In this document: in pieces, positions 1-64,000 of the stretch | Numbering within the stretch: position 1 is the first letter of the stretch | Layout: each line of letters opens with the position of its first letter | The notes under the pieces: generated by a model | Databases searched by the model: none | Told to the model about the DNA's origin: nothing | What the model saw: the letters and a program-made list of their open reading frames with translations, nothing else | Source: Flavobacteriaceae bacterium | Lineage (GTDB): Bacteria > Bacteroidota > Bacteroidia > Flavobacteriales > Flavobacteriaceae | DNA: 64,000 bases | Assembly: GCA_029252265.1 (NCBI GenBank) | Contig: JAQXBT010000001.1 | Location: 3,286-67,285, forward strand | Direction: 5' to 3' | Program-made: the position numbers and the translations under genes

Positions 1-121
1 CGGTTAAATTAAATTCAGGGCCTGCAAAAGACATGACCCCTGAAATGATCCCTGCATCAAAACCAAAAAGAAAGCCTCCTAAGGATACTACAAAGGCAAT
101 AAAGACAAGTTTTGTATTCAT
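1..121 (-). CDS. Sugar porter family MFS transporter, 5' part only (runs off the window edge)
   Basis: Manual translation from ATG at 121: MNTKLVFIAFVVSLGGFLFGFDAGIISGVMSFAGPEFNLT; GGFLFGFDxGxISG is the TM1 signature of sugar porters. Not in the ORF track. Confidence 0.85.
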   Translation of the reverse strand, partial: MNTKLVFIAFVVSLGGFLFGFDAGIISGVMSFAGPEFNLT

Positions 122-138
122 AATTGGTGAATCAAAAT

Positions 139-1617
139 TTAATAAATGAGTGATTGCATTGCTCGTGGTTCAATTTCTAACTGGGTTTCGTTATTCCCGA
201 CAACCAGTTTATAATTTGTTTTTTGATCCGTTGTGTTCATTACAACGGTTACAATTTTTCCGTCTTTGTTTATAAACGAAGTGCTTTCAATAGTACTTCG
301 ACTTGCAGAGGTGCTAACCCGTAAGGCCCCTGGTTTAATAAATTTAGAAAAGTGACCAATATAATAATAAGTCGGCGTATATATAAGTTCTCCTGTTTTT
401 GTGTCGGCATGAATAGGGGCGAAGCAGAAATTTGCGACATGGTTTGGACCTCCTCTTTCATCTAATAAAATATTCCAATCTGTCCAGCCAACTACGCCGC
501 TATTAAAATCGTTGATCATGGAATTTCCATAGCGCTCTGCATTGGGCCAAAAGTGTAATCGTTCTGTAGCAAACCCTTCTTGACAGCCTTCTGTAAATAA
601 TAGGTTTTTGGACGGGAAAGATTCATGGATATTTTTTAAGTTATCATATTTTGGCAAACCACCAGTCCAAGTTTCATACCAATGAAAACCAATGCCCCAA
701 GCATATTTTGACGCTTCTGGATCTTCAAAAATAGTGTTCGCTCTGTTTGTAATTAAATCTCTATTGTGATCCCAAACAACAATATTTTTATCTCCTAAAC
801 CTTCTTTTTCTAGTGTTGGGCCTAAATAGTCTCTTAAGAAATCGCGCTCCTCTTCAGCGGTGTAAATACAAGATTCCCAACGTTGGACTGCCATGGGTTC
901 ATTTTGTATGGTTAATCCCCAGACAGGGATGCCTTCTGCTTCATAGGCTTTGATAAATTTCACGTAATAATTAGCCCAAGCTTGACGAAATTCTGGAAGT
1001 AGTTTTCCGCCTCTTAGCATGTTTTTATTGCTTTTCATAAATGCTGGGGGACTCCAAGGGCTGGCATAAAAAACCAAGTCCTCCTCAATTAATTCAATGG
1101 CTCTTTTTATGAACGGTACTCTTTTCTCCTTGTCTTTTTCGATTGAAAACGTCTTTAATTCAGTATCACCTTCCTCAATATAAGTATGGCTTCCTAAACC
1201 AAAATCACTACTGTGAATACTTGTTCTTATGATATTATAACCAATCCCGTTTTTACCGTATAACGACTGTAATAGTTGGTCTTGTTGTACATCATTTAGC
1301 TTCGAGAAGACGTCAGCCGAAGCATCGGTGATGGCGCCTCCTATTCCTAAATACTCTTGAAATGTTTTTTCTGGATTCACAAAAATTGCAACTTCTGTTT
1401 CTAAGGGTTGCACTTTGGGTTTAAACGTTTGCTCACTTGTTTTTGTCAATCGAAGTTCAGTATCCTTCGCTGTGGTATAAACCTGAAGTGTTTTGAGTTG
1501 GTAATTTTTCACAGATAAAATAGTGCTCGTATTAGTACTTAATTCTTGTTGTTTAGACTTTGAACAAGATACAATTAAAACCAATAGACCTATTAATTTA
1601 CAACGCTTTAAAAACAT
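139..1617 (-). CDS. Glycoside hydrolase family 30 (GH30_1-like, probable beta-1,6-glucosidase/glucanase), lipoprotein
   Basis: 492 aa; GIGGAITD, ASPWSPPAFMK, TIQNEP (acid/base), LLFTEGC (nucleophile), WTDWN..LDERGGPNH; lipobox VSC. Confidence 0.9.
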   Translation of the reverse strand: MFLKRCKLIGLLVLIVSCSKSKQQELSTNTSTILSVKNYQLKTLQVYTTAKDTELRLTKTSEQTFKPKVQPLETEVAIFVNPEKTFQEYLGIGGAITDASADVFSKLNDVQQDQLLQSLYGKNGIGYNIIRTSIHSSDFGLGSHTYIEEGDTELKTFSIEKDKEKRVPFIKRAIELIEEDLVFYASPWSPPAFMKSNKNMLRGGKLLPEFRQAWANYYVKFIKAYEAEGIPVWGLTIQNEPMAVQRWESCIYTAEEERDFLRDYLGPTLEKEGLGDKNIVVWDHNRDLITNRANTIFEDPEASKYAWGIGFHWYETWTGGLPKYDNLKNIHESFPSKNLLFTEGCQEGFATERLHFWPNAERYGNSMINDFNSGVVGWTDWNILLDERGGPNHVANFCFAPIHADTKTGELIYTPTYYYIGHFSKFIKPGALRVSTSASRSTIESTSFINKDGKIVTVVMNTTDQKTNYKLVVGNNETQLEIEPRAMQSLIY

Positions 1618-1631
1618 ATGTTTATGATTTT

Positions 1632-2501
1632 TTATAGTTTAAATTCGTGTTTTACCCAATCAACTTCCATCACCCATTGATCACTTGTCATTGGATAATC
1701 CGTAATTTTGGCAAAGTTTAAAATAGCAAACATTGGTTCTGGGTAAGCATCGCCCAGTTCAACATTACGATAGATTTCTTTGTCATCAACCCGATAAACG
1801 AGATCGCTGCCTTCCCATTCTACAGCATATTCGTGATATGTATTTAAGGTAACGTCAAAGCCTTGACGATAGCTCCACCAATCGCCTTTATCGCATTCCT
1901 CTAAGTTTTTAATAGCACCTGTTGTAAAATGATCTTTTTGATGATCCCCATGGTGTTCAAAAATATCAATTTCACCTGAGCCTGTCAAGGGCCAGCAAAC
2001 CGTTTCATCAGCTTCTTGCACTGGTGGCTCATTATTTTGAGCGCCTAATAGCCACCAAGCTGGAAACATACTAGGTTCCCCATTACTCCATAATTTCAAT
2101 CGTGCAGTCCATTTGCCTTTAATAAACTCTTTTTTGTTTTTTGAAGTGATACGGCCTGCAACATATTCTGTGTCAGGGTGTTGTTTTCCATACTTATCCA
2201 AATTATCACAGCTTCGTTTTTCGTCAATTTTGAGAACCTTTAATTTTAAGGTACCATTACTAACTTCTCGTGTTTCATATTCATTATCTGGCACATAGCA
2301 ATGGGTTTCATTGTTTACCCAAATACGTTGATCTTGCCAATTATTTGAATTAAAAGTATTAAAATTATCTAAGAAATCTATTTCCCAGACGTTACTAGTT
2401 TCTTTGTCATTTGAATATTTTTTGTGTGTATTCTTACACGATAATTGGCTGATGCCAATGATCATAATTCCTAATACATATAAATAATATGCTTTGTTCA
2501 T
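1632..2501 (-). CDS. Glycoside hydrolase family 16 beta-glucanase, probable lipoprotein
   Basis: 289 aa; PAWWLLG and catalytic GEIDIFE (ExDxxE); YHEYAVEW, MEVDWVK; lipobox QLSC. Confidence 0.85.
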   Translation of the reverse strand: MNKAYYLYVLGIMIIGISQLSCKNTHKKYSNDKETSNVWEIDFLDNFNTFNSNNWQDQRIWVNNETHCYVPDNEYETREVSNGTLKLKVLKIDEKRSCDNLDKYGKQHPDTEYVAGRITSKNKKEFIKGKWTARLKLWSNGEPSMFPAWWLLGAQNNEPPVQEADETVCWPLTGSGEIDIFEHHGDHQKDHFTTGAIKNLEECDKGDWWSYRQGFDVTLNTYHEYAVEWEGSDLVYRVDDKEIYRNVELGDAYPEPMFAILNFAKITDYPMTSDQWVMEVDWVKHEFKL

Positions 2502-2553
2502 AATTCTATTTATTTAATGAAATGAGGGCTTAGTTTTTATTTTTTGATCCTAT

Positions 2554-3255
2554 CTAGTTTACAGCGAACTCAAAAATTTGAGAATCGGAGGTGTTTCCAA
2601 CCTGATCGGTTGTGACCACTTTCCAATAATAGACTTGACCAGAAGCAACGGTTATTCCTAGGTTGGTATTACTTGTGTCTCCCACTTCTGTGATCGGGGG
2701 GTTCACAGTATCAACCCATAGTGTATAGGAGGCAATATCATTATCAACATCTGATGCTTCCCATTCGACTGTAATTGATCCCGCATTGACAGTTGTACCC
2801 GATTGAGGACTGATTGCTTCAGCAGGAAAAGGGGCATGGCTTTCTTCTTGGAGTCCTGCACTGTAAAACTTCCAAATGGAACTTTCAGCTGTATCGGTAG
2901 TACCACTAACTAAAGATTTCACGGACCAAGAATAGGCGACTCCTCTTAAAATACGAATCAGAAATTCATTTGTAATTGTACTGATGTTTCTAGAAGTACC
3001 CTCATTTAAATTGGTGATTTCTAAAATATACGAGCTGGCATTTGTAGCCTCCTCCCACTGAAACAATACTTCGGTTTCAGTTTCAGAAATAACCGCACCT
3101 TCGTTACATTCTGTATTGTTTTCAGGAAACAGAAGCGTTGCTTGTGTTGGTGGGTCTACAGAGTCGATCTCTGATCCATTTTCATCACTACTACAGGATG
3201 CACCTAGGAGTATTAAACTCAAACAAGTTGGGATTAGTTTTTTGAACGTATTCAT
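2554..3255 (-). CDS. Lipoprotein with two Fn3/Ig-like repeats, function unknown
   Basis: 233 aa; LGASC followed by acidic SSDE; two repeats of P-x-N/G...W...Y...Y-x-W-x-V; start overlaps the upstream stop by 4 nt. Confidence 0.7.
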   Translation of the reverse strand: MNTFKKLIPTCLSLILLGASCSSDENGSEIDSVDPPTQATLLFPENNTECNEGAVISETETEVLFQWEEATNASSYILEITNLNEGTSRNISTITNEFLIRILRGVAYSWSVKSLVSGTTDTAESSIWKFYSAGLQEESHAPFPAEAISPQSGTTVNAGSITVEWEASDVDNDIASYTLWVDTVNPPITEVGDTSNTNLGITVASGQVYYWKVVTTDQVGNTSDSQIFEFAVN

Positions 3256-6200
3256 TGCTTTACAATTTTATAATTATAGGTGTTTTCTGGGGTCACTATT
3301 TTTAGTATAAATAATCCATTAACGAGTTCCGACAAATCAACCTTAATTTCATTAGTGGTTGCGTTGTATGTTTTAGACACGACTCGTTTTCCTGTTATAT
3401 CGTAGATTTCTATAGGGAGTGTAGCCCTGTTTAGGAGATGAGTGCTAATAAATAGCTGATTATTTACTGGATTTGGATATACCAAAGGTTCAGTATTTAT
3501 AATGATGGTCTTTTCATAAACCCCTTGACATTCTTTGTTTGATTTCACGGATATCTTATTTACACCACTGACTAACTGCAATTCCGTTTCATTTTCAGCC
3601 GTTATAAGTGTTTCGTTATTTAGGGTCACATAATATAACTCGCCACCCTCAAGTGAGAGAGTTGCAACGAATGAATTTACAGATCTATTTGTGTTAACGA
3701 TTAACGCTTCTGGCTCATTGACGACGACTGTGAAACACTGTTCATAGTCAGATTGTCCATCAATCGTAATGCATAATGTATAGATACCAGCAGATAGGTT
3801 TTCGAAATTAATTTCTGAAGTAAACGTTTCAGTGGCCGTGTAGTCTCCTCGAGTAATCACAACGTTATAGGTGTCGTTTTCTACAGCAGATAACGCAATA
3901 TGACCATTATTTGAAGATCGGCATGTTTCACTCAACACAGCTATTGCAAAGTTTTCAAGTGGTAAATTGAAAATGGGACACCCTGTGACATTTACGGTCG
4001 TATTTGCAGGTGTATTTGGACAGGCATCGTCACCATCCAAAACACCATCTCCATCACTATCAGGATAATCAAACTCCATCCAATTAAAATTAAAACCACC
4101 TGATAATATTCGCATTCTTAATGTATGCACTCCTTTTTCAATGGTTAAATTGTCAGCAACCGTTTCCCACGTTTGCCAGCCATTTGTAATCACCGTATTC
4201 ATGACAATTAGCTCGGTTTCAACAGCGTTTTCATCAACACTGTACAATCCAATTTTCCCTACGCTAAATCCAGAAACCCTCAGTTTTATCCCATACAAAC
4301 TTGTTTGAGGCACATAAATAGAATAGTCGGCATAATCACCTGAGTCTGTGTAACCAAAATTTTGACCACCACCTTCATCAGAAGTGTCTTCGAGTCCCAT
4401 ACCTTCCATAAATTCGTAATCCTCAACTTGGATCACCGTCGGAATTATGGCCCGGTCTTTAGCGATATTGTTGATTACTAAATCTGAAAAAGTATTTAAT
4501 GTTTTATTTGATTGCGATTGAATTGTTGTTCCTGAATAACTAACCGTGATGTCATCCCCTAATAGAAAGAAATCATCTAGATTTAGAACCATCAAGCGTG
4601 CTCTTAATGGATCTGATATTACAGAAGTAACCGTCTTTTGGATCCCATTTATAAGCACCGTGAATTGGTCAGAAGTTGCATTTAATGATGTTGGTAAAAT
4701 AGATTCGCTTATGGTGATTTCTAAAGCGTTTTCACTCTCTCCAGTTTTACCATTTAAGGCATTTAAAGCAAGGGCATCAACCGTCCCAGTGTTTTCAAAT
4801 TCAATGCTACTTATATTGAAAGGGATATCATTATTAATATGAAATTTTAAACGGTGTTCCCCAGCTGGAAGAATAATATCTGAAACTTCAAATGTAGAAA
4901 ATTGTGACCAACCGCCTGTTGAATTCACCACTTGTGTTGTTGTTACTTCTTGATCATCAATTGAAAGAAAAAATTCCCCTCCGGATTCTTGTGTTGCCAA
5001 TCTAATTTTTGCTTTGTAAACAGCAGTTTCATCGATGCTAACTGTATATTTCATCCATTCCCCTTGTTCAACAAAACCGACATGAAATCCATTACTATTA
5101 ATCTGATCCGTATTTTTTTCTATATCGACGCCATCATTTCGATAGGACCAACCACTATTCCATGCGGTGTAATCTCCAGTAGATAAATTATAGTCTCCAA
5201 CAACGTTGTCATAGTATGCAAACTTATTTTTTCCTAAATCAAAATCTGCCATATGAACCACGCCTGGAATTACTGATGGTGTTCCATTAAAAGGGATTGT
5301 CTCATCTGTTTGTACTTGTCGGATCAAAGCATCAGGGACATCTTTTCTATAGCGGCTGTTGTCGACTAATAGATTATCGGCGAGTTTCATCATACTATTA
5401 AAAGCTTCTGTAGCAGTTGGCTCCGGACCATTGCCCTGCCAGTAGTCTAAAATATCCTGATAACCAGAGTTTATATCAATAGCATACGGACTGTCTATAT
5501 CTCCAATTTTACGAACGGCCCACCAGGCCCAACCGATATTATTATCTTCAAAAAGAGAAACGGCATCGGTAAACCAGGTATTTGAATTTTCGCCAGATTC
5601 TCCCATCCAAAGCGGCACATTTTGTTGCTCCCTAAGAGGTAAGATCCAATCCAAATCTCCAGGATTATTGTGGTTCCAATATTTATGGAAGCTATACACC
5701 ATATTGGTGTCCCAGGGTGGGGTGAGACCACTATGATCATTGGCATACGAGTTTCCTTCGATATACAAAATATGATTTGTGTCTACGCTTCGTATTCCAG
5801 TAGTGATCTCTTCAAAAAGGTCTCTCAGTAGTGTGTTTCCAGGTAAATCCCAGTGTGTTTCATTGATAAGATCATAGCCGCCAATCCACTCATTATCTTT
5901 GTACCTGTCCGCGATTCTCGTCCATAGAGCTACAAGTTTATCCCTGTTTTCTTGGCTTTCCCACAACGATGGTTTACTCGGGTCATAATCATTAATTTCG
6001 GATCCAGCCCCTTGGCCACCTGGCGTGGCATGCATATCTAAAATAACATAGATATCGTGAGCAGCGGACCACGCTAATACATCGTCAATCAATTCAAAAC
6101 CAGTTTCTATCCAAGTATTTTGACCCCCAACAGGCTCCTCTTCGATTGGGAGCGTAAAAAGGTTGTAATGCATCGGGATACGAATACTATTAAACCCCCA

Positions 6201-6506
6201 AGCTGCTAAAGAATCTACATCGCGTTTTGTGAAGTGGTTTTCTCGCCATTTATCATAAAAAGTTTCGGTATTAGCTTCTCCCATTAACTCTGTTAATTTA
6301 TCCTTTATTTCATGCTGAGACCCTGCAAAGCCAGAGGTTTGCATCATGTAACCTTCCATAATTTGCCAACCACCAGGTCCATATCCTCTTAAAAGAACTT
6401 CTTCGTTATTAGAATTCACTAATTTAGTTCCTTGCGTGTGAAGCCCTTGACTCCAACTGAACGTCGAAAGAACTATGAAGCTAATAAAAAGTATTAAATT
6501 TTTCAT
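3252..6506 (-). CDS. T9SS-secreted multimodular GH5 (GH5_46-like) glucanase with two CBM6-like modules, a TSP3 repeat and a type A CTD
   Basis: 1084 aa; WGFNSIRIPMHY, GYDLINE, LWMGESGEN; two CBM6-like modules ending TGGWSQF and TNGWQTW; DSDGDGVLDGDDACPNTP; C-terminal VYPNPV...IYDITGK...YKIVKQ. Confidence 0.88.
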   Translation of the reverse strand: MKNLILFISFIVLSTFSWSQGLHTQGTKLVNSNNEEVLLRGYGPGGWQIMEGYMMQTSGFAGSQHEIKDKLTELMGEANTETFYDKWRENHFTKRDVDSLAAWGFNSIRIPMHYNLFTLPIEEEPVGGQNTWIETGFELIDDVLAWSAAHDIYVILDMHATPGGQGAGSEINDYDPSKPSLWESQENRDKLVALWTRIADRYKDNEWIGGYDLINETHWDLPGNTLLRDLFEEITTGIRSVDTNHILYIEGNSYANDHSGLTPPWDTNMVYSFHKYWNHNNPGDLDWILPLREQQNVPLWMGESGENSNTWFTDAVSLFEDNNIGWAWWAVRKIGDIDSPYAIDINSGYQDILDYWQGNGPEPTATEAFNSMMKLADNLLVDNSRYRKDVPDALIRQVQTDETIPFNGTPSVIPGVVHMADFDLGKNKFAYYDNVVGDYNLSTGDYTAWNSGWSYRNDGVDIEKNTDQINSNGFHVGFVEQGEWMKYTVSIDETAVYKAKIRLATQESGGEFFLSIDDQEVTTTQVVNSTGGWSQFSTFEVSDIILPAGEHRLKFHINNDIPFNISSIEFENTGTVDALALNALNGKTGESENALEITISESILPTSLNATSDQFTVLINGIQKTVTSVISDPLRARLMVLNLDDFFLLGDDITVSYSGTTIQSQSNKTLNTFSDLVINNIAKDRAIIPTVIQVEDYEFMEGMGLEDTSDEGGGQNFGYTDSGDYADYSIYVPQTSLYGIKLRVSGFSVGKIGLYSVDENAVETELIVMNTVITNGWQTWETVADNLTIEKGVHTLRMRILSGGFNFNWMEFDYPDSDGDGVLDGDDACPNTPANTTVNVTGCPIFNLPLENFAIAVLSETCRSSNNGHIALSAVENDTYNVVITRGDYTATETFTSEINFENLSAGIYTLCITIDGQSDYEQCFTVVVNEPEALIVNTNRSVNSFVATLSLEGGELYYVTLNNETLITAENETELQLVSGVNKISVKSNKECQGVYEKTIIINTEPLVYPNPVNNQLFISTHLLNRATLPIEIYDITGKRVVSKTYNATTNEIKVDLSELVNGLFILKIVTPENTYNYKIVKQ

Positions 6507-6629
6507 TTTGTATATGTTGTAATTTTTAAAAGGAGCTGTACTTAATGTTACTCAAGTTCGTGATCCTACGGCTATAATCTTGCACTATTTACCGCTCTTA
6601 ATTTAGATTTGTAAATCGCAAAATAATTT

Positions 6630-6670
6630 AAAAGAGACACGTTCTATTTTTTTAAAACACCGCCTCTTTT
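6630..6670 (-). terminator. Probable intrinsic terminator/stem-loop between the PKD lipoprotein and GH5
   Basis: Minus strand AAAAGAGGCGGTGTT-N12-AACGTGTCTCTTTT; pairs using G-U; short U tract. Confidence 0.5.
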
Positions 6671-6692
6671 TTGTAATTATTTAAATTTCGAA

Positions 6693-8519
6693 TTACTGTC
6701 TTAACAAGGACCAGTTGTCTAAAACAATCCCATCAGGCCCCCACTGTCCACCACCAGATCTAAATAACAGATAATAGGTCCCAGTGGTTGTAATTTCAAA
6801 TTGCCCAGGGTTATCAGTAGCATCACAAGCTCCTGCAACGGCCGAACCAGAATAGGTTTTTATACTACCACAGTCCCATGCGTTATAGGCTTTCAGGACA
6901 TTCTGGTCTCCATTGTAGTCGCCCGTGTTTTCAACAGGTTGAGTTGCACCAATATATACTTCACCCCAAACGTCATTTATGTTAGCATAAGTCATGTCCA
7001 TATCAAATTGATAGGTTCCTGGGTCTAAAGTAACTTCGGTATATATGGCCCAGTGTTTCCATTCGCTAGGGCTTTCTGTTTCTGCAAATTTTGCCACCCC
7101 ATCGGCGATGGTGACGGAACCAATTCCATTATCAGAAGCGTCGATATTAATAATAGTCCAACCACTTGCATCCTCAAAACTTCCATTTGTAATAAGATTG
7201 GTGATAACAGCTGCTTCGACGGTCACTTCAGTGGAAGCCTCATTAGAAATTGCGGCATCATTCGTGGCTATTAATGTCACTGTATATGTACCTTCTGTTG
7301 CATAGGAATACACAGGGTTTTTATCTGTGGATGTGCCTGAGCTATCGCCAAAGTCCCAGGAATAAGTTGTGGCATTTGTAGACGTATTTGTGAAGGTTGC
7401 CGTAAGATTAGAGGCATCGAATGTAAAACTAGCAACTGGTGCTACAGCAGGGTCAATGACCGTAACTTCTTTTATGATTTCTGCAGAACCGGTCTCATTT
7501 GTAGCTGTTAAAATTACTGAATAGTTTCCGCCTTCAGAATAAGTATAACTCGGATTTTCATCTGTGGATGTGCCTGAGCCATCGCCAAAATCCCAAGAAT
7601 AACTTGTAGCATTCGCAGAGTCGTTTGTGAAGTTTGTGGTGAGATCAGAGGTTTCAAAATCAAAGCCAGCGACCACAGCAAGCGCAAATGATCCAAGGGA
7701 TCGAACGGTTACATTATCTATGGTAACGCCCTCGGCACCATAATTAGACCCACCACCTCGGATCACTAAATAGGCTGTTCCAGCGGTTGGGAATTCAAAA
7801 ATCCCCCCTGAACCGACACAACTATAGGCTGCAAAATCGCCATCAAAGGGCTCGCCTCCACAACCTTCCCAAGTGTTTAGGGCTAATCGCATTCCTCCAT
7901 CGGTATAGTCTTGACCTTCAACAGGAGTTTCGGTACCCACATAGACTTCAAACCAAGAATCGGACAAAGGCCCTCCTTTAATATCCATTGAAATTTGATA
8001 TTCGTTGTTTGCTAATACCTGTATAGGTTGGTAAATACCAACTTGTCCAAAACCGCCGCCTGTCCAATGGGCTTCATTGGTATCAAAGGAAATATCGACA
8101 CCCTCAGAAATTGGTAAAACAATCCATGGATCACTGCCATTAAATTCACCATTTTCAATAAGGTTAGGCGCTTTTAAGTCATCATTGATAACAATTGTTT
8201 GAATGGATTCTGCAACACCACCCTCGGTGAATATTTTAAATCTAACATTATAATCGCCACGATCAAAAAAGATCTTACTGGCTTCATACCCTTCAGCTGA
8301 AGAATTATCACCAAAATCCCAGTGTGTGTACCAATTTGCATCATTTGGAGCGGCTGTAAAAATCACTCTATTTGGGTTTTCAGAATCAAATGCGAAAGTA
8401 AAAAGAGCATCTTCGCTAGTTGGGGGCACAGCCGCCACTTCGTCGTCATCTGCACATCCCGTAGAAATCAAAATAATTCCTACCATTAAAATCCTACTTA
8501 AAAATTGTATTGTTTTCAT
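6693..8519 (-). CDS. Surface glycan-binding lipoprotein: three PKD domains plus two CBM-like beta-sandwich modules
   Basis: 608 aa; lipobox STGC then ADDDE; three WDFGD PKD motifs; two NL-x-x-NG-x-F...DN modules; lies directly after susD. Confidence 0.8.
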   Translation of the reverse strand: MKTIQFLSRILMVGIILISTGCADDDEVAAVPPTSEDALFTFAFDSENPNRVIFTAAPNDANWYTHWDFGDNSSAEGYEASKIFFDRGDYNVRFKIFTEGGVAESIQTIVINDDLKAPNLIENGEFNGSDPWIVLPISEGVDISFDTNEAHWTGGGFGQVGIYQPIQVLANNEYQISMDIKGGPLSDSWFEVYVGTETPVEGQDYTDGGMRLALNTWEGCGGEPFDGDFAAYSCVGSGGIFEFPTAGTAYLVIRGGGSNYGAEGVTIDNVTVRSLGSFALAVVAGFDFETSDLTTNFTNDSANATSYSWDFGDGSGTSTDENPSYTYSEGGNYSVILTATNETGSAEIIKEVTVIDPAVAPVASFTFDASNLTATFTNTSTNATTYSWDFGDSSGTSTDKNPVYSYATEGTYTVTLIATNDAAISNEASTEVTVEAAVITNLITNGSFEDASGWTIINIDASDNGIGSVTIADGVAKFAETESPSEWKHWAIYTEVTLDPGTYQFDMDMTYANINDVWGEVYIGATQPVENTGDYNGDQNVLKAYNAWDCGSIKTYSGSAVAGACDATDNPGQFEITTTGTYYLLFRSGGGQWGPDGIVLDNWSLLRQ

Positions 8520-8543
8520 GTGTTATTTTTTAAGAGTTACGCA

Positions 8544-10310
8544 TTAGTAACCTGGGTTTTCTATAAGATTATCATTGTTGTTTCGTCTATCTTGACCTAT
8601 TGGTAAATAATAGTGTCGTTCATAAAAATGCATCGGTAATGCTTCCGCATCAAAAGTCTCATAGGTAAATGTCTCATTTCCTGCGGCATCAATGTGTCTA
8701 AGCGTTCTCACCCCTTCAACCTGAATACTCAACGCTTCTTCGGCTATACGCCATCTTCTCACATCCCAATAGCGATGATCCTCAAACGCAAGTTCCAGTT
8801 TTCGTTCATTACGAATCCGATCTTTTAATGCATCACCCGAATACGGTTCTAAACGGAGATTTGCTGTAAGTCCAGCTCTGGTTCTAATCATTTCAATGTA
8901 GTCTCTTGCAGGCGCTTCCATTCCTAATTCTATCGCAGCTTCTGCGGCATTTAGGTATTGCTCTCCCAATCTGAAAATAAGACAATCCTGACCAGAGTAA
9001 TATTGTGGTACAAAAAGAGGGGAATCACCATCTTCCAGGTGTTTTCTCACATAGAACCCTGTTTTTGTAGCATCGGGATGGACCCCAAGGCCATCTTTTC
9101 CAATACCGGTTCCACTTCCAGTGTCAATACTTCCGCCAGTTTCTGTACCATACCATATTTGTACGGGTAAGCCTTGAAATATATCATTGTTTGTTAATAT
9201 GGTCCCTCTAAGGCGTGGATCACGATTTTCCCAAGGGTTTTTTTCATCATAACCAGAACCGCTTTCACTTGGTAAAAGCCCCGTACTCAATACTTCATAA
9301 CTATCTACAAGTTGTTTTGTTGGAGACATACTTGCTCCCCAATCTAATCGGTAGCTAAACGGTACATTATGTAAATCATACTCATGTCCTTTTTCGAAAG
9401 GAATCCAAATTTTGGTAAAGATGGCTTCATCATCCGTTTCATCAAGGAACAAATTCGCATAATTAGTAGATGGATCAGAATATTGATTAAATAACAAATA
9501 TCCGCCTTCTGTGATGACTGTTTGAGAAGCACTTAAAGATGTTTGGTAATAAGCATCTGCAGCGGAAGCAGGAATTCCGACAACTCCATCGAGTTGAACG
9601 GTTCCGTATTTTGCAATACTACCGGCATATAAAGCGGCTCTAGACTCTAAAGATTTAGCGGCCCATTTTGGCGCTCTTCCCTTTTGAGAAGCCCATCTGT
9701 TTGGTAATAAATCAAATGCTGCTTGTGCATCGGATAAAACTTGATCATAGACTTCTTTCTCCGTATTTCTAGGTGGAAATAATTCCTCCTGTGGCGTGGA
9801 GTCTGGATTCTGAGGGACAAGAATAATAGGGACACCTCCATAGCGTTTTGCTAGCGCAAAATAACAGTAGGCTCTTAGGAAATGCATTTCACCGATCCGG
9901 TTGTTGCGTTCTTCAATACTAAGGACTGTTGTAGGTGTTTGTTCTAAATTTTCGATGGAATAATTAATTTTCCATATGAGATCATAGCCCCACCAATCTA
10001 GAGGCCAATTGTTGTTAGCCGTTCCCCATATACCGGGTCTGTATTGGTTATGCAATCCGGTCCAAGCATAGGTGCCACGTGCTAAGTCAGAAATGGCATC
10101 TCTTTGAGATCCACCAACATCCCAAAAGCTTTCTAAGTAATCCCAAGGCATTCTATCGTAAATTTTAAATAGATAGGTATCCATGAGGGCTTTGTCATTC
10201 CAGACATCATTTTCAGTGATTCTATCTAATGGAGGCTCGTTCAAAAAGTCATCATCACAAGTAATGAAAGAGAACGCTAGGAGTGCAAAAATTATGTTTA
10301 TACGTTTCAT
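8544..10310 (-). CDS. susD: RagB/SusD family glycan-binding lipoprotein (PUL-A)
   Basis: Start moved to ATG at 10310 (MKRINII, lipobox FITC-DDD); GEMHFLRAYCYF, YGGVP, RDPRL, ERKLELAFEDHRYWDVRRW, ENPGY. Confidence 0.93.
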   Translation of the reverse strand: MKRINIIFALLAFSFITCDDDFLNEPPLDRITENDVWNDKALMDTYLFKIYDRMPWDYLESFWDVGGSQRDAISDLARGTYAWTGLHNQYRPGIWGTANNNWPLDWWGYDLIWKINYSIENLEQTPTTVLSIEERNNRIGEMHFLRAYCYFALAKRYGGVPIILVPQNPDSTPQEELFPPRNTEKEVYDQVLSDAQAAFDLLPNRWASQKGRAPKWAAKSLESRAALYAGSIAKYGTVQLDGVVGIPASAADAYYQTSLSASQTVITEGGYLLFNQYSDPSTNYANLFLDETDDEAIFTKIWIPFEKGHEYDLHNVPFSYRLDWGASMSPTKQLVDSYEVLSTGLLPSESGSGYDEKNPWENRDPRLRGTILTNNDIFQGLPVQIWYGTETGGSIDTGSGTGIGKDGLGVHPDATKTGFYVRKHLEDGDSPLFVPQYYSGQDCLIFRLGEQYLNAAEAAIELGMEAPARDYIEMIRTRAGLTANLRLEPYSGDALKDRIRNERKLELAFEDHRYWDVRRWRIAEEALSIQVEGVRTLRHIDAAGNETFTYETFDAEALPMHFYERHYYLPIGQDRRNNNDNLIENPGY

Positions 10311-10320
10311 AGTAATTTTT

Positions 10321-13300
10321 TTAGAGTGATATGTTGACACCAAATGTTATGGATTTTGTTTGTGGATAATACCATCCCACGGAGGAGGTATTTTGTGGAT
10401 CAAAATCTTCCTTATAGTCTTTTATGACAAATAAATTATATCCAGTTACAAACACCGTCATTTTATCAAAACCTACATTGTTTTTGAATTTCGGTAAGGT
10501 GTAACTCAAATTAATATTTTTAAATCTTAGGTGTTTCCCGTTTCTTAACCAAAAGTCAGAATATTTATAGTTATTGTCGTTAAATCCGCCATCAGTGATT
10601 CTTGGGAATGCCGCAGCGTTGTTTTCAGGTGTCCAATAATCGAGTTGATAGTTGTAGCCGTTAAATCCATTACGTAACGGGCTTTGGGCTTCCCCATCTA
10701 GATAAATATCATAGCCTGCAGCTCCTGTTAATAATACCGATATGGAAAAGTTTTTATAGTCGGCTCCAAGGTTTAAAGAATAATTTATGGCTGGTTTGTC
10801 GCCGACACCAAATGTTTTTTGATCTTTAACATCAATAATATTATCTCCATTTAAATCTTCATAAACCACATCACCAGGCTGTAAACTTGTATTTCCATTA
10901 CCATCTTGAATCGCATGTGTATCAATTTCATCTTGCGTTTGGAAAAGCCCCTTAGAAATATAACCTCTTCTTAGATTTGTATAGCCTCCAGTAGTCGTAA
11001 GGTTTTCTCTCATAAATGGATCTTCTTGAAGTGTTTCATCAATAAAAATGGCTTTTTCTCTAGATTTTGAAAAATTCAATAGTGCGTTTATTTTTAAATG
11101 ATCATTCAATTGTTTTTGATAGTTAAATGAGAATTCAAAACCTTCATTCGAAAATTCATATAAATTTTGGTCTGCCACTGACACTCCTAATGTACTTGGA
11201 ACGCTTGAAGTGGCTCTCGCGATGACATTTTCTCTTTTTCTAAAGAAATAGTCAAATGATACGGTGAGCGCTTTATTAAATAGAGTCGCATCAAAACCAA
11301 CATCATAGGTGGTATTGGTTTCCCACGTCAGCTCAGCATTTGCCAGAGCGGTATTGTCAATTGTTGGAATGGCTGTATCATTGATTGAAAAGAAATGATT
11401 GTAGTTAAACCCACTTAACCACTGGTATGCAGCAGTCCCATCATATCCAGCCGTTCCTACTGAAGCTCTTAATTTGAAGTCCGAAACCGTCTTTTTTAAA
11501 GACTCAAAAAATGGTTCATCAGAGAGTCTCCAACCTGCTGAAACCGAGGGGAATAATCCCCATTCTTTTCCAGGAGCAAAACGTGATGATCCATCATATC
11601 TTACCGTGGATTCAAGAAAATATTTTGATTTGAAATCCCACCCAAGTCGGCCTACAAACCCCAATCGATTTTCGCGATATTCGCCTCCACTAGCCCCTTG
11701 ATTTTCAAGAGATCCTGCAAAAAGTTGATCGATTAAAGTGGATTGGAAATCTTGTCGTCTTCCACTAAAATTTTCGCCTTGCGCTTTTTGAACCTCCATT
11801 AATGCTAATGCTGAAAGACTATGGTTTCCAAAGGTTTGTTCGTAATTTAAAGACTCTTGCAACACATATTGATTGCTATAGCTGGTGCCTTCTTCAAGAA
11901 CGGTTTCACTAAATGAACCTTCAGGTGTGGCGCGGAATACATCATAATTTCCTGTTTGTCTGTTTAGAGTGTAAAGGTTATAACTCTTCCCCCAGTCTTT
12001 TTGAAATGAGGTGTCATAAATTAGAGATGCATATGTTTTTAGACTAAGACCGGGTATTTGGTTGATATCCCATTTTAGAGATATTTTAGCATCAAAATTA
12101 TTATTTCGTCTACGGTAATAACCTGCATTAAAGTCTTTTATCCCTTCAGCAATATGATTTGGACTCACACTTGGTTTTGCCGGAGTTCCGTCAGGATAGT
12201 AAGCTAAATCTGTTGGAAGTGCTCTACTTAATTCTCTGAAAATATCATAGGCCGAATAGGCAGGAGCCTCATTTATTTTTCGACGGGCTCCCATATTAAA
12301 TGTTAATTTTAAATTGTCATAAATCTTTGCGTCAATGTTTGATCGTAAATTATACTGCTGGTACGAAAGCACGTCTGCATTATAATTGGATCCTTGATCT
12401 AGATACCCCGCAGATACAAAGTAATTGATCTTTTCCGTGCCTCCTGTCAGGTTTAAATTATGACGTTGTTGAACCCCCCAGTCTTTTATAACCATGCTTT
12501 TCCAATCGGTATTTGAATAATTTACGGGATCTGCTCCAGATTGAAATAACGCTATTTCATCCTCTGTATAAAAAGGAGTTTGATTGGAATTTCTTAAGCC
12601 TTCATTTAATACTTCTCCGTATTGTGCAGAAGTTAAAAAATCAGGATAGGACGTCAGTGAGGTGTAAGTAAATTGATTGCTATACGTTAGTTCGGGTTTT
12701 CCAACCTTTCCTTTTTTAGTTGTAATTAAAACAACACCATTTCCTCCTTGGACTCCATAAATAGCTGCAGCTGCTGCATCTTTTAAGACTGAAATACTTT
12801 CGATTTCATTCGCATCTAACTGGTTGATGTCTCCAGGAGCACCATCAACAATGACTAAAGCACTACCAAAATTTCTTACTTCAAAAGATGAATTACTAAA
12901 CCCTGGTTCGCCCGAGGTTTGTCTTACGAATAAACCAGAAGCCAATCCTTCTAAACCATTACTCACAGAAGCAACCGGTAATTTTTTTAAGGTTTCCTCA
13001 TCAACCGTTGAGATGGCCGAGATTAACTTTCTTTTTGATTTTGTACCATACCCAACAATGACCACTTCTTCCAAAGCGCTTGTATCTTCAATTAAAGTAA
13101 TTGAAAATTTTAGGACGTCTTTTATTTCAAACTCTTGAGCTAAAAATCCGACGTATGAAACAACGAGCACATCGCCTTTAGTGGCCTCAATCGTAAAATT
13201 GCCGTCAAAACCTGTTGAGGTTCCTCTTGCGTCCCCTTTAACAAGGATATTGACGCCAGGCAGTGGTTGTTCTGTTTCATCAGATACATATCCGGAAACC

Positions 13301-13401
13301 GAAACTTGAGCAAAACTTAGACTCATGCAAAATATAAATGCGAAAGTTAGTAGCCTTTTTCTCTTAAAATTTACTGAACAATTTTTGACTATTGTTTTCA
13401 T
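10321..13401 (-). CDS. susC: SusC/RagA TonB-dependent transporter (PUL-A)
   Basis: 1026 aa; LEEVVIVGYG, IESISVLKDAAAAAIYG..GGNGVVLITTKKG, RYDGSSRF, LTWET, C-terminal GVNISL. Confidence 0.95.
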   Translation of the reverse strand: MKTIVKNCSVNFKRKRLLTFAFIFCMSLSFAQVSVSGYVSDETEQPLPGVNILVKGDARGTSTGFDGNFTIEATKGDVLVVSYVGFLAQEFEIKDVLKFSITLIEDTSALEEVVIVGYGTKSKRKLISAISTVDEETLKKLPVASVSNGLEGLASGLFVRQTSGEPGFSNSSFEVRNFGSALVIVDGAPGDINQLDANEIESISVLKDAAAAAIYGVQGGNGVVLITTKKGKVGKPELTYSNQFTYTSLTSYPDFLTSAQYGEVLNEGLRNSNQTPFYTEDEIALFQSGADPVNYSNTDWKSMVIKDWGVQQRHNLNLTGGTEKINYFVSAGYLDQGSNYNADVLSYQQYNLRSNIDAKIYDNLKLTFNMGARRKINEAPAYSAYDIFRELSRALPTDLAYYPDGTPAKPSVSPNHIAEGIKDFNAGYYRRRNNNFDAKISLKWDINQIPGLSLKTYASLIYDTSFQKDWGKSYNLYTLNRQTGNYDVFRATPEGSFSETVLEEGTSYSNQYVLQESLNYEQTFGNHSLSALALMEVQKAQGENFSGRRQDFQSTLIDQLFAGSLENQGASGGEYRENRLGFVGRLGWDFKSKYFLESTVRYDGSSRFAPGKEWGLFPSVSAGWRLSDEPFFESLKKTVSDFKLRASVGTAGYDGTAAYQWLSGFNYNHFFSINDTAIPTIDNTALANAELTWETNTTYDVGFDATLFNKALTVSFDYFFRKRENVIARATSSVPSTLGVSVADQNLYEFSNEGFEFSFNYQKQLNDHLKINALLNFSKSREKAIFIDETLQEDPFMRENLTTTGGYTNLRRGYISKGLFQTQDEIDTHAIQDGNGNTSLQPGDVVYEDLNGDNIIDVKDQKTFGVGDKPAINYSLNLGADYKNFSISVLLTGAAGYDIYLDGEAQSPLRNGFNGYNYQLDYWTPENNAAAFPRITDGGFNDNNYKYSDFWLRNGKHLRFKNINLSYTLPKFKNNVGFDKMTVFVTGYNLFVIKDYKEDFDPQNTSSVGWYYPQTKSITFGVNISL

Positions 13402-13511
13402 AATAATTAGTTAGTTAACTTAAATGATTGACTCTTTTAGTTCTGTTGAAACTAAACGAGTCCCTGACTAAATTAAAGTCAAGGACTTAGTAATTAATTG
13501 AATTGCATGCG

Positions 13512-14822
13512 TTAGTGTTTGATCAATTTTTTAGTTGTTGACCCTAAATCAGTACTGATTTTAGTAATATAAATACCAGAAGTTAAGTTCGAAGCATCAA
13601 TCGCAGTTGATAAAGTGTTAGGCCTTAAGGAAATCACTTTTTTACCTAGGATGTCAAATACAGTTACAGAACTAATACGTCCTTTAGTTGAAGACACATT
13701 CCAAGTGTTATTTGTTGGGTTTGGAGACACAGAGACCCCTTCCATTTTAAAATCTTCAACTCCAAGTGAAGCAAACGCTCCAAACACCAAATCATCTACT
13801 TGAAAGATATTAAGATTCGGATCTACTGCAGCATCAAAATCTGTTTGAATATCAAAAAACAAAGCTATTTTGGTGTTGTTCGTAGAGTTAAAAGCTGAAA
13901 AATCGAATGTAAGTGTTTGCCATACATTTTCAGTCGTATAATTCGCAGTAACGGCGTGCTCATCACCGCCACTTTCTATTTTTATTGTAAGTGTTGAGGT
14001 TCTTGGTCCTTTTACTTTTACGGATAATCCCCTGTCACTTGTAGATAAATCGATACCATCTGCGTTCACAATTTTAATTTGTGACCACCAATTATTATTA
14101 ACTCCTGTTAATTCACCAACGTTAGTGCTTGTGTTAATGCCATCGGTTACTGTATTTGTAGCATTCTCATTAAAGGTTAGGTTTTCTTCTTCAATTGTAG
14201 TGGGCGTATCAAAATCAAAATTAAAATTTGTAAGAGGCGTTGGAGCAGGGGGTGCTTCAGTTGTCACTAAGGTAAGGTTATCTAAGACGACTCCAGCGCC
14301 CCAAGTTATACCTCCAGTTCTAACAAGAGCGTAGTAGGTGGTACTTGCATCTAATTCAATCTTGCCATCTAATCCTTTACAATCTGTATCTAGCCAGGAA
14401 CCCGAATATGTATTGAAATCTCCACAATCCCAAGTACTTAGAGCCAATAAATTTACGGCTCCAAAATCAGCTGTATTGTACTCAGACTCATCTACAGGAG
14501 TAGTCGTTCCTACATACAATTCAAACCAATGATCCGAAAGACCATTTGTGATAACTTCAGCATCAAACTGATACCATCCAGATTCAGCAACAGTAAATGA
14601 TTTGTAAATTGCAACATGACCTTCTGCCCCCCAACCAGCTTCATTAATATCATCAAATTTAACGACACCATCAGCAATGATTGCTGTTGCATTGTTATTT
14701 GTGTTTTGTTGGATAACCGTCCAAGCTGCTGGAGTATCAAAAGTTCCGTTTGTGAATACATTTTGAGCCAACCCTAAAAAGGTAGTCGAAACGAAAAAAC
14801 ATAATAAAGTAATTGTTTTCAT
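13512..14822 (-). CDS. T9SS-secreted non-catalytic protein with two putative carbohydrate-binding modules
   Basis: 436 aa; Sec signal; module 1 is homologous to the modules in 6693..8519; module 2 has GINTS...WQTLTFDFS...ALFFD...VDD; CTD SPNPT...VFDILGK...TKKLIKH; no GH motif seen. Confidence 0.75.
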   Translation of the reverse strand: MKTITLLCFFVSTTFLGLAQNVFTNGTFDTPAAWTVIQQNTNNNATAIIADGVVKFDDINEAGWGAEGHVAIYKSFTVAESGWYQFDAEVITNGLSDHWFELYVGTTTPVDESEYNTADFGAVNLLALSTWDCGDFNTYSGSWLDTDCKGLDGKIELDASTTYYALVRTGGITWGAGVVLDNLTLVTTEAPPAPTPLTNFNFDFDTPTTIEEENLTFNENATNTVTDGINTSTNVGELTGVNNNWWSQIKIVNADGIDLSTSDRGLSVKVKGPRTSTLTIKIESGGDEHAVTANYTTENVWQTLTFDFSAFNSTNNTKIALFFDIQTDFDAAVDPNLNIFQVDDLVFGAFASLGVEDFKMEGVSVSPNPTNNTWNVSSTKGRISSVTVFDILGKKVISLRPNTLSTAIDASNLTSGIYITKISTDLGSTTKKLIKH

Positions 14823-14899
14823 AAAAAGTTATTTTAGTTAGTATAAATGCATCAAAATTTTTGAGTGTTGACCGTCAAAACACAAAAATGTGATGTTTA

Positions 14900-14989
14900 C
14901 AAATATCATGAACAACGGTCGTTATGCCTAAAAAAAACATCTACAAAACTCCAAAAAAGCACGGGTAAGACACTACAAAACCTCTACAA
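14900..14989 (-). promoter_or_regulatory. PUL-A promoter region: near-consensus -7 element with upstream phased TTGTAG repeats
   Basis: GATATTTG on the minus strand at 14900-14907; CTACAA on the plus strand at 14941, 14973 and 14984. Confidence 0.5.
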
Positions 14990-15044
14990 TGAAAATATAG
15001 ACATCTATTTTTCAGTATTTTAATAAATTTAAAACCTTATTGTG

Positions 15045-17933
15045 TTAAAAAGATTGGATGTAATTAACTAAACTAAAGTCTTTAGGTAAGTCTAGTTTTT
15101 TGCGCAATCGCCAACGCCCTTGTTCTACGCTTTTGATGGAGATGGTTAATAAGGAAGCAATCTCTTTTGAGGAAAGATTTAGCTTAAGGTAGGCGCATAA
15201 TTTCTTTTCGATGGACGATAAATCAGGATGTTTTTCTCTTAGCTTATCAAAAAAGTCTGCATGTGCATTTCTAAAATGAAGCTCAAATGTAAGCCAATCG
15301 TCTTTATCAACAAGATGACTATTAATTTTTTTAATCACCTTTTTTATTGGCGGATGTAATGAGCTGTTTAGAACGTCTTTATCAATTTCCTTAATGTCCT
15401 CTATTAAGTTGGTAAGTAGCTCGTTCTTTTTTATGTTGTTTAGTGTCGAAGACGCTAATTCTGTATTTTTCTTTTTAATTTCTAAACTTAAATTTTCCTC
15501 CCTCAAAATAAGGAACTTTTGTTCGGCCTCAAGTCTATCAAATTTAAATTTTTCTTCTTGGGTTCGCAACTTTTCTTCTTCTTCAAATTTTAAAACAGCT
15601 ATTTGTTTTTCACTTTTTATTTTAAAATAGCTCCGATAAAGAAAATTTAATAATAGGAATAACAGCCCGTAAAAAACGTATGCCACATTTGTTGCATACC
15701 ATGGAGATTTGATATAAAACTCTAATTTAATCACTTCCGATATCGTGTCATTGGTGCCTCCAGATCGCAATTCTAAAACATAGTTTCCAGCAGATAGCCC
15801 TGGGAAATTCAATTCTGAAATATAATCCCAGCTTGACCACTCATTATTTAAGCCGTTTAATCTGTATTGAATTTTATAAGAATTAGCCAAAGGTGTTTTT
15901 GGCAACGCGACACCAATTTTGATAAAAGAATTGTTGTGCGGAACTTTTAATATTTTATTGCCACTAATGGGGGCTATAATCGTGTCTGTTTTACTAATCA
16001 GTTGAACAGACCGAATGGATGGAGGCTTCTTTTTTGAGTTTAGATCGAGCTGATTAATATTATGGAAAATGATGCCGTTATTAATTCCAATTCCAAAAAT
16101 TGAATCATTAATCTTTTCGAACTTGTTGAAATCATTGAGGTGTTTGTTTCGTACAGAGTAAAACGGATTACGAACATTATTGAATTGATTTCGATTTCTT
16201 AGAACATAGCCCAAATATTTTGGTGTTGAGTACCAAAAGACATTTTCGTGTTGAACAATACTATTAATTCCTTTTATGTTTTTAAATAACTCACTTGTAT
16301 ATTTTTGGGGCACAAAAGAATCATCAATGGGATCATAGTTAAAAAATCCGTTTGGGTTATAAAACACCAAATCGCCGTCTATTTTACATAGATAGGCGTA
16401 TGTTTCAACATGCTTGATATTGACCCCATAAAACTCAAATCCTTTTAGATGCATGCCATCATCAGATAGGCTTAGTCGATAATAGCCTTTTGCCGGGTGC
16501 GTCACCCACAGATGTCCATATTTGTCAAACTCCATAAAACGAGACGATTCACCATAGTCAGTCCATTTTTTTTGAAATACCCAATCGCCATTAATGCGCT
16601 TATAAACACCAATCCCAGAGTAAAACCCCACATACAGGATGTCGTCTATTTTTGGATGCTTTCTAAAGATCCAAGCGCCCCCTTCTTTATGAATGGATCT
16701 TAATTTTTTATTTTCTAAGATTGATATCCCTTGGTGGGAACCCACCAATACCTGGTTATCAATTTCTTCTATTTCCCATATTTGTCCAATACTTTCATTT
16801 ATAATCTGAGCTTTAGAATTAGGGATTGAGATGTTTTTTACAAATAATCCTTGATTTGTTCCGAGGTACAGCAATTCGTCTTTTAAATAACTTGTATAAA
16901 CTGTTCCAAAGTCACCTTTATTATCTAATAGGTAATTTGTATTACTATTAATTTGAATATAGCTTAACCCATTCTCCATCCCGAGCCATACATTGTTTTT
17001 CGAGTCTACATAAACTTTTCGAACCGTGTTATCTAGAAGGCCATTGCTTTTTTCTTTATGAAAAAGGGTTTCCCCTTCTGATGAAAGAACGTACACCCCT
17101 TTTCGGATTGTACCAATAATAAGCTTATCATTTTGAAATTCTTGAGCGTCACTGACCAAATACTTCTCTAAAACTCTGTTTATTTTCCAGTCCTTTTTTG
17201 TGAGGTTTTTTTCCTTCCATCCCCAAACCCCCTTGTTCTTAGTCACGATCAAAAGTGCATCCGAGTTTTTTACAAAGACATTTAATACATAAAAATCTTG
17301 CTTATCTGTCCCTTCAATTAAGACAAGTTCCGTCCCTTTTATTTCAAAGAGCCCTCTTCCGGAATCTTGGATAAATGCACGTTTTTTAGATGAAAATATT
17401 AAGTTAAATCCTTTTACCGCAGGGATTGAATCTAAAGTGTTTGTTATTGGATTATAAACAACTATTTCCTGAAATGTTTGAAATAAAATGTTACCATTAA
17501 TTTCTTTAATACTTGAGAAAACAGGTAATAACGGTGCTTCTTGGCTTGGTTGTTTAAAAAATAAACTAGTGTACTCTAAAGTTCCTTTCTCATTTTTAGA
17601 CCAATACCCAAATCCACCATGGCCAGAAGTGTATATATGCTGATCATCTATGTGTAGTACAGAACGTAAGTCAGATTCAAAACTATATTTATAATTCTTC
17701 CATCGCACGCCGTCGTATTCTAACAAGCCCGCAGGCGTTGCGTAATACGTGACCCCATCTTTGCCTTGAGAAATGTCAAAAACCGTTAAGTCATTATTGA
17801 TGGCTTCCTCCGTAAAGTTTTTAACAAAAGGAGTTCCTGGTATATTGAAAAATTGGGCATATAGGGGGGTACTAACAATGATAATTGCTAGTAAAACTAG
17901 ACGTCTTATTGTGCTACTATAGTTGAATATCAA
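15045..17933 (-). CDS. Membrane-spanning one-component regulator (beta-propeller + Y_Y_Y + TM + LuxR-type HTH) of PUL-A
   Basis: 962 aa; GLLEYDG.RW, NGLLDNTV, YRLNGLNNEWSSW, PWY then TM helix, coiled coil, LCAYLKLNLSSKEIASLL.IS.KSVE.GRWRLRKKL. Confidence 0.9.
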   Translation of the reverse strand: MIFNYSSTIRRLVLLAIIIVSTPLYAQFFNIPGTPFVKNFTEEAINNDLTVFDISQGKDGVTYYATPAGLLEYDGVRWKNYKYSFESDLRSVLHIDDQHIYTSGHGGFGYWSKNEKGTLEYTSLFFKQPSQEAPLLPVFSSIKEINGNILFQTFQEIVVYNPITNTLDSIPAVKGFNLIFSSKKRAFIQDSGRGLFEIKGTELVLIEGTDKQDFYVLNVFVKNSDALLIVTKNKGVWGWKEKNLTKKDWKINRVLEKYLVSDAQEFQNDKLIIGTIRKGVYVLSSEGETLFHKEKSNGLLDNTVRKVYVDSKNNVWLGMENGLSYIQINSNTNYLLDNKGDFGTVYTSYLKDELLYLGTNQGLFVKNISIPNSKAQIINESIGQIWEIEEIDNQVLVGSHQGISILENKKLRSIHKEGGAWIFRKHPKIDDILYVGFYSGIGVYKRINGDWVFQKKWTDYGESSRFMEFDKYGHLWVTHPAKGYYRLSLSDDGMHLKGFEFYGVNIKHVETYAYLCKIDGDLVFYNPNGFFNYDPIDDSFVPQKYTSELFKNIKGINSIVQHENVFWYSTPKYLGYVLRNRNQFNNVRNPFYSVRNKHLNDFNKFEKINDSIFGIGINNGIIFHNINQLDLNSKKKPPSIRSVQLISKTDTIIAPISGNKILKVPHNNSFIKIGVALPKTPLANSYKIQYRLNGLNNEWSSWDYISELNFPGLSAGNYVLELRSGGTNDTISEVIKLEFYIKSPWYATNVAYVFYGLLFLLLNFLYRSYFKIKSEKQIAVLKFEEEEKLRTQEEKFKFDRLEAEQKFLILREENLSLEIKKKNTELASSTLNNIKKNELLTNLIEDIKEIDKDVLNSSLHPPIKKVIKKINSHLVDKDDWLTFELHFRNAHADFFDKLREKHPDLSSIEKKLCAYLKLNLSSKEIASLLTISIKSVEQGRWRLRKKLDLPKDFSLVNYIQSF

Positions 17934-18134
17934 TATAACTAATTAACTTTTGTTTGCAATAATCGAAAAGCTATAGTGGATTTGAGATAATCAAATATAC
18001 AAATTATCCCAAAGCCGTATTTGTTAATCTTTATGAATTTGTAGAACGGTCAATTTGGTTTAAAAGTAAATTTATTGAAATTGATTCTTCTTGTCTATAA
18101 TAAATACAATTCTGAATCTGTATAGTTCCATGTT

Positions 18135-18178
18135 AAAAACGCTAAACTCGTACCCATTGGTACAAGTTTAGCGTTTTT
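18135..18178 (-). terminator. Long intrinsic terminator hairpin downstream of 18236..18847
   Basis: AAAAACGCTAAACTCGTACC-CATT-GGTACAAGTTTAGCGTTTTT, 19 of 20 arm positions complementary. Confidence 0.8.
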
Positions 18179-18235
18179 TACTCACTACAACTAACGAGTT
18201 ATTATATCGATATGATATGTTTAGTTCCGCAATCT

Positions 18236-18847
18236 TTAATTATCTGAAGTGTCCATTTGATCACCAGTAGTTTCTGTTTCAGGAACATACTTTTCTATTG
18301 ATTTAAAGATGAAATTAAATTCTGGATAGTGCATGCTACCATATTCTGTTGATGAGTTTTCATCCAAATGATCTTGGTACTCGTAATCATATCTAAACGT
18401 GCCTGAAAACTCTATGATATCTCCAACTTCTATTTCCGACAATTTATTAAATAGCTTGGAGCCTACTGGAAACATATCGGAAATGTAACTTGTTCCGAGC
18501 TTGATACTATTTGTGCCTAGCAATCGAACACTAATATAGGCTTTCCCTTGATTGTCCGTAGAAGTGTTCATGTCACTTAACTCGCCTTTCCAATTGGATA
18601 CATTTCGATTGTTGAATAATGTCTTTAGAGCATTCTTTCGTTCTTTTCTAAGGGCGGTCTTTTTAAGGGGGTTTTCTATATTCTCATACATTGCCTTCAA
18701 AGAATCTATTAGTGCGGTTAGGTTTTGTTGGTCTTTTTTTAAAGTGATGCTCTGTTCAAGGTTTTCTTCCGAAGTCGATTCCGAGTCATCTCCACATGCG
18801 ACGTAATAAAATATGACTAAGACGAGTACTAAAAATATATTTTTCAT
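18236..18847 (-). CDS. Hypothetical lipoprotein, possibly OB-fold
   Basis: 203 aa; YVAC-GDDSE lipobox with acidic tail; WKGEL...VGDIIEFSGTF pattern. Confidence 0.6.
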   Translation of the reverse strand: MKNIFLVLVLVIFYYVACGDDSESTSEENLEQSITLKKDQQNLTALIDSLKAMYENIENPLKKTALRKERKNALKTLFNNRNVSNWKGELSDMNTSTDNQGKAYISVRLLGTNSIKLGTSYISDMFPVGSKLFNKLSEIEVGDIIEFSGTFRYDYEYQDHLDENSSTEYGSMHYPEFNFIFKSIEKYVPETETTGDQMDTSDN

Positions 18848-19079
18848 GTTTTCATGGTTAATTGTTTCTACAAATTTAAATTATATTTCCAATGTTTAAT
18901 TTATTAACCTAATAATGCGACTATAATAATTTGCATTTATTTGTTCTTTCAATTGATTTAATTTATTAAGGTCGAAAATGTCCTGACCCAAATTTTATAT
19001 GTTTTTTGAACTAGGCTAATATTCTTTTCTTATCAGTTAAATTTAGTTTACTTTTGTTTAAAATTATATTATTCTACAT

Positions 19080-20390
19080 ATGCTACTAGTTTTTTTTACA
19101 ATCATATTTCAATTATTTTTTTTAAATAGTGTACAGGATTTTAAAATACTTAGCAGTCCCTCTGTCCATGGAGAAACCCTTGTCATTCTTAGAAATGATT
19201 CTATTTTTACTTTAGATCCTGTTACCTTAAAAACACTTTCGGCAATTAAACTTGATACACTTTTAACTTCAGTCGACCGTTATCATGCGATTTCAAGTCC
19301 ATTAAAATTGTTTCTACTCGCTAATGGATCTGGTGAAATTCGCACCATAGATGGTGCCCAAAATCATCGAATTGATCATTCAAACATGATTAATTTTCAA
19401 ATTAATGCCGCGGTTTTTAAACATCGAGATACCCTCTTTAAGTTTGGAGGATACGGATATTGGAGTGCCTCAAGAAATATGACTTTTTGGGATCAAACCA
19501 CTAAAGAGTGGGAGTTGTATTCCATTTCTAGTGAATCTGAGCTGCCTCCACCAAGTTTTGACTATACTTCCTTCTATTCCGATAATAAGTTTAGAATATT
19601 GAGCGGAAAAATTCTGGATTCTATAAATCCGACCAATGATATGCGAATATCTATGCCTTATACGTTTGACTTTAACTCAAAAAGTTGGCATAAGACCACT
19701 ACTGGAAACGACTATTATTTTGGCTTTGAGTATAGCTCTGACACTATCTCATTATTGCTCCAAGAGGATCAAATTATTGTTTTTGATTGGAAAAACAATC
19801 TTAAAAAAATTTATAATTCTAATTTTGTTGATGAAGTCGACCTGTCTCAAGGAATTGCTGTAATTAATCAAACAGTCTTTTTTATGAAAAGAAACACAAG
19901 TGATAGCACCTTACATCAAGTTGCACTAAAAGATTTTTTAGGGACTCAGGTAGAATCGAATACAATTTATAAATCTAAAATTAGCAATTCATATTCACTC
20001 ACTCTGTTTGGTCTTTTTTTAGTCGGTACCATTGGGTTGATTTTATTTTTTAAACGAAAAAAAGTGATTAGAATCAAGTCGAACTATTTACATTATAACA
20101 ATCGGTTGCTTCAAATCCCTGAGTCAACTCTTGGAGTCCTTACTTTTATTGCAAATAATCCCACCTTTAAAACAAATGACCTTTATGATCTTTTGTATAA
20201 TCCTTCTTTGCACCCAAATCATGTGTATAAAGTTATTACTTATGAGTTGAAAAAAATTGAAGATTTACTTAAAATAATTACAGGGACAAATGCACCTGTT
20301 TTTGTGAAAAGTAAATTCAATAAAGACCGTCGAATCACAATTATTTCTCTGCAACTAAAGGATTATCCTCTTCAAGCTAATGTAACATAA
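19080..20390 (+). CDS. Hypothetical membrane-anchored sensor (Kelch-like periplasmic region, one TM, possible winged-helix C-terminus)
   Basis: 436 aa; signal peptide; LFKFGGYGYW..WELY Kelch-like motif; TM LTLFGLFLVGTIGLILFF followed by KRKK; ~110 aa cytoplasmic tail. Confidence 0.6.
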   Translation: MLLVFFTIIFQLFFLNSVQDFKILSSPSVHGETLVILRNDSIFTLDPVTLKTLSAIKLDTLLTSVDRYHAISSPLKLFLLANGSGEIRTIDGAQNHRIDHSNMINFQINAAVFKHRDTLFKFGGYGYWSASRNMTFWDQTTKEWELYSISSESELPPPSFDYTSFYSDNKFRILSGKILDSINPTNDMRISMPYTFDFNSKSWHKTTTGNDYYFGFEYSSDTISLLLQEDQIIVFDWKNNLKKIYNSNFVDEVDLSQGIAVINQTVFFMKRNTSDSTLHQVALKDFLGTQVESNTIYKSKISNSYSLTLFGLFLVGTIGLILFFKRKKVIRIKSNYLHYNNRLLQIPESTLGVLTFIANNPTFKTNDLYDLLYNPSLHPNHVYKVITYELKKIEDLLKIITGTNAPVFVKSKFNKDRRITIISLQLKDYPLQANVT

Positions 20391-20402
20391 CGCATCATTG
20401 AT

Positions 20403-23400
20403 TTACTGTTTTATAAATTTAAGCGTGTCTGTGTTTTCGTTTTCTGAGATTTCAATAAAATAAATTCCAGATGGAAGCGCCTCTACATTAATTTGATTTA
20501 CCATTTTCGCTTCCAACATCTTTTGTCCAGTTACCGTGAAAACGACAACTTCAAACTGTGTTGAATTTCCTAGTATGTTCAGCACAGACTGTGTTGGATT
20601 TGGATAAATCACTGGGGTTGTAAACACGACATCAGGGATGCTTAGCGGCTCGGTATTGTGAGCATCTGGACTTCCATATAGGTTGTTACAACTCCAGCTT
20701 TGTGGAAGGCTATTATCAAGCTCTGGATCTGTCAGCTCAAGCGTGTATCCGGTGTCATTTGGACAGTCGATCCATGGGGTTTCGGAAGTATAAACAACCT
20801 GATCTTGAAGAATATTAGCCGCATCATATAAACGGACACTATCTCCACCAGACCCTAGCCCAAATCCTAAATCGCCAATATAGTTTGTGATTTGAGGGAA
20901 TACAGCCGTAAAATCTACAGCATCTTTTACGACCACAATAAAGCCTTCTGCGTCAATTGAAGTGCCGTTTGGAATCGTATAGATATGAGAGTTGTCACTA
21001 TCTTTTATAAGCCATAAGGAGATGTCTACGGAATAGGGGTTTGGATTATATAATTCAATCCAATCATCTGCATTGAAATCAGGCCCTGAGTTATAATTAA
21101 CTTCATTAATAACTAAGAGTTTTTCGTTCTCTACTGCTGAGAAATTTGGAGTGATTTCAAAACTAGTTGTTAAGTTTACGTTTATGGTGGCGTTCGTAGC
21201 ACTACTACCACCACTCCAGTGTGAAAACTCAAAACCTGCTTCTGGAATCGCTGTTAACTGAACGGGCACCGATTCGAAGTAGTCACCCATCCAAGCGCTT
21301 TCTTGTATTTTCAGGTTTTGATTCACCTCTACAAAGCCTTCAGAAGTATCATTATTTGTAATGGTTAAGGGATGGTATGCTGGCAAATTGAAGTTCGATT
21401 TAAGGTGCTCTTTAGCAATCGCTGGTCTTTCGTTTGCAAATGTTTTCATCAGGTCAACATAATATCCAACCCATTGATTTATTTCACTAAATCTATCGCC
21501 AATATTCACTCCAATCCATGTAAGTGTAGGGTCTAAACGCCAACGCAGATAATGGTCAATAACTTCTGGTTGAATGGATTGATAGACCTGGTCAATATGT
21601 GTATTTAGAGCACTAGAAAGGAATCGTGTATTCAATTCGTCTGCATAGCGGTTTATAAATTGGTTTCTAAATCCAATATTTGTGACTAATTTTCTAAATA
21701 ACAAGGTGGACCATGCAGGGTTTGGCCAACCAGGTCCATTCGTTTCTAATGCGAAACTTAGGGTGTCATGATTATAATTCTGCTCATTAAAAAATGACGC
21801 AAATCCAAAATCGGTATCATATAAAATCCAACGCCACTTCCCTTCTGGATGATTCCAGAATTTTATGTTATTTCCGGGCCAATCAGAATTGCTTATAAAA
21901 ACATTCGTCGCTTGGTAGAGCGCATAATTGGTTAGGTCAATTCGGTCACTAACATATTTAAAATTAGCATCTATACTCAAATTAACAGAACTGATATACC
22001 CGATCAACTCATTGTAATCGGTATTATCCCCTTCTACAATTTCTGCATTTTTTGTTAGGATGGTAATGTCATCAGCATCAATGTTGTGCTTTGCGGCTAA
22101 CATATGTTCGTTGTTTTTTTCACGCATATTGTACATACCCCAATAGTCTCCATTAATATAAGTTGCCACCGAATTATGTTCTTGAAAGTCAATTCCAGAC
22201 CCACGCATTAAGCTGGTTACCATGATATCTTTCATTGAAGATCGCATCCAGTCTTGCCCCGAATTCCTTAAAATAACCGATTGAAAATCGTCATAATTTA
22301 GTTCATCAAAAAAGGGATGGTCAAATTTCGAATCGCCATATTGACCTCTGGCAAATAATGAGAGCGATCGTTGCCCGTTTTGGCCTCGACTCCAGGCGCC
22401 ATATATTTTTATGCCAGCATCAAACTCTGCAGCAATCGTATTGGTGTCGCTTTCATGAAATGAAATATGTACAGGACGCTCCCAATCTTCCCAAAAGTTA
22501 GCACCAAAATATGGAATGTTATTATTGAAACTTCCTTGCGGCCCATAGACATAGATACCCGTGTCTTCGTTGAATAAGTTTTCTGGGTCTGTCGTTAAAA
22601 AAACAGTATCTAAATCGGAGCTAGGCTCAAAAACATAGGTTTTGCTATAACAAGGGGAAGGAAGGTAATTGTCTTGAAAAATACGTGCGCGTACCACCGT
22701 ATTTTCACTTATTTGTATGGGCCATACATGAAGTGGACTTGCTTCCGTTGGAATGGTTGCATCGGTTGTATATCGAATGGATTGCCCACTTAAATTTCCA
22801 GAAAGGGTTAGATTTGTTTGCCCACTTAAAAATCCGCCATCTTTCGAAAAGATTACGCTAGAACCAATGGCCCCTAAAAAATCATTACTAGAGTTTACAG
22901 ACCCAGGGGTCATTTCGGTATAGCTAACCAAGTTCCCATTGGTTACCGATACGCCATAGGAAGTGTTTGGTGGTAAGTTTTCAATGACGAGCTGATCTAC
23001 TAGTGTACCTGTTCCATCACTTAAAGTAAGGGTTTCGGAGTTAGATGCTATTTTAAAGTTTGTGTGAAGGTTGCCACTGGTAAGCCCTAAGATTTCTGGC
23101 GGGCTAACACCAGAGCTGTTAGGCGTTGAAAAAAGGGCTGATAAAAAAGGTATGATCGTAAAATCGGAAGAGCCTGCGCTAATGTTATGACCTTGGATTG
23201 TTAAAATATTTTCGCCAGCGTTTAATAAGCTTTCAGGGTTTGAAATTAAAAAACGCTCGGGGGTACCTCCGGAATACATTAACGCTTCATGATCTTGGAT
23301 TGTAGGTGAGTTATAGGGAGGAGGGACGCCATTAATGTTGGCTCTAGCAACTTCAATACCGTTGATATAAGCCACAAAAGCATCGTCATAATCCATGTCA

Positions 23401-23936
23401 AGAATTAAAGAGGTTAGAGTGCTCAAATCGGAAACATTAAAAGAAACTCTTAAATAGACGGATTGTGTTCCGTTAGGCAGTTCTGTAGCATCATCTCCAT
23501 CGGCATATCCAAATCCAGAATTGCCTTGTGACCATCCTGAATCATCAAAACTAGCGATTTTCCAATTCGGGTCTGGTTCAGAATTTGGAGTTAAATATTT
23601 AAAGGAATCCCCTTGATTTACCAAAGTTGTCGCAAAAGACACCTCAGATCGGTTTTTTGAAGATGCCCACACGAGCAGATATTGATCTGGACTAAGGGTC
23701 ATATTTGGAAAAACCCATTTTGTAAGACCTAGTACATCATCAGATAAAGACCAGCCATTAATCGATACGTTTTGGGAGCCAAAATTATGTAATTCAATCC
23801 AATCTGGAGAGTCTCCATCCTCATCAATATAAAGTGAATTCGATGAAGTTACCTCGTTTATTCTAACGGTTTGAGCTGACACAGTTGCCATAAATACAAT
23901 AATTAGTATTGATGTGGTTAAAAGTCTAATAATCAT
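20403..23936 (-). CDS. T9SS-secreted CotH kinase family protein with lamin-tail, Fn3-associated and B-repeat domains
   Basis: Start moved to ATG at 23936 (TATATTTG element at 23967-23974); INEV...DWIELHN and INEVNYN...DWIELYN (LTD); IRYTTDATIP; YWGMYNMRE, DWPGNN, WRWILYDTDFGF (CotH); IYPNPT...KFIKQ CTD. Confidence 0.88.
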   Translation of the reverse strand: MIIRLLTTSILIIVFMATVSAQTVRINEVTSSNSLYIDEDGDSPDWIELHNFGSQNVSINGWSLSDDVLGLTKWVFPNMTLSPDQYLLVWASSKNRSEVSFATTLVNQGDSFKYLTPNSEPDPNWKIASFDDSGWSQGNSGFGYADGDDATELPNGTQSVYLRVSFNVSDLSTLTSLILDMDYDDAFVAYINGIEVARANINGVPPPYNSPTIQDHEALMYSGGTPERFLISNPESLLNAGENILTIQGHNISAGSSDFTIIPFLSALFSTPNSSGVSPPEILGLTSGNLHTNFKIASNSETLTLSDGTGTLVDQLVIENLPPNTSYGVSVTNGNLVSYTEMTPGSVNSSNDFLGAIGSSVIFSKDGGFLSGQTNLTLSGNLSGQSIRYTTDATIPTEASPLHVWPIQISENTVVRARIFQDNYLPSPCYSKTYVFEPSSDLDTVFLTTDPENLFNEDTGIYVYGPQGSFNNNIPYFGANFWEDWERPVHISFHESDTNTIAAEFDAGIKIYGAWSRGQNGQRSLSLFARGQYGDSKFDHPFFDELNYDDFQSVILRNSGQDWMRSSMKDIMVTSLMRGSGIDFQEHNSVATYINGDYWGMYNMREKNNEHMLAAKHNIDADDITILTKNAEIVEGDNTDYNELIGYISSVNLSIDANFKYVSDRIDLTNYALYQATNVFISNSDWPGNNIKFWNHPEGKWRWILYDTDFGFASFFNEQNYNHDTLSFALETNGPGWPNPAWSTLLFRKLVTNIGFRNQFINRYADELNTRFLSSALNTHIDQVYQSIQPEVIDHYLRWRLDPTLTWIGVNIGDRFSEINQWVGYYVDLMKTFANERPAIAKEHLKSNFNLPAYHPLTITNNDTSEGFVEVNQNLKIQESAWMGDYFESVPVQLTAIPEAGFEFSHWSGGSSATNATINVNLTTSFEITPNFSAVENEKLLVINEVNYNSGPDFNADDWIELYNPNPYSVDISLWLIKDSDNSHIYTIPNGTSIDAEGFIVVVKDAVDFTAVFPQITNYIGDLGFGLGSGGDSVRLYDAANILQDQVVYTSETPWIDCPNDTGYTLELTDPELDNSLPQSWSCNNLYGSPDAHNTEPLSIPDVVFTTPVIYPNPTQSVLNILGNSTQFEVVVFTVTGQKMLEAKMVNQINVEALPSGIYFIEISENENTDTLKFIKQ

Positions 23937-24129
23937 AAAAGGAATATAAGTGGATGTTTTTAAGATCAAATATAATTAATATCATTCAAGAAAACAAACC
24001 GTAAAACCTTGTTAACTTCGACACTTATTTAGGGTTGTTAAACAGAATAAGGACAGATTAAGATACAAAACTAGATATATCAGGGTAGTGGACCAATGCT
24101 GTAATAAAAGTTTGATTCGTCAACGCTTA

Positions 24130-24179
24130 TTACGTCAAAGCTTCGTTTGTTACGTTAAAATAACCGATGGTTACATGAC
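24130..24179 (+). promoter_or_regulatory. Putative LytTR-type direct-repeat operator
   Basis: TTACGTCAAA (24130), TTACGTTAAA (24150), TTACATGAC (24171); spacing 20 and 21 bp; a LytTR gene lies ~350 bp downstream. Confidence 0.55.
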
Positions 24180-24278
24180 GCTAGTGTTTTAGCTAAATCA
24201 GGCTTTTATTTGATGTCTGTATTAAAAATGAAAATTCATTCTTAATTCTTCTATATCATCTTAATTTTCAAATTTACT

Positions 24279-24485
24279 ATGAAAACTTTTTCACTGATTT
24301 TATTTTTTATTGGAGGATTTGCTGTCGCTCAACAAGAACAGTCGCCTCAGGATTCCGTTAATGTGATTAATCGTTCCCTTATTCTAAAATTAGGAATAAA
24401 CTTAGTTGATAGCACAGAAAAGAAGTCCTCCTTTAATATATTTAACAACTTTGAGCAAATGGCCCACGATGAACAATCACACTAA
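24279..24485 (+). pseudogene. Short exported ORF, probably a truncated outer-membrane beta-barrel gene
   Basis: 68 aa; clean signal peptide (AVA/Q), one amphipathic strand (LILKLGINLVDS), then an abrupt end. Confidence 0.45.
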
Positions 24486-24521
24486 TTTGTGTGATCCAAA
24501 CTCGCCTTATATTTACACAAG

Positions 24522-25283
24522 ATGTCAAAAATCAGCACCATCCTCGTAGATGATGAAACAAAAAACAATGAACTATTATGTATTTATTTAGAAAAACATT
24601 GCCCTATTGTTGAAGTAGTTGCTATATCAACTTCTGTGGATGATGCGATCGCAAAAATAAATAAACTCAAGCCAAAGCTCATTTTTTTAGATATTGTAAT
24701 GGATAAAGGTACGGGATTTGATGTTGTTGAGGGAATAAAATATGAAGATTACCTGGTTGTTTTTATAACGGCCTACCAAGAATATGCAATAACTGCTTTT
24801 AAGTTTAATGCAATAGATTTTCTTTTAAAACCGATAGATTCAAAAGACCTTATAGTCACTGTTAAAAAAGTTGAAGACAGTCTTAATAATGAATTTTTTA
24901 CGACCTCAACTCAGATTGAATCCGCTAAAACTTCAATTGCTGCTAAAACTTCAGATTACAATTTTATAGCAATTCCATCTACAAAAAAGATTGATTTCAT
25001 TCGGATAGACGACATATTGTATTTTGAGTCTGATGGAAGATATACGATTATTCATCTTTTAGATAAAACAACATTTTTTGTTTCAAAAAATATTGGAGAG
25101 TATGACAAGATATTAGCGCCCAATTATTTTTTTAGAATTCATAAAAAATTCTTAATTAATCTAAAATATATCGTTAACATTAATAATTCTGATGGAAGTA
25201 GTTGTGAGCTCGTTGGTAGTCTTGTGTTGCCAGTTGCAAAACGCCGAAAGGAGGGGCTAGTGTCCTTTTTGAACATTAAGTAA
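24522..25283 (+). CDS. LytTR family response regulator
   Basis: 253 aa; ILVDDE, IFLDIVM, FITAY..YAI.AF, DFLLKP receiver motifs; ILYFESDGRYT, FFRIHKKFLIN, PVAKRRK LytTR motifs. Confidence 0.93.
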   Translation: MSKISTILVDDETKNNELLCIYLEKHCPIVEVVAISTSVDDAIAKINKLKPKLIFLDIVMDKGTGFDVVEGIKYEDYLVVFITAYQEYAITAFKFNAIDFLLKPIDSKDLIVTVKKVEDSLNNEFFTTSTQIESAKTSIAAKTSDYNFIAIPSTKKIDFIRIDDILYFESDGRYTIIHLLDKTTFFVSKNIGEYDKILAPNYFFRIHKKFLINLKYIVNINNSDGSSCELVGSLVLPVAKRRKEGLVSFLNIK

Positions 25284-25427
25284 TTTAACACTCTTAATGT
25301 TGAATTTTATTTACCTTTTTTATATAAACATTGTTTTTTTCTTATTATGATTATATCGAATCCTGATTCAAATTATAATTTGCTCAAATTTTAATTTTTT
25401 AACTATCTTAGGCCTTTACTTATTTCT

Positions 25428-28235
25428 ATGAGAATAGTTCAGTATATTATAGTTTTATTTGCGGTGTTTTTTGCTTTTTCTCAAGAGCATCCTCCGTTAG
25501 TTGCTTATGATCCTGGAGTTTATGGGGCTGAAAACCAAAACTGGGATGTTTCCCAAACGTCTGACCAAACCATGTATTTTGCGAATAACTCTGGTTTATT
25601 AGAGTACGATGGTATGAATTGGAAACTCTATCCAGTCCATGATAATTCTATTGTTAGATCCGTAAAAGCAGTTGACGACCAAATTTATTCTGGAAGCTAT
25701 ATGGACTTTGGTGTTTGGAAAAAAAACACAAAAAACGTTTTAGAATATACGTCATTGGTTCAACAGTTGGACATTGAACTTATAGAAGATGAGCAATTTT
25801 GGAATATTATTAAATTAGATGATTGGTTGGTTTTTCAATCTTCATTAAGAATTTATTTCGTCAACCTTCTTACTGATAAAGTCTCCTCCATAGAATCGGA
25901 ACACTCCATCTCAAATATTTTTGAAGTAAATGGGATTCTATATTTCAATAAATCTAATAAAGGGATTTATAAGATTATTAATGGGACTGTTGAGTTGGTG
26001 AGTAACGACCCTAAGTTTGCTTCTAGTAGCCTTGTCGGAGCGATTGAATTAAATGACCAGCTTCTTATCCTGACTTCAACAAATGGATTCCATTTTTTAA
26101 TTGATGGCAAGATTGTGCCTTGGGAAATTGACCCTCAGGTTGACTTAAGCTCACTTACGATATACAGTGTTAAAAAATTAAAAGATAACAGTATTGTGAT
26201 AGGAACCGTATCAAACGGGCTTTTTCATCTTACACCCGAAGGGCAACTTAAGTATGCACTTAATTTTGAAAAAGGATTAAGTAATAATACAGTTCTGACT
26301 GTTTTTGAAGATTTTCAAAATAATCTATGGCTTGGGTTGGATATTGGGATTGGTCATGTAAATTTATCATCCCAGTTTACAGTTTTTAACGATACCAAAG
26401 GTGCTATTGGTACCGTATATACATCGGTTATATTTGAGGACTATTTGTACATAGGAACGAATCAAGGCTTATTTTATAAACGAAGAGATTCCGATTCTGA
26501 ATTCACTTTTGTTGAAGGAACAAATGGTCAAGTATGGAATCTTAAAGTGATTGACAATCAACTTTTTTGCGGACATCATCGAGGGGCGTTATTAATTAAA
26601 AATCAAAAACTTGAATACGCTATTGAACAATCTCCTGGATCGTGGGACTTTAAGCAGTTAAAAGACAATCCAACTATTATTTTACAAGGTAATTACAATG
26701 GATTAAGTCTTTTAGAGAAAAAAGGAACTAAATGGCGTTTTAGAAATAAAATTCAAGGATTTGATATCTCGAGTCGTTTTTATCACCAAATTGGTGATCG
26801 AATATTGGTGAATCATGAGCTAAGAGGATTATATGAACTTTCCTTAAATCAAGACATGACCTCGGCATTAAAAGTTCGAAGTGTCACACCTTCTCCAAAA
26901 GGGAAAGGTTCTAATATTCTGAATTTCTCAAAAAATTATTACTACACCTCTTCTGAAGGAGTTTTTAAATACGAACCAAAAAACCAAAGATTTGTAAAAT
27001 CTGATCCATTTACTGACGTTCTAAAAGAGTTTTCAATACTGACAACCGTTATAGACGTTAAAGATTCTGATGGTTTAAAGTGGTGTTATGCAGATGATAA
27101 TATTTTAATTATTAGCACAGGAAGTGTTAGTAAAACGCCAATTATTGAAGTGATCCCGGTTGCATTGTCTAATTTTAAGAAAGTAGTTACTGGTTTTGAG
27201 AATTTAACGAAGATAAGCTCAGATGAGTATCTTTTGGGTTCAGCATATGGATACTACATACTAAACTCTAACACTCCTAAGCCAAACCATACTTATAATA
27301 TTAAAATTAACTCTGTAGAGGCGAGTAAGGTTAACGAAAACAAAACCCGTCTTGATGTAAATACCTCCCCAAGTCTCGACTTTGATATTAACAATATTTA
27401 CATAAACTATAGCATTCCTCATTACGACAATATTGTTTACAAAAAATATTCTTACAAATTAGAAGGCTGGTCTAATCATTGGTCTAACTGGTCCGCAGAT
27501 TCTCAACAGGTATTTGAAAATCTCCCATACGGAACCTATCAATTTAAAGTAAAAGGGAAAATTGGGAATTCTGAAACATTAAACATGGCTTCGTATACCT
27601 TCGTGATCAATCGGCCCTGGACACTTTCCAATTTAGCTATTACCTTGTATATGGTTCTTTTAATTGTATTATGGATTATAATTCATAATATTTATAAAGC
27701 ATATTACAGGAAAAAACAGCGAAACCTCCTTAAAAAATCTCAAGAAGATTTAGCGCTAAAAGAACTCGAAAGTTCTCAAAAATTAATGCAGTTAAAAAAC
27801 GAAAAATTAAAACTCGACATTGAAAGTAAAAATCGTGAGTTGGCAGTTTCGACCATGAGTCTAATTAAAAAGAATGAATTTTTAAACAGTATTAAAAGCG
27901 AACTAAAGGAAAAACAGGGTACAAGTCAAGATCTTAAAAAAGTGATTAAAATCATTGATAAAAATTTAAATAACACAGACGATTGGAAGTTGTTTGAAGA
28001 AGCTTTTAACAATGCTGATAAAGATTTCCTGAAGCTCATCAAAGACAAACACCCAGTCCTAACTCCAAATGATCTTCGTTTATGTGCATACTTGCGTTTA
28101 AATTTGTCCTCTAAAGAGATCGCACCATTGTTAAATATCTCTCCAAGAAGTGTAGAAGTCAAGCGATATCGTTTGCGAAAAAAAATGGATTTACCTCACG
28201 AATTTAGCCTGACTAATTATATTTTAGAAATATAA
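25428..28235 (+). CDS. Membrane-spanning one-component regulator (propeller + Y_Y_Y + TM + LuxR HTH) of PUL-B
   Basis: 935 aa; AENQNW, GLLEYDG, GLSNNTVL, YSYKLEG...WSNW...NLPYGTY, TM helix, LCAYLRLNLSSKEIAPLLNISPRSVEVKRYRLRKK. Confidence 0.92.
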   Translation: MRIVQYIIVLFAVFFAFSQEHPPLVAYDPGVYGAENQNWDVSQTSDQTMYFANNSGLLEYDGMNWKLYPVHDNSIVRSVKAVDDQIYSGSYMDFGVWKKNTKNVLEYTSLVQQLDIELIEDEQFWNIIKLDDWLVFQSSLRIYFVNLLTDKVSSIESEHSISNIFEVNGILYFNKSNKGIYKIINGTVELVSNDPKFASSSLVGAIELNDQLLILTSTNGFHFLIDGKIVPWEIDPQVDLSSLTIYSVKKLKDNSIVIGTVSNGLFHLTPEGQLKYALNFEKGLSNNTVLTVFEDFQNNLWLGLDIGIGHVNLSSQFTVFNDTKGAIGTVYTSVIFEDYLYIGTNQGLFYKRRDSDSEFTFVEGTNGQVWNLKVIDNQLFCGHHRGALLIKNQKLEYAIEQSPGSWDFKQLKDNPTIILQGNYNGLSLLEKKGTKWRFRNKIQGFDISSRFYHQIGDRILVNHELRGLYELSLNQDMTSALKVRSVTPSPKGKGSNILNFSKNYYYTSSEGVFKYEPKNQRFVKSDPFTDVLKEFSILTTVIDVKDSDGLKWCYADDNILIISTGSVSKTPIIEVIPVALSNFKKVVTGFENLTKISSDEYLLGSAYGYYILNSNTPKPNHTYNIKINSVEASKVNENKTRLDVNTSPSLDFDINNIYINYSIPHYDNIVYKKYSYKLEGWSNHWSNWSADSQQVFENLPYGTYQFKVKGKIGNSETLNMASYTFVINRPWTLSNLAITLYMVLLIVLWIIIHNIYKAYYRKKQRNLLKKSQEDLALKELESSQKLMQLKNEKLKLDIESKNRELAVSTMSLIKKNEFLNSIKSELKEKQGTSQDLKKVIKIIDKNLNNTDDWKLFEEAFNNADKDFLKLIKDKHPVLTPNDLRLCAYLRLNLSSKEIAPLLNISPRSVEVKRYRLRKKMDLPHEFSLTNYILEI

Positions 28236-28462
28236 AACAATACCTCTTTCTTTTTCACCCATACATTCACCCTACATTTAGGATTATTTAATACTTTTTC
28301 TTTTTTTACGGGATTCTCAAATTCACATTTTTAACCTATTAAATTGCAGTTTTCTTAAATTTTAAGTCTTTTTTTGCTTTGTATAACATTTGTTTTGGTT
28401 ATTAAAACAGAATTATCATTTTGTTGTAGTATTTTTATGAAAAATCAAATAAAATTAATTTT

Positions 28463-31400
28463 ATGAAAAAAGCATCTTATTACGTACTGATTGCTTTTCT
28501 GTTTGTCGCATCAGCTTCAGCTCAGAATATCACAGTCAACGGAACTGTAACATCAAGCGGTGATGGTTTACCTCTTATAGGAGTAAATGTGAAGGTTCAA
28601 AACACCAACACAGGCGCGGTGTCTGACTTTGATGGAAACTTCTCCATATCAAATGTAGTACCCGGAGCCGTTTTAGAATTCACCTATTTAGGATTCGAAT
28701 CAAAAGAATTGCCAGCGCAATCCAAAATGAGCATTGCTCTTACTGAAGACAACGAATCTTTAGAAGAAGTTGTTTTAATTGGATATGGCTCACAAAGAAA
28801 AAGTGATTTAACAGGATCTGTTTCAGTCGTAAGCGCTGAGACCCTCGAAAAATTAAAGCCAATTGATGCCGCTCAAGCTTTACAAGGAACAACTGCAGGG
28901 GTCACAGTATCTTCAGCGTCTGGTTCGCCAGGAAGTGGATTCAATATTTTAATTCGTGGGGTTAGTAGTAATGGTAACAATCAACCGTTATTAATTGTCG
29001 ATGGTTATGAAGGAAATCTAAACAGTTTAAATCCAGATGACATTGAAACTTTAACAGTCCTAAAAGATGCACAAGCAGCGATTTATGGAATTAAGGGTGC
29101 TAACGGCGTTATCTTAGTGACTACCAAAAAAGGTAAGAAAAATTCAGCTCCAACGCTGACTTACAGTACTTACTCAGGAACACAAGAAACATCAAAAAAA
29201 TTAAATTATTTAAATGCTTCCGAGTATGCAGCCTTAGTAAACGAGTCGTACGCAGCAGGAGGTCAATCCTTACCATATACAGACATCAGTGGTCTTGGTG
29301 AAGGAACGGACTGGCAAGATCAAATATTTGAAACGGCTTCAATGACCAATCATAATATTGGTTTATCAGGAGGTACGGAAAACGTTACTTATTACTTAGG
29401 GGCTTCCAATCTTAAACAAGACGGAATTATAGCGCCTGAAAAATCTAAATTTGAACGTAGCAATATAAAATTGAGCTTAGGCGTAGATGTTAATGACAAT
29501 CTTAAAGTCTCTACAAATTTAAATTACTTTGCAGTTGATAGAAAAACCATAAACGAAAACGGGCTAGGATCTGTATTGTTTAATGCGCTTAACTATTCTC
29601 CATTATTTGAAATTGATCAAGAAGATGTAAATGGATTATTCGGAAATGAAATCATCAATCCATTGTCACAAGCTAGAGATACTTACAACTCCTATTTTGG
29701 AAATAGTATTGAAGGTAATTTTCAAATTGACTACAAGTTAATGGAAGGATTAACCGTCACTTCTCGAATTGGATTTAAAACTTTTGCTGACAAAAGCAAA
29801 TCCTTTGCTCCTATAGCAACCTATGGCGCTGGTAAAGTCTTTAATAATGACCGTAGTACTGTAAGTCAAAATAAAGTTCAAAACCATTCTTATACATGGG
29901 AAGCGTTTGCAGTCTATAAAAAATCATTTGCCGATGCACACAACTTTGCAGTGACGGTTGGTCATAGTGCTCAAAAATTCTGGGGTGATGGATTATTCGC
30001 AACTGGTTTTGATGTGCCAAACAACTCTTGGGATTTCGCAGACATTGCATTAACCACAGGTACTAGTGAAGCGAAATCAAATGGCTCTTATATATATGAC
30101 AATAGATTAACGTCTTTCTTTGGCCGTTTTCAATATGATTATAAAGGAAAGTATTTAATTTCCGGAATGGTACGTAGAGATGGATCCTCTGATTTTTCAC
30201 AAGCAAATAGATTTGATCAATTTAACTCTGTAACGGCAGGTTGGAAAATTTCTGACGAATCATTTTTAAAAGATAACAGTGTGATTAATTTCTTAAAATT
30301 AAGAGGAAGTTACGGAACGCTTGGTAACAATGTCGGTGGTAATTTGTTTAGAGCTGCTTTAAGTGGAGAAGGTGTTTATGTCTTTGACAACGCATTAACC
30401 ATAGGTGCTGCACTAGGTCCATTACCAAACTCAAATGCAACATGGGAAACCGCTGAAAAAACCGATATCGGTTTAGACATGAAGTTATTTAATAGCAAAG
30501 TTGAAATAGTAGCTGATTACTTTTTAGAAGATCGAGAAGACCTTCTGATTGGTGGGCTACCTGTTTCAGGGCTTTTAGGGACATCTGCACCAGGGTCAGG
30601 GTCACCAACAGTCAATGCGGGAACCACTCGCTCGGAAGGAGTAGAGTTTTTAATAAGTTATAATGATAATATTTCGGATGATTTATCATTTGGGATTAGC
30701 TATAACGTGACCAAAGTAGAGGGGACGGTTACTGCTATTAATGGCGATGTCCCATTACAAGGCGGAAGCTTTGGAGTTGGACAACCAGCACCATCACGTA
30801 TGGAAGTTGGACAGCCAATCGGGTATTTTTACGGACTTCAATCAAATGGAATTTTTCAATCGCAAGCAGAAGTGGATGCACATCCGTCTCAAATGGGCTT
30901 AGGAAACGCATCAGCACCTGGTGATATTCGATTTGTAGATACTAATAATGATGGCCAGATAGACAGCAATGATAGAACCTTTATTGGAAAACCTTTAGCA
31001 GACTATTATATGGGTTTCAATCTTTCTTTAAATTTTAAAGGCTTTGATTTTTCTGCATATACCTATGCAGAAGTTGGAAAAGACATGGTTCGAAATTATG
31101 AAAGAGACCAACCTAACGTGAATCGTTTGGATTTATACTTAGACCGATGGACAGGAGCAGGAACAAGTAACTCTGTGCCTAGAGCAACCACTGGAGCAAC
31201 CAATAATAAATTGTTCTCAGACTTTTTTGTAGAAGATGCATCATTTGTAAGAATTCAAAACATTCAATTGGGGTATAGTCTACCAGCAGATGTTATCAGT
31301 AACATTGGGATGTCTAAATTCAGAATCTATGCGTCAGTTAACAATGCCTTTACGTTTACAAACTATGAAGGTTTTGATCCTGCAGCAACGACAGGACAAG

Positions 31401-31477
31401 CAATTGGAGGTGGTATTGATTATGGTTTTTATCCAGTATCAAGACAATATTTATTAGGACTTAATATTTCATTTTAA
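28463..31477 (+). CDS. susC: SusC/RagA TonB-dependent transporter (PUL-B, laminarin type)
   Basis: 1004 aa; LEEVVLIGYG, LNPDDIETLTVLKDAQAAIYGIKGANGVILVTTKKG, RRDGSS, TWET, C-terminal GLNISF. Confidence 0.95.
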   Translation: MKKASYYVLIAFLFVASASAQNITVNGTVTSSGDGLPLIGVNVKVQNTNTGAVSDFDGNFSISNVVPGAVLEFTYLGFESKELPAQSKMSIALTEDNESLEEVVLIGYGSQRKSDLTGSVSVVSAETLEKLKPIDAAQALQGTTAGVTVSSASGSPGSGFNILIRGVSSNGNNQPLLIVDGYEGNLNSLNPDDIETLTVLKDAQAAIYGIKGANGVILVTTKKGKKNSAPTLTYSTYSGTQETSKKLNYLNASEYAALVNESYAAGGQSLPYTDISGLGEGTDWQDQIFETASMTNHNIGLSGGTENVTYYLGASNLKQDGIIAPEKSKFERSNIKLSLGVDVNDNLKVSTNLNYFAVDRKTINENGLGSVLFNALNYSPLFEIDQEDVNGLFGNEIINPLSQARDTYNSYFGNSIEGNFQIDYKLMEGLTVTSRIGFKTFADKSKSFAPIATYGAGKVFNNDRSTVSQNKVQNHSYTWEAFAVYKKSFADAHNFAVTVGHSAQKFWGDGLFATGFDVPNNSWDFADIALTTGTSEAKSNGSYIYDNRLTSFFGRFQYDYKGKYLISGMVRRDGSSDFSQANRFDQFNSVTAGWKISDESFLKDNSVINFLKLRGSYGTLGNNVGGNLFRAALSGEGVYVFDNALTIGAALGPLPNSNATWETAEKTDIGLDMKLFNSKVEIVADYFLEDREDLLIGGLPVSGLLGTSAPGSGSPTVNAGTTRSEGVEFLISYNDNISDDLSFGISYNVTKVEGTVTAINGDVPLQGGSFGVGQPAPSRMEVGQPIGYFYGLQSNGIFQSQAEVDAHPSQMGLGNASAPGDIRFVDTNNDGQIDSNDRTFIGKPLADYYMGFNLSLNFKGFDFSAYTYAEVGKDMVRNYERDQPNVNRLDLYLDRWTGAGTSNSVPRATTGATNNKLFSDFFVEDASFVRIQNIQLGYSLPADVISNIGMSKFRIYASVNNAFTFTNYEGFDPAATTGQAIGGGIDYGFYPVSRQYLLGLNISF

Positions 31478-31487
31478 AAATAACACG

Positions 31488-32969
31488 ATGAAAAATAACA
31501 AAAACATATTTTCAACAATTCTAGCATTCGTTTTTATTGCGACTGGAATTTACTCTTGTTCAGATAAATTTTTGGATGAGGTAGAAAGCTATAACATTGA
31601 TTCAGAGGGTTACTTTAATTCTGAAGATGATTATTACATGGCACTTATTGGTGCTTATGACTTATTACAAGCCTCCTACGTAAATGTATTGTTAGGAGAA
31701 ATTGCTTCTGATAACACTTTATGTGGTGGTGAAAGCGCTACGGATGTGATCGGTTTTCAACAAATAGATGACATGACACACACTCAAGTTAATAACAACT
31801 TAAGAGATGTCTGGAACTGGATGTTTGCTGGAGTAAATCGTGCAAATTATATCTTAGAATTTAAAGATAAAATAGAGTTCGAAGGAAAAGAAGTCATTTT
31901 AGGAGAAGCTTCTTTTTTAAGAGCTTATTATAATTTTGAATTACTAAAATGGTTTGGAGGCATTCCACTAAAAGTAGACCAACGTTTTGCACCAGGAGAT
32001 GAATTGTCTATTCCAAGGTCAACACCTGCTGAAGTTTATGCACTTATCGAAAGTGATTTGAAATACGCGGTCAATAACTTAGAGTACGTAGCGCCTCAAA
32101 CAGGACGAGTGACCAAAGGCGCTGCCGAAGCGTTGCTTGGAAAAGCCTATTTGTATCAAAACAAATTTGCGGAAGCTGCCACCGTTTTAGATAACGTAAT
32201 CAATAATGGCCCTTATGATCTTGCATTAGATTATGCAACTATTTTTGAGAATGACGGTGAAAACGGAGTAGAATCAGTGTTTGAAGTACAATATACAGAT
32301 GCTGAAGGGGCCGGATTTGACTGTCTTCAATGTAGCGAAGGAAACGTTGCGGTTGGTTTCAACTCAATCCGTAATCATACTGGACCTACCTATGATTCAG
32401 GCTATAGTTTCAATGTGCCAACACAAGCAACCGTAGAAGTCTTTGAAGAAGGCGATTCTCGAAAAGAAGCATCAATTTTAGACATTGATGCTTGGGCAGT
32501 TTCAACTGGAGCAACTTTTGGAGTTGGATACGAGCATACAGGTTACTACAACCGTAAATACATAGCACGTAAAGGAGATCTAAATACAGGAGATCAAAAT
32601 TTAACCAATCCAAATAACTACCGATCCATTCGTTTTGCAGATGTACTGTTAATGGCAGCTGAAGCAAACAACAGAGGAAATGTAGATGATGCGAAAGCTC
32701 TGGCCTATTTAAACAGAGTTCGTGAACGTGCCTTTGGAGATTCAACACATAATGTGACAGCGACTGGTAGTGCATTAACGACCGCTATTTACCACGAAAG
32801 ACGGGTCGAGTTAGTAGGTGAAGGCCACCGCTTCTTTGATTTAGTACGTACAGGCGAAGCTGCTTCTAGTATAGAAGGCTTTGTAGCGGGTAAACACGAA
32901 TTATTTCCAATCCCTATTGAAGAGATTCAATTTTCTAACGGAAACTGGGCACAAAATCCAAACTATTAA
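31488..32969 (+). CDS. susD: RagB/SusD family lipoprotein (PUL-B)
   Basis: 493 aa; YSC-SD lipobox; GEASFLRAYYNF, IRFADVLLMAAEA, ERRVELVGEGHRFFDLVR, QNPNY. Confidence 0.93.
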   Translation: MKNNKNIFSTILAFVFIATGIYSCSDKFLDEVESYNIDSEGYFNSEDDYYMALIGAYDLLQASYVNVLLGEIASDNTLCGGESATDVIGFQQIDDMTHTQVNNNLRDVWNWMFAGVNRANYILEFKDKIEFEGKEVILGEASFLRAYYNFELLKWFGGIPLKVDQRFAPGDELSIPRSTPAEVYALIESDLKYAVNNLEYVAPQTGRVTKGAAEALLGKAYLYQNKFAEAATVLDNVINNGPYDLALDYATIFENDGENGVESVFEVQYTDAEGAGFDCLQCSEGNVAVGFNSIRNHTGPTYDSGYSFNVPTQATVEVFEEGDSRKEASILDIDAWAVSTGATFGVGYEHTGYYNRKYIARKGDLNTGDQNLTNPNNYRSIRFADVLLMAAEANNRGNVDDAKALAYLNRVRERAFGDSTHNVTATGSALTTAIYHERRVELVGEGHRFFDLVRTGEAASSIEGFVAGKHELFPIPIEEIQFSNGNWAQNPNY

Positions 32970-32981
32970 AAAAAGATAACT

Positions 32982-35063
32982 ATGAAAACAATAAAATATT
33001 TATTTAGTTTTTGTCTCGTTATATTAACCTTTGCGGGTTGTATCGAAGACGAAAAAGACCTAAGCTTTGTGACAAATGTGGTTGCTCCAACCGAAGTGTC
33101 AATGCTTTTTAACGTCACACAAGATAATTCGGGATTGGTAACCATCACTCCAGTAGCAGAAGGCGCTATTCTTTTTGATGTTACGTTTGGAGATGAAACC
33201 GAAGATCCATCGTCTTTAGAAAATGGTGAAAATATTTCACATACCTATGCCGAAGGGACGTACACAGTAAGCGCAACCGCTTATGGAATTACAGGCCTAG
33301 AAACAACAGTTGCTCAGGAGCTTGTGGTTTCGTTTAAAGCACCTGCTAATTTAGCAGTCACAATCGAAAATGATGCAGCGATTTCTAAACGTGTCAATAT
33401 AACTGCAAACGCAGATTTTGCGGTTAGTTACGATGTACATTCTGGCGAAGAAAGTGCAACTGAGCCGGTTACGGCAAACATCGGAGATACAGTATCTTTA
33501 GATTACGCAGACGCTGGTACATACACCATTACTGTTGTAGCAATGGGAGCAGCTATTGAAACAACCACGTATACTGAAGAGTTCGAGGTTACCGCTATTG
33601 AAGCGCCATTAGTGTCCTCACCAGCACCTCCTTCTAGAGAAGAGGGAGATGTGATTTCAATTTACAGTGGTGCTTATACAAATATTACTGATGTTGATTT
33701 CTTTCCAAACTGGGATCAAACGACTTTATTCAATGAATTTGATTTAGAAGGGGATACAATGCTTCAGTATTCAGACCTCAACTATCAAGGAATTGATTTT
33801 ACCTCAAACCCGGTAGATGCATCCTCTATGGAATATATTCATGTTGACATTTGGACTTCAGATGAAAATGAAGCAATAATTTCTCCAATAAGTACTGGTC
33901 CAAATGAAACAGCTTATGAATTAGATTTAACAGCTCAACAATGGACTTCTTTTGACATACCTCTTTCAGTGTTCACAGATCAAAACCCAGATGTTGACTT
34001 CGCTGATGTTATTCAATTTAAACTAGAAGGTAGCCCTGTAGGAGGAGCAATCTTTGTAGATAACTTATATTTTTATAGAGACCCAGCAGGACCATCTCCA
34101 TTAATCGGTACCTGGAGAGTAGCTTCAGAAGCAGGATCATTAGGCGTTGGACCAACACAAGGAACCACAAACTGGTGGAGTATAACTGCTGATCAAGTTA
34201 TTGAAAGAACTTGTTTTCTTGATGACACTTATGTATTTGGAGCAGACGGAAGTTTTTCTAATGTTGTAGGGGATGATACTTGGTTAGAAACATGGCAAGA
34301 TGGTGTTGAAGAAGAAGCTTGTGGAGCTCCTGTAGCTCCACACAACGGAACCAATGCCGCCACTTTTAGTCATGATCAGCCTGGTGGAAACCTTACAATA
34401 ACTGGTTTAGGAGCTTATTTAGGATTGCCAAAAGTACACAATGGAGGTGAAGATGGAATACCCGTAAATAATACAATTACGTATTCAGTTACAATGGAGG
34501 ATTCAGACTCAATCACTCTCGAAATTGAAGCTGGCACTGGTGTTTGGTGGACCTATAAATTAGTCAAAGATGCTGCACCCCCGTCTCCTCTTGCAGGATC
34601 TTGGAGTGTCGTTTCAGAAGCAGGGTCATTAGGCGTTGGGCCAACACAAGGAACCACAAACTGGTGGAGTATAACTGCAGAGCAAGTCATCGAAAGAACT
34701 TGTTTCTTTGATGATACTTATGTGTTTGGAGCAGATGGAAGTTTTTCTAATGTTTTAGGCGCTGACAGTTGGTTAGAAACATGGCAAGTAGATGTTGAAG
34801 AAGAAGGTTGTGGTGCTCCTGTGGCTCCACACAACGGATCAAACGCTGCTACACATAGCTATGATGAAGTTGCTAGCACACTTACAATTACTGGCGCAGG
34901 TGCTTATTTAGGACTACCAAAAGTCAACAATGAAAATGAACTTGGAACACCTGTTGACGATACAATTACGTATTTAGTTACAATGGCGGATTCAAATACA
35001 ATGACTCTCGAAATTGAAGCTGGCACTGGTGTTTGGTGGACTTTCCTTCTTATTAAAAATTAA
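32982..35063 (+). CDS. Multimodular surface glycan-binding lipoprotein (Ig/PKD domains, one CBM-like module, two tandem GSLGVGP modules)
   Basis: 693 aa; FAGC-IEDE lipobox; DVISIYSGAY module; duplicated 163 aa C-terminal module; follows susD. Confidence 0.82.
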   Translation: MKTIKYLFSFCLVILTFAGCIEDEKDLSFVTNVVAPTEVSMLFNVTQDNSGLVTITPVAEGAILFDVTFGDETEDPSSLENGENISHTYAEGTYTVSATAYGITGLETTVAQELVVSFKAPANLAVTIENDAAISKRVNITANADFAVSYDVHSGEESATEPVTANIGDTVSLDYADAGTYTITVVAMGAAIETTTYTEEFEVTAIEAPLVSSPAPPSREEGDVISIYSGAYTNITDVDFFPNWDQTTLFNEFDLEGDTMLQYSDLNYQGIDFTSNPVDASSMEYIHVDIWTSDENEAIISPISTGPNETAYELDLTAQQWTSFDIPLSVFTDQNPDVDFADVIQFKLEGSPVGGAIFVDNLYFYRDPAGPSPLIGTWRVASEAGSLGVGPTQGTTNWWSITADQVIERTCFLDDTYVFGADGSFSNVVGDDTWLETWQDGVEEEACGAPVAPHNGTNAATFSHDQPGGNLTITGLGAYLGLPKVHNGGEDGIPVNNTITYSVTMEDSDSITLEIEAGTGVWWTYKLVKDAAPPSPLAGSWSVVSEAGSLGVGPTQGTTNWWSITAEQVIERTCFFDDTYVFGADGSFSNVLGADSWLETWQVDVEEEGCGAPVAPHNGSNAATHSYDEVASTLTITGAGAYLGLPKVNNENELGTPVDDTITYLVTMADSNTMTLEIEAGTGVWWTFLLIKN
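34092..35060 (+). repeat. Intragenic tandem duplication, two units with a 489 bp period
   Basis: Identical blocks CCAACACAAGGAACCACAAACTGGTGGAGTATAACTGC at 34152 and 34641, and ACTCTCGAAATTGAAGCTGGCACTGGTGTTTGGTGGAC at 34515 and 35004. Confidence 0.95.
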
Positions 35064-35074
35064 AAAAAAACATT

Positions 35075-36025
35075 ATGAAAAACTTAAAATATATAATTAG
35101 TTTGTGTCTAACGTTAGCACTTTTTACAAGTTGCGAGGACGACAACAATGAGTTTGGTTCTATTACGACTCCAACAAATGTACAAGTATCTGCAGAGATT
35201 GTAGGTCAAGATGCAGATAACCCTAACGGGGATGGTGAAGGTTTTGTGACTTTTACTGTCACCGCTGAAAATGGAATTACGTATCAATTTAATTTTGGAG
35301 ATGGCAACTCAGAGGTGGCAGCTTCTGGAGTTGTAACGCATCGATATTCTAAAACGGGTGTGAATGATTACACTGTAATTATTAATGCTGTTGGAACTGG
35401 AGGCGTGTTGTCAAGTACTTCTGTAGACGTTCGTGTATTTAGTTCTTTCGAAGATTTGGAAGCACTAAGTTTTTTAGCTGGAGCTAATGAAGGCGATACG
35501 AAAACTTGGGTATGGGCTTCGGACATTCCTTTGCATATTGGACTTGGACCGGTTACGGAAGACTACGGCGGAGGAGAATTTGCATGGCCAAATTGGTGGA
35601 ATGCGATTGAAGCTAACGATCCAGAAAAATCGTGTATGTATACTAATGAATTTGTATTTACGAATACTGAAAATGGTTTAACATTTGAACAAACAGCTGG
35701 ACCTGCTTTTGTGCCAGGAGCCTATGCCTCAATTATAGGCGTCGGGGGCGATGCTTGCCACGACGAAACAGTTGCAACAACTATGTTTGGAGTTAAAAAT
35801 GTAGCATTCTCACCATCTTCTTCTAAAGCCGCAGTTGAGGGTTCTTATGACGATGTCCCTTACAGAATGACCAGTTTTCAGTTATCCGATGGCGGATTTA
35901 TGGGCTGGTACATTGGCGAAACAGTCTATGATATCATTTCAATTAGCGCTACAGAACTACATGTGAGATTTATCCAAGAAGGTGGAGGATTTGCATGGTA
36001 TGCTAAATACAAGGTTGCAAATTAA
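35075..36025 (+). CDS. Surface lipoprotein with a PKD/Ig domain and a HIGLGP beta-glucan-binding-type module
   Basis: 316 aa; FTSC-EDD lipobox; GQDADNPNGDG; KTWVW...HIGLGP...WW...C is related to the repeats in the upstream gene; no catalytic motif seen. Confidence 0.75.
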   Translation: MKNLKYIISLCLTLALFTSCEDDNNEFGSITTPTNVQVSAEIVGQDADNPNGDGEGFVTFTVTAENGITYQFNFGDGNSEVAASGVVTHRYSKTGVNDYTVIINAVGTGGVLSSTSVDVRVFSSFEDLEALSFLAGANEGDTKTWVWASDIPLHIGLGPVTEDYGGGEFAWPNWWNAIEANDPEKSCMYTNEFVFTNTENGLTFEQTAGPAFVPGAYASIIGVGGDACHDETVATTMFGVKNVAFSPSSSKAAVEGSYDDVPYRMTSFQLSDGGFMGWYIGETVYDIISISATELHVRFIQEGGGFAWYAKYKVAN

Positions 36026-36039
36026 TTAAATTAGCAAAC

Positions 36040-36073
36040 AAAAAAAAGAGGCGAAATTTCGCCTCTTTTTTTT
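36040..36073 (+). terminator. Intrinsic terminator inside PUL-B
   Basis: Perfect inverted repeat AAAAAAAAGAGGCGAA-AT-TTCGCCTCTTTTTTTT. Confidence 0.88.
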
Positions 36074-36093
36074 TAATTCTTAAATTTGAATTC

Positions 36094-37206
36094 ATGAAAC
36101 ACTCAACTATTTTAACTCTTTTTTTTACGCTTCTAGTAGGATTCTCTATTGCAGGCTGCTCTTCTAGCGATGACGGTTCTTCAGGCGAAGGGAACGGCGA
36201 CGACGGAAATGAACAAGGGATCGTTCCCACGAATATTGTGGCCACAATTGACATCCAAGGACAAGATGCTGACAATCCTCAAGGCGATGGTTCGGGTATT
36301 TTTAGTGGTACGGTCACAGCAACCGATGCGGTTAGTTATGGATTTAAAGTTGGCAGTGGAACAGAAACCAAAAATACAACAGGTGTTTTTTCTTACACCG
36401 TTAACTCCTCAGGAACCAACCAATTGGCGGTTACTTTTTATGCCTATTCAATAGATGATGAAAAAATAAGTACCAGTAAAACACTGACTGTTTTTGTAGA
36501 AGGCGGCACGACGGGAGGTTCTGGAAATAACGACACGCTTGTGTGGTCCGATGAGTTTGACGGAAACGGCAGCATTAATACCAGCGATTGGAATTATGAA
36601 CTTGGCGCTGGAGGCTGGGGAAATCAAGAAGTCCAAAAATACACCAACAACTCTCAAAATGTATTTATTGAAAATGGAATTTTAAACATAAAAGCCATTA
36701 AAGAAACAGACGGCACCTATACCTCGGGTCGTATTACAACTCAAAATAAAGTAGATTTTAAATATGGACGTATTGATATACGTGCAAAACTTCCTTCTGT
36801 TGCCGGAACGTGGCCTGCACTCTGGATGCTTGGTGCAAATTTTGGGTCTTTAGGCTGGCCCTATTGTGGCGAAATTGACATTATGGAGCAATTCGAAGAT
36901 AAGACGTATATCCAATCAACTTGTCATTGGAATAACAATAACTCTACCGCTAGTTATGGACTTCCTATAGATTTAGCGACCCCTACAGAATTTCATGTGT
37001 ATTCGTTAGAATGGAATGCTGGCAGCATCAAAGCATTATTAGACGGAGTACAATTTTACTCAATATCAACAAGTAGTGCGATGCCTTTTGATGCGAACTT
37101 TTTCTTTATATTTAATCTTGCGATGGGTGGGTCCAATGGCGGCACAATAGACCCTAATTTTACTTCGGACAGTATGGAAGTTGATTATGTGAGAGTTTAC
37201 CAATAA
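36094..37206 (+). CDS. GH16 (GH16_3-like) endo-beta-1,3-glucanase/laminarinase lipoprotein
   Basis: 370 aa; IAGC-SSSDD; LVWSDEF, GWGNQE, WPALWMLG, WPYCGEIDIMEQ, MEVDYVRVYQ. Confidence 0.93.
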   Translation: MKHSTILTLFFTLLVGFSIAGCSSSDDGSSGEGNGDDGNEQGIVPTNIVATIDIQGQDADNPQGDGSGIFSGTVTATDAVSYGFKVGSGTETKNTTGVFSYTVNSSGTNQLAVTFYAYSIDDEKISTSKTLTVFVEGGTTGGSGNNDTLVWSDEFDGNGSINTSDWNYELGAGGWGNQEVQKYTNNSQNVFIENGILNIKAIKETDGTYTSGRITTQNKVDFKYGRIDIRAKLPSVAGTWPALWMLGANFGSLGWPYCGEIDIMEQFEDKTYIQSTCHWNNNNSTASYGLPIDLATPTEFHVYSLEWNAGSIKALLDGVQFYSISTSSAMPFDANFFFIFNLAMGGSNGGTIDPNFTSDSMEVDYVRVYQ

Positions 37207-37207
37207 A

Positions 37208-39502
37208 ATGAAAAAAATAAATTTAATAGTAGTAGCGTTTTGCGTTTTAGGATTTATTTCCTGCAAAAATTCTAATACAAACGTTATAGAAAACAATTCA
37301 GTATCAGTAACATCTGTTTTAGATATTGAACAAAAAGTTGCGGCTCTGTTGAAGCAAATGACTCTTGAGGAAAAGATAGGTCAGATGAATCAATACAACG
37401 GATTTTGGGACCTTACCGGCCCAGCACCAAGTACAGGTGCTGCTGCAAAAAAACATGAACACCTCCGCAAAGGCTATGTAGGGTCGATGCTCAATGTAAG
37501 AGGTGTCGACAATGTTCGAAAAGTTCAAAAGATCTCCGTCGAAGAAACACGCTTAGGCATCCCCCTAATTATAGGGTTTGATGTCATTCATGGCTATGAA
37601 ACGATCAGTCCAATTCCTTTAGCAGAATCAGCGAGTTGGGATTTAAAAGCTATAAAAAAATCAGCACAAGTCGCAGCAGAAGAAGCGGCGGCGGCTGGAA
37701 TCAATTGGACCTTTGCTCCCATGGTCGACATTTCTCGTGATGCTCGATGGGGGCGTGTCATGGAAGGTGCTGGCGAAGATCCTTATTTGGGATCTAAAAT
37801 TGCATTTGCAAGAGTTCAAGGTTTTCAAGGGTCTGATTTATCTCAACATACGACCATTGCTGCATGTGCCAAGCATTTTGTAGGCTATGGATTTGCCGAG
37901 TCAGGAAGAGAATACAACACAGTTGATGTAGGAACCTCAACCTTAAACAATATTATATTCCCACCATTCCAAGCCACTATTTATGCTGGTGTAAGAACTT
38001 TCATGAATTCGTTTAATGAATTGAATGGCATTCCTGCAACTGGAAATGAATACTTACAAAGAGATCTTCTTAAAGATCAATGGGGATTTGATGGATTTAT
38101 AGTCACCGATTGGGGCTCTATTGAAGAAATGATCTCTCATGGACATGCGAAAGACGGTAAACATGCCGCAGAAATCGCAGCCAATGCAGGCTCAGACATG
38201 GATATGGAATCGTATCTGTATGTGACCGAATTGGCTAATTTAGTTCGTGAAGGGAAGGTTAAAGAAGCGTATATTGATGCTGCAGCAAGACGTATCTTGC
38301 GTGTTAAATTTGAATTAGGTCTTTTTGAGGACCCTTACAAATATTGTAATTTGCAACGCGAAAAAGAAGTGATAGGACAGCAAGCTTTTCACGATGCGGC
38401 TTTAGACATGGCAAAAAAGTCAATTGTACTTTTAAAAAATGATAATCAATTATTACCACTTAAAAAACAAGGCCAAAAAATCGCATTAATTGGAGCTCTA
38501 GCGTCCGACAAAACAAGCCCTTTAGGCAATTGGAGGATTGCTGCGAAAGACAGCACAGCAGTCTCTGTTTTAGAGGGAATGCAAGCCTATAAAGACAATC
38601 AATTAACTTATGCCAAAGGAGCCGATGTAAGTTTGGGAAAAACTAAATTTACTGCTGAACTAAACATAAACTCGTCCGATAGAAGTGAGTTTCCACAAGC
38701 CATTGCTGTGGCCAAAACCGCTGATGTGGTCGTGATGGTATTGGGTGAAGTTGGATATCAAAGTGGAGAGGCTAGAAGCCGTACAGAATTAGGATTACCA
38801 GGCGTTCAGCAAGAACTTCTTGAAGCTATTTACAAGGTTAACAAAAACATTGTTTTAGTCTTAAACAACGGAAGACCACTCGTATTAAACTGGCATCAGG
38901 AACACCTCCCCGCCATTGTAGAAGCGTGGCAGCTAGGGACTCAAAGTGGAAATGCCATTGCGCAAGTTCTTTATGGTGATTATAATCCAAGTGGAAAATT
39001 GCCAATGAGTTTTCCAAGAGCCGTTGGTCAATTGCCGATTTATTATAATTACAAAAATACTGGTCGTCCTTCGATTCCAGCATCAAACACTGTATTTTGG
39101 TCCCATTTTCAAGACGTGCAAAACACCCCTTTATATCCGTTTGGATTTGGTCTAAGCTATACAACATTTGAATACAGTGCGCTTAAAGCAAAAGTGGTTT
39201 CCAATCATGAAATTGAAGTTTCGGTGACTCTCAAAAACTCAGGTAAAATTCCAGGTAAAGAAGTGGTACAACTCTATATTAAAGACCATTATGCAAGTGT
39301 GACGCGTCCAGTCAGAGAACTAAAAGGTTTTGAGTTAGTCCGTCTTGAACCGAATCAAAGTCAAAAAATAGCATTCACACTTACGGAAAAAGAACTCGGG
39401 TTCTATGACAATGAAGGTAATTTCATAGTTGAACCAGGCGAATTCTCAATATATATTGGCAGCGATTCTAACGCAAACCTTCACACTAAAATTACGTTAT
39501 AA
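37208..39502 (+). CDS. bglX: GH3 beta-glucosidase BglX
   Basis: 764 aa; MTLEEKIGQ, RLGIP, DARWGRVMEG.GEDP, KHFVGYG, VTDW (nucleophile), PSGKLP, YPFGFGLSYT, Fn3-like tail. Confidence 0.95.
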   Translation: MKKINLIVVAFCVLGFISCKNSNTNVIENNSVSVTSVLDIEQKVAALLKQMTLEEKIGQMNQYNGFWDLTGPAPSTGAAAKKHEHLRKGYVGSMLNVRGVDNVRKVQKISVEETRLGIPLIIGFDVIHGYETISPIPLAESASWDLKAIKKSAQVAAEEAAAAGINWTFAPMVDISRDARWGRVMEGAGEDPYLGSKIAFARVQGFQGSDLSQHTTIAACAKHFVGYGFAESGREYNTVDVGTSTLNNIIFPPFQATIYAGVRTFMNSFNELNGIPATGNEYLQRDLLKDQWGFDGFIVTDWGSIEEMISHGHAKDGKHAAEIAANAGSDMDMESYLYVTELANLVREGKVKEAYIDAAARRILRVKFELGLFEDPYKYCNLQREKEVIGQQAFHDAALDMAKKSIVLLKNDNQLLPLKKQGQKIALIGALASDKTSPLGNWRIAAKDSTAVSVLEGMQAYKDNQLTYAKGADVSLGKTKFTAELNINSSDRSEFPQAIAVAKTADVVVMVLGEVGYQSGEARSRTELGLPGVQQELLEAIYKVNKNIVLVLNNGRPLVLNWHQEHLPAIVEAWQLGTQSGNAIAQVLYGDYNPSGKLPMSFPRAVGQLPIYYNYKNTGRPSIPASNTVFWSHFQDVQNTPLYPFGFGLSYTTFEYSALKAKVVSNHEIEVSVTLKNSGKIPGKEVVQLYIKDHYASVTRPVRELKGFELVRLEPNQSQKIAFTLTEKELGFYDNEGNFIVEPGEFSIYIGSDSNANLHTKITL

Positions 39503-40267
39503 ATGATGATTAGAATTTTAATACTATTGTTTTTAATCCCAATTGTGGAGATTAACGACTTCTCTAAACCGAGACTTTTGTTATCAGAAGATTTTAACAC
39601 ACAGTCTTTGGATTTAGAAACTTGGAATTATGAGCTTGGAGATGGGTGCCCTATCATCTGTGGCTGGGGAAATAACGAGCGTCAAGTTTATACTAAAAAA
39701 AACATTTCAATTCGAGACCAACAACTGGTCATAACCGCCACCAAAGAGGTAAACAACTATTACTCAGGACGCATAAGTACAAAAGATAAATTCGAATTTA
39801 AATACGGCACCATTGAAGTTAAGGCGCAACTTCCACGTGGCAACGGATTATGGCCAGCCATTTGGATGTTAGGTCATGATATCGATTCAAACACATGGCC
39901 GGCTTGTGGAGAAATTGACATTATGGAGTATGTTGGAAAACAACCTGGAGAAATTCACACCACACTCCACACCCCAGACAGTTATGGTAAATCGATAAAC
40001 ACCAAAGTGACCTCTATTGAAAGTATTGAAGCGGGTTTCCATATCTATAAAACCAAATGGGACGCCAATCAAATTGAGTTTTATATTGACGACGCTTTAG
40101 TTTACACCTTCTCACCAGAAGTTAAAAATGATAAAACCTGGCCTTTTGATAAGCCATTTTATTTGATCCTAAATCTTGCTATTGGTGGTAGTTTTGGAGG
40201 GCCTGAGGTGGATGACTCCATCTTCCCAAAAGAATTTATAATTGACTACGTTAAAGTTTACCAGTAA
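39503..40267 (+). CDS. GH16 (GH16_3-like) laminarinase, single domain
   Basis: 254 aa; CGWGNNE, WPAIWMLG, WPACGEIDIMEYVG, IDYVKVYQ. Confidence 0.93.
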   Translation: MMIRILILLFLIPIVEINDFSKPRLLLSEDFNTQSLDLETWNYELGDGCPIICGWGNNERQVYTKKNISIRDQQLVITATKEVNNYYSGRISTKDKFEFKYGTIEVKAQLPRGNGLWPAIWMLGHDIDSNTWPACGEIDIMEYVGKQPGEIHTTLHTPDSYGKSINTKVTSIESIEAGFHIYKTKWDANQIEFYIDDALVYTFSPEVKNDKTWPFDKPFYLILNLAIGGSFGGPEVDDSIFPKEFIIDYVKVYQ

Positions 40268-40268
40268 A

Positions 40269-41513
40269 TTACGCCTTAAATATCGTTTTGATTTTGGCCA
40301 TGACGAGCTCAGTAGCCCCTTTGTTTGCTTCTATATAATCCTTATTTTTTTGCCCTATATCTTTTCTTTGTGGTGGATTATGAACCAACTCATTCAAGAC
40401 GGAATCTAGCGCATCATTCGTTGCGACACTAAACAAACCACCTTGGGAGCGCATCGCGATCGCTTCGGGGAACTTTTTATAGTTTTTACCTATGACAATC
40501 GGAATGCCAAATGTAGCCGCTTCAAGCGTATTGTGAAGTCCACTACTGCCCATGCCGCCACCGATGTATGCAATATCTGCATACTTATAGATTTTTGAGA
40601 GGAGGCCAATAGTGTCAATGATAAACACAGACTTGTTTTCTAGCACTTCGTTTGAATAATTAGAGTAGAGCACACTCGGTTTTTGTAACTGTTTTGCCAT
40701 CGATTTAATCTGATTAACATCGATATTATGAGGCGCAATTATAAACTTTGTATCTTCTTTACAATGATTGATATAATTAATCAGTAACGAATCATCTTCG
40801 GGCCATGTGCTTCCAGCCACAATACAAGTTTGATTGTTTTTAAATTCAGCAATAAATTCTAAGGTGTTATCTGTTTTTAGTTGATTGCCAACACGATCAA
40901 AACGCGTATCTCCAGAAACGGTGACGGCATGATAACCGATCGAATTTAACAATGTTTCTGAAGCAGTATCCTGTGTAAAGATATGGTCAAACGAAAACAA
41001 CAACTGCTTCATCCAGCTACCATAAAATTTAAAGTAGGGCTGAGACGGTCTAAACAAAGCCGAAATCAATACGGCGGTTATATTTCTTCGTTTCAATTCC
41101 AATAAATAATTGGGCCAAAGATCATATTTTACAAACACCACTAACTCTGGGTGTGTGAGGTCTAAAAAAGACCTTACACTCGATTTTTGGTCTAGTGGAA
41201 GGTAGATAACAACATCTGAAATAGGATTGTTTTTTCGGATCTCATAGCCCGAAGGTGAGAAGAAAGTCATTACAAATTTGTGGTCTTTATAGTGTTTTTT
41301 AAGCGCTTGAAAGACGGGCAGACCTTGTTCATATTCGCCTAAAGAAGCGCAATGTAACCAGATTACTTTATCTGATTCAAGAACCGCTTGTTTTAAAATC
41401 TTAAGACTTTCGTTTCGGCCCAGTTGCCCTTGTAGAATTTTTTTGTTCAAGCCTGAAAAAGGACGCACCAATACAGCTGCGAGTTCAATGATGATGTTAT
41501 AAAAAAGTCTCAA
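40269..41513 (-). CDS. waaA: Kdo transferase (3-deoxy-D-manno-octulosonic acid transferase)
   Basis: 414 aa; IWLHCASLGEYEQ, TFFSPSGYE, YLPLD, GDTRFD, AGSTW, HNTLEAA. Confidence 0.93.
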   Translation of the reverse strand: MRLFYNIIIELAAVLVRPFSGLNKKILQGQLGRNESLKILKQAVLESDKVIWLHCASLGEYEQGLPVFQALKKHYKDHKFVMTFFSPSGYEIRKNNPISDVVIYLPLDQKSSVRSFLDLTHPELVVFVKYDLWPNYLLELKRRNITAVLISALFRPSQPYFKFYGSWMKQLLFSFDHIFTQDTASETLLNSIGYHAVTVSGDTRFDRVGNQLKTDNTLEFIAEFKNNQTCIVAGSTWPEDDSLLINYINHCKEDTKFIIAPHNIDVNQIKSMAKQLQKPSVLYSNYSNEVLENKSVFIIDTIGLLSKIYKYADIAYIGGGMGSSGLHNTLEAATFGIPIVIGKNYKKFPEAIAMRSQGGLFSVATNDALDSVLNELVHNPPQRKDIGQKNKDYIEANKGATELVMAKIKTIFKA

Positions 41514-41629
41514 TAGGATTTATTTGTAGCTAAAATACATTCTTTATATTAATTTTAAGACTAAGCATTGCTAATTTTGTATTTTTGTTTTTATCACTTG
41601 TTATTGTTAGTAATTCGTAATTTTAAGAC

Positions 41630-42784
41630 ATGAAAAATATTCAAATGGTGGACCTAAAAGGTCAATATGCCGCTATAAAAGACCTTGTAAATTCTTCTAT
41701 TCAAGAAGTAATTGATAATGCTTCCTTTATCAATGGTCCAAAAGTGAAAGCGTTTCAAGCAAATCTTGAGGCTTATTTAGGAGTCAAACATGTAATTCCT
41801 TGTGCCAATGGGACAGATGCGTTACAAATTGCTATGATGGGTCTCGGTCTGAAGCCTGGAGATGAAGTCATTACTGCGGATTTTACTTTTGCAGCGACTG
41901 TTGAAGTGATCGCGTTATTAGGGCTCACGCCTGTTTTAGTTGATGTTGACCCCGATAAATTTAACATTGATATTGAAGCGATTAAAAAAGCGATCACACC
42001 AAAAACAAAAGCAATTGTACCTGTGCATTTGTTTGGACAATGTTCCAATATGGATGCTATTATGGCACTCGCAGAAACACACAGTTTATATGTCATTGAA
42101 GATAACGCTCAAGCAATTGGGGCAACTTATACCTCTGAAAATGGATCAAAAGCCAAAGCAGGAACCATCGGTCATGTGGCTTCTACATCTTTCTTCCCTT
42201 CCAAAAACTTAGGTTGTTACGGCGATGGTGGTGCAATTTTCACCAATGATGACAAGCTAGCTCACACCATAAGAGGGATTGTCAATCATGGGATGTATAA
42301 GCGCTATCACCACGATGTAGTGGGTGTTAACTCACGATTAGATTCTATTCAAGCGGCCGTTTTAGACGCAAAACTTCCCAAGCTCGACGCGTATAATAAA
42401 GCACGTCAATCGGCGGCTCGTAAATACAACGCTGCTTTTAAAAATCATGAAAACATTAGCACCCCAAAAGCAGGCAACGGTTGTGAAACTATTTGCGATA
42501 ACTGCGATTGCCATGTATTTCACCAGTACACTTTAAAAATTCAGAACGCTGATAGAGATGCATTAGCGGCCCATTTACAGGAAAAAGGAATTCCCTGCGG
42601 AGTCTATTACCCAATTCCATTACATAAGCAAAAAGCCTATGTGGATGATCGCTATAATGATGCGGATTTTACAGTCACTAATGCTTTGATTGATGAAGTA
42701 ATTTCATTACCAATGCATACCGAGTTAGATGATGATCAAATAGATTTTATAACTTCAACGGTGATTATTTTTTTATCTAAATAA
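41630..42784 (+). CDS. DegT/DnrJ/EryC1/StrS PLP-dependent sugar aminotransferase
   Basis: 384 aa; ANGTDAL, PVHLFGQ, IEDNAQA, SFFPSKNLGCYGDGG, NSRLD. Confidence 0.93.
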   Translation: MKNIQMVDLKGQYAAIKDLVNSSIQEVIDNASFINGPKVKAFQANLEAYLGVKHVIPCANGTDALQIAMMGLGLKPGDEVITADFTFAATVEVIALLGLTPVLVDVDPDKFNIDIEAIKKAITPKTKAIVPVHLFGQCSNMDAIMALAETHSLYVIEDNAQAIGATYTSENGSKAKAGTIGHVASTSFFPSKNLGCYGDGGAIFTNDDKLAHTIRGIVNHGMYKRYHHDVVGVNSRLDSIQAAVLDAKLPKLDAYNKARQSAARKYNAAFKNHENISTPKAGNGCETICDNCDCHVFHQYTLKIQNADRDALAAHLQEKGIPCGVYYPIPLHKQKAYVDDRYNDADFTVTNALIDEVISLPMHTELDDDQIDFITSTVIIFLSK

Positions 42785-42786
42785 GA

Positions 42787-43290
42787 TTAATTAGACACTT
42801 CGCTATTTTTTGTTGGGCGGTTTATGAAAGAGGCGAGTAGTAGTAAAATCATTCCCGTCGTTACTGATAAATCAGCACTGTTGAAAACACCTGTTTTGAG
42901 CATGCCTCCAAAGTCCATATATAGGAAGTCGGTGACAGAACCATACATAAACCGATCATAAATATTGGCAATGCCTCCGCCGGCAACACAACTGAGCCCT
43001 ATGACAGACATGCGGTCAAGAGACTTATTTGTTAGCACATAATACAAAACAACCCCTAAAACAATGACGGGGACGATGAGTAAAAAGATGAGTTTTACAG
43101 TTGGATTTGAATCGCTACCCAAGCTTAAAAAGGCCCCAGTGTTCTCAACATTCATTAGTTGTAATTGTTTTCCTACGAGTTCAGTTCTCGATCCAGGGAC
43201 GACTTTTTCTCGCACCAGAACTTTAGAATATTGGTCCAAGCCAATATTAAAAACAACAAGACTAAAGATTAAGAGTGTTCTAAGGTTCAT
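42787..43290 (-). CDS. lspA: Lipoprotein signal peptidase II
   Basis: Start placed at ATG 43290; LDQYSK, NTGAFLS, GGGIANIYDR, VTDF, VFNSAD. Confidence 0.9.
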   Translation of the reverse strand: MNLRTLLIFSLVVFNIGLDQYSKVLVREKVVPGSRTELVGKQLQLMNVENTGAFLSLGSDSNPTVKLIFLLIVPVIVLGVVLYYVLTNKSLDRMSVIGLSCVAGGGIANIYDRFMYGSVTDFLYMDFGGMLKTGVFNSADLSVTTGMILLLLASFINRPTKNSEVSN

Positions 43291-43294
43291 GTAT

Positions 43295-44182
43295 TTAGTT
43301 TTCAAGTGTTGCTGCTTTTGTGTCCATTCCTCTATTTATTTTTTTAACCAATCCTTGAAGTACATTCCCGGGGCCAACTTCTATAAATTCGTGAGCACCG
43401 TCCTCTATCATTTGCTGAACCGATTGCGTCCATTTTACCGGGGCTGTTAGCTGAGAAATTAAATTAGCTTTGATCTCAGTTTCGTTTAAAACGGCCGTTG
43501 CAGTTACATTTTGGTAAATAGGACAACGAGGTGAGTTAAACATAGTATTTTCAATTGCCGCTGCTAATTGCTCCTTAGCAGGCGCCATCAATGGAGAATG
43601 AAATGCACCGCCAACCGGTAATACAAGCGCTCTTCTCGCTCCTTTTTCTTTGAGTTGCTCACACGCAACATGAATTGCATCTACGGAACCAGAAATTACT
43701 AATTGACCTGGGCAATTATAATTTGCTGCCACTACAACACCGTCAATAGCAGCACACGTTTCCTCTACAATTTCATTTTCTAGACCCAACACAGCAGCCA
43801 TGGTTCCTTTGGTCAAATCACATGCTTTCTGCATGGCTTGCGCACGCTGAGAGACCAGTTTTAGCCCGTCTTCAAAATCAAGTGTGCCATTGGCGACTAA
43901 GGCCGAAAATTCACCAAGAGAATGTCCTGCAACCATATCCGGTCGAAAGGCCTCACCTAAACTCTTTGCTAAAATTACAGAATGTAAAAATATAGCAGGT
44001 TGTGTGACGTTCGTTTCCTTTAAATCTTCAGCAGAGCCTTCGAACATCGTTGCGGTAATGTTGAATCCTAAAATGTCATTGGCTTGTTCAAATAGTGACT
44101 TTGCAAGTGATGACTTTTCATAAAGTGGTTGACCCATCCCTGAAAATTGAGCACCTTGACCTGGAAATATATATGCCTTCAT
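43295..44182 (-). CDS. fabD: Malonyl-CoA:ACP transacylase
   Basis: FPGQGAQ, TQPAI, AGHSLGEFSAL, ANYNCPGQ, GGAFHS. Confidence 0.96.
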   Translation of the reverse strand: MKAYIFPGQGAQFSGMGQPLYEKSSLAKSLFEQANDILGFNITATMFEGSAEDLKETNVTQPAIFLHSVILAKSLGEAFRPDMVAGHSLGEFSALVANGTLDFEDGLKLVSQRAQAMQKACDLTKGTMAAVLGLENEIVEETCAAIDGVVVAANYNCPGQLVISGSVDAIHVACEQLKEKGARRALVLPVGGAFHSPLMAPAKEQLAAAIENTMFNSPRCPIYQNVTATAVLNETEIKANLISQLTAPVKWTQSVQQMIEDGAHEFIEVGPGNVLQGLVKKINRGMDTKAATLEN

Positions 44183-44224
44183 GTGTTTGTGTTTATTGTT
44201 TTTAAGCTGCTAAAATAGGATTAT

Positions 44225-44734
44225 TTATCGTCTTTTATAAGTTATAAATGAAAAGGGATACAAATGGAGTTCGTCCTTTTCGTTATAAATTCGTTCGGTT
44301 TCTTCCCAAATCTCTTCACTTATTAAAGGGAAAAAAGTATCGCCTTCAAAAGTGTGATGGACTCTAGTAAGTTCAAGTGTATCTACACTATTTAAGGCTT
44401 GTTTATAAATTTCGCCTCCACCAATAATGAATGGGTTAGGATCTTGATCGGCCTGTTTAATTGCAGCTTCTAAAGAATTTACGACAATAACCCCTTCAGG
44501 AATTTTATAATCTTGCTGTCTTGTAATCACGATGTGCGTTCTGTTCGGCAATGGCTTGGGGAAACTTTCAAATGTTTTCCGTCCCATGATAATGCAGTGC
44601 CCAGAAGTGAGCGCTTTAAATCGTTTAAGATCTGCTTTTAAACGCCAAATTAAATCATTGTCTTTTCCAATCACATCGTTTTCAGACACGGCGACAATAA
44701 GCGTTAAATTAGATGTGTATTTTTTTGTTTTCAA
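44225..44734 (-). CDS. folA: Dihydrofolate reductase
   Basis: LIVAVSENDVIG, DLKRFK.LT, IMGRKTFES, PLPNR, IIGGGEIY, GDTFFP; TTG start at 44734 preferred because a TACTTTTG element lies at 44753-44760. Confidence 0.93.
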   Translation of the reverse strand: MKTKKYTSNLTLIVAVSENDVIGKDNDLIWRLKADLKRFKALTSGHCIIMGRKTFESFPKPLPNRTHIVITRQQDYKIPEGVIVVNSLEAAIKQADQDPNPFIIGGGEIYKQALNSVDTLELTRVHHTFEGDTFFPLISEEIWEETERIYNEKDELHLYPFSFITYKRR

Positions 44735-44775
44735 TAGTATAAACTTAGGGCACAAAAGTAAGGGTTTCCATTAAA

Positions 44776-45600
44776 TTAAACGGCAACGGCTCCTTTGATG
44801 TGTGGATGCGGATCATAGCCTTCTAGAGTGAAGTCTTCAAAGGTGAACTCGAAAATATCTTTTATTTCAGGATTGAGTTTCATTTTTGGAAGCGTACGAA
44901 GGTCTCTCGAGCGTTGTAACTCCAATTGTTCGATATGGTTGCTGTAAATATGTGCATCTCCAAAGGTGTGTATAAACTCGCCAGCTTCGTACCCACAAAC
45001 TTGCGCCATCATCATTGTAAATAGGGCATAGGACGCAATATTGAATGGGACGCCTAGAAATATATCGGCACTTCGTTGGTAAAGTTGACAGGATAATTTG
45101 CCGTCATTGACATAAAATTGAAAAAAGGCATGACAGGGAGGGAGTGCTGCTTTGTTGTTGGCAACATTTTCACTAAATGATTTTGAGGTGTCAGGAAGCA
45201 CCGAAGGATTCCAAGCAGACACTAACATACGTCGGCTGTTTGGATTGGTTTTTAAAGTTTCAATAACTTCTGTGATTTGATCAATCTCATCACTATTCCA
45301 GTTGCGCCACTGATGCCCATAAACAGGGCCTAGGTCCCCATTTTCATCGGCCCAAGCGTTCCATATTTTGACGCCATTTTCGGTCAGGTAATCAATATTT
45401 GTATCGCCTTTTAAAAACCAAAGAAGTTCATGTATAATCGATTTAAGATGCAGTTTCTTGGTGGTCACCATTGGAAACCCTTCACTTAGGTCAAACCGCA
45501 TTTGATGTCCAAACACACTTTTTGTTCCTGTACCGGTACGGTCTCCTTTTTCATTTCCATTCTCTAGCACATGAGATACAAGGTCTAAGTATTGTTTCAT
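44776..45600 (-). CDS. thyA: Thymidylate synthase
   Basis: Start ATG 45600 (MKQYLDL); [42 protein letters not shown]. Confidence 0.97.
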
Positions 45601-45630
45601 TTTAGGTTGATTTATTTGAAGTTTAAAAAT

Positions 45631-45664
45631 AAAAAAAGCTTCAATCATTAAGAAATTGAAGCTT
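45631..45664 (-). terminator. Intrinsic terminator after nupC
   Basis: AAGCTTCAAT-N9-ATTGAAGCTT inverted repeat with a U tract on the minus strand. Confidence 0.7.
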
Positions 45665-45691
45665 GTATTAATTTTAAAAGTTATTAACTAT

Positions 45692-47089
45692 TTAGCCAAT
45701 AATTGTCCCTGCAATAGTCGCAGACAAAAGCGAAGCGATGGTTCCACCAATCAAAGCTTTAATTCCAAATTCAGAAAGTGTTTTTCGTTGGCCAGGCGCT
45801 AAGGACCCAATGCCACCAATTTGAATTCCTATTGATGCAAAATTGGCAAATCCACAAAGCATATAGGTGGCCATGATAATCGATTTTTCGTATTTCAAAT
45901 GTAAGAGGTTTAAAGGATTTTTTAAATCCGCCAATTGAATATAGCCGACAAATTCACTCGCTGCTAACTTTATTCCTAACAATTGTCCCATCAAAGCCAC
46001 ATCTTCTTTAGCAATTCCAATGAGCCACATCAGTGGTGCAAAAGCATATCCCAATATAAACTCTAATGAAAATACTTTATAAGATGTATTTGACGCGACC
46101 CAGTCGTTTAGTGTTGTCATGTCTCCAACCCATCCTAGGATGCCGTTGATCATGGCGATAAATGCCAAAAATACTAATAACATAGCGCCAATGTTTAATG
46201 CTAGCTTTAAGCCTTCGGTAGTTCCATTTGCAATGGATTCTAAAATATTTGAACCAATTTTTTCTTGAGTGATATTAATTTCATTATCAATCGCTTCGAC
46301 TTGCGGATATAGCATTTTAGAAATGACGATCGCACCCGGGGCTGCCATGACGGAAGCCGTTAATAAATGTTTGGCGTAAAACAAGCGCAGTACTTCATCT
46401 TCGCCACCAAGAAACCCAATATAAGCTGCTAAAACCCCACCAGCAACAGTGGCCATTCCACCAATCATGACGAGTAAAATTTCAGAACGATTCATTTTTT
46501 CTAAATACGCCTTGATCATTAAGGGCGATTCTGTTTGTCCTAAAAATATATTTCCTGCCACACTCAAACTTTCGGCTCCAGAAACCTGAAGAAGTTTACT
46601 AAGTAACCAAGCTAATCCTTTTACAACCTGCTGAATAATGCCCAAATAAAATAAGACGGATGTTAAAGCAGAAAAGAAAATAACGGTTGGTAAAATTGAA
46701 ATAGCAAACGTGACGAGTGGTGCTTCAATTTCGCCTGTAGAAAAGGAGGCAAATAGAAACTTTGTTCCCTCCATGGTAAAATCTAAGACCGCAATAAATA
46801 AACCGCCAACCCATTCAAAAAATGTTTGAACAAATGAAACCTTAAGAACCCCTATGGCTAAAATGATTTGTGCACCTAAGCCAAGTCCAACAGTTCTCCA
46901 GTTGATTGCTTTTCTATTGGCACTTAAGATGTAGGAGATTAAAATTAATACAAACATTCCTAGAACGCCTCTTAAAAAACTTTGAGCGGTAAACCCTTGA
47001 CTCGAAACAATTTGAGACACGTTATCTTGTGCTGTTGCTGTTTGTGTATTAAAAAACAACAGTAGCCCTAGTGTGAGTAATTTTTTCAT
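45692..47089 (-). CDS. nupC: NupC/CNT family nucleoside:cation symporter
   Basis: 465 aa; NRKAINWRTV, GNIFLGQTESPL, GGMATVAG, SVMAAP, LCGFANFASIGIQIGG. Confidence 0.9.
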   Translation of the reverse strand: MKKLLTLGLLLFFNTQTATAQDNVSQIVSSQGFTAQSFLRGVLGMFVLILISYILSANRKAINWRTVGLGLGAQIILAIGVLKVSFVQTFFEWVGGLFIAVLDFTMEGTKFLFASFSTGEIEAPLVTFAISILPTVIFFSALTSVLFYLGIIQQVVKGLAWLLSKLLQVSGAESLSVAGNIFLGQTESPLMIKAYLEKMNRSEILLVMIGGMATVAGGVLAAYIGFLGGEDEVLRLFYAKHLLTASVMAAPGAIVISKMLYPQVEAIDNEINITQEKIGSNILESIANGTTEGLKLALNIGAMLLVFLAFIAMINGILGWVGDMTTLNDWVASNTSYKVFSLEFILGYAFAPLMWLIGIAKEDVALMGQLLGIKLAASEFVGYIQLADLKNPLNLLHLKYEKSIIMATYMLCGFANFASIGIQIGGIGSLAPGQRKTLSEFGIKALIGGTIASLLSATIAGTIIG

Positions 47090-47100
47090 AAAAGTTGGTA

Positions 47101-47721
47101 TTAGCGTTTAGAGATTTCGTCTCTAACTTTGGCAGCAGTTTCATAATCCTCGTCTGCAACTGCTTTGGTTAGTAATTCATTTAATTGGTTAATGGACTTA
47201 TTTTGATAATTGTCGTTGGTCGTTTCAACTTCTTCAGATTCTGTATCGATATCGTCAAAAAATAAAACATCCTCAGGATGCGCTTCAGAATCTTCTTTTT
47301 TCGGATCTGTTTTTAAGATAATTCCGGCTTTTTCTAAAATATTCTCATAGGTAAATATAGGTGCAGCAAAACGCAGTGCTAATGCAATGGCGTCGCTAGT
47401 TCTAGCATCGATCACTTCTTCAATTTTGTCGCGTTCGCATATTAGAGAAGCATAGAAAACACCGTCCACAAGTTTGTGAATGATGACTTGCTTTACGATA
47501 ATTTCAAAGCGATCAGAGAAATTTTTAAACAAATCGTGTGTTAATGGTCTTGGAGGCTGGATTTCTTTTTCCAAAGCAATGGCAATGGACTGTGCTTCGA
47601 AAGCTCCAATGACAATTGGCAATTTTCGTTTTCCATCTACTTCACTCAAAATCAGCGCGTAAGCGCCGCTCTGTGTTTGACTGTATGAAATACCCTTTAT
47701 GTTAAGACGAACTAAACTCAT
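47101..47721 (-). CDS. Bifunctional nuclease (DUF151) with C-terminal UVR domain
   Basis: LPIVIGAFEAQSI, PRPLTHDL, DARTSDAIALALR; AVADEDYETAAKVRDEI. Confidence 0.9.
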   Translation of the reverse strand: MSLVRLNIKGISYSQTQSGAYALILSEVDGKRKLPIVIGAFEAQSIAIALEKEIQPPRPLTHDLFKNFSDRFEIIVKQVIIHKLVDGVFYASLICERDKIEEVIDARTSDAIALALRFAAPIFTYENILEKAGIILKTDPKKEDSEAHPEDVLFFDDIDTESEEVETTNDNYQNKSINQLNELLTKAVADEDYETAAKVRDEISKR

Positions 47722-47837
47722 AAGTTATAAGACAAAGAACAGTTTTAATTAGTAAAGTACCAAACCCTTTCCAAATAAGTTTTGGATTAAAATAAACGAA
47801 TGATTATCCCTTCGAATCGAATTGCAAGTTAGAGTAT

Positions 47838-48794
47838 TTAAGCATTTTGAGCTTTGAAAACTTTTAGTTTTTCAATCAATTCAGGGACGACTTCAAAAGC
47901 ATCTCCAACAATACCATAGTCCGCTGCTTTGAAAAATGGAGCCTCAGGATCGGTGTTTATCACGACCTTAACTTTAGAGGAATTAATCCCTGCTAAATGT
48001 TGAATGGCTCCAGAAATTCCAATGGCTATATACAAGTTAGCGGCAACTGGTTTTCCTGTTTGTCCTACGTGTTCACTGTGCGATCTCCATCCTAAATCAG
48101 AAACAGGTTTAGAACAGGCTGTTGCGGCACCAAGAACGTCTGCGAGCTCTTCTATCATACCCCAGTTTTCGGGCCCTTTCAAGCCTCTACCTGCAGAGAC
48201 GACAACTTCAGCATCCGCAATGGTCACTTTATCACTTGCTTTGTCTGTAGAAGTCACATTTGTGGTTGAGGTTGCTAAACTTGGTGCAAACGCTTCGATC
48301 TGTGTTACAGCTTTGTTTTCTACTAATCCAAAGGAATTATTAGACACACCAATGATTTTGATAGCCGTTGATAGTTCAGTATTGCAAAAAGCTTTATTGG
48401 TAAATGCCGTTCGTTTTACTATAAACGGACTTAAACTAGATGGTGTTCCAACCACATTGGGTGCGTAACCTGCCGAAAGCCCTACAGAAACTAGAGGGGC
48501 CAAATAACGACTGTCGGCACTTGCGCTTAAAATAACGACCGTAGCATTTTCTTTTTCTGTGGCTTGTTTGATGGCATCCGCATATATTTTGGCATTAAAG
48601 GGAGTGGTAGAATTAATATTTAAAACTTTATCTACGCCGTAATTCCCTAGTTCGGAGGCGTCACTAACTTTAAATGTCAACGCAATGAGGGTGGTTTCCA
48701 TAGCATCTGCTACGGCTTTTCCATAGGAGGCAGCTTCTAAAGCTGCTTTTTTAAAATTTCCTTGGTCGGATTCTGTATATACTAAAACGGGCAT
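47838..48794 (-). CDS. etfA: Electron transfer flavoprotein alpha subunit
   Basis: [49 protein letters not shown]. Confidence 0.96.
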
Positions 48795-48813
48795 GCTTTT
48801 TTTTTTAAATTAA

Positions 48814-49560
48814 TTAAATAACTTTTGCTTCGTTGTGAAGAAGGTTGATGAGTTCATCAATATTACCCGCTTCTACTAATTTAACAGAACCCCGAGGTGC
48901 TGGTTTTTCGAATGAAACAGAATGCGTTTCTGACGCTTCAGTGGTGGGTTCTACAATGTTAAGTGGTTTTTTTCGTGCCATCATAATTCCTCTCATGTTT
49001 GGAATTCTCAAGTCACTTTCTTCTACCAATCCTTTTTGTCCGCCAATTACAAGTGGCAACACTGTAGAAAGAGTTTCTTTTCCGCCGTCAATTTCACGTA
49101 TCGCAGTTGCGTTTGTGCCGTCAATTTCCAAACTAATACAATTTGTAACAAAATTTGCATCTAACATCGCTGCAAGCATTCCAGGAACCATGCCTCCATT
49201 ATAGTCAATAGATTCACGACCCGCAATAATAAGATCATATTGACCTTCTTTTGCGGCAGCGGCTAAATATGTGGCAACGCTATGGCCGTCTGTAGCTTCT
49301 GCATTCACCCGAATTGCTGCATCTGCTCCAATTGCAAGCGCTTTGCGAAGCGTAGGCTCAGTTTCTGCACCTCCAACACTGATCACATCGACGGTTGCGT
49401 TTTGTTTTTCTTTAAACCACATCGCTCGAGTTAGGCCAAACTCGTCATTTGGATTGATCACAAATTGCACCCCATTGGTGTCAAATTTCGTATCTCCTTC
49501 GGTGAAATTAATTTTAGAAGTCGTGTCAGGAACATGACTAATACAGACTAATATTTTCAT
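48814..49560 (-). CDS. etfB: Electron transfer flavoprotein beta subunit
   Basis: MKILVCISHVPD, INPNDE, LRKALAIGAD, AGRESID, REIDGG. Confidence 0.96.
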   Translation of the reverse strand: MKILVCISHVPDTTSKINFTEGDTKFDTNGVQFVINPNDEFGLTRAMWFKEKQNATVDVISVGGAETEPTLRKALAIGADAAIRVNAEATDGHSVATYLAAAAKEGQYDLIIAGRESIDYNGGMVPGMLAAMLDANFVTNCISLEIDGTNATAIREIDGGKETLSTVLPLVIGGQKGLVEESDLRIPNMRGIMMARKKPLNIVEPTTEASETHSVSFEKPAPRGSVKLVEAGNIDELINLLHNEAKVI

Positions 49561-49606
49561 TTGTACGTTTCATTTAATTAGGATACGAAATTAAATAAAA
49601 AACTTT

Positions 49607-49634
49607 AAATTTCCTATGCATGCATAGGAAATTT
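49607..49634. promoter_or_regulatory. Perfect 28 bp palindrome between the divergent etfB and pdhB promoters (putative operator)
   Basis: AAATTTCCTATGCA|TGCATAGGAAATTT with no loop. Confidence 0.7.
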
Positions 49635-49699
49635 TAGTGAAATGTTGTAATTATAATTGAGTATTATTCTTTATTTTTGTCCCTCATAAAATTCAATTA

Positions 49700-50677
49700 A
49701 TGAAAACAATTCAATTTAGAGAAGCAATATGCGAAGCGATGAGTGAAGAAATGCGTCGCGACGAAAGCATTTATTTAATGGGAGAGGAAGTTGCCGAGTA
49801 TAATGGTGCTTATAAGGCTTCAAAAGGAATGTTGGACGAATTTGGTGCCAAACGTGTTATTGACACACCCATTGCAGAATTAGGGTTTTCTGGAATTGCG
49901 GTTGGATCTACAATGACTGGCAACCGTCCTATTGTTGAGTTTATGACCTTTAACTTTTCGTTGGTTGGGATCGATCAAATCATAAATAATGCAGCCAAAA
50001 TAAGACAAATGTCTGGTGGTCAGTTCAAATGCCCAATTGTTTTTAGGGGTCCAACAGGATCTGCAGGGCAGTTAGGGGCGACACATTCACAAGCTTTCGA
50101 AAATTGGTTTGCAAATTGCCCAGGACTTAAAGTGATTGTACCTTCTAACCCGTACGATGCAAAAGGCTTATTAAAAGCTGCTATTAGAGATGACGATCCA
50201 GTAATTTTTATGGAAAGTGAACAGATGTATGGCGATAAAGGCGAAGTTCCAGAAGGTGAATATATCTTGCCGATTGGAGTTGCTGAAATTAAACGCGAAG
50301 GAACAGATGTCACCATCGTATCATTTGGTAAAATCATCAAAGAGGCTTACGTCGCAGCAGATGCCCTCGCTAAAGACGGTGTTTCTTGTGAAGTGATCGA
50401 TTTAAGAACCGTTCGTCCCTTAGATATCAATACTATCTTGGAGTCTGTAAAGAAAACAAACCGTTTGGTAATTCTTGAAGAAGCTTGGCCATTTGGAAAT
50501 GTCTCTACTGAAATTACATATCAAGTTCAAGAAAAAGCATTTGACTTTTTAGACGCCCCCATCATAAAAATTAACACAGCAGATACCCCAGCTCCATATT
50601 CCCCAGTATTATTAAAAGAGTGGTTGCCAAACAGCAATGATGTTGTAAAGGCCGTTAAGAAAGTATTATATAAATAA
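49700..50677 (+). CDS. pdhB: Pyruvate dehydrogenase E1 beta subunit
   Basis: GEEVAEYNGAYK, DTPIAE, EFMTFNF, DQIINNAAK, ATHSQ, IDLRT.RPLD. Confidence 0.95.
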   Translation: MKTIQFREAICEAMSEEMRRDESIYLMGEEVAEYNGAYKASKGMLDEFGAKRVIDTPIAELGFSGIAVGSTMTGNRPIVEFMTFNFSLVGIDQIINNAAKIRQMSGGQFKCPIVFRGPTGSAGQLGATHSQAFENWFANCPGLKVIVPSNPYDAKGLLKAAIRDDDPVIFMESEQMYGDKGEVPEGEYILPIGVAEIKREGTDVTIVSFGKIIKEAYVAADALAKDGVSCEVIDLRTVRPLDINTILESVKKTNRLVILEEAWPFGNVSTEITYQVQEKAFDFLDAPIIKINTADTPAPYSPVLLKEWLPNSNDVVKAVKKVLYK

Positions 50678-50722
50678 TTTTTTATCGTTTTAGCTGGATT
50701 TATCCTTAAAAATAAACATAAA

Positions 50723-53221
50723 ATGAAATACATCCTACTGTGTATTGTATTTACACTGTCAATCTGTGGTTTTTCCCAAACCAAGGTTACTGGCACTGTA
50801 TACGACGAAGATAAGCTCCCAGTTGCATTTGCAAATATTCTTTTTAAAGGCTCTTCAGAAGGCGTTATTTCAGATATTGATGGTCAGTTTTCAATAGAAT
50901 CTGACTCTAATTACTCAACATTAATTGTCTCTTATGTGGGTTTTGAATCCACGGAAGTAAATCTATCAAATAAACAAAACTCAAATCTCAAAATTCTTTT
51001 AAAAACAGGCTTTGAACTCGATGAGGTATTAATTGTAAATAGACCTAAAAAACGACTTAAAAAGAAAGAAAATCCTGCCTATAAAATAATGAAAGGTATT
51101 TGGGCTCATAAAAAAAGAAATGGACTAAGCCTTGTTGAAGCCTATGCATATAAAAAATATGCATCTACGGAAGTTGGCCTTAATAATATGGATCAGAAGT
51201 TTTTAAAACGACTCCTGAGAGATGATTATGATTCCATTATTTCTATCATAAAACAAGACAAAAGAAATAAAAAATTCTATGTCCCAATATACTTAAGTGA
51301 AATAATTCAGAAAGTATATGGCGATAATACCTTAGATAAAACACTTCAACTAACAGAAGCAGAAAAACAAATAGGAATCCAACAAGATGGGTATGTATTT
51401 GATCGAATTAGTAATGTTTTCAAAGAGATTAATGTATACGATAACAATATTGAGCTCTTAAATAAAACATTTGTAAGTCCGCTATCGACAGAAGGTTTTG
51501 GCTCTTATGAATATGTATTACAAGATAGTATTGTATCTGATGCTAAAACCAAATACCGTATCTATTTTTTCCCGCGAAGAGAAGGGGATTTAGTGTTCGA
51601 AGGAAATTTCATAGTCACCGACAGTGTCTATGCAGTTAATGCCATCAGCATGCGTGTTAATCCTAAGATCAACTTGAATCTGGTTCGTAATCTATATTTT
51701 GAAAAAACATTTTCAATAGAAAATGACAGTGTCTTTTTACCCAAAGACAATACTTATGAAGCGGATTTTACCGTGTTAACAAAAAATGAGAAGGAAAAAG
51801 GGCTCTATGTAAAGCGAATTGAAACTTTTGGAAACTATGATTTTGATACGACTAGAGCCGCTGAATTTTATGACAATAAAGTAGTTAAGTACAAACAAAA
51901 TCAGTTTGAGAAAAATGAAGAATATTGGAGTGAAAATTTGCCAGCGAGCATCAATAACAATGACACGGAGTCTGTTCTTGAAAATCTTAATGGAAATAAA
52001 AAAATAAAAAATATAACAGGCCTCTTAAGAACTCTTTCAAGTGGTTATTTAAAGGTCTCAAATTCTATTGAGTTTGGATCTGTTTGGAGCACTTTTGCGG
52101 TAAATGATGTTGAGGGCTATAAAGTTTCTGCTGGATTCAGATCTTTTAAAACCTTAGACGATCGGTTTAGAGTTAAAGGCAAGTTAGCCTATGGATTTAA
52201 GGACCAACAATTCAAATATTTAGTTGATACAAAATACCTGTTAAGCTACAAGCCAAGAGTGTCCGTTGGAGTTGGGTACCTAAACGATACCGAACAATTG
52301 GGGAGCCGAATTTTGAACAGTCTCGGAAATGCGCCTAGTGGATTTGGAACGACCTCACTTTTTAGTAGAGGCGAAAATTACTTTTTATCACGTATTAAAA
52401 AAATATCTGCAAATATAAATGTTGAGCTTTTTAGAAATTTTTTGGTGGGAGCTAACTTCTCAAACAACCGAATAAAATCGGCTGCTCCTGATGAGTTTTC
52501 AGTTGATTATTTTGACGAAGATCAGAAAAAAATACAATCTAATTTAGTAGATAATAATGCGGAGCTATTTCTGTTATATACTCCAAGGCGAAATATATTT
52601 GGATACGGCGTTAAACGACAATTTGGAACAAATTTATATCCCTCTTTTTTATTGAGCTTCCAAAAAGGGCTGGAAGTCGGAGATGGAGATACCAATTACA
52701 GCAAGCTTTTGTTTTCCTACAACCAGCCTATAAAACTTGGAAAATTTGGGATTATTAACAGTACAATTGAAACTGGTAAAATATTTGGAGCGACGCAGTT
52801 GTCGGTACTAAGTCCCGTGCCTGCCAATCAAACCTATTCACTTGTACCCAATACTTTTTCGCTTTTAAATTATTATGATTTTGTGGTCGATCAATTTGTT
52901 GTTGGTCACTTTATACATCATTTTAATGGATTTATTATGAATAGAATACCGTTAATCAAAAAATTAAAATTAAGAAGTGTAGCCGTTTTTAGAGGCGTCA
53001 TTGGGGATATTTCAGATCAAAACAGAAATATAAATCGGTCCTCAATTGCTTACAATGCGCCTACAGATCTCTACTATGAGTATGGTTTTGGTTTTGAAAA
53101 TATTGGCTTCGGAAACCTAAGAATATTCCGTGTCGACTTCATATGGCGATCCGAATCTGCAAACCCAGACAATTACGCTCCTAACTTTGGAGTTCGACTC
53201 GGGTTGTTACCTACTTTTTAA
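50723..53221 (+). CDS. Outer-membrane protein with a carboxypeptidase-regulatory-like N-domain and a DUF5686-like barrel
   Basis: 832 aa; TGTVYD...SDIDGQF...SYVGFE...LDEVLI; FVSPLS..G...Y.Y; ends in F after alternating strand pattern. Confidence 0.78.
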   Translation: MKYILLCIVFTLSICGFSQTKVTGTVYDEDKLPVAFANILFKGSSEGVISDIDGQFSIESDSNYSTLIVSYVGFESTEVNLSNKQNSNLKILLKTGFELDEVLIVNRPKKRLKKKENPAYKIMKGIWAHKKRNGLSLVEAYAYKKYASTEVGLNNMDQKFLKRLLRDDYDSIISIIKQDKRNKKFYVPIYLSEIIQKVYGDNTLDKTLQLTEAEKQIGIQQDGYVFDRISNVFKEINVYDNNIELLNKTFVSPLSTEGFGSYEYVLQDSIVSDAKTKYRIYFFPRREGDLVFEGNFIVTDSVYAVNAISMRVNPKINLNLVRNLYFEKTFSIENDSVFLPKDNTYEADFTVLTKNEKEKGLYVKRIETFGNYDFDTTRAAEFYDNKVVKYKQNQFEKNEEYWSENLPASINNNDTESVLENLNGNKKIKNITGLLRTLSSGYLKVSNSIEFGSVWSTFAVNDVEGYKVSAGFRSFKTLDDRFRVKGKLAYGFKDQQFKYLVDTKYLLSYKPRVSVGVGYLNDTEQLGSRILNSLGNAPSGFGTTSLFSRGENYFLSRIKKISANINVELFRNFLVGANFSNNRIKSAAPDEFSVDYFDEDQKKIQSNLVDNNAELFLLYTPRRNIFGYGVKRQFGTNLYPSFLLSFQKGLEVGDGDTNYSKLLFSYNQPIKLGKFGIINSTIETGKIFGATQLSVLSPVPANQTYSLVPNTFSLLNYYDFVVDQFVVGHFIHHFNGFIMNRIPLIKKLKLRSVAVFRGVIGDISDQNRNINRSSIAYNAPTDLYYEYGFGFENIGFGNLRIFRVDFIWRSESANPDNYAPNFGVRLGLLPTF

Positions 53222-53365
53222 AGAGAGTCACTTCATCCAACAGTCTTATTATTTCGACTTGTTTTAGGACATAAAAAAGACTTGTTATAATTATGTTAAA
53301 ATAGGCTTTTTAGTTTCTATTCAATTTACTACATTTACGCCCTTAAAAATAAATAAAATTACACT

Positions 53366-56161
53366 ATGGAATCAATGATGATTTATATGCCAATTGCAAT
53401 GGCACTTTTAGGTCTAGCATACATGCTAGTTAAAAAATTTTGGGTAATGAAGCAAGACGCAGGAGATGGAAAGATGAAAGAAATTTCTGACCACATCTAC
53501 GAAGGTGCTCTAGCTTTCTTAAATGCTGAATACAGATTGTTAGCAATTTTTGTAGTCGCTGCAAGTATTGTTTTAGCAGGAATTGCTTTTTACATGGAAA
53601 GTACCTATCTAATAGTAGTTGCCTTTGTTATCGGTGCGATATTTTCTGCATTTGCAGGAAACATGGGAATGAAAATAGCCACTAAAACAAATGTTAGAAC
53701 AACACAAGCTGCAAAAACAAGCTTACCAAATGCACTAAAAGTTTCTTTCGGTGGGGGAACGGTCATGGGACTCGGAGTCGCTGGTTTAGCGGTCTTAGGT
53801 TTAACCCTTTTCTTTATTATATTCTTTCATCTGTTTATGGGCGGTGAATGGACGAACACTACCGATATGACAATTGTATTAGAAGCATTAGCTGGGTTCT
53901 CTTTAGGAGCGGAGTCTATTGCGTTATTTGCAAGAGTCGGTGGTGGAATTTATACAAAAGCAGCCGATGTAGGCGCTGATTTAGCAGGTAAAGTTCAAGC
54001 AGATATTCCTGAAGATGACCCAAGAAACCCAGCCACAATTGCTGATAATGTTGGTGACAATGTTGGAGATGTTGCAGGAATGGGCGCCGATTTATTTGGT
54101 TCCTATGTAGCGACTGTTTTGGCAGCCATGGTATTAGGTAACTACGTCATTAAAGATATGGGTGGAAGTATTACGGATGCTTTTGGAGGAATTGGACCAA
54201 TTCTATTACCAATGTCGATTGCTGGTGTTGGAATTATTATTTCTCTTATCGGAACTTTATTAGTTAAAATTTCTTCAAACGATGCAAAAGAAGCGGACGT
54301 ACAAAAAGCATTAAACATAGGAAACTGGGCTTCAATCTTAATGGTTGCTGCAGCATGTTATGGTTTAGTAACTTGGATGTTGCCAGCGACCATGCAAATG
54401 GATTTCTTTGGTGAAGGGTTGCAAGAGATATCTTCAATAAGAGTATTCTATGCGTGTTTAGTAGGCTTAGTCGTAGGTGCTGGAATCTCAGCATTTACTG
54501 AATACTACACTGGACTCGGTTCAAAACCAATCTTAAAAATTGTACAACAATCAAGTACAGGCGCAGGAACCAACATTATTGCTGGTTTAGCGACGGGGAT
54601 GATCTCTACATTCTCCTCAGTATTATTATTTGCAGCGGCCATATGGGCCTCTTATGCTCTAGCAGGATTTTATGGTGTTGCTTTAGCAGCTTCTGCAATG
54701 ATGGCAACAACTGCAATGCAGTTAGCAATTGATGCTTTTGGACCTATTGCTGATAATGCAGGTGGTATTGCTGAAATGAGTGAGCAAGATCCAATTGTAA
54801 GAGAACGCACCGATATTTTAGATGCTGTTGGTAATACAACTGCTGCAACAGGTAAAGGATTTGCAATTGCTTCTGCTGCACTAACATCATTGGCCTTATT
54901 TGCTGCCTATGTAACGTTTACTGGTATCGATGGAATTAACATCTTTAAAGCGCCGGTATTAGCCATGTTATTTGTTGGTGGAATGGTGCCAGTAGTATTC
55001 TCTGCACTTGCTATGAATGCAGTTGGTAAAGCAGCCATGGAAATGGTAAATGAAGTGGTAAGACAGTTTAAAGATATTCCAGGAATTATGGAAGGAACTG
55101 GAAAGCCAGAATATGATAAATGTGTTGCAATATCTACAAAAGCATCGTTAAAAGAAATGATGTTACCAGGGTTGTTAACCATTGGATTTCCTATAGTTGT
55201 TGTATTAGTAGGTAAATTAGTGTATCAAGACAACAATACACTGGTTGCCGAAATGCTTGGTGGTTATATGGCAGGTGTTACTGTAAGTGGTGTACTTTGG
55301 GCTATTTTCCAGAACAATGCAGGGGGTGCTTGGGATAACGCTAAGAAGTCTTTCGAAGCTGGTGTTGAGATCAACGGCGTGATGACTTACAAAGGATCTG
55401 AAGCTCATAAAGCAGCCGTTACCGGTGATACCGTTGGAGATCCATTTAAAGATACGTCAGGACCATCAATGAATATTTTGATTAAACTTACGTGTTTAAT
55501 TGGATTAGTGATTGCACCAATCCTAGGAGGTCATTCTGACGAATCTAATGTAGATACACAAAAATTTAGCTACAGTCTAGGAGTCAATGTGGCTACAGGC
55601 GTAAAGTCTCAAGGGATAGAGTCTATCGATTCTAAAGCCATTGCAAAATCTTTTAAAGATGTATTTGACGGTAATAATTTAGAAGTTAGTGAAGAAGAAA
55701 GTTTACAGTTTTTACAAACTTATTTCAATGAATTTAAAGCTAAAAAACAGTTAAAAGATGCTGAAAAGTTTAAAGCTTTAGCACAAGAAGGCATTGCTTT
55801 TTTAGATGAAAACGCCAAAAAAGAAGGTGTAACTTCGACTGAAAGTGGACTACAGTATGAAGTGATTACTAAGGGCGAAGGTGCCTCACCAAGTGCTGAA
55901 AACAGTGTAACTGTACATTACACAGGAACTTTGATTGATGGGACCGTTTTTGATAGTTCAGTTGAGCGTGGAACGCCAGCTACATTTGGTGTTTCACAAG
56001 TAATACCAGGTTGGACAGAAGCTCTACAATTAATGTCTGTTGGAGATAAGTGGCGTTTGGTTATCCCATCTGAATTAGCGTATGGAGCAAGAGGTTCAGG
56101 AGCAAAGATTGGACCTAATTCAACGTTAGTATTTGAAGTTGAACTTCTTAAAATAAATTAA
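53366..56161 (+). CDS. hppA: Membrane-bound ion-pumping pyrophosphatase (K+-dependent) fused to a C-terminal FKBP_N + FKBP PPIase
   Basis: 931 aa; [69 protein letters not shown]; then FSYSLG...TESGLQY...[16 protein letters not shown]...VIPGWTEAL...IPSELAYG...[14 protein letters not shown]. Confidence 0.93.
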
Positions 56162-56179
56162 CCCTTTGGGATTACATAT

Positions 56180-56210
56180 AAAAAAATCACCTCATTGAGG
56201 TGATTTTTTT
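56180..56210. terminator. Bidirectional intrinsic terminator between convergent hppA and the kinase gene
   Basis: AAAAAAATCACCTCA-T-TGAGGTGATTTTTTT. Confidence 0.88.
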
Positions 56211-56231
56211 TGTCTTTATATAAAGGGTCGA

Positions 56232-56846
56232 TTAAAACAAACCGTTTATTTCAGCATCAATTTTGTTAATGATAAACCCAAGATCCTCGGGATTTTCTAC
56301 AAAGTCTAAATTATCGACATCTATAATAAGTAACCGTCCTTTTGTGTAGCCATGAATCCAAGCCTCGTAACGCTCGTTTAAACGACTGAGGTAGTCAATA
56401 CTGATAGAGTTTTCATAATCACGTCCTCGTTTATGAATTTGAGACACAAGGTTTGGAATCGAACTCCTCAAATAGATGATAAGATCCGGACATTGCACCA
56501 AGGACTCCATAAGTCCAAAAAGAGACGAATAATTTTCAAAATCACGATTAGTCATCAAGCCCATAGCGTGTAAGTTAGGCGCAAATATATTAGCGTCTTC
56601 ATAAATGGTACGATCCTGAATGATATTTTTTCCACTTTCGCGAATTTGCAACACCTGACGGAATCTGCTATTTAGAAAATACACCTGAAGGTTGAAACTC
56701 CATCGCTCCATTTGATTATAAAAATCATCTAAATAAGGGTTATCAACAACATCTTCGAGTTGAGCTTCCCATTTGTAATGTTTGGCGAGCAACTGGGTTA
56801 GGGTTGTTTTTCCTGCTCCAATATTTCCGGCAATAGCAACATGCAT
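56232..56846 (-). CDS. Deoxynucleoside kinase
   Basis: IAGNIGAGKTT P-loop, NPYLDDFY, QDRTIYED, RGRDYE. Confidence 0.93.
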   Translation of the reverse strand: MHVAIAGNIGAGKTTLTQLLAKHYKWEAQLEDVVDNPYLDDFYNQMERWSFNLQVYFLNSRFRQVLQIRESGKNIIQDRTIYEDANIFAPNLHAMGLMTNRDFENYSSLFGLMESLVQCPDLIIYLRSSIPNLVSQIHKRGRDYENSISIDYLSRLNERYEAWIHGYTKGRLLIIDVDNLDFVENPEDLGFIINKIDAEINGLF

Positions 56847-56850
56847 AATA

Positions 56851-57630
56851 TCAATTGTTTAAAAGTTGGTAGTGGTGAAGAAATTCTTCGTCATAAATAT
56901 ACAAGCTTTGGTTGGTTACAAAAAACTGTTTTACTAAAACTTTGTTTAAGTTTAACATCAAAAAGGTATCAGCGTTTTTTGGTTTATAATAAAGGTCATT
57001 TCCTTTCTTTAAAAACAAGACACCATTCCAAAGTTTTATATCTGTATACCCTTGATGCGGTAGTTTTGCAATGAGGCTTCCCGTATAATTATAACAATGC
57101 AACTCTGTATCGAGCAAAACCCAGCAATAATTATAATCACTCTCTAAGGCGAGAACTTCCCCAGAGAGCGGCGCTGTTTTAACCCTCGTTTTAGAAGAGC
57201 TATAATCAAATAATTCTAACTGTAATGTATTGGAATCAAACAACCAAAAGGTCGTGTCATTTCCATAAGAAATGTCGGACACTGTTCGCAATGGACTCAG
57301 CGTATTAAAGTCAACGGCGATCAGTTCAGCCAAGCGATTGTCTAAAAGAGTAACGGAATTAAAGTCTTTATAAAACAAGGCTAACTTTAGGGCATTAAAC
57401 ACGGAGACTTCACTAATAGCGCCTTTATTTAGATCGCTATAATTTTGTAAACCTTGGCTGTTTTTTTTAAAAAGCACATTCGAGTTTAAGAAATAAAGAG
57501 ATTCAAATGGATCCATTCCAACAAATTGATCCCATGCCGCAGGGGTGGATACCAGCAAATCGGCACGCATATTGGTTTGACCAAAAAGCCAACAATTGAA
57601 AAGCAGTATAAAATAAAGAGGTTGTTTCAT
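56851..57630 (-). CDS. Hypothetical exported protein, beta-propeller-like
   Basis: 259 aa; signal peptide; repeated short beta-strand pattern; co-oriented with its neighbours. Confidence 0.65.
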   Translation of the reverse strand: MKQPLYFILLFNCWLFGQTNMRADLLVSTPAAWDQFVGMDPFESLYFLNSNVLFKKNSQGLQNYSDLNKGAISEVSVFNALKLALFYKDFNSVTLLDNRLAELIAVDFNTLSPLRTVSDISYGNDTTFWLFDSNTLQLELFDYSSSKTRVKTAPLSGEVLALESDYNYCWVLLDTELHCYNYTGSLIAKLPHQGYTDIKLWNGVLFLKKGNDLYYKPKNADTFLMLNLNKVLVKQFFVTNQSLYIYDEEFLHHYQLLNN

Positions 57631-57662
57631 TCTGATTTGAAAAGTACAAAAATCAAACCAAT

Positions 57663-58346
57663 TTAGTAGATTAACTTGTAACCAAATCCGCGTACATTTA
57701 AAATTTGAATCGTCTGATCTTCTTTCAGTTTTTTTCGAATCTTAGTTATAAATACATCCATGCTTCGAGAACTGAAGTAATCGTCGTTGCCCCAAAGTTT
57801 ATTTAAAATCAATGAGCGTTCGAGGACTTTGTTTTTATTTTTTATAAGGTGAAATAATAAATGTGCTTCTCGATGTGTCAGTTTTGAGCTCGAATTATTT
57901 TTAAATTGTAGGGTTTGTTTTGTGAAATCAAAAACATAATCACCAAGTTTAGTGATTTTATGTGGTTCTTGTAGTGCAGTATTTTGCAGCAGATTATTTA
58001 TCCGAACAATGAGTTCCTCCATACTAAAAGGTTTCTTTAAATAATCATTTCCACCACTATGAAAGCCTTCAACAACATCTTGAATTTGGGATTTTGAAGT
58101 TAAAAAAATAATAGGAATTTCAGTATTTTCTAAACGAATGTCCTTAGCTAAGGTAATGCCATCTTTTTTTGGCATCATTATATCTAGAATTAATAATTTT
58201 GGATTCTTTGTTTTATAAACTTCAAGTGCTTTTTCGCCATTTTTGCAAAGTAAAACATCGAATCCTCGAGTTTCCAAACTTTCTTTAATTATTTGGCCAA
58301 GTGAGGGCTCGTCTTCGGCTAAAAGTAGGGTTATTTTACGCTCCAT
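57663..58346 (-). CDS. OmpR/PhoB family response regulator
   Basis: LLAEDE, LDIMMP..DG, PIIFLT, DYLKKPF, LTHRE, SRSMDVFI.K.RKK, NVRGFGY. Confidence 0.95.
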   Translation of the reverse strand: MERKITLLLAEDEPSLGQIIKESLETRGFDVLLCKNGEKALEVYKTKNPKLLILDIMMPKKDGITLAKDIRLENTEIPIIFLTSKSQIQDVVEGFHSGGNDYLKKPFSMEELIVRINNLLQNTALQEPHKITKLGDYVFDFTKQTLQFKNNSSSKLTHREAHLLFHLIKNKNKVLERSLILNKLWGNDDYFSSRSMDVFITKIRKKLKEDQTIQILNVRGFGYKLIY

Positions 58347-59859
58347 TTGGAAGTGTCATTTTAAATGTAGTATGTGTTTTTTTTAGGTTCAACTGGATAG
58401 TACCGTTATGTTTTTCGATAATTTTTTTGGTATAGTACAGGCCAATCCCAAACCCTTTAACATTATGTGTATTGCCTTTTGATACGCGGTAAAATTTCTC
58501 AAAAATTTGATCTTTATTAACTTTGTTAAGCGAATTTCCGCTATCAGAAATTGATATCGTAAATGAAAATGAGGTTTGTGAAATTTCAATCCAAATTTGA
58601 TTGCCCCCATATTTAATTGCATTATCAATAATATTATTAATTGCATTTTCAAAATGAAATACATCAACTTCTACATCTAATATTGTCTGTTTAGGATCAA
58701 AATTAATAGTTACAGATTCAGTTTGTATTTGATGTTTAGCAACAATCGTGTTAAGCAAATCAATAACATTAATTGGATTTTTATGAAGCTCTAAATTTTC
58801 ACTATCCAAAGTGGCGGTTTCTAAAAGTTTTTCAACCATCACATTTAATTTTGTCAATTGTTCACTTGACATGTCTAAATAGGTTTTAGTCTTTTTCTTA
58901 TCATCAATAACATTGAAACTTTTAAGGCTTTCTAGGGCGACACTAATTGTGGCAATCGGTGTTTTAAACTCATGAGTGATATTGCTAATCAAATCATTTT
59001 TTACATCTGCCAGTTGTTTTTGGTTTCTTATAATTTGCAAAAGGTAAAACAAACAGCCAATGACAGCAAGTATCAATAAAGTAGAAATTAAAACCCCTGT
59101 AAGAATTCGTTTTAGAATGATTTTTGTTTCGTTTGAAAAATGAATTGATAATGAACTCCCCCTAGGTAAAAAAGGAGATTTTGAATTCGTTGTTAACTGG
59201 CTTGTATTGATTTTTTCAAGTTTTTGAGTCTCTAACCCACGACTCTCAAATTTTAAACCATAAACAATATTGAGTTTTTTACGAGACAATTCAGATTTCA
59301 ACAAACTATCAATATTTTTAAGAGATAATGAATCGCGGGTAATAGAAATAAATACTTTAGAAGTTAGTAATGTAATGTCTTTTATATTGAAAGAGTCGAC
59401 ATCAATCTCTTTTAGCCATTTAACCCCGAACTTAATAGAGTCTGAAACAATTGAATCAGGATTATGAAAAACACTTTCTATACGAATTGAATCTAAATCG
59501 CTAGATTTTGTGTGTGTGTGTTTTAGTATTGACTTACGCGCTAAATGCTTTGCGTTTTTATTCAATTTCAAATCATAATCTTTTGGTATCTGATTGAACA
59601 AACTATCAATCTCAAAGGATGTATCAAACAAACTATCTTTGGAGCTAGATTGTAGTGTAAACCCTCCAATAGCTCCATGTTCAGCAAGATTAGTGTAGTA
59701 GGAATCTACGGCATTATCTAAACTCACTTGAACATCGTTAATAAGCTGCTGCTTATTAATTTTATAATTTTTATAATTCCAATACACTTGTATACCAATT
59801 GTGCTTAGTATCACAATGAGAACAACATAAAGCAACCAATTATATCGATTATCATTCAT
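58336..59859 (-). CDS. Sensor histidine kinase (two TM helices, HisKA, HATPase)
   Basis: NITHEFKTP H-box, NIIDNAIKY N-box, IFEKFYR, GFGIGL G-box. Confidence 0.95.
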   Translation of the reverse strand: MNDNRYNWLLYVVLIVILSTIGIQVYWNYKNYKINKQQLINDVQVSLDNAVDSYYTNLAEHGAIGGFTLQSSSKDSLFDTSFEIDSLFNQIPKDYDLKLNKNAKHLARKSILKHTHTKSSDLDSIRIESVFHNPDSIVSDSIKFGVKWLKEIDVDSFNIKDITLLTSKVFISITRDSLSLKNIDSLLKSELSRKKLNIVYGLKFESRGLETQKLEKINTSQLTTNSKSPFLPRGSSLSIHFSNETKIILKRILTGVLISTLLILAVIGCLFYLLQIIRNQKQLADVKNDLISNITHEFKTPIATISVALESLKSFNVIDDKKKTKTYLDMSSEQLTKLNVMVEKLLETATLDSENLELHKNPINVIDLLNTIVAKHQIQTESVTINFDPKQTILDVEVDVFHFENAINNIIDNAIKYGGNQIWIEISQTSFSFTISISDSGNSLNKVNKDQIFEKFYRVSKGNTHNVKGFGIGLYYTKKIIEKHNGTIQLNLKKTHTTFKMTLPNGA

Positions 59860-59899
59860 AGGTCAAAAGTAAATTTTAAAATTAATTAATACTAATCGC

Positions 59900-59924
59900 T
59901 TAACACACGTTAACAGTTGTTAAC
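59900..59924. promoter_or_regulatory. Putative OmpR-family operator: three TTAAC repeats at a 10 bp period
   Basis: TTAAC at 59900, 59910 and 59920, between the divergent kinase and GLPGLI genes, upstream of CATATTTG (59947-59954). Confidence 0.6.
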
Positions 59925-59982
59925 TATAAGTGCTTATTTTTTTCCTCATATTTGCATCAGTTATAATTAAAAAATAAAAAAA

Positions 59983-60786
59983 ATGACAAGAGTAGCAACA
60001 GTATTTTTAATCGCAATTACATGTGTGATTTCCGAGAGTTATGCCCAAGATTTTCAAGGGGTTGCAACCTATAAAACCCAGCGGAAGTTAGACATCAAAA
60101 TGGACAGTACTCAAGTAGGTGGTGTGCAGGATCAAATTATGGCAATGCTTAAAAAGCAGTTTGAAAAAACCTATACTTTAACCTTTAATAAAGCGCATTC
60201 TATTTATAAAGAAGAGGAGTCTCTTGCGCCTCCGTCTATGGGAGGCTCCATGGTTATTGTTAGTGGAATGGGCGGTTCTGGAGAGTTGTATAAAAACACC
60301 AAAGAGCAGTATTATGTTAGACAAAGTGATTTGTTTGGAAAGCTTTTTCTGATTGAAGACAAATTGAAAGAAACCGACTGGAAACTCCATAGCGATACTA
60401 AAAATATTGGCACATATTCCTGTTACAAAGCGACCACGGAACAAGAACAAGATGCTTTTAAATTAGATGAAGCGGATACTTCAGGAAAAACTACCACCAC
60501 CGTCACGGCATGGTACACCCCACAGATACCAGTGAGTAATGGCCCAGATGAATTTCAAGGACTTCCAGGCCTCATCTTAGAATTAAGCTATGATTCTCAA
60601 ACTATTTTATGTAGTAAAGTGACGTTAAACCCAAAAAACAAAACAACAATAAAACCTCCTACAAATGGGAAGTCAGTAACACAATCAGAGTTTGATACCA
60701 TTATGACTAAAAAAATGAATGAAATGGAGTCTCAATACAATGATGATGATGATGAAAATTCGTTTAAGATTGAAATTGGAGGTTAG
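59983..60786 (+). CDS. GLPGLI family exported protein
   Basis: 267 aa; signal peptide; WKL...K.IG.Y.CYKAT, AWYTPQIPVSNGP..FQGLPGLILE. Confidence 0.93.
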   Translation: MTRVATVFLIAITCVISESYAQDFQGVATYKTQRKLDIKMDSTQVGGVQDQIMAMLKKQFEKTYTLTFNKAHSIYKEEESLAPPSMGGSMVIVSGMGGSGELYKNTKEQYYVRQSDLFGKLFLIEDKLKETDWKLHSDTKNIGTYSCYKATTEQEQDAFKLDEADTSGKTTTTVTAWYTPQIPVSNGPDEFQGLPGLILELSYDSQTILCSKVTLNPKNKTTIKPPTNGKSVTQSEFDTIMTKKMNEMESQYNDDDDENSFKIEIGG

Positions 60787-60873
60787 ATTTTGTTGCATTT
60801 TAAGAGATGTTAATTAAACTATATGTAGTTTCGTAGGTCTATATAATAGATATTTACTTAATATTTTGTGATT

Positions 60874-61737
60874 ATGATTCTTACAAAAAGAGGTTTCCAA
60901 ATAGTACTTTTGTTGATGTTTGTTTCAATAACAACCACTGCTCAGGACTTTCAAGGAAAAGCCTATTATTTCTCGAAAACGTCGGTCGATATGGCTAACA
61001 TAGGAAATCGCCAAATGAGCGTAGATCAAAAAAAACAAATTGCTGACCGCATGCGGAGCATGTTCGAAAAAACCTATGTTTTGACGTTTGATAGAGAAGC
61101 TTCAACTTATCAAGAAGAGGAGGTTTTACAGGCGCCAACAAGCCAACGCGGATTTGGAAGACGAGGACGTAATTTTTCTGGAGGAATGCAATATAAAAAC
61201 ATCAAATCTCAGCAGATTCTTCAAGATCAAGAATTTTTCGGAAAACAATTTCTGATTACAGATTCCTTGTCCAAGCTCGATTGGAAATTAGGAACTGAAA
61301 CAAAACAAATAGGTCAATACCTCTGTATGAAAGCCACCACCACAAAAAAAGCGGATGCTTTAGATTGGCGGACTATGCGAAGTCGAAATCGTTCTCAGAC
61401 GGCCGCTATTAAAAAAGATTCTATAACAACAGCAATTACGGATGAAATCGAAATTCCAAATGAAATTGAAGTCACAGCTTGGTATACACCACAGATTCCT
61501 GTAAGCCAAGGGCCAGGAGATTATTGGGGGCTTCCGGGGTTAATTCTCGAAATTAATACTGATAAAACCATTATTCTATGTTCCAAAATTATAATGAATC
61601 CGGAACAGAAAGAGGCCATTGAAGCGCCTCAAAAAGGCCAGTCGATTTCGCGAACAGAGTATAACGACACGGTTAAGAAAAAAATGGAAGAAATGCGCAC
61701 CATGTATGAGGGTCGCCGTAACAAACGCAGAAATTAA
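60874..61737 (+). CDS. GLPGLI family exported protein (paralogue)
   Basis: Start placed at ATG 60874; AQDFQG, AWYTPQIPVSQGPGDYWGLPGLILE. Confidence 0.93.
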   Translation: MILTKRGFQIVLLLMFVSITTTAQDFQGKAYYFSKTSVDMANIGNRQMSVDQKKQIADRMRSMFEKTYVLTFDREASTYQEEEVLQAPTSQRGFGRRGRNFSGGMQYKNIKSQQILQDQEFFGKQFLITDSLSKLDWKLGTETKQIGQYLCMKATTTKKADALDWRTMRSRNRSQTAAIKKDSITTAITDEIEIPNEIEVTAWYTPQIPVSQGPGDYWGLPGLILEINTDKTIILCSKIIMNPEQKEAIEAPQKGQSISRTEYNDTVKKKMEEMRTMYEGRRNKRRN

Positions 61738-61761
61738 GGCGTCCAAATTAACGAAAGATTT

Positions 61762-64000
61762 ATGAGATATTATATTACAGTTATTTTCCTTTGCATGAGT
61801 GTTATTGGAATTTCCCAAGTGAAGTTAGAAGGTATTATTAAAGACAGTCTTGGAAGCCCTTTAGAACTAGCCAATATTATTGCGATTAATAAGGCTACCA
61901 AGACCTTAGATTCCTATGGAATTACTAACGACGTCGGTCGGTTTCGTTTGGATTTAAAAAAGAACACCCTCTATACGATTCAAGCCAGTTATATTGGAAT
62001 GAAATCTTTAGACGAGGGACTCGAGACAAAAGAAGTTAATATAAATAAAGACTTCACACTTTTTGTAGATAATTCTTTAGACGAAGTTGAATTGGTTTAT
62101 GAGATGCCTGTCACCATTAGTGGTGACACCTTGGTGTATAATGCCGATTCCTTTAATACGGGCACTGAACGAAAATTAGAAGACGTATTGAAAAATTTAC
62201 CTGGCGTCGAAATTAACGATGATGGTCAGGTCGAAGTAGAGGGTAAAGTGGTGAATAAATTGATGGTTGAAGGCAAAGATTTCTTTGATGGCGACACCAA
62301 ATTAGCCACCAAAAACATTCCGTCGAGTGCCGTAGATAAGGTGCAGGTTTTAAAAAATTATTCCGAAGTTGGGCAGCTAGGAAGTGTGACCAATAACCAA
62401 GATAACATCGCAATAAACATCAAGTTAAAAGAGGGGAAGAAAAATTTCTGGTTTGGAAATGTGACTGTTGGAGCGGGAGATTCAGAAGTAAACTCATTGT
62501 ATTTAGCCCAGCCAAAACTATTTTATTACAGTCCAGAATACAGCGTTAATTTTATAGGAGACTTAAATAATATTGGAGAGGTTGCCTTTTCGCGACGGGA
62601 CTATTTTAATTTTTCGGGCGGCTTTCGATCCCCAAGTCAAAGCAGTGGGACAAGCTTGAGTTTAGGCAATAATGACATCGGATTTTTATTGCTTCAAAAT
62701 AACCGCGCTAAAGACATCAATACAAAGTTTGGCGCTGCCAATTTTAGTTGGTCGCCAAAAAAGACCTTAGATATTGGTGGGTTTGCTATTTTTTCAAACA
62801 GTAAAAATGAATTACAAGAAAATAGAAGTGTAGAGTATACAGATGCACCTGCTGGGTTTTCAGATGAGGACACGGAAAGTAATACCACCCAGGACAACGA
62901 TTTAGGCATGCTTAAGTTGACCACGAAGTATCAGCCAAACGCTAGCAATCAGCTCGAGTATGAAGCCCTTGGAAACATGTCAAAAAGTACACAAGACCAA
63001 CGTTTCAATTCTTCTTTAAACGGCGATATAAATCAGTTGGAAACCACCAATCCATTTAGCTTTAATCAGAGTTTGAATTATTATTACACGTTGAACGAGA
63101 CCAATATTTTTGCATTCGAAGCCCAGCATCTCATCAAAGATGAAGATCCTTTTTATAATGCCATTCTTGAGGATAAAGCGAATTATGAAGACACCGCTAA
63201 CACCCTTGGTTTAGACGGCGCTCAAGTGGATTATAACTTTGGTCAGGATAAACGCGTTCAATCCAATCAAGTAGATGCGAAACTCGATTATTGGAACATC
63301 TTAAATAAAAAAAGCAACATCAACCTGACTCTTGGAACTATTTTGAGTCATCAACAATTCGACTCTAATATTTTTCAATATTTGGACAATCAAACCCAAA
63401 TTAGTCCAACACCTTCCATCGCTAATGGTGCAGCAACCAATGACATCGCCTATAGATTTTCGGATCTGTATTTAGGATTTCATTACCGCTTAAAATCTGG
63501 AAAATTCACGTTTACACCTGGTGTAGCGGCCCATGGCTATGCGATTTCAAACATGCAGACAGGCGTTAAAACTACCGATAATTTCTTCAGATTTTTGCCG
63601 GATATGAATGTCATCTTTCAAATTAAAAAAAGTGAAACTTTGAATTTAAATTACCGTATGCAAACGCAGTTTACCGATGTGTCGAAGTTTGCGAGTGGCT
63701 TAGTGCTTAATAATTATAACTCACTATTTTCGGGATCACCCGATTTACAAAGTGCACTTTCGCATAATATCAATCTAACGTATTACAGTTTCAATATGTT
63801 TAATTATACCAATGTGTTTGCCAACATCAACTATAACAAAAGTATTGATAACGTTAGAAATGTATCTGCATTTGTGCCCGAGAGTGTGATTCGCGTGTCC
63901 ACGCCTTTTAATTCTGATTTTGCTGATGAAACCTTAACGGCTAGGGGGCGGTTTCAACGCACGTTTGGACGGTTGAGAGCATCGGTCAACGCCAATTTTA
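61762..64000 (+). CDS. Outer-membrane beta-barrel/TonB-receptor-like protein with a carboxypeptidase-regulatory-like N-domain (runs off the window)
   Basis: Manual translation: MRYYITVIFLCMSVIGISQVKLEGIIKDS...SYIGMKS...LDEVEL...GDTLVYNADSF.TGTERKLEDVLKNLPGVE...EGKDFFDG...AINIKLK; absent from the ORF track because no stop is in the window. Confidence 0.88.
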   Translation, partial: MRYYITVIFLCMSVIGISQVKLEGIIKDSLGSPLELANIIAINKATKTLDSYGITNDVGRFRLDLKKNTLYTIQASYIGMKSLDEGLETKEVNINKDFTLFVDNSLDEVELVYEMPVTISGDTLVYNADSFNTGTERKLEDVLKNLPGVEINDDGQVEVEGKVVNKLMVEGKDFFDGDTKLATKNIPSSAVDKVQVLKNYSEVGQLGSVTNNQDNIAINIKLKEGKKNFWFGNVTVGAGDSEVNSLYLAQPKLFYYSPEYSVNFIGDLNNIGEVAFSRRDYFNFSGGFRSPSQSSGTSLSLGNNDIGFLLLQNNRAKDINTKFGAANFSWSPKKTLDIGGFAIFSNSKNELQENRSVEYTDAPAGFSDEDTESNTTQDNDLGMLKLTTKYQPNASNQLEYEALGNMSKSTQDQRFNSSLNGDINQLETTNPFSFNQSLNYYYTLNETNIFAFEAQHLIKDEDPFYNAILEDKANYEDTANTLGLDGAQVDYNFGQDKRVQSNQVDAKLDYWNILNKKSNINLTLGTILSHQQFDSNIFQYLDNQTQISPTPSIANGAATNDIAYRFSDLYLGFHYRLKSGKFTFTPGVAAHGYAISNMQTGVKTTDNFFRFLPDMNVIFQIKKSETLNLNYRMQTQFTDVSKFASGLVLNNYNSLFSGSPDLQSALSHNINLTYYSFNMFNYTNVFANINYNKSIDNVRNVSAFVPESVIRVSTPFNSDFADETLTARGRFQRTFGRLRASVNANF

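Follow-up and report, generated by a model that had tools for sequence, protein, structure and literature searches.

Membrane pyrophosphatases (mPPases) are usually treated as self-contained 16-helix pumps. The described pump closest to the one analysed here is the K+-dependent H+-PPase of Flavobacterium johnsoniae, a member of the same bacterial family (Luoto et al. 2011; Tsai et al. 2014, as cited in PMC6882861 and PMC10897367). Additional C-terminal domains are known from Paucibacter and other Burkholderiales, in which mPPases carry an OmpA-like domain of unknown role, as described in a PeerJ review of 2024 (PMC11210485). These OmpA-bearing proteins resemble the one presented below in having an extra periplasmic domain at the C-terminus of the pump, but FKBP, YceI, SnoaL and the tail domain of flavobacteria are absent from the review, as is any exchange of cassettes at a fixed junction. 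Our literature searches found no published description of an mPPase-FKBP architecture, and the first-pass annotation of this locus had likewise known of none.

Among peptidyl-prolyl isomerases (PPIases), the nearest described proteins are Legionella pneumophila Mip (1FD9) and Escherichia coli FkpA (1Q6H), dimeric FKBP chaperones of the periplasm or envelope that consist of FKBP_N, a long helix and FKBP_C, and members of this type are canonically exported by an N-terminal signal peptide or a lipobox. A functional analogy exists to PpiD and PrsA, two foldases that also reside at the outer face of the cytoplasmic membrane. PpiD has an N-terminal transmembrane anchor in E. coli, PrsA is a lipoprotein of Bacillus, and both are parvulin-type. 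In these proteins the anchor is a single helix or a lipid, whereas the protein described here is FKBP-type and is joined to a polytopic ion pump.

The locus lies in a window of 64,000 nucleotides, the whole stretch of DNA that was analysed, from a marine Flavobacteriaceae genome that is fragmented into 83 contigs and 89% complete. On the forward strand, positions 53366-56161 hold one gene of 931 codons plus stop, a single open reading frame (ORF) without internal stop and with three Pfam domains. H_PPase (PF03030) covers residues 14-716 and the entire profile (positions 1-645 of 645), with E 9.5e-249 and 827.8 bits against a cut-off of 29.7. It is followed by FKBP_N (PF01346; residues 732-833, E 5.9e-22, 78.8 bits against 22) and FKBP_C (PF00254; residues 842-928, E 5.8e-31, 107.1 bits against 21.1), both above threshold and in the canonical Mip/FkpA order. 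The whole protein scores 1203 bits against NCBIfam model NF001955 (cut-off 1059). The pump ends with LVIAPILGG at about nucleotides 55514-55531, and the linker follows; TM16 directly precedes the FKBP module, and neither a signal peptide nor a second start is present in the sequence of the junction. A hairpin with a T run, resembling a strong intrinsic terminator, is located at 56180-56210 on the forward strand, 19 nt past the stop, with a stem of 14 pairs of which 4 are GC; the region contains 6 such sites, where 1.9 would be expected. The gene encodes one true single-polypeptide fusion of a complete membrane pyrophosphatase and a complete Mip/FkpA-type module. The first-pass annotation had described just this arrangement, and ORF reading, Pfam and the junction sequence bear it out: a single 931-residue frame with all domains complete, a linker of 9-11 residues directly past LVIAPILGG, no stop, signal peptide or second start at the junction, and a terminator 3' of the gene.

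That two genes were wrongly joined during assembly or annotation is extremely improbable, although the fragmented state of the source genome speaks for such an artefact. The same architecture with the same in-frame junction recurs in at least 78 distinct 90%-identity clusters (906-935 aa) from independent metagenomes of ENA, JGI, Tara and NCBI, and the fusion is also present in several NCBI metagenome-assembled genomes (MAGs) and in 7 species genomes. Many ocean samples contain it. Contigs from two independent DNA studies, corresponding to 55075-56250 and 55321-56209, bridge the junction at 55526-55558, and metatranscriptome contigs from two libraries (55384-56112 and 55426-55668) also run across it. 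In addition, the FKBP module is under purifying selection, with dN/dS of 0.09-0.22 at dS of about 1; FKBP_C is its most strongly constrained part (mostly 0.04-0.16), and the pump core has a value of about 0.03. Recurrence, bridging contigs and purifying selection together rule out an assembly or annotation artefact, and they dispel the two concerns that the first-pass annotation had voiced, a misassembly at the junction and a fusion limited to one assembly.

When residues 660-931 were searched against 1.84 billion cluster representatives, the best 150 matches were proteins with multiple FKBP domains; this search is uninformative on the spread of the fusion, because fused pumps are hidden within ordinary mPPase clusters at 50% identity. 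Among the related loci in genome contigs, 3 of the 80 that were kept are fused, all three from marine Flavobacteriaceae, and free-standing FKBPs of many phyla make up the remaining 77. Apparent extensions of matches into TM16 proved to be signal peptides and not pumps.

In VrPPase (4A01), the alignment with the pump core (residues 14-716; 53405-55513, forward strand) extends to residue 758 of 766, and in TmPPase (4AV3) it spans residues 21-727 of 735. The alignment thereby reaches to 8 residues or fewer from the ends of the solved chains; the full-length AlphaFold2 monomer has a mean pLDDT of 54, was used for secondary structure only and not for fold searches or geometry, and does not allow the helices to be counted independently. 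The NCBIfam label for the pump reads 'sodium-translocating'. The acidic motifs of the hydrolytic centre are present (residues 192-206, DNVGDNVGD at 227-235, and residues 687-696), and so are the gate residues N703 (16.46) and K707 (16.50). In this x.50-type numbering, which is our own count from the motifs, E183 corresponds to 5.43, seven residues ahead of R190 (5.50), Gly and Ala occupy 6.53 and 6.57, and the GNTT-A-A-T-G-K motif gives A493 (12.46) and G496 (12.49). The subclass sites are identical in all 78 fused proteins. By the subclass definitions (table in PMC6882861, text in PMC10897367), they correspond to the F. johnsoniae type, with a semi-conserved Glu at 5.43 instead of 6.53 or 6.57 and Ala at 12.46. 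The fused pump thus shares with the F. johnsoniae enzyme the full H_PPase domain as well as E5.43, Gly6.53, Ala6.57, A12.46/G12.49, N16.46 and K16.50, whereas only the fused protein bears a 210-residue Mip-type module past TM16. As read from the residues that assign it to this type, the pump probably depends on K+, and it probably transports H+ rather than Na+, because its gate glutamate is at 5.43 as in F. johnsoniae.

TM16 (residues about 701-720; 55466-55525, forward strand), which bears the gate residues and would anchor the periplasmic module, was identified by homology to TM16 of solved pumps and from the secondary structure of the AlphaFold2 model (20-row alignment), where a helix at 701-720 is followed by coil at 721-729. 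The order along TM16 is the catalytic acidic motif (687-696), then N703, then K707, and in solved pumps this helix leads from the hydrolytic centre on the cytoplasmic side to the gate and the exit channel (PMC5150537). Since literature searches found no open-access statement that places both mPPase termini in the periplasm, the topology rests on this residue order and on indirect evidence. The closest free homologues of the module are lipoproteins, and the pumps of relatives bear OmpA or YceI at the same junction. From the catalytic Asp-to-gate order, the lipoprotein homologues and the OmpA/YceI relatives, we infer that the module follows TM16 on the non-cytoplasmic, periplasmic side, which supports the non-cytoplasmic C-terminus assumed in the first-pass annotation.

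The linker (residues 721-731; 55526-55558, forward strand) was defined from the junctions of 78-80 fused proteins and from the coil at 721-729 in the model; GGH is invariant in these proteins, whose linkers otherwise differ in sequence and are up to 1-3 residues longer or shorter. Past it, the FKBP_N dimerisation and long-helix domain (residues 732-833; 55559-55864) and the FKBP_C catalytic domain (residues 842-928; 55889-56149) follow on the forward strand, with model helices at 730-749, 756-769 and 776-817. Over its whole length the module can be aligned with Legionella Mip (1FD9; phmmer E 1.4e-53 over 202 residues) and matches FkpA (1Q6H) with E 1e-34. In the residue-for-residue alignment to 1FD9, D863 and Y906 are the equivalents of Mip D142 and Y185, which we take, following the Mip literature, to be catalytic. 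Across fused and free forms, conservation of D863, Y906, Y852, F862, W883 and F923 is complete or at least 90%, and these kept active-site residues predict PPIase activity of the module. As an observation that runs counter to a periplasmic placement, the best-scoring NCBIfam model on the module, NF008602 (215.8 against a cut-off of 198), takes its name from FklB, a cytoplasmic protein in E. coli.

Predicted as two copies, the module scored 0.70 against 0.36 for the best control. Among proteins of solved structure, 20 of 30 pairs and 1 of 23 single chains attained this mark. At least 94% of contacts agreed between runs, pLDDT was at least 89, and the interface comprised residues 730-786 of the protein. 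The module is accordingly modelled as a homodimer via the FKBP_N helices; the dimerisation proposed in the first-pass annotation passes the controls, but the likeness to solved Mip/FkpA dimers could explain this pass. The linker between TM16 and the FKBP_N helices is short, a counterpoint for a tethered dimer. With Mip and FkpA the fused module shares the succession of FKBP_N, long helix and FKBP_C and the catalytic equivalents, and a homodimer of N-terminal helices is predicted for it. In contrast to them, it has neither a signal peptide or lipobox nor a lipid anchor, and its N-terminus is continuous with a 16-helix ion pump; it would therefore work like Mip without being a canonical free-standing member.

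TM16 might also serve as an export vehicle for the module. Oriented N-in/C-out like a signal peptide, it would carry the module across the membrane, and cleavage after the conserved G-H-S/A would release a soluble periplasmic Mip/FkpA. In most fused and tail-bearing forms the invariant GGH is followed by a small residue (S, A or T), which places small residues at -3 and -1, and the module also occurs in free forms, secreted or as lipoproteins, with interconversion between these and the fused form. However, the would-be -1 residue is P, E or K in some relatives, and TM16, judged from solved pump structures, is a full-length helix within the inner ring of the pump and not an exposed signal peptide. 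The same inner-ring placement is given in PMC5150537. We therefore regard release by cleavage as unlikely.

The closest free homologues (e.g. P0146 and P0204) are FKBP lipoproteins of marine Flavobacteriales that begin with lipoprotein signals ending in LSSC and are 64-71% identical over the whole module, about 224 aa. They are also membrane-tethered, by an N-terminal lipid on the Cys of the LSSC lipobox instead of TM16. Because the identity extends across the entire module, these lipoproteins probably represent its ancestral form. In three fused genomes, no gene other than the fused one bears FKBP_N, and a closed genus-mate genome has zero FKBP_N genes and no FKBP cassette. An origin by read-through into an adjacent FKBP gene was rejected for this genus, since genus-mates lack any FKBP_N gene. 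It is also opposed by the free lipoprotein homologue that was examined, which resides in an unrelated neighbourhood away from the pump gene, and by the L035 lineage, where a free copy with a Sec signal lies directly downstream of the fused gene and is 84% identical to that lineage's own fused module. Judged from the sequences, this adjacent copy is a recent duplicate of the fused module.

Comparison of the window with a genus-mate (G166) by blastn revealed an exchangeable 3' cassette at 55538-56177 on the forward strand, comprising the FKBP module, the stop codon and 16 nt. Collinear stretches lie at 52503-55537 (84%) and 56178-57549 (82%), and the sequence between them lacks similarity; homology ends at codon 724 and starts again at the terminator, and G166 has a 217-nt small-tail cassette at this site. 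Of 20 species genomes in the genus (Formosa Hel1_33_131-like), only 7 have the FKBP fusion. In a sample of 300 genera, the full fusion was found in this genome only, and the others have a tail of about 70-100 aa. Most Flavobacteriaceae pumps carry a small tail domain at the C-terminal site; it has no Pfam match, and a fold search of its model (pLDDT 68) against the PDB gave no match at E <= 0.001. Overall, at least five different periplasmic modules are attached at exactly the same codon in Flavobacteriaceae pumps: the small tail, a duplicated tail, the peptidoglycan-binding OmpA domain (Pfam, E 1.8e-18), YceI (E 1.4e-42) and SnoaL_2. Monophyly of the fused pumps is rejected (AU test, p 0.0005), and the divergence of core and module disagrees, with identities of 98% versus 75% and dS of 0.51 versus 0.94. 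Pump cores are 93-98% identical between species that gain or lose the cassette. The best reading of these sequence comparisons is that the FKBP module represents a swappable cassette, exchanged by recombination at a codon-precise junction immediately after APILGGH in Flavobacteriaceae pumps.

It is reasonably probable that the last helix of the pump serves as the inner-membrane tether of a dimeric periplasmic foldase, a swappable cassette, with the two activities mechanistically independent. The gene would give rise to one inner-membrane protein of 97 kDa, whose first 720 residues form a complete pump. TM16 would leave the membrane on the periplasmic side and be followed by the linker of 9-11 residues and by a complete Mip/FkpA-type isomerase or chaperone, in which a long helix connects the FKBP_N dimerisation helices to the catalytic FKBP domain. 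In this arrangement, TM16 would replace both the lipid anchor and the signal peptide of the ancestral FKBP lipoprotein, and the homodimeric pump would act as a two-fold-symmetric scaffold that keeps a V-shaped foldase dimer at the periplasmic face of the inner membrane. We infer that the clients are most likely newly exported envelope proteins, which would make the module functionally comparable to PpiD, PrsA and lipoprotein Mips, and that pumping and folding probably proceed independently of each other. An alternative membrane anchor on a dimeric scaffold is favoured over a mechanistic link because at least five modules occur at the same codon, because the cassette is found in only some species of one genus and is absent from the closed genus-mate genome, and because the module probably descends from an already membrane-tethered lipoprotein.

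A functional coupling, in which the FKBP dimer over the exit channels regulates the pump, or the pump cycle drives a PPi-powered foldase in the ATP-free periplasm, is unlikely. It would fit the 9-11 residues that separate the module from TM16 with its gate residues, the presence of some periplasmic domain at this site in nearly all family members, and the two-fold dimers formed by the pump (PMC5150537) and, as predicted, by the module. Nevertheless, the site is shared by unrelated folds (OmpA, YceI, SnoaL_2, a small beta-alpha tail and FKBP), which disfavours a specific mechanical or regulatory interface. Moreover, the cassette is gained and lost within the genus on nearly unchanged pump cores, the linker is variable in sequence and length, and the periplasmic parts of the interface helices are reported to undergo no conformational change (PMC5150537). 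That the FKBP dimer is mechanically coupled to TM16 or the exit channel, such that PPi cycling powers or gates the foldase or client binding regulates pumping, appears very improbable. The first-pass annotation had mounted the foldase on the pump as its best candidate for a new system, with a tethered chaperone, help in assembly or a link between envelope folding and pumping as possible roles; the mounting is retained as a tether, with TM16 in place of the lipid anchor, but the coupling found no support, given the modules that share one codon, the patchy occurrence within the genus and the probable lipoprotein ancestry.

The FKBP_N dimer could also act mainly in cis, by stabilising or assembling the pump dimer or by folding prolines of the pump, without a wider clientele. 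The predicted dimerisation interface directly past the membrane exit is consistent with this, and the default tail domain may play a similar structural part. On the other hand, FKBP_C is the most constrained part of the module and has kept its PPIase residues, the pumps of genus-mates function without the module, and solved pumps dimerise via TM10, 13 and 15 without extra domains (PMC10897367). A purely cis-acting helper is thus quite improbable. Still, a periplasmic C-terminal domain is near-universal on Flavobacteriaceae pumps, and this position could matter to the pump itself, beyond providing a convenient anchor for the foldase.

The C-terminus of mPPases in Flavobacteriaceae is a site at which whole domains are attached and exchanged, and abundant marine flavobacteria associated with blooms commonly have the FKBP version. 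In three fused genomes the fused protein is the only Mip/FkpA-type chaperone, and it provides a natural test of a polytopic pump as a dimeric anchor for a periplasmic foldase. It also offers a handle on the role of unexplained C-terminal extensions in bacterial mPPases, and FKBP and tail cassettes on near-identical pumps form a natural pair for experiments. If the two activities were coupled after all, this would represent a new way to energise protein folding in the periplasm, a compartment without ATP.

The gene at window positions 53366-56161 (+) forms one frame of 931 codons with zero internal stops, in which Pfam recognizes H_PPase (residues 14-716, E 9.5e-249, whole profile matched), FKBP_N (residues 732-833) and FKBP_C (residues 842-928). 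The product lies above the curated cut-offs of both NCBIfam NF001955 (membrane pyrophosphatase) and NF008602 (a 206-aa FKBP). LVIAPILGG closes the pump part; a 10-residue linker comes next, and then K-F-S-Y-S-L-G-V-N, a typical FKBP_N start. A hairpin with a 14-pair stem and a T run (56180-56210) is located 3' of the gene. Thus, frame, domains, junction and hairpin are all present as the first-pass annotation had read them. The gene is flanked by a DUF5686 gene on the 5' side (spacer of 145 nt) and by a convergent deoxynucleoside kinase (dNK) gene on the 3' side. In many relatives (loci L005-L007 and L009-L013), the gene directly upstream of the pump encodes a soluble family-I-like inorganic pyrophosphatase; the window (53222-53365) and the genus-mate genome G166 lack it at this position, where DUF5686 is the adjacent gene. 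A 259-aa ORF (56851-57630, -) is conserved beside dNK, with a 260-aa counterpart in locus L035, and gave zero Pfam matches.

A search restricted to proteins of 512-1630 aa, with words from residues 700-931, retrieved approximately 85 clusters (ENA, JGI, Tara and NCBI) in which the three Pfam domains occur together, their modules being 97% down to 61% identical to the query. The junction occupies the same site in 78-80 of these: APILGGH, a variable linker of 8-11 residues, and K-x-S-Y-S. The fusion is found in 7/20 species genomes of the Formosa Hel1_33_131-like genus, and the named MAGs carrying it belong to Formosa sp. Hel1_33_131-like and other uncultured marine Flavobacteriaceae. Nucleotides 55526-55558 are spanned at 97-99% identity by contigs from two independent DNA studies and by contigs assembled from two metatranscriptome libraries; because RNA libraries can contain DNA, the latter are consistent with transcription of pump and module as one unit but are no proof of it. 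This recurrence in independent clusters and species genomes, together with the bridged junction, supports the proposed single-polypeptide fusion, and an assembly or annotation artefact is extremely improbable. In pairwise comparisons by the Nei-Gojobori method, with dS close to 1, dN/dS was 0.09-0.22 in the module, mostly 0.04-0.16 in FKBP_C and about 0.03 in the pump core. The module values show that selection maintains the FKBP module in the fused state.

Alignment of the core with the solved pumps of Vigna radiata and Thermotoga maritima extends to no more than 8 residues short of their C-termini. The core contains the catalytic acidic motifs, with N703 and K707 at positions 16.46 and 16.50. 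When the gate is numbered from R190 (5.50), the semi-conserved glutamate is E183 (5.43; segment 53906-53935), Gly and Ala occupy 6.53 and 6.57 (54044-54112), and GNTT-A-A-T-G-K provides A12.46 and G12.49 (54830-54868). These gate and subclass residues are common to 78/78 fused proteins. According to the subclass tables of PMC6882861 and the discussion in PMC10897367, such a signature is that of the unusual Flavobacterium johnsoniae K+-dependent H+-PPase. From its residues, we infer that the pump is of this type, and since they fit this signature, the database name 'sodium-translocating' (NCBIfam, JGI) is probably wrong for the fused protein.

In a survey of one genome per genus across 300 genera of the family, the pump was present in 300/300 genomes, and the full fusion only in the window's genome. 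Nearly all other sampled pumps run on after GGH into a fast-evolving, probably periplasmic tail of about 70-100 residues (e.g., L003:1414-1620 (-), L006:3664-3939, L011:1471-1734 (-) and L012:3664-3918, and likewise other relatives' loci), which has a conserved G and E-V, is predicted to form three strands and one helix (pLDDT 73-85 in the core), and matched neither a Pfam family nor a PDB fold. At the identical APILGGH junction, OmpA, tail plus YceI, SnoaL_2 (twice) and a duplicated tail were also encountered (in this order, L117:2906-3517 in genome G033; L118:766-1539 (-) in G180; L119:3180-3626 in G183; L120:951-1388 (-) in G076; L116:2974-3522 in G087).

The last membrane helix, TM16, runs from the catalytic Asp residues (687-696) through N16.46, K16.50 and 13 hydrophobic residues to GGH. 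In the layout described in PMC5150537, the hydrolytic centre is cytoplasmic and the coupling funnel, gate and exit channel lie on its periplasmic side; read against this layout, the residue order indicates that the chain would emerge from the membrane into the periplasm. Three further, independent lines of evidence point the same way. Among free-standing proteins, the closest homologues of the module (about 224 aa, 64-71% identical along its entire length) start with lipoprotein signal peptides ending L-S-S-C. In L035, from one metagenomic lineage, the fused gene (3139-5922) is followed, before dNK, by a free FKBP_N+FKBP_C gene (6001-6705) with a Sec signal peptide. In other Flavobacteriaceae pumps, the same GGH precedes a peptidoglycan-binding OmpA domain (E 1.8e-18) or YceI (E 1.4e-42), both periplasmic families. 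The periplasmic C-terminus suggested earlier is supported by these observations as well as by the helix itself. That TM16 serves as an export signal, the module being cleaved off after G-H-S, is improbable.

Over 202/210 residues, the module can be aligned with mature Legionella Mip (1FD9; E 1.4e-53), and it also matches FkpA (E 1e-34). Fused and free forms show little or no variation at D863 and Y906, the equivalents of Mip D142 and Y185, and at the residues of the aromatic pocket. Two-copy prediction for residues 722-931 (20-row alignment, three runs) scored 0.70 versus 0.36 for the best control, a mark reached by 20/30 proteins solved as pairs of one chain and 1/23 solved as single chains. 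The runs shared at least 94% of contacts with pLDDT of at least 89. The predicted interface comprises residues 730-786, the first two FKBP_N helices, and would begin about 9 residues past the membrane exit. The model of FKBP_N dimerisation, as postulated previously, passes its controls, but because the Mip and FkpA dimers are already solved, the prediction indicates likeness to them rather than proof of binding.

The best-supported reading, which we consider reasonably probable, is that TM16 now does for a Mip-like FKBP what a lipoprotein anchor and a signal peptide did before; the product would be a periplasmic foldase, probably dimeric, that a dimeric scaffold tethers to the inner membrane, with pump and foldase working independently. 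That almost all Flavobacteriaceae pumps bear a periplasmic domain of some kind may point to a role of the C-terminal position. A specific mechanical link, and with it the earlier idea that folding is coupled to pumping, is made less likely by the unrelated domains at this site, by the uneven occurrence of the fusion within one genus and by the varying linker. Real coupling or regulation between pump and foldase is unlikely, and a cis role of the module in pump assembly even less so.

FKBP_N occurs only in the fused gene in three fused genomes, and is absent from the closed genus-mate and another close relative. The remaining FKBPs, which are more distant and share no more than 48% identity with the module, form the same set in 5/5 genomes compared. 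Since two relatives lack FKBP_N and all five share this set, the cassette adds a Mip/FkpA-type, probably dimeric chaperone that is dispensable to the genus.

The closed, 99%-complete G166 has a 93% identical pump core, the same flanking genes and a small tail. Window and G166 are collinear, at 82-84% identity in nucleotides, until 55537 (codon 724), and collinearity resumes at 56178, where the terminator is; the interval holds a 640 nt FKBP cassette in the window and a 217 nt tail cassette in G166. Contigs from two read-data runs (X4, X17) match the window to 55531 and then diverge into new sequence starting G-H-A-A-A-D, consistent with co-occurring populations carrying a tail-type allele. A tree of pump-core nucleotides groups the fused genes and two tail-bearing genes in one clade with good support; a single fused clade was rejected (AU test, p 0.0005), and at least 3 changes are required on a protein tree that samples more fused lineages. 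Divergences also disagree: proteins P0018 and P0074 are 98% identical in the core and 75% in the module, and loci L037 and L038 differ by dS 0.51 in the core and 0.94 in the module. Core tree, AU test and divergences together show that core and module have had different histories. In our interpretation, cassettes would pass from lineage to lineage by recombination within the 3' end of the pump gene, a highly conserved stretch. Free paralogues probably also contribute by gene conversion; the free L035 copy, 84% identical to the module of its fused neighbour, looks like a recent tandem duplicate and is a likely donor. P0119, from a distant lineage (core 71% identical), has a module closest to free lipoproteins and may represent a separate or older fusion.

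Literature searches found no paper on an mPPase-FKBP fusion, in line with its initial designation as undescribed, and both halves belong to well-known families. A 2024 review (PMC11210485) reports C-terminal extensions and an OmpA-like extra domain in Burkholderiales pumps, calling their role unknown. The pattern of cassette exchange adds value to the finding of the fusion, and the variety of tail, OmpA, YceI, SnoaL_2 and FKBP at one junction identifies the flavobacterial pump C-terminus as a general attachment point for periplasmic domains.
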